This document shows positions 1 to 35,896 of a stretch of DNA of 35,896 nt, piece by piece. The DNA is from Eledone cirrhosa (Eukaryota), in assembly GCA_964016885.1 (NCBI GenBank), contig CAXHJY010001476.1, positions 1 through 35,896 on the forward strand. The letters run 5' to 3'. Each line of letters opens with the position of its first letter. Position 1 is the first letter of the stretch. A program made the position numbers and the translations under genes. Below the pieces are notes generated by a model. It did no database searches. It saw only the letters and a list, made by a program, of their open reading frames with translations, and was not told the origin of the DNA.

Positions 1-299
1 AAAAAAAACTTGGTACATCTACATATGTATACGTGTGTGTATTCATATACATACTAGTATTTCAGTATACATATATGGATGTACATCTTTGACTTAATTG
101 TTTGAGCGTCAGTCATACAAAAGTGAGTTACAAACGAAACGAAATTTAATTTCGTTTCGTTATTTGTTTTTATCGTCTCCGTTGAACCGGTACTTACTCA
201 CACTCTATGCAAGTTGGTCTGCCCACTACTAATTTTCATAGAAAAAGCATATAGCGATATGTGCTTTTACGATTCTCTAGAGTGGCCGGAAGATAGGTA

Positions 300-344
300 A
301 ATATTGCTGATGAGTTGTAACAACAACGAAACTAGTTCAATATT
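300..344 (+). ncRNA. Minimal type I hammerhead ribozyme (469-bp unit, copy 1)
   Basis: AATATTG-CTGATGA-GTTGT-AACA-ACAAC-GAAA-CTAG-TT/CAATATT: 7-bp helix I, intact CUGAUGA/GAAA core, 5-bp helix II, palindromic CUAG helix III loop, GUU triplet (predicted cut 337/338). Confidence 0.9.
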
Positions 345-768
345 CCTTGTCTGGCTTTCTGGAGAATAGAGGAAAGGTGTTTCCTCAAAAACCAGTATGA
401 CTCTAAAAACCGGTTTGTCTGTGTGTTTACATACAGAATAGCTGGCCACTCACAGTAAAGTGATCAGTGAAAAAAAACTTGGTACATCTACATATGTATA
501 CGTGTGTGTATTCATATACATACTAGTATTTCAGTATACATATATGGATGTACATCTTTGACTTAATTGTTTGAGCGTCAGTCATACAAAAGTGAGTTAC
601 AAACGAAACGAAATTTAATTTCGTTTCGTTATTTGTTTTTATCGTCTCCGTTGAACCGGTACTTACTCACACTCTATGCAAGTTGGTCTGCCCACTACTA
701 ATTTTCATAGAAAAAGCATATAGCGATATGTGCTTTTACGATTCTCTAGAGTGGCCGGAAGATAGGTA

Positions 769-813
769 AATATTGCTGATGAGTTGTAACAACAACGAAA
801 CTAGTTCAATATT
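769..813 (+). ncRNA. Minimal type I hammerhead ribozyme (469-bp unit, copy 2)
   Basis: Same motif as 300-344, offset by 469 bp. Confidence 0.9.
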
Positions 814-1036
814 CCTTGTCTGGCTTTCTGGAGAATAGAGGAAAGGTGTTTCCTCAAAAACCAGTATGACTCTAAAAACCGGTTTGTCTGTGTGTTTACA
901 TACAGAATAGCTGGCCACTCACAGTAAAGTGATCAGTGAAAAAAAACTTGGTACATCTACATATGTATACGTGTGTGTATTCATATACATACTAGTATTT
1001 CAGTATACATATATGGATGTACATCTTTGACTTAAT

Positions 1037-2112
<1,076 letters not shown>

Positions 2113-2117
<5 letters not shown>

Positions 2118-2738
2118 TATATAATATTTTGAGAATAAGCTCGCAGTCCTTTACAATAATTAAGCTCCAGGAAAGGGTCATTTCCGAGCAGTTAAATACA
2201 TTAAAATATATGATAAACACAAAACGTGTTTGCATTGCAACAGACAGTCAGCTATTAATGAAATAAACTAATTAAAGTGAATACAATTTCTCTGTCTCGA
2301 TATAAGTCAATAAAGACAATCTTACATTGGCAACTGCCATGATTCCTGGACAGATTTAAATTTCAAAATCCAAACCTGTTCTGTAGACGAATTTGAACCT
2401 CGAAACCTTTCGCAATGGTGGTATGTGAATTTAAAAAATAAAGAGAATCGAAATGGAATTGAAATAAAGAGTGAAATATCCAAATCTTCTGTGCATATCA
2501 ACAGGAATCCAGTAGAAATTAATACATTTCACATCAAAAAATTTTGCAAGTCTGACTACACGTGTATAGCCAGACCAAACTAGCCGCCCCGCATTAACGG
2601 TGCTAGAAATAACAGCCATATATGCGGGATTAAAAATCAGCTCTAACATTTAAGGAGCAATATACTATATAATATTTTGAGAATAAGCTCTCAGTCCTTT
2701 ACAATAATTAAGACGTTTTGTGTTTATCATATATTTTA

Positions 2739-2743
<5 letters not shown>
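2113..2743 (-). mobile_element. Non-coding element: 548-bp unit + partial tandem copy + short terminal inversion
   Basis: 2113-2164 is repeated at 2661-2712 (period 548). 2713-2743 is the reverse complement of 2197-2227. TA flanks both sides. Strand is inferred from a G-U-containing hairpin that pairs fully only on the minus strand and from the inversion position. Confidence 0.65.
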
Positions 2744-4704
<1,961 letters not shown>

Positions 4705-5741
4705 TGTGGTGCATGCAACAACATCCCTCAACAACATCCCTCACTAGCTATGCTGATGACACTAAGGTAGCACAGGCAATCAAAAACCCGGCTGACGCTG
4801 CCCTCTTACAGCAGGATCTGGATGCCATATACAGATGGGCGGAAGAAAACAACATGCAGTTTAATGCTGGCAAATTCCAAGCCCTACAATACAAACCTGC
4901 AAACACAAACACAAATATAGCGGAACACAGCTACACAGGACCAGGAGGGACCGATATCCCCGTGTCAAAATCGATACGAGACCTGGGCATAGACATGAGC
5001 GATGATGCATCTTTTTCTTCACACATCATGAAGGTGGCGACAGCATGTAGACGATTCGCTGGCTGGATCTTGAGGACTTTCCTTACAAGAGATCGAGACA
5101 CCATGTTGACACTGTGGAGGACTTTTGTCCTAAGCCGCCTGGACTACTGCTCCCAGCTGTGGTCACCCCATAGTGTCAAACTAACCACAGAGCTTGAGGC
5201 AATCCAGCGAAGCTACACCAAGAGGATTGCCAAGATGAGGGAGACAAGCTACTGGGAGAGGCTGAAGGAACTGAACCTCTACTCCTTGGAGCGAAGACGG
5301 GAGAGATACGCAGTGATCTACATGTGGAAAATCCTGGAGGGACTAGCACCAAACTTTGGCATTGGGAGCTGGACCAACCGTCGAACAGGACGTCACTGTG
5401 TGGTGCCAAAGGTCCGTCTTCCACATCTAGAATAAGGAGCAGGTATTGCAATAGCCTGGGATTCAAGGGCCCTCAACTCTTCAACAGGCTGCCGAGGCAT
5501 CTGCGAGACTTGCATGACGTGGAGGTGGATGTCTTTAAGAAACATATCGACACCTTGTTATCCAGGATCCCTGATGAGCCCACAGCAAGACACGAGGGAA
5601 ACCTAAGGGCAGCAGCAACAAACTCCCTCCTACACCAGTGGCCAACCTATACAGGCTGGAGATAAAATGTGTAGCAACAAGGGCGGTGCCCCAGCATGGC
5701 CTCAGCCGGATGGCTGAAACAGGTAAAAGAGTAAAAGAGTA
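4705..5741 (+). mobile_element. 5'-truncated CR1/L2-group LINE, family A copy 1 (RT C-terminus + 3' UTR)
   Basis: [25 protein letters not shown] and [11 protein letters not shown] motifs. 1-bp frameshift near 5413 and a short duplication near 4720-4741. 3' stem-loop and (GTAAAAGA)2 tail run into TA. Confidence 0.93.
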
Positions 5742-12390
<6,649 letters not shown>

Positions 12391-14324
12391 AAATTTGAAA
12401 TGTTTTGGCCAATATTGTCCCAGGCCATGTCTAACTTAATAGCACCACCTGGCGAAGTCTTTCAATTCAAGATTTGGGCACCATGGCCCATACGAGAAGA
12501 GAATTACTGTTTGCGGAGACATATCAGGGTGTGGGTGGTTTGTCCGGGATTACTTGGAGGAATTTGTCCAAAGACTTCTTGAATTTTGTGTGGTCAATTT
12601 CTGTTTTGACGTGTCATGGTGTGATGTTGAAGAGAGCAGGGCCAATTGAGGTGAAATAATTTTGCCGTATTGTTGTTATGAGTTGCGATTTAGATTTTTG
12701 TATGGGACGGATAGCACGAGGCCCAAGCCTTGGGTGTATCTTGAAGGCGATGCCAAAATCATTTGGGCAGTGATGATGGAACATTTTCCACATCATGCAG
12801 ATATTATAACGCTCACGGCGACGTTGGAGTGAGTAAAGTTTCAGCTTTTCTAGTCGACCCCAGTAGTCAAGGTCTGACATGCCATCTATCTTTTTCGTGA
12901 TTTACCCTTTGAGGAGCTTCAAGTTTCATGATACTTTGTTTCGTGTGGGGAGACCACAGTGGACAACAGTATTCAAGGTGTGGTCGGGAAAAAGTAGAGA
13001 AGAGAAGGATAATGGTGTGGGAATCTCTCGACTGGAAGGTTCTGAGGATCCAGGAACACATTCTGCGGGCCATGTCAACTTTGCTGCTTATATGCGTGGC
13101 CCAGCTTATGTTGCTGTCCACGGTTACTCCCAAGTCTCTGATGTTGTTAGATGCCACGAGAGTTTCCCTGGAGGGAAGGGAGTACGGGAGTTTCAGAGCA
13201 TCCTCGTTTCCAAAGTGGATCAGTTCGAATTTGTCTTCGTTCAGAAACATGTTGTTCTTTTCCGCCCATTGGGTAACAGCCAGTAGGTCTGACTGAAGGC
13301 TTATCCGGTTATCCACGCCATTGATGACCTTTTGGAGCTTGGAATCATCAGCGAAAATGTTAATGTTGCTGTGTTTGATGATGTCAGTGATGTCATTAAT
13401 ATAGATGATGAAGAGAAGAGTGTCCAACACAGTGCCTTGTGGGACCCCACTACTGACTTTGGCTGGGCTGGATTTGACTCCTTCAACTACAACATGTTGG
13501 GTTCTGTTTGACAGGAAGCTCTTGATCCACTGCAGCAGCTTTCCAGTGACACCAATATTGGACAGTTTTCTCAGTAGAATGTTATGATCAACCCTCTCAA
13601 AGGCCTTGCTGAAATCAAGGTAGATAACATCAGTGTTGGAACCCTCTCCCAAGGCTCTCAAAATGTCATCAAAGTGATGCAGTAGCTGCGTCAGGCAATC
13701 CCTTCCATTACGGAATCCATGCTGGTTGGAGTTCAGTATATTGTTACTCTCAAGGAAGTGGGTCATTCGCGATCTCACCACTCTCTCAAATACCTTAATA
13801 ATATGAGAGGTGAGTGAGATTGGACTGTAATTCACGGCAAGGGATTTGTTTCCTTTTTTGAAAACTGGGACAACAGACTGGGATAGAAGGTTTTCTGGCG
13901 CATATCCAGCATCCAGTGAGTTCCGCCACAGATTGGGAAGAGGAGATGCAAGTTGGTGTTGACACGCCTTCAAGACACAAGCAGGGAACCTATCGGGACC
14001 TACTGCTGAATTATGCTTGATTTCCTTTATTGCCGTTAAGACATCAGGGGCGCCAAACGTTATGTCCTATAAGGTGTAATGGGGAGTAACCTCGCCGATA
14101 CAACCCAGATCGGCCATATCAGGATTGCTGAAAACAGAGCAGTATTGTTTCTGCAGTATCTCACCCATGGTTTTAGCATTGTCTTGAAGAGTGCCATTTT
14201 CATCAATTAGAGGGCCAACAGTAGAGCCAGTAATTTTGTGTTTTTTTGCAAATGAAAAGAACACTTTGGGATTGAGTTTCATCTTCTCAATGGACCAGGC
14301 CTCTTCAGCTCTTCTCTGATACAA
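12391..14324 (-). mobile_element. Decayed 5'-truncated CR1/L2-group LINE, family B (RT domain)
   Basis: Frameshifted ORF pieces 14067-14324, 12867-13973 and 12614-12880 with NYSPISLTS, QHGFR, YLDFSKAF, GVPQG, FADDSK, LEYCCPLWSP and LYSLQRRRERY. TA flanks both sides. Confidence 0.93.
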
Positions 14325-14330
14325 TATATG

Positions 14331-14385
<55 letters not shown>

Positions 14386-14394
14386 ATATGTATT

Positions 14395-14472
<78 letters not shown>

Positions 14473-14473
14473 A

Positions 14474-14560
<87 letters not shown>

Positions 14561-14612
14561 TATGTGTATATATAGATATATATATGTATATATATATATA
14601 TACATATATATG

Positions 14613-14645
<33 letters not shown>

Positions 14646-14660
14646 GTATATATATATACA

Positions 14661-14740
<80 letters not shown>

Positions 14741-14796
14741 GATATGTATATGTATATATAGATATATATATGTATATATATATATATATGTATATT

Positions 14797-14830
<34 letters not shown>

Positions 14831-14870
14831 TATAAAAGTTTACATATATATATACATACACATACATATA

Positions 14871-15437
14871 CGTGTTTTGCAACTGGTCACTTTTTGGCTC
14901 AATGAAAAATTAATAAATGAAACAATCCGAGCGAGCTATATATCATAAAACATGTCTATAGAATCACAAGATAAAATATATACTATTTCCTCTCCCAATT
15001 AGCATAATTAACTATTTAAAAAACGAATAGACCAGGCTATACGAATGAGGCTTCTATGAAGGAATCTCCAACAAATAACCAAAACTAGCGTTTCGCGTCG
15101 GCCGTAGTGGAATATTTTTCGAATGTTTCGACAGCGTAATCGCCTAGATACAGTCAACTAAGCAGAATTAGGTTTAAAATATACTAGGAGAAAATAGAAT
15201 ACACTTAAATACCTCTACCATGGTTTCGTCCGTGTTTTGAGTTATACAATAATTATGTAATAATTATATAAACTCGAGCGCCGGATTCTTCAGGAAGCTC
15301 GCTCATATGTAGACATTAAATTTTCCAAAACGATCGCGCCGAGAATTCATTTCAAAATGGGTAAAAATAGTTAATTATGCTAATTGGGAGAGGAAATAGT
15401 ATATATTTTATCTTATGATTCTATAGGCATGTTTTAT

Positions 15438-15444
<7 letters not shown>
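14871..15444 (-). mobile_element. Non-coding element with ~80-bp inverted repeats and an internal hammerhead
   Basis: 14938-15017 is the near-perfect reverse complement of 15365-15444. Hammerhead at 15211-15298 on the minus strand. TA flanks. Confidence 0.8.
15211..15298 (-). ncRNA. Type I hammerhead ribozyme with elongated helix II
   Basis: Minus strand reads GCTTC-CTGAAGA-ATCCG...long hairpin...CGGAC-GAAA-CCATGG-TA/GAGGT. Palindromic CCAUGG helix III, GUA triplet, A-C mismatch at the base of helix II, short helix I with G-U pairs. Confidence 0.75.
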
Positions 15445-15491
<47 letters not shown>

Positions 15492-15554
15492 GGAACCAAT
15501 AAGACCCCGACAGCTGAGCTCAAGCCGTTTCAACGGCTAATATATATATATATG

Positions 15555-15585
<31 letters not shown>

Positions 15586-15742
15586 GTATATATATGTATA
15601 TGTATATGTATATATATGTATATGTATATATATATATGTATATGTATATATATATGTATATATATATATATGTATATGTATCTATATATATATGTATATA
15701 TATATATGTATATATATATATGTATATGTATATATATATATG

Positions 15743-15799
<57 letters not shown>

Positions 15800-15830
15800 G
15801 TATATGTATATATATATGTATATATATATG

Positions 15831-15861
<31 letters not shown>

Positions 15862-15890
15862 GTATATATATATGCATATATATATATATG

Positions 15891-15921
<31 letters not shown>

Positions 15922-16062
15922 GTATATGTATATGTATATATATATATGTATATATATATATGTATATATATATGTATATGTATATGTATATATATATATA
16001 TATGTATATGTATATGTATATATATACATATGTATATGTATATATAGATATATATATATATG

Positions 16063-16113
<51 letters not shown>

Positions 16114-16167
16114 GTGTATATGTATATATATATATATATGTATATGTATATATATATGTATATGTAT

Positions 16168-16524
16168 TCTGAGGCGGGTAAAATTCTCGAGATCCATGGA
16201 CGAGTTCTGTCCAGCGGCCTCTGTCCTTAGGGCATCAACATACGTTAACCCTGGTCTTCCTCTTCTAGTGTGGCCATGTAGGGGCTCCCAAAGGAGCACT
16301 GAGTGCAATGTCAACTCTGGATGTCGGTGAGCATGTCCAGCTAACCTCAGTCTCCTCTGTGTTACTTTTGAGCTGACTTTTGGGATGCTCCCATACAGCT
16401 CTGAGTTTTTCATCCTCAGTGTATACTGATTAATGTTCAGAGCCATCCTCAGCATTCTCGTGTAGCACCCATCCATCATCTCAGTGAGGTTCTTGGTCAG
16501 TGTGCAAGTCTCAGACCCATACAT
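16168..16524 (-). mobile_element. RTE-clade LINE C-terminal fragment
   Basis: YGSET...TRMLRMAL...QRRLRLAGH...RRGRP motifs typical of the RTE ORF C-terminus. TA flanks. Confidence 0.85.
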
Positions 16525-16609
16525 GTATATCTATATATATATATATGTTTATACATATGTATATATATATATATATATATGTATGTGTATATATATATAT
16601 GTATATGTA

Positions 16610-17986
16610 TACTCTTTTACTCTTTTACCTGTTTCAGCCATCCGGCTGAGGCCATGCTGTGGCACCGCCCTTGTTGCTACACATTTTATCTCCAGCCTGT
16701 ATAGGTTGGCCACTGGTGTAGTAGGGAGTTTGTTGCTGCTGCCCTTAGGTTTCCCTCGTGTCTTGCTGTGGGCTCATCCGGGATCCTGGATAACAAGGTG
16801 TCGAGATGTTTCTTAAAGACATCCACCTCCACGTCATGCAAGTCTCGCAGATGCCTCGGCAGCCTGTTGAAGAGTTGAGGGCCCTTGAATCCCAGGCTAT
16901 TGCAATACCTGCTCCTTATTCTAGATGTGGAAGACGGGACCTTTGGCACCACACAGTGACGTCCTGTTCGACGGTTGGTCCAGCTCCCAATGCCAAAGTT
17001 TGGTGCTAGTCCCTCCAGGATTTTCCACATGTAGATCACTGCGTATCTCTCCCGTCTTCGCTCCAAGGAGTAGAGGTTCAGTTCCTTCAGCCTCTCCCAG
17101 TAGCTTGTCTCCCTCATCTTGGCAATCCTCTTGGTGTAGCTTCGCTGGATTGCCTCAAGCTCTGTGGTTAGTTTGACACTATGGGGTGACCACAGCTGGG
17201 AGCAGTAGTCCAGGCGGCTTAGGACAAAAGTCTTCCACAGTGTCAACATGGTGTCTCGATCTCTTGTAAGGAAAGTCCTCAAGATCCAGCCAGCGAATCG
17301 TCTACATGTTGTCGCCACCTTCATGATGTGTGAAGAAAAAGATGCATCATCGCTCATGTCTATGCCCAGGTCTCGTATCGATTTTGACATGGGGATATCG
17401 TTCCCTCCTGGTCCTGTGTAGCTGTGTTCCGCTATATTTGTGTTTGTGTTTGCAGATTTGTATTGTAGGGCTTGGAATTTGCCAGCATTAAACTGCATGT
17501 TGTTTTCTTCCGCCCATCTGTATATGGCATCCAGATCCTGCTGTAAGAGGGCAGCGTCAGCCGGGTTTTTGATTGCCTGTGCTATCTTAGGGTCATCAGC
17601 ATATCTAGTGAGGGATGTTGTTGCATGCACCACAGAGGGCATGTCCGAGAGAGCCACAAAAACAGTAGTGGTCCCAGGACTGTCCCCTGGGGCACCCCAC
17701 TTGTTATCGGTGTTTCCCTCGAGAGGGCCCCATTTGCTGCGACTGCCTGGCTTCTGTCCCTTAGGAAGCCATGCAGCCACTCACCTACTTTTCCAGTTAT
17801 GCCGAGTCCGTGTAGTTTGTGACATATCATTCCGTGGTCGACCTTGTCAAAGGCCTTCGCAAAGTCAAGATATATCACGTCTACATGTGAGCTGTCTAGT
17901 AGTTGTCTCAGTACCCAGTCGCAGTGATGTAGCAGCTGTGTAAGGCAGCTTCTTCCTGGGCGGAAGCCATGTTGCGTGCTAGTCAT
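16610..17986 (-). mobile_element. 5'-truncated CR1/L2-group LINE, family A copy 2
   Basis: [23 protein letters not shown] and [10 protein letters not shown], then a frameshift near 17660 into YADD...SLERRRERY. Same 3' tail as copy 1. Confidence 0.94.
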
Positions 17987-19137
<1,151 letters not shown>

Positions 19138-19487
19138 TATTGGTAAACGGAATAGAAAATGCTGACAAATTGTTCACAGTTGAAAAATGGTTTAATTAGG
19201 AATAAAAGAGTATTAGTGATTGTATGGGTTAGTATTCAGTTGTGGTTTTAAGTTTTTAAGTTTTTACCGGTTGCGCATTTCTAAATGCTTTTCAAAAATA
19301 ATTTTGAGATAGAGTGTCCCTGCTGTTTGCTCTGATCTGATTAGTTTTGGGAATTCTACCTGTTTTTATGTTAAAAAAATGGCTCCAGCAAAAATTATGG
19401 TCAAAACAATTTTGATTGGTCGGTAGAGGTCATGTGGATAAAAAATTGGTTTTGCGCCAAGATTGAGAAATGACTCTTTCACAACAA

Positions 19488-19555
<68 letters not shown>

Positions 19556-19624
19556 TAGTAGTAGTAAGGTGTTCGATGCTGCGACAATAGCCACCAGCGA
19601 TGTGTGTCAAATGGCTATTAAGAT

Positions 19625-19662
<38 letters not shown>

Positions 19663-21077
19663 ACATACACACAGCAGAGTCATTCGAAGGTCAAAAGATA
19701 TTTTTCAGCTTTTGTCTTATACGGAGAAGTGCGTGTGTGTGTGTGTGTGTGTATAAGTCTCTTTGTATGTTGATGTACGCGTGTGTATGTGTTTGTGTAT
19801 ATATGTGTGTGTGTGTGTGTGTGCGTGTGTGGGTGGACCAGTATTTTTTTCCCCCCTGGTAAAATGGTGTACATTATTCGATTTTTTCAGTAAAAAAAAG
19901 TTCTCTTAATAGAACATCAACAATCTTAACAATAAAAGGTGTGAAATGATATTCACTATATATATATATACACACACACACACATATATATATTTTCACT
20001 ACATATATATATATATATATACATATATACATACATATATATGCACATATATTTTTTTGTATTGCACCATAGAGCATGTGTGTTTACGTGTGTCATTGTG
20101 TTTATATGTGGGTAGAGATGTGTGCTGATGTAGGTATGTATGTTGACGTGTGTATGTTGTGGGTTCGTCTTAGGGAGAAGTGTTTAGACGGGGTCCGTAT
20201 TTGTTAATGAAGTAAGATTCCTTGCTGATGCGCTGGGTGTGGGTGGCATTATCTTTAAATTTGTAGAGGGGAAAGATTCTGAAGTTGGGATGATTTTGGG
20301 CGGCGCAGGTATCAATGTGTTCACTCAGTGGTATTTTCCTGTATTCCCGTATTTTAATTTGGGATCTATGGACAGTCATGCGTTGGCGGAGGCTGTTTTT
20401 GGTCTGGCCTATGTATTGTTCTCGACAACCTGAACAAGTTAATACATATATTAAATTTTCCGATGCACATGTGAAATTGTGTTTTACTATAAAACGTTGT
20501 CCATCTTTGAAATAGAATTCCGAACCCTCTATTAGGTTGATGCAAATGCCACAGTTGGGTCTATCGCATTTTTTTACTGTGGGTTTCGTTGTTGTGGTTG
20601 GCAGTACTTTGGCATGTGTTAAGATGTTTTTCATTGACTTGGATTGTCTTTTGCTCTTGTGTGTGTGTGTATATATATATAGTGAATATCATTTCACACC
20701 TTTTATTGTTAAGATTGTTGATGTTCTATTAAGAGAACCGATTTTACTGAAAAAATCGAATAATGTACACCATTTTACCAGGGGGGAAAAAAATACTGGT
20801 CCACCCACACACGCACACACACACACACACACATATATACACAAGCACATACACACGCGTACATCAACATACAAAGAGACTTATACACACACACACACAC
20901 ACACACGCACTTCTCCGTATAAGACAAAGGCTGAAAAATATCTTTTGACCTTCGAATGACTCTGCTGTGTGTATGTACGCACACACACACACACACACAC
21001 ACACACTTATCTTAATAGACATTTGACACACATCGCTGGTGGCTATTGTCGCAGCATCGAACACCTTACTACTACTA

Positions 21078-21143
<66 letters not shown>

Positions 21144-21668
21144 ACATTTGTTGTGAAAGAGTCATTTCTCAATCTTGGCGCAAGACCAATTTTTTATCCA
21201 CATGACCTCTACCGACCAATCAAAATTGTTTTGACCATAATTTTTGCTGGAGCCACTTTTCTAACATTTTAACATAAAAACAGTCTTGGCGCAAAATCAA
21301 CTATTTACATTCACATGACCTCTACCGACCAATCAAAATTGTTTTGACCACAAGCATTTTTGCAACACAAAAATAACGCTGGAGCCATTTTTTTAACATA
21401 AAAACAGGTAGAATTCCCAAAACTAATCAGATCAGAGCAAACAGCAGGGACACTCTATCTCAAAATTATTTTTGAAAAGCATTTAGAAATGCGCAACCGG
21501 TAAAAACTTAAAAACTTAAAACCACAACTGAATACTAACCCATACAATCACTAATACTCTTTTATTCCTAATTAAACCATTTTTCAACTGTGAACAATTT
21601 GTCAGCATTTTCTATTCCGTTTACCAATATATAATAACTTGTGTGTTACACCTCTATTCTTTTAACTA
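19138..21668 (-). mobile_element. 5'-truncated Penelope-like element with inverted pLTR-like arms
   Basis: Arms ~19138-19984 and ~20658-21629 are reverse complements (CA/TG-rich) and enclose a GIY-YIG coding fragment. The right arm has an extra ~125-bp internal duplication and a ~38-bp extension. Confidence 0.85.
20170..20657 (-). pseudogene. GIY-YIG endonuclease domain of a Penelope-like element (RT portion truncated)
   Basis: SKRQ-linker, CDRPNCGIC Cys motif, NLIYVLTC..C...YIGQT, RQRM..H, SEH, KES.FI...PRLN. The frame is open upstream of the listed Met (20634) until it is cut by the inverted arm. Confidence 0.88.
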
Positions 21669-21676
21669 TATATATG

Positions 21677-21753
<77 letters not shown>

Positions 21754-21756
21754 GTG

Positions 21757-21835
<79 letters not shown>

Positions 21836-21838
21836 GTG

Positions 21839-21905
<67 letters not shown>

Positions 21906-22126
21906 GTATATATATGTATATATAGATATATATATATATATATGTATATATATGTATATATATATATATATATATATGTATAAATATATATATGTATATA
22001 TATATATGTATATATACATGTATATATATATATATGTATAAATATATATATGTATATATATATATGTATATATACATGTATATATATATATATGTATATG
22101 TATTTATATATATGTATATATACATG

Positions 22127-22249
<123 letters not shown>

Positions 22250-22299
22250 TATATATATATATATATATTTTATATATATATATATATATATGTATATAT

Positions 22300-25200
22300 C
22301 TATTTCAGAGCATTTATTCCAATTTCTAATTTCTGCCGGACCGGCAACCGCTCTTTCAAACCAGTTCCTGTACACAGCTAAGTATTCTATAAGTCTCTAG
22401 CTGTGTCATTCTCGATAAAAGCACTGGATATGTAGTCCTGAAGATTTCTAATAAGAATGAAACGCGTAGATTACTTCCCTTGCTTTTATCGAGAATCTAA
22501 TTGTAATACGTGACGTATTCTATTCTATAGCGATTAGGTCTTCAAAATGTTTATTATAAACATACAGAATATTTTCGAATATTCTATGTCTATATTCACA
22601 TATATATCGCTATTTCAGAGCATTTATTCCAATTTCTAATTTCTGCCGGACCGGCAACCGCTCGTTCAAACCAGTTCCTGTACACAGCTAAGTATTCTAT
22701 AAGTCTCGAGCTGTATCATTCTCGATAAAAGCACTGGATATGTAGTCCTGAAGATTTCTAATAAGAATGAAACGCGTAGATTACTTCCCTTGCTTTTATC
22801 GAGAATCTAATTGTAATACGTGACGTATTTTAATCTATAGCGATTAGGTCTTCAAAATGTTTATTATAAACATACAGAATATTTTCGAATATTCTATGTC
22901 TATATTCACATATATATCGCTATTTCAGAGCATTTATTCCAATTTCTAATTTCTGCCGGACCGGCAACTGCTCTTTCAAACCAGTTCCTGTACACAGCTA
23001 AGTATTCTATAAGTCTCTAGCTGTGTCATTCTCGATAAAAGCACTGGATATGTAGTCCTGAAGATTTCTAATAAGAATGAAACGCGTAGATTACTTCCCT
23101 TGCTTTTATCGAGAATCTAATTGTAATACGTGACGTATTCTATTCTATAGCGATTAGGTCTTCAAAATGTTTATTATAAACATACAGAATATTTTCGAAT
23201 ATTCTATGTCTATATTCACATATATATCGCTATTTCAGGGCATTTATTCCAATTTCTAATTTCTGCCGGACCGGCAACCGCTCTTTCAAACCAGTTCCTG
23301 TACACAGCTAAGTATTCTATAAGTCTCTAGCTGTGTCATTCTCGATAAAAGCACTGGATATGTAGTCCTGAAGATTTCTAATAAGAATGAAACGCGTAGA
23401 TTACTTCCCTTGCTTTTATCGAGAATCTAATTGTAATACGTGACGTATTCTATTCTATAGCGATTAGGTCTTCAAAATGTTTATTATAAACATACAGAAT
23501 ATTTTCGAATATTCTATGTCTATATTCACATATATATCGCTATTTCAGAGCATTTATTCCAATTTCTAATTTCTGCCGGACCGGCAACCGCTCTTTCAAA
23601 CCAGTTCCTGTACACAGCTAAGTATTCTATAAGTCTCTAGCTGTGTCATTCTCGATAAAAGCACTGGATATGTAGTCCTGAAGATTTCTAATAAGAATGA
23701 AACGCGTAGATTACTTCCCTTGCTTTTATCGAGAATCTAATTGTAATACGTGACGTATTCTATTCTATAGCGATTAGGTCTTCAAAATGTTTATTATAAA
23801 CATAAAGAATATTTTCGAATATTCTATGTCTATATTCACATATATATCGCTATTTCAGAGCATTTATTCCAATTTCTAATTTCTGCCGGACCGGCAACCT
23901 CTCTTTCAAACCAGTTCCTGTACACAGCTAAGTATTCTATAAATCTCTAGCTGTGTCATTCTCGATAAAAGCACTGGATATGTAGTCCTGAAGATTTCTA
24001 ATAAGAATGAAACGCGTAGATTACTTCCCTTGCTTTTATCGAGAATCTAATTGTAATACGTGACGTATTCTATTCTATAGCGATTAGGTCTTCAAAATGT
24101 TTATTATAAACATACAGAATATTTTCGAATATTCTATGTCTATATTCACATATATATCGCTATTTCAGAGCATTTATTCCAATTTCTAATTTCTGCCGGA
24201 CCGGCAACCGCTCTTTCAAACCAGTTCCTGTACACAGCTAAGTATTCTATAAGTCTCTAGCTGTGTCATTCTCGATAAAAGCACTGGATATGTAGTCCTG
24301 AAGATTTCCAATAAGAATGAAACGCGTAGATTACTTCCCTTGCTTTTATCGAGAATCTAATTGTAATACGTGACGTATTCTATTCTATAGCGATTAGGTC
24401 TTCAAAATGTTTATTATAAACATACAGAATATTTTCGAATATTCTATGTCTATATTCACATATATATCGCTATTTCAGAGCATTTATTCCAATTTCTAAT
24501 TTCTGCCGGACCGGCAACCGCTCTTTCAAACCAGTTCCTGTACACAGCTAAGTATTCTATAAGTCTCTAGCTGTGTCATTCTCGATAAAAGCACTGGATA
24601 TGTAGTCCTGAAGATTTCTAATAAGAATGAAACGCGTAGATTACTTCCCTTGCATTTATCGAGAATCTAATTGTAATACGTGACGTATTCTATTCTATAG
24701 CGATTAGGTCTTCAAAATGTTTATTATAAATATACAGAATATTTTCGAATATTCTATGTCTATATTCACATATATATCGCTATTTCAGAACATTTATTCC
24801 AATTTCTAATTTCTGCCGGACCGGCAACCGCTCTTTCAAACCAGTTCCTGTACACAGCTAAGTATTCTATAAGTCTCTAGCTGTGTCATTCTCGATAAAA
24901 GCACTGGATATGTAGTCCTGAAGATTTCTAATAAGAATGAAACGCGTAGATTACTTCCCTTGCTTTTATCGAGAATCTAATTGTAATACGTGACGTATTC
25001 TATTCTATAGCGATTAGGTCTTCAAAATGTTTATTATAAACATACAGAATATTTTCGAATATTCTATGTCTATATTCACATATATATCGCTATTTCAGAG
25101 CATTTATTCCAATTTCTAATTTCTGCCGGACCGGAAACCGCTCTTTCAAACCAGTTCCTGTACACAGCTAAGTATTCTATAAGTCTCTAGCTGTGTCATT

Positions 25201-25698
25201 CTCGATAAAAGCACTGGATATGTAGTCCTGAAGATTTCTAATAAGAATGAAACGCGTAGATTACTTCCCTTGCTTTTATCGAGAATCTAATTGTAATACG
25301 TGACGTATTCTATTCTATAGCGATTAGGTCTTCAAAATGTTTATTATAAACATACAGAATATTTTCGAATATTCTATGTCTATATTCACATATATATCGC
25401 TATTTCAGAGCATTTATTCCAATTTCTAATTTCTGCCGGACCGGCAACCGCTCTTTCAAACCAGTTCCTGTACACAGCTAAGTATTCTATAAGTCTCTAG
25501 CTGTGTCATTCTCGATAAAAGCACTGGATATGTAGTCCTGAAGATTTCTAATAAGAATGAAACGCGTAGATTACTTCCCTTGCTTTTATCGAGAATCTAA
25601 TTGTAATACGTGACGTATTCTATTCTATAGCGATTAGGTCTTCAAAATGTTTATTATAAACATACAGAATATTTTCGAATATTCTATGTCTATATTCA
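22300..25698 (+). repeat. 310-bp tandem array, 11 units, each with a hammerhead ribozyme (retrozyme-like)
   Basis: Units start at 22301, 22611, 22921, 23231, 23541, 23851, 24161, 24471, 24781, 25091 and 25401, with only scattered substitutions. TA flanks both sides. Confidence 0.97.
22432..22474 (+). ncRNA. Minimal type I hammerhead ribozyme (310-bp unit, first of 11)
   Basis: GTAGTC-CTGAAGA-T-TTCT-AATA-AGAA-T-GAAA-CGCG-TA/GATTAC: palindromic CGCG helix III, GUA triplet (predicted cut 22468/22469). Further copies start at 22742, 23052, 23362, 23672, 23982, 24292, 24602, 24912, 25222 and 25532. Confidence 0.9.
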
Positions 25699-25759
25699 TA
25701 TATATATATATATTTTATATATATATATATATTTTATATATATATATGTATATATATTT

Positions 25760-25790
<31 letters not shown>

Positions 25791-25792
25791 TT

Positions 25793-25961
<169 letters not shown>

Positions 25962-26027
25962 GTATATATATAAATGTAAGTATGTATGTATACGTACATA
26001 CATATATGTATACAGACGTACAGTAGC

Positions 26028-26058
<31 letters not shown>

Positions 26059-26255
26059 AGTATGTATATATAAGCATGTATATATATATATATATATATA
26101 TACATGCAGGTACACATACATATATGCACGCATCAGTTTAGCAGACGCTTATTATAGCGCTGCTTTGTTCGTTTGTCAACAAACTGAACAGCCTGAATCT
26201 ATGCCATACGGTGTTAAGGCAACCACGTCACCTTTTTGTTCAACACTGACACAGG

Positions 26256-26300
26256 AACGATGTACTAGTTTCAAGCTTGTTAGCTATCATCAGCACCGTT
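26256..26300 (-). ncRNA. Minimal type I hammerhead ribozyme (497-bp unit, left copy)
   Basis: Minus strand reads AACGGTG-CTGATGA-T-AGCT-AACA-AGCT-T-GAAA-CTAG-TA/CATCGTT. Confidence 0.88.
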
Positions 26301-26540
26301 TACCCATCTGCCAGATAGTTGAACGTTCGAAAGTATATACTTTCCTTATGAAAATTAACGGCTGAGCAGCCTAATTTGCATATTGAGTGAGTTAAATCGG
26401 TCAGGCATACCGAAAACGATAAGTTGAAAAAAATGAAAACGAAAAACGAAATTTCATTTCTCACTCTTAGCATGGCACTTACTTAAATGTAAGTATGTAT
26501 GTATACGTACATACATATATGTATACAGACGTACAGTAGC

Positions 26541-26602
<62 letters not shown>

Positions 26603-26752
26603 GCAGGTACACATACATATATGCACGCATCAGTTTAGCAGACGCTCATTATAGCGCTGCTTTGTTCGTTTGTCAACAAACTTCACAGCCTGAATCTATG
26701 CCATACGGTGTTAAGGCAACCACGTCACCTTTTTGTTCAACACTGACACAGG

Positions 26753-26797
26753 AACGATGTACTAGTTTCAAGCTTGTTAGCTATCATCAGCACCGTT
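26753..26797 (-). ncRNA. Minimal type I hammerhead ribozyme (497-bp unit, right copy)
   Basis: Same motif as 26256-26300, offset by 497 bp. Confidence 0.88.
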
Positions 26798-27061
26798 TAC
26801 CCATCTGCCAGATAGTTGAACGTTCGAAAGTATATACTTTCCTTATGAAAATTAACGGCTGAGCAGCCTAATTTGCATATTGAGTGAGTTAAATCGGTCA
26901 GGCATACCGAAAACGATAAGTTGAAAAAATGAAAACGAAAAACGAAATTTCATTTCTCACTCTTAGTATACATACTTACATTTAAGTAAGTGCCATACTA
27001 AGAGTGAGAAATGAAATTTCGTTTTTCGTTTTTCGTTTTTCGTTTTCATTTTTTTCAACTG

Positions 27062-27098
<37 letters not shown>

Positions 27099-27117
27099 GT
27101 ATATGTATATATATATG

Positions 27118-27148
<31 letters not shown>

Positions 27149-27159
27149 GTATATATATG

Positions 27160-27264
<105 letters not shown>

Positions 27265-27278
27265 GTATATATATATGA

Positions 27279-27332
<54 letters not shown>

Positions 27333-27343
27333 GAATATATAAT

Positions 27344-27376
<33 letters not shown>

Positions 27377-27431
27377 GTATATATATATGTATATATATAT
27401 ATATATGTATATATATATCTATAAATATATG

Positions 27432-27506
<75 letters not shown>

Positions 27507-27522
27507 GTATATATGTATATAT

Positions 27523-27592
<70 letters not shown>

Positions 27593-27613
27593 GTATATGT
27601 ATATATATATGTA

Positions 27614-27644
<31 letters not shown>

Positions 27645-27653
27645 ATATAGATA

Positions 27654-27877
27654 ATTTTCTAATTGGATACCCTAACACTGGATACCAACACTGAATACAC
27701 CTGAACTTCTACCAGGAAATCTTTCGTTGTCATTTCTGCTTGCATTTTACATATATAGATATATATATCAATGGTTGCGTGGACCCCTCTTAAAGATTCG
27801 TTGGATTTTCTAATTGGATACCCCGAAACTGGATACCAATTACTGAATACACCTGAACTTCTACCAGGAAATCTTTC
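27654..27877. repeat. ~72-bp imperfect direct repeat (period ~150 bp)
   Basis: attttctaattggataccc...ctaccaggaaatctttc at ~27654-27725 and ~27805-27877. Confidence 0.85.
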
Positions 27878-28199
27878 ATATCAGTGAAAATTTTCTTTTC
27901 TTTGCTTCATATATATATATTATATATACTTGTTCGCCATTGCAAAAGGCCATAAATTCAAAATTTTGAAGAGAGAGGAAAAGAGAGAAGTGATCTATGA
28001 ACTTGTAACATCTCACTGACACCCCCGTCACCACACTAACAATAACGCCTACACTCGCTCCCCACCATCACCACATTACTCTAAGGTCGCTGTCCTGTCC
28101 CCTGTTGACATACTGCTGACTCTCTTTTGATGTATGTATGTGTATATACATATGTGTATGTGTGTGTATATGTATATCTCAGTGGATGCGACCAGATTT

Positions 28200-28556
28200 C
28201 AACACAGCAACAACTACAACAACAACAGCAGCAACACCAACAACAACAACAGCAACAACACCATCGTCTGTGTTGAATGTGTGTGTATGTATTTGTATAT
28301 ATGCGACAGCAATAACAGCATCAACACCATTGTCTGCAGCAACAGCAGCAGTGAAATGAAGGACAACAACAACAGTAACAACTACAATAACAACTACAGC
28401 ACCAACAACTGCCACCACCATCACTGACCATCCACCACCACTACGCTGATACCATCCACCACCACCACACTGACACCATCCACCACCACCACACTGACAC
28501 CATCCACCACCGCCATTACCAGCGTAAACAAACAATTATTATTGTTATTGTTATTA
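28200..28556. repeat. Low-complexity (CAA/CAG)n and (CCA)n region with ~24-bp minisatellite
   Basis: ccatccaccaccaccacactgaca-like units at ~28428-28510, preceded by CAA/CAG runs. Confidence 0.85.
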
Positions 28557-28789
28557 TATACAAGCCGAACTGGACTGGGAAAGGTCAACAGTTGACATGA
28601 TAGTGATTTTGACGATTTTGACTTTGATTTTGTATCGGTACTGTCGGTAATATATGTATATATATATATGTTTGTGAGTGGTGTGCGTGATTGTATGCAT
28701 GAATGAGTGTTGGTATGTGTGGTTGTGGTTTGTATGCATGAGTATTAGTGTGTGAGTCGTGTCAATAATTTTTTTTTTTTTTTTTTTTA

Positions 28790-31700
28790 TAATGACCATG
28801 CTGTAAAATGGAGGGGTAGAGAGGGCCCTTGAGTCTAGTAAGACATCCTCTCTAGTGCTGGTGGCACAAATAAAAGCACCCAGTCCATGCTGTAAAGTGG
28901 CGCTGGTGTTAGGAAGGGCATCCAACCAGTGTATCAATGCCAAAAAGCTTATCAGCACAGTAACAAAACAGCATAGAAAAATATGAAGACGTCGCATCTC
29001 AGAGTTGCAACACTTAATGTTGGCACTCTCAGAGGTAGGTCTGCTGAAATAGCGGAGATGCTGGAGAGAAGGCAGGTGGATGTGTGCTGCGTGCAAGAGG
29101 TGAGATGGAGGGGTGCCTCTGCGAGACTAGTCGTAGGCAAGCGTCTTAGCTATAAGCTATTCTGGGTAGGTAAGGATGATGGGTTAGGGGGAGTAGGCAT
29201 TTTCCTGGCTGAGAAATGGATCAATAAGACAATAGAGGTAGTTCGAGTTAGTAATCGAATAATTAAGCTTAGATTAGTTGTAGGTAGGAGACTACTGACA
29301 ATCATCTCGGTCTATGCTCCCCAAGCAGGCCTAGGCAAAGATGAGAAAGACTGCTTTTATGAGCAACTTTTGCAAACAACCACAATGACAGAGGACGGAG
29401 ACATCGTTATGCTAGCAGGAAACTTCAATGGTCATGTTGGACAGCTCCAGGATGGTTACACTGGGGTACATGGTGGGCACGGTTACGGTTCAAGAAATGA
29501 AGAAGGAGTGAGACTTCTTGAATTTTGTGATGCAAGTACATTGACTATTTGCAACACAAACTTCCAGAAACCTGCCAATCACCTAATAACCTACAAATCT
29601 GGTGAGCACATAAGCCAGATTGACTTCCTGCTAGTTAGGCAGCGGGACAGGCAGATAGTGTCTAATACCAAAGCATACCCTGGGGAAGAATTTACCCCAC
29701 AGCATAGGTTAGTTGTTAGTGATATCTCAGTAAGCAAGAGATGGAATGAGACATATAGGAAGGTGTGGAGAAGAAAGGTCTGGAAGCTAAAAGACCTTTC
29801 ACTAAAATTCAAATTTAGGAAAGCCCTTCAAGATGTATATGACGAAAAAGAAGACGATTTAGAGACGTATGACATAGATAATAACTGGAAGTTCTTACGT
29901 GACAACTTGCTGAAGGCTACTGATGAAACCTGTGGCTGGAGCAGAGCTCCAACCAGACAGAGAGTGACCTGGTGGTGGAACAGCAGTGTAGATAAGGCTA
30001 TTAGAGACAAAAGACTAGCATGGAAGGCTTGGAATAAGGGTGAGAGTAGGGAAGAATATACAGCCACTAAGAGAGAAGCTAGACGTCAGGTGTACTTAGC
30101 ACGCAGGGAGGCAGAGAGTAGGAGGTTTGCCAATGTTCTGCGACGGGAAGATCAGAGGCGTGCGGTGTTCCACATTGCAAGGCAGTGTGTCAATGCAAAT
30201 CAGGATGTTGTTGGTGATAAATGTGTCCGGGATGATGCCGGTGTACTTAGTGTCACGAATGACCAGAAAAAGGAGGCCTGGAAATGTCATTATGAGAGAC
30301 TGATGAATGTGGAGAACGAATGGGAGAGAGAGAAATTACCCTTGGTAGATCCGACAGAGGGACCAGCTATTGAGATTGACGAATATAGGGTCCAAGAGGC
30401 GATTAGGGAAATGAAAAATGGTAAGGCGGCCGGACCATCGGGAATAGTTGCTGAGATGCTGAAGGCATCAGGGGACGTAGGCACTAAACTGGTTGCACGC
30501 ATAATCAATCAGGCTATATATGGTGGTGTCATACCCAAAGACTGGTGCAGCAGTATTCTCATAAATTGCTACAAAGGTAAAGGGGATGCTTTGGAGAGGA
30601 GCAATTATAGGGGTATAAAACTGATAGATCAGGTTATGAAAGTGGCAGAAAGGATTTTAGCACAACTAATTAGAGAAAGGGTCAAACTAGATGAGATGCA
30701 GTTTGGTTTTGTGCCTGGGAAGAGTACAACAGATGCCCTCTTCTTGGTGAGACAAATGCAAGAGAGGTTCTTAGAGAAGAATAAGCCACTATACTTAGCC
30801 TTTGTTGACCTAGAGAAGGCCTTTGATAGGGTACCCCGATCTGTCATCTGGTGGTCCCTAAGGAAGCTGGATGTTGAGGAATGGCTTGTAAGGACAGTGC
30901 AAACTTTGTACAGAGGTACTCTCAGTAAAGTCAGGGTAGGAATGGAGTTTAGTGAGGAATTCCAGATACAAGTAGGAGTACATCAGGGTTCGGTCCTCAG
31001 CCCGCTCTTGTTCATTATAGTCCTCCAAGCCATAACAGAGGAGTTTAAGACTGGCTGTCCATGGGAACTTCTCTATGCTGACGATCTGGCTCTTATGGCA
31101 GAATCAGTAGAGGAGCTAGAGAATAAATTCCGGCTATGGAAACAGCAGTTGGAAGCAAGAGGACTGAGAGTAAATCTAGCTAAGACAAAAGTGTTGATGA
31201 GTAGAAAAGAGGACAAAACCCTGATTCCGTCAGGGAAATGGCCATGTTCGATATGCAGAAAAGGAACTGGCATAAATTCTATAAAATGCACACAATATAG
31301 GTCCTGGGTACACAAGAGATGTAGCGGGATAGCAGGCAAACTAACAGGTAGGGAGAAATATGTATGCAGTAGATTTACAGGGAAATTAGACAGTAGAAGT
31401 CGCACTGATAGACACATTTTTCAAATGCGAGAGGGCGCTATAGAAGTGGTGGATAGCTTCCGGTACCTAGGAGATCAGATTAGCATGGGAGGAGGGTGTT
31501 CCGAGGCCATAGTATCTAGAATAAGGACGGGTTGGAAGAAGTTTAGGGAGCTGCTTCCTCTGTTGACGAAGAAGGGTTTCTCCCTGGGTTCGAAAGGCCG
31601 GTTGTAAGATGCCTGTGTGAGGAGCGCGATGCTGCATGGTAGTGAGACATGGGCAGCAACCGCAGAAGATATGCGACGGCTGGAGAGAAATGAGGCAAGC

Positions 31701-32079
31701 ATGCTCCGTTGGATGTGCAGTGTAAATGTGCGTGAACGACCCAGCATAAATGTGTTGAGAGAGAAACTGTGTCTGAGAGGGATAGAATGTAGTGTACGGG
31801 AGAGGAGACTGAGGTGGTATGGACATGTGATGCGCATGGAGGATGACCGATGGGTGAAGAAGTGCCAGGAAATGCCAGTTGAAGGAAGACGTGGTAGAGG
31901 TAGACCACGAAAAACATGGGCGGAGGTGGTGAGAACAGACCTCAGATCATTGAAGCTCACGGTGGAGATGACGAGGGACCGTGACGAGTGGAGAGATGCT
32001 GTGCTGAATAAGACCCGTCCCACCCTTGCAAGCAGGGAAAAGCGGACGTAAAATGATGATGATGATGATGATGATGATG
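28790..32079 (+). mobile_element. Near-full-length RTE-clade LINE with (ATG)n tail
   Basis: Putative ~190-bp 5' UTR (left boundary approximate), single APE-RT reading frame, and ATG-repeat tail ~32053-32079 directly after the stop, running into TA. Confidence 0.93.
28983..32051 (+). pseudogene. RTE ORF (APE endonuclease + reverse transcriptase) interrupted by one in-frame stop
   Basis: APE motifs TLNVGTL, VQEV, SVYAPQ, GNFNG, SQIDF, QHRLV. RT motifs NYRGIKL, QFGF, FVDLEKAFD, GVHQGSVLSP, LLYADDL, FRYLG. TAA at 31605-31607 is followed in frame by [15 protein letters not shown]...RRLRWYGH...RGRPRKTW. Confidence 0.93.
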
Positions 32080-33210
<1,131 letters not shown>

Positions 33211-34163
33211 TACTCTTTTACTCTTTTACCTGTTTCAGCCATCCGGCTGAGGCCATGCTGGGGCACCGCCCTTGTTGCTACACATTTTATCTCCAGCCTG
33301 TATAGGTTGGCCACTGGTGTAGGAGGGAGTTTGTTGCTGCTGCCCTTAGGTTTCCCTCGTGTCTTGCTGTGGGCTCATCAGGGATCCTGGATAACAAGGT
33401 GTCGATATGTTTCTTAAAGACATCCACCTCCACGTCATGCAAGTCTCGCAGATGCCTCGGCAGCCTGTTGAAGAGTTGAGGGCCCTTGAATCCCAGGCTA
33501 TTGCAATACCTGCTCCTTATTCTAGATGTGGAAGACGGGACCTTTGGCACCACACAGTGACGTCCTGTTCGACGGTTGGTCCAGCTCCCAATGCCAAAGT
33601 TTGGTGCTAGTCCCTCCAGGATTTTCCACATGTAGATCACTGCGTATCTCTCCCGTCTTCGCTCCAAGGAGTAGAGGTTCAGTTCCTTCAGCCTCTCCCA
33701 GTAGCTTGTCTCCCTCATCTTGGCAATCCTCTTGGTGTAGCTTCGCTGGATTGCCTCAAGCTCTGTGGTTAGTTTGACACTATGGGGTGACCACAGCTGG
33801 GAGCAGTAGTCCAGGCGGCTTAGGACAAAAGTCCTCCACAGTGTCAACATGGTGTCTCGATCTCTTGTAAGGAAAGTCCTCAAGATCCAGCCAGCGAATC
33901 GTCTACATGCTGTCGCCACCTTCATGATGCATCATCGCTCATGTCTATGCCCAGGTCTCGTATCGATTTTGACACGGGGATATCGGTCCCTCCTGGTCCT
34001 GTGTAGCTGTGTTCCGCTATATTTGTGTTTGTGTTTGCAGGTTTGTATTGTAGGGCTTGGAATTTGCCAGCATTAAACTGCATGTTGTTTTCTTCCGCCC
34101 ATCTGTATATGGCATCCAGATCCTGCTGTAAGAGGGCAGCGTCAGCCGGGTTTTTGATTGCCT
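33211..34163 (-). mobile_element. 5'-truncated CR1/L2-group LINE, family A copy 3
   Basis: Near-identical to copies 1 and 2, with the same 3' tail. 16-bp deletion between GATG microhomologies near 33929. Confidence 0.94.

Positions 34164-35896
<1,733 letters not shown>

Follow-up and report, generated by a model that had tools for sequence, protein, structure and literature searches.

Do the two tandem repeats that lie on opposite strands of a window dominated by TA microsatellites (the whole stretch of 35,896 nt analysed here, from the 3.0-Gb genome of Eledone cirrhosa) descend from one hammerhead-bearing element whose fold has been maintained, and if so, what spread it? An earlier note had proposed, from alignment by eye, that a 497-bp repeat is a diverged, collinear homologue of a 469-bp repeat on the other strand. 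We term the 469-bp unit A and the 497-bp unit B, and their parts in the window are as follows:

1 to 1037, plus strand: A array, 2.2 identical units of 469 bp truncated at the contig start, with a short-site end against (TA)n
99 to 170, plus strand: A tail, 72 nt, homologous to the B tail
300 to 344, plus strand: A hammerhead 1, with G-C at the base of helix II and the cleavage triplet GUU; Rfam Hammerhead_HH9 match
769 to 813, plus strand: A hammerhead 2, from the core motif scan and Hammerhead_HH9
25971 to 26969, minus strand: B array of two tandem units, period 497, with its short (tail-less) end at (TA)n
26256 to 26300, minus strand: B hammerhead 2, identical to B hammerhead 1
26422 to 26491, minus strand: B tail, 70 nt, between the short and long end sites, with predicted hairpins
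26544 to 26599, no strand: variable (TA)n tract of the B unit, predicted to lie in the loop region of a long hairpin
26753 to 26797, minus strand: B type I hammerhead 1, core from 26790, predicted cut after GUA at 26760
26966 to 27060, plus strand: B inverted arm, joined to the array by a 4-nt overlap (26966-26969), with a long-site end against (TA)n

Aligned locally, A and the minus-strand B unit reach a score of 749, which none of 500 dinucleotide shuffles (440±21) attains; the wrong-strand control gives z 1.6 (38/500). Once TA runs are collapsed, the two units align over their full length, with 290 of 428 aligned positions identical (68%) and 58 gap positions. A 120-nt segment upstream of the ribozyme suffices on its own (z 7.9, 0/500), the downstream and far-upstream stretches being weak alone (z 2.5 and 2.3, 12/500 each), and the tails of A and B are homologous as well (170 against 87±12.5, 0/500 shuffles). 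This confirms that A and B are collinear homologues on opposite strands. The unit length of 497 bp holds for the window copy and not generally, as the (TA)n tract is variable and periods of 467-526 occur; likewise, the last 95 bp (26966-27060) of what had been taken as the 497-bp element are the inverted arm, outside the tandem. Both units have a GC content of 0.34-0.35, and the reading frames listed over them are only short or TA-derived. Their predicted circular monomers fold at z -9.1 and -9.9 against 30 shuffles, values that TA inflates, and by inspection display a similar series of hairpins.

Each unit features a type I hammerhead core with the three-helix layout, of the form CUGAUGA-14 nt-GAAACUAGU, with cores starting at 307 and 776 (plus strand) in A and at 26790 and 26293 (minus strand) in B, so both elements contain two or more adjacent tandem units whose hammerheads are complete. 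The A hammerhead is of type I with a 1-bp helix III and a palindromic CUAG loop; that of B has a helix I of 7 bp, a helix II of 4 bp over a U·U and a helix III of 1 bp plus the palindromic CUAG. Rfam Hammerhead_HH9 scores A at 37.7 bits (E 7.7e-8; gathering score 52) and B at only 18.5 bits (E 0.11), and at the gathering threshold Rfam returned no match for either. The microRNA-family Rfam matches obtained at E-value thresholds fall on TA-rich hairpins and were dismissed. In the predicted fold the intramolecular helix III pair has a probability near 0 and the inner helix I pairs of B reach only 0.18-0.28, while self-pairing of ACUAGU is predicted at -4.8 kcal/mol. A 1-bp helix III with a self-pairing ACUAGU is the dimer-dependent hammerhead design described in PMC4209133 and PMC7229834. 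The axolotl HHR_Amex1 shares its 1-bp helix III and palindromic tetraloop with both A and B, and HHR_Amex2 its U·U at the helix II base with B; both axolotl ribozymes cleave better as dimers (PMC7229834), and B unites the two weakening features, whereas A has only the 1-bp helix III. We infer from these layouts that the A and B hammerheads may be capable of self-cleavage; counting against this, only one of nine retrozyme dimers was reported to cleave in vitro in a 2026 preprint (10.64898/2026.07.22.740005).

Exact-pattern searches with the 14-nt insert recovered 40,062 plus 260 motifs (~40,300) across the whole genome, with one match in each of the reversed-pattern controls for these two counts (0-1 across patterns). 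Motifs with a B-type helix II account for 27,779 of the ~40,300, with U·U at the helix II base in 96 of the first 100 listed, and a pattern dominated by a subfamily that we name A2 accounts for 4,149. We also coin the names B2 and B3, the latter a third group with C·A or C-G at the helix II base; identity is 89-96% between A and A2 and 83-84% between B and B2. The top copies of A and B are 99-100% identical and spread over many chromosomes. Because A and B have diverged while such copies remain near-identical, their sequences indicate an old split and a recent amplification. In one A2 array (L097) two variants of the unit alternate, for a higher-order period of 939 bp. B-like sequence is present in six public runs from four studies, none listed as RNA; run X1 has both A and B on many contigs, and a poly(A) run (X7), which is no test of expression, has 0 A/B reads.

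Other hammerheads and repeats accompany this family. A set of older hammerhead-like motifs with an ACUAGU helix III and a longer helix II comprises 174 pattern matches with 15-19-nt inserts, many of which are indel variants of B or A. Twenty older loci (L119-L138) considered as further clades are unrelated to A/B, none being convincing against mononucleotide shuffles (upstream z no higher than 3.7 with A or 2.4 with B). The window itself holds a third hammerhead repeat at 22293-25707 (plus strand), an 11-copy array of a 310-bp unit with U·U at the helix II base and a palindromic CGCG loop, which has 2,585 exact motifs in the genome, shows head-to-head strand switches, and aligns at z 3.9 with A and 2.6 with B. 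LINE-type RT fragments lie between the TA tracts at 28977-32051 and 4700-5760 (plus) and at 12867-14393, 16686-17940 and 33287-34130 (minus), two of the five with RVT_1; hammerhead-core-like strings at 5571 and 33381 fall within their coding frame. Positions 2116-2740 and 3350-3480 comprise a TA-flanked element, whose terminal direct repeat recurs some 550 bp away, and a short stretch whose minus strand resembles a decayed copy of another hammerhead from other loci.

Compensatory changes between A and B had been claimed for the ribozyme stems. Of the 12 pairs of helices I and II, five are the same, six carry two-sided changes that still pair, one is lost and none has a one-sided change (0/12). 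The helix I change from AATATTG/CAATATT to AACGGTG/CATCGTT is as claimed; for helix II (GTTGT/ACAAC to tAGCT/AGCTt) the change is real but the basal pair is the one lost, from G-C to U·U. Identity between A and B is 11/11 in the core and 10/24 at stem positions, and when 14 changes are placed randomly on the 24 stem positions, at least 11 of the 12 pairs survive in 102 of 400,000 runs under one transition bias and in 387 under another. The distal extension of helix I has two two-sided and two one-sided changes in five pairs. The AACA loop and core, thought invariant, are so between the A and B copies; family-wide the loop varies (AACA/AATA), as does core position 7 in hammerhead numbering (U/C); CUAG was required by the pattern searches, which are thus uninformative on its invariance. 

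We then have a larger alignment of 12 subfamily representatives drawn from 75 distinct segments, with the 20 older hammerhead loci and L099 excluded, in which 91.7% of cells pair as against 29-51% with slid partners. Its covariation score exceeds all 500 shuffles, but the number of pairs with two-sided changes is not above that of column shuffles (125/500 reach it). Most of the paired changes derive from the single A-versus-B split, with a few independent ones that include U-A to A-U in helix II (A versus A2) and G-U to U-G in helix I (B versus B2). The covariation is accordingly good, but not of R-scape grade, because it is mostly one deep split; the earlier view of a fold under selection in an old, diversified family keeps the homology, the structure-preserving change and the old split in its favor, with the weight of a single event against it. 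Template switching in hairpins could also create paired changes, and ordinary satellite or foldback DNA that gained its paired changes in this way, its RNA never under selection, would suit both the predominance of that one split and the richness of the units in palindromes and inversions. We regard this as highly improbable given the invariance of the unpaired core, the dispersal over many chromosomes, the Rfam hammerhead match of A (E 7.7e-8) and the fixed ends with their long-plus-short rule, described below.

A clear pointer to the mode of spread is the footprint of insertion. In the window, the B insertion has its short end at 25971 and its opposite end 70 nt further along the unit, both against TA. 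A census of 40 further loci (29 in order along C1, omitting any already in the set, and 11 others, mostly chosen, with their ends unseen, for opposite-strand motif pairs; 69 arms reduced to 68 by a score filter) placed 62 of the 68 arm ends at one of two sites, short or long, which are homologous in A and B and 61-72 nt apart (A 26/28, B 36/40), although the two end windows together make up about 9% of the unit. TA-rich DNA adjoins 51 of the 62 fixed ends; a TA-like tract precedes the B short site and may inflate a few of the calls there. In an earlier set of loci, selected in part from hits, 45 of 59 ends fell at these sites, and in an independent run A breaks off at the long site, ahead of TA (5 contigs, place 173). 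Among 22 head-to-head pairs, 17 are long plus short, none is long plus long or short plus short, and five have a truncated arm; hence, every complete head-to-head insertion (17) combines both end types. Two of these, in L207, resemble one duplicated insertion, which leaves 16, with a probability of about 1.5e-5 at even odds. Minor variants are common to both arms in L007, L018, L027 and L030, whereas in L012 the arms differ at two sites, which counts against the PLE-driven retrozyme reading given below. The fixed ends lie 213-314 nt from the predicted cleavage site, implying a template that spans the ribozyme junction, be it a circle or an uncut multimer.

Tails at one end, inverted 5′-truncated arms and AT-rich or microsatellite targets are shared by A/B with the Penelope-like elements (PLEs), for which PMC8557442 describes inversions, a 30-40-bp tail at one end and a microsatellite bias. 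A PLE protein cuts and extends both strands of AT-rich DNA, and in vitro its reverse transcription starts at two internal RNA sites bounding the tail (PMC11167929); the A/B footprint of two ends, head-to-head arms and TA fits such two-site priming. Poseidon PAc (PMC11167929), as well as Naiad/Chlamys and the non-autonomous MRC1 (PMC8557442), resemble A/B: they target AT-rich/(TA)n DNA, show head-to-head inversions, mostly bear a tail on just one end and have two internal RT start sites. A/B differ from these PLEs in the lack of an ORF, in a tail of 61-72 nt rather than 30-40, and in a canonical hammerhead where that of PLEs is minimal or absent.

PLEs of the same genome, with 39-nt and 60-nt tails, leave an end pattern like that of A/B. 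An inverted, 5′-truncated copy of the first, a young 784-aa PLE, sits in TA within the window (19140-21667; GIY-YIG at 20170-20688, minus strand), with the 39-nt tail at one end and none at the other; this RT + GIY-YIG family has at least 150 copies matching at 96-100%, and no hammerhead turned up when one full copy was scanned with relaxed settings. The second young family (L215-L244) targets TA and carries a minimal hammerhead within its 3′ region. At 60 nt its tail exceeds the 30-40 bp given in PMC8557442, and its 32 ends comprise 15 short, 13 long and 4 unscored. A third family examined is older, and the genome has many more PLE candidates. No sequence common to A/B and an autonomous PLE was found in these three families or the 20 older hammerhead loci, the PLE tails that were tested do not align with those of A/B (95-416/500 shuffles reach the score), and no RT + GIY-YIG ORF contiguous with an A/B repeat was found in the loci and three families examined. 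By tail length alone, the 60-nt-tail family is a candidate helper for A/B.

Could the units simply be detached terminal repeats (pLTRs) of 5′-truncated autonomous PLEs? PLEs are known for tails, inversions and TA targeting (PMC8557442), and PLE ORFs lie within 3 kb at 4 of 20 loci. However, a TA run intervenes between unit and ORF in L084, L086 and L100, a TA run and more than 2 kb of other sequence in L098, and in L152 a B2 insertion interrupts the 3′ region of a PLE. The 3′ regions of the three examined PLE families are, moreover, unrelated to A/B, and the ribozyme is of the canonical type with a 7-bp helix I rather than the minimal PLE type of PMC4209133. We hence consider such an origin very unlikely.

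Instead, we posit that A and B are probably two clades of one noncoding hammerhead tandem repeat, a non-LTR retrozyme, likely spread by a PLE RT-endonuclease. Tandem copies would be transcribed, two hammerheads would pair via a palindromic ACUAGU helix III to excise a monomer, and a host ligase may circularize it. The PLE protein would then cut both strands of a TA tract and prime cDNA at two internal sites, one per strand, with synthesis running past the ribozyme junction once or many times, and a short microhomology would join the two cDNAs. Selection on this replication cycle would keep the core and fold while the sequence drifts, and selection is most simply seen as acting on the element's own replication rather than on a host function.

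Whether cleavage enters this cycle bears on a further alternative, which we rate as unlikely though not negligible, wherein PLEs mobilize the units from uncut linear multimeric transcripts, the hammerhead is inherited and weakly used, and no circle forms; long arrays would then stem from long transcripts or later local amplification. In PMC11167929, mutating the hammerhead did not abolish insertion in vitro and the cut site was not seen as a read end, suggesting that cleavage and circles may not be needed. The apparent weakness of the B ribozyme (fold probabilities, Rfam E 0.11), the same end pattern in the 784-aa PLE whose one scanned copy yielded no hammerhead, and the alternating 939-bp period of L097 are in keeping with this. 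Against it, a core unchanged at 11/11 positions and stems that still pair at 10/24 identity imply that either catalysis or the fold persisted while the sequences diverged by about 30%, and some inverted insertions comprise about 31 units or carry 15 identical ones in a single arm.

A more specific form of the retrozyme reading, which we advance tentatively and hold as possible rather than probable, is that A/B are circular-RNA parasites inserted by a PLE dimer in one twin-primed rolling-circle event, the recognized signal being RNA structure and not a sequence shared with the helper. The two PLE subunits would begin at separate fixed sites of one RNA, each serving one DNA strand, so that every complete inverted insertion would have exactly one tail, and the recognized structure would be conserved across the whole unit.

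At the sequence level, A and B qualify as non-LTR retrozymes. Like those of animals (PMC7229834; 10.64898/2026.07.22.740005), they are noncoding tandem repeats with one type I hammerhead per unit, a GC content below 45%, thousands of copies, a highly self-paired predicted fold and PLEs in the same genome. Their units of 422-526 bp exceed the about 170-400 nt of Cervera and de la Pena 2020 (PMC7229834) and lie inside the 51-972 bp range of the 2026 preprint (Li, Clavereau and Pollet). Unlike the animal retrozymes described there, B has an internal (TA)n, and no pLTR homologue was found for A/B in the three PLE families examined. The words "inverted" and "microsatellite" are absent from the main text of PMC7229834, as is "tail" from that of the preprint, where "inverted" occurs only in a reference title. 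Literature searches of main texts found no tail/inversion footprint for retrozymes, though supplements may show such ends; searches linking retrozymes with twin priming, or for hammerhead satellite DNA in cephalopods, found nothing.

The ribozyme and the element class are already well known, and the insertion footprint is a useful addition. A link between retrozymes and PLEs has been proposed (PMC7229834; 10.64898/2026.07.22.740005), based so far on co-occurrence and pLTR similarity; the A/B insertion footprint, in which the two arms begin at separate fixed sites and lie in TA tracts, is itself a pointer to PLE enzymes. The later steps of the PLE mechanism are termed unvalidated in PMC11167929, and the in vitro PLE assay already available could use the A/B units as short substrates, while their ~40,000 copies in two 68%-identical clades constitute a large natural data set on that mechanism.
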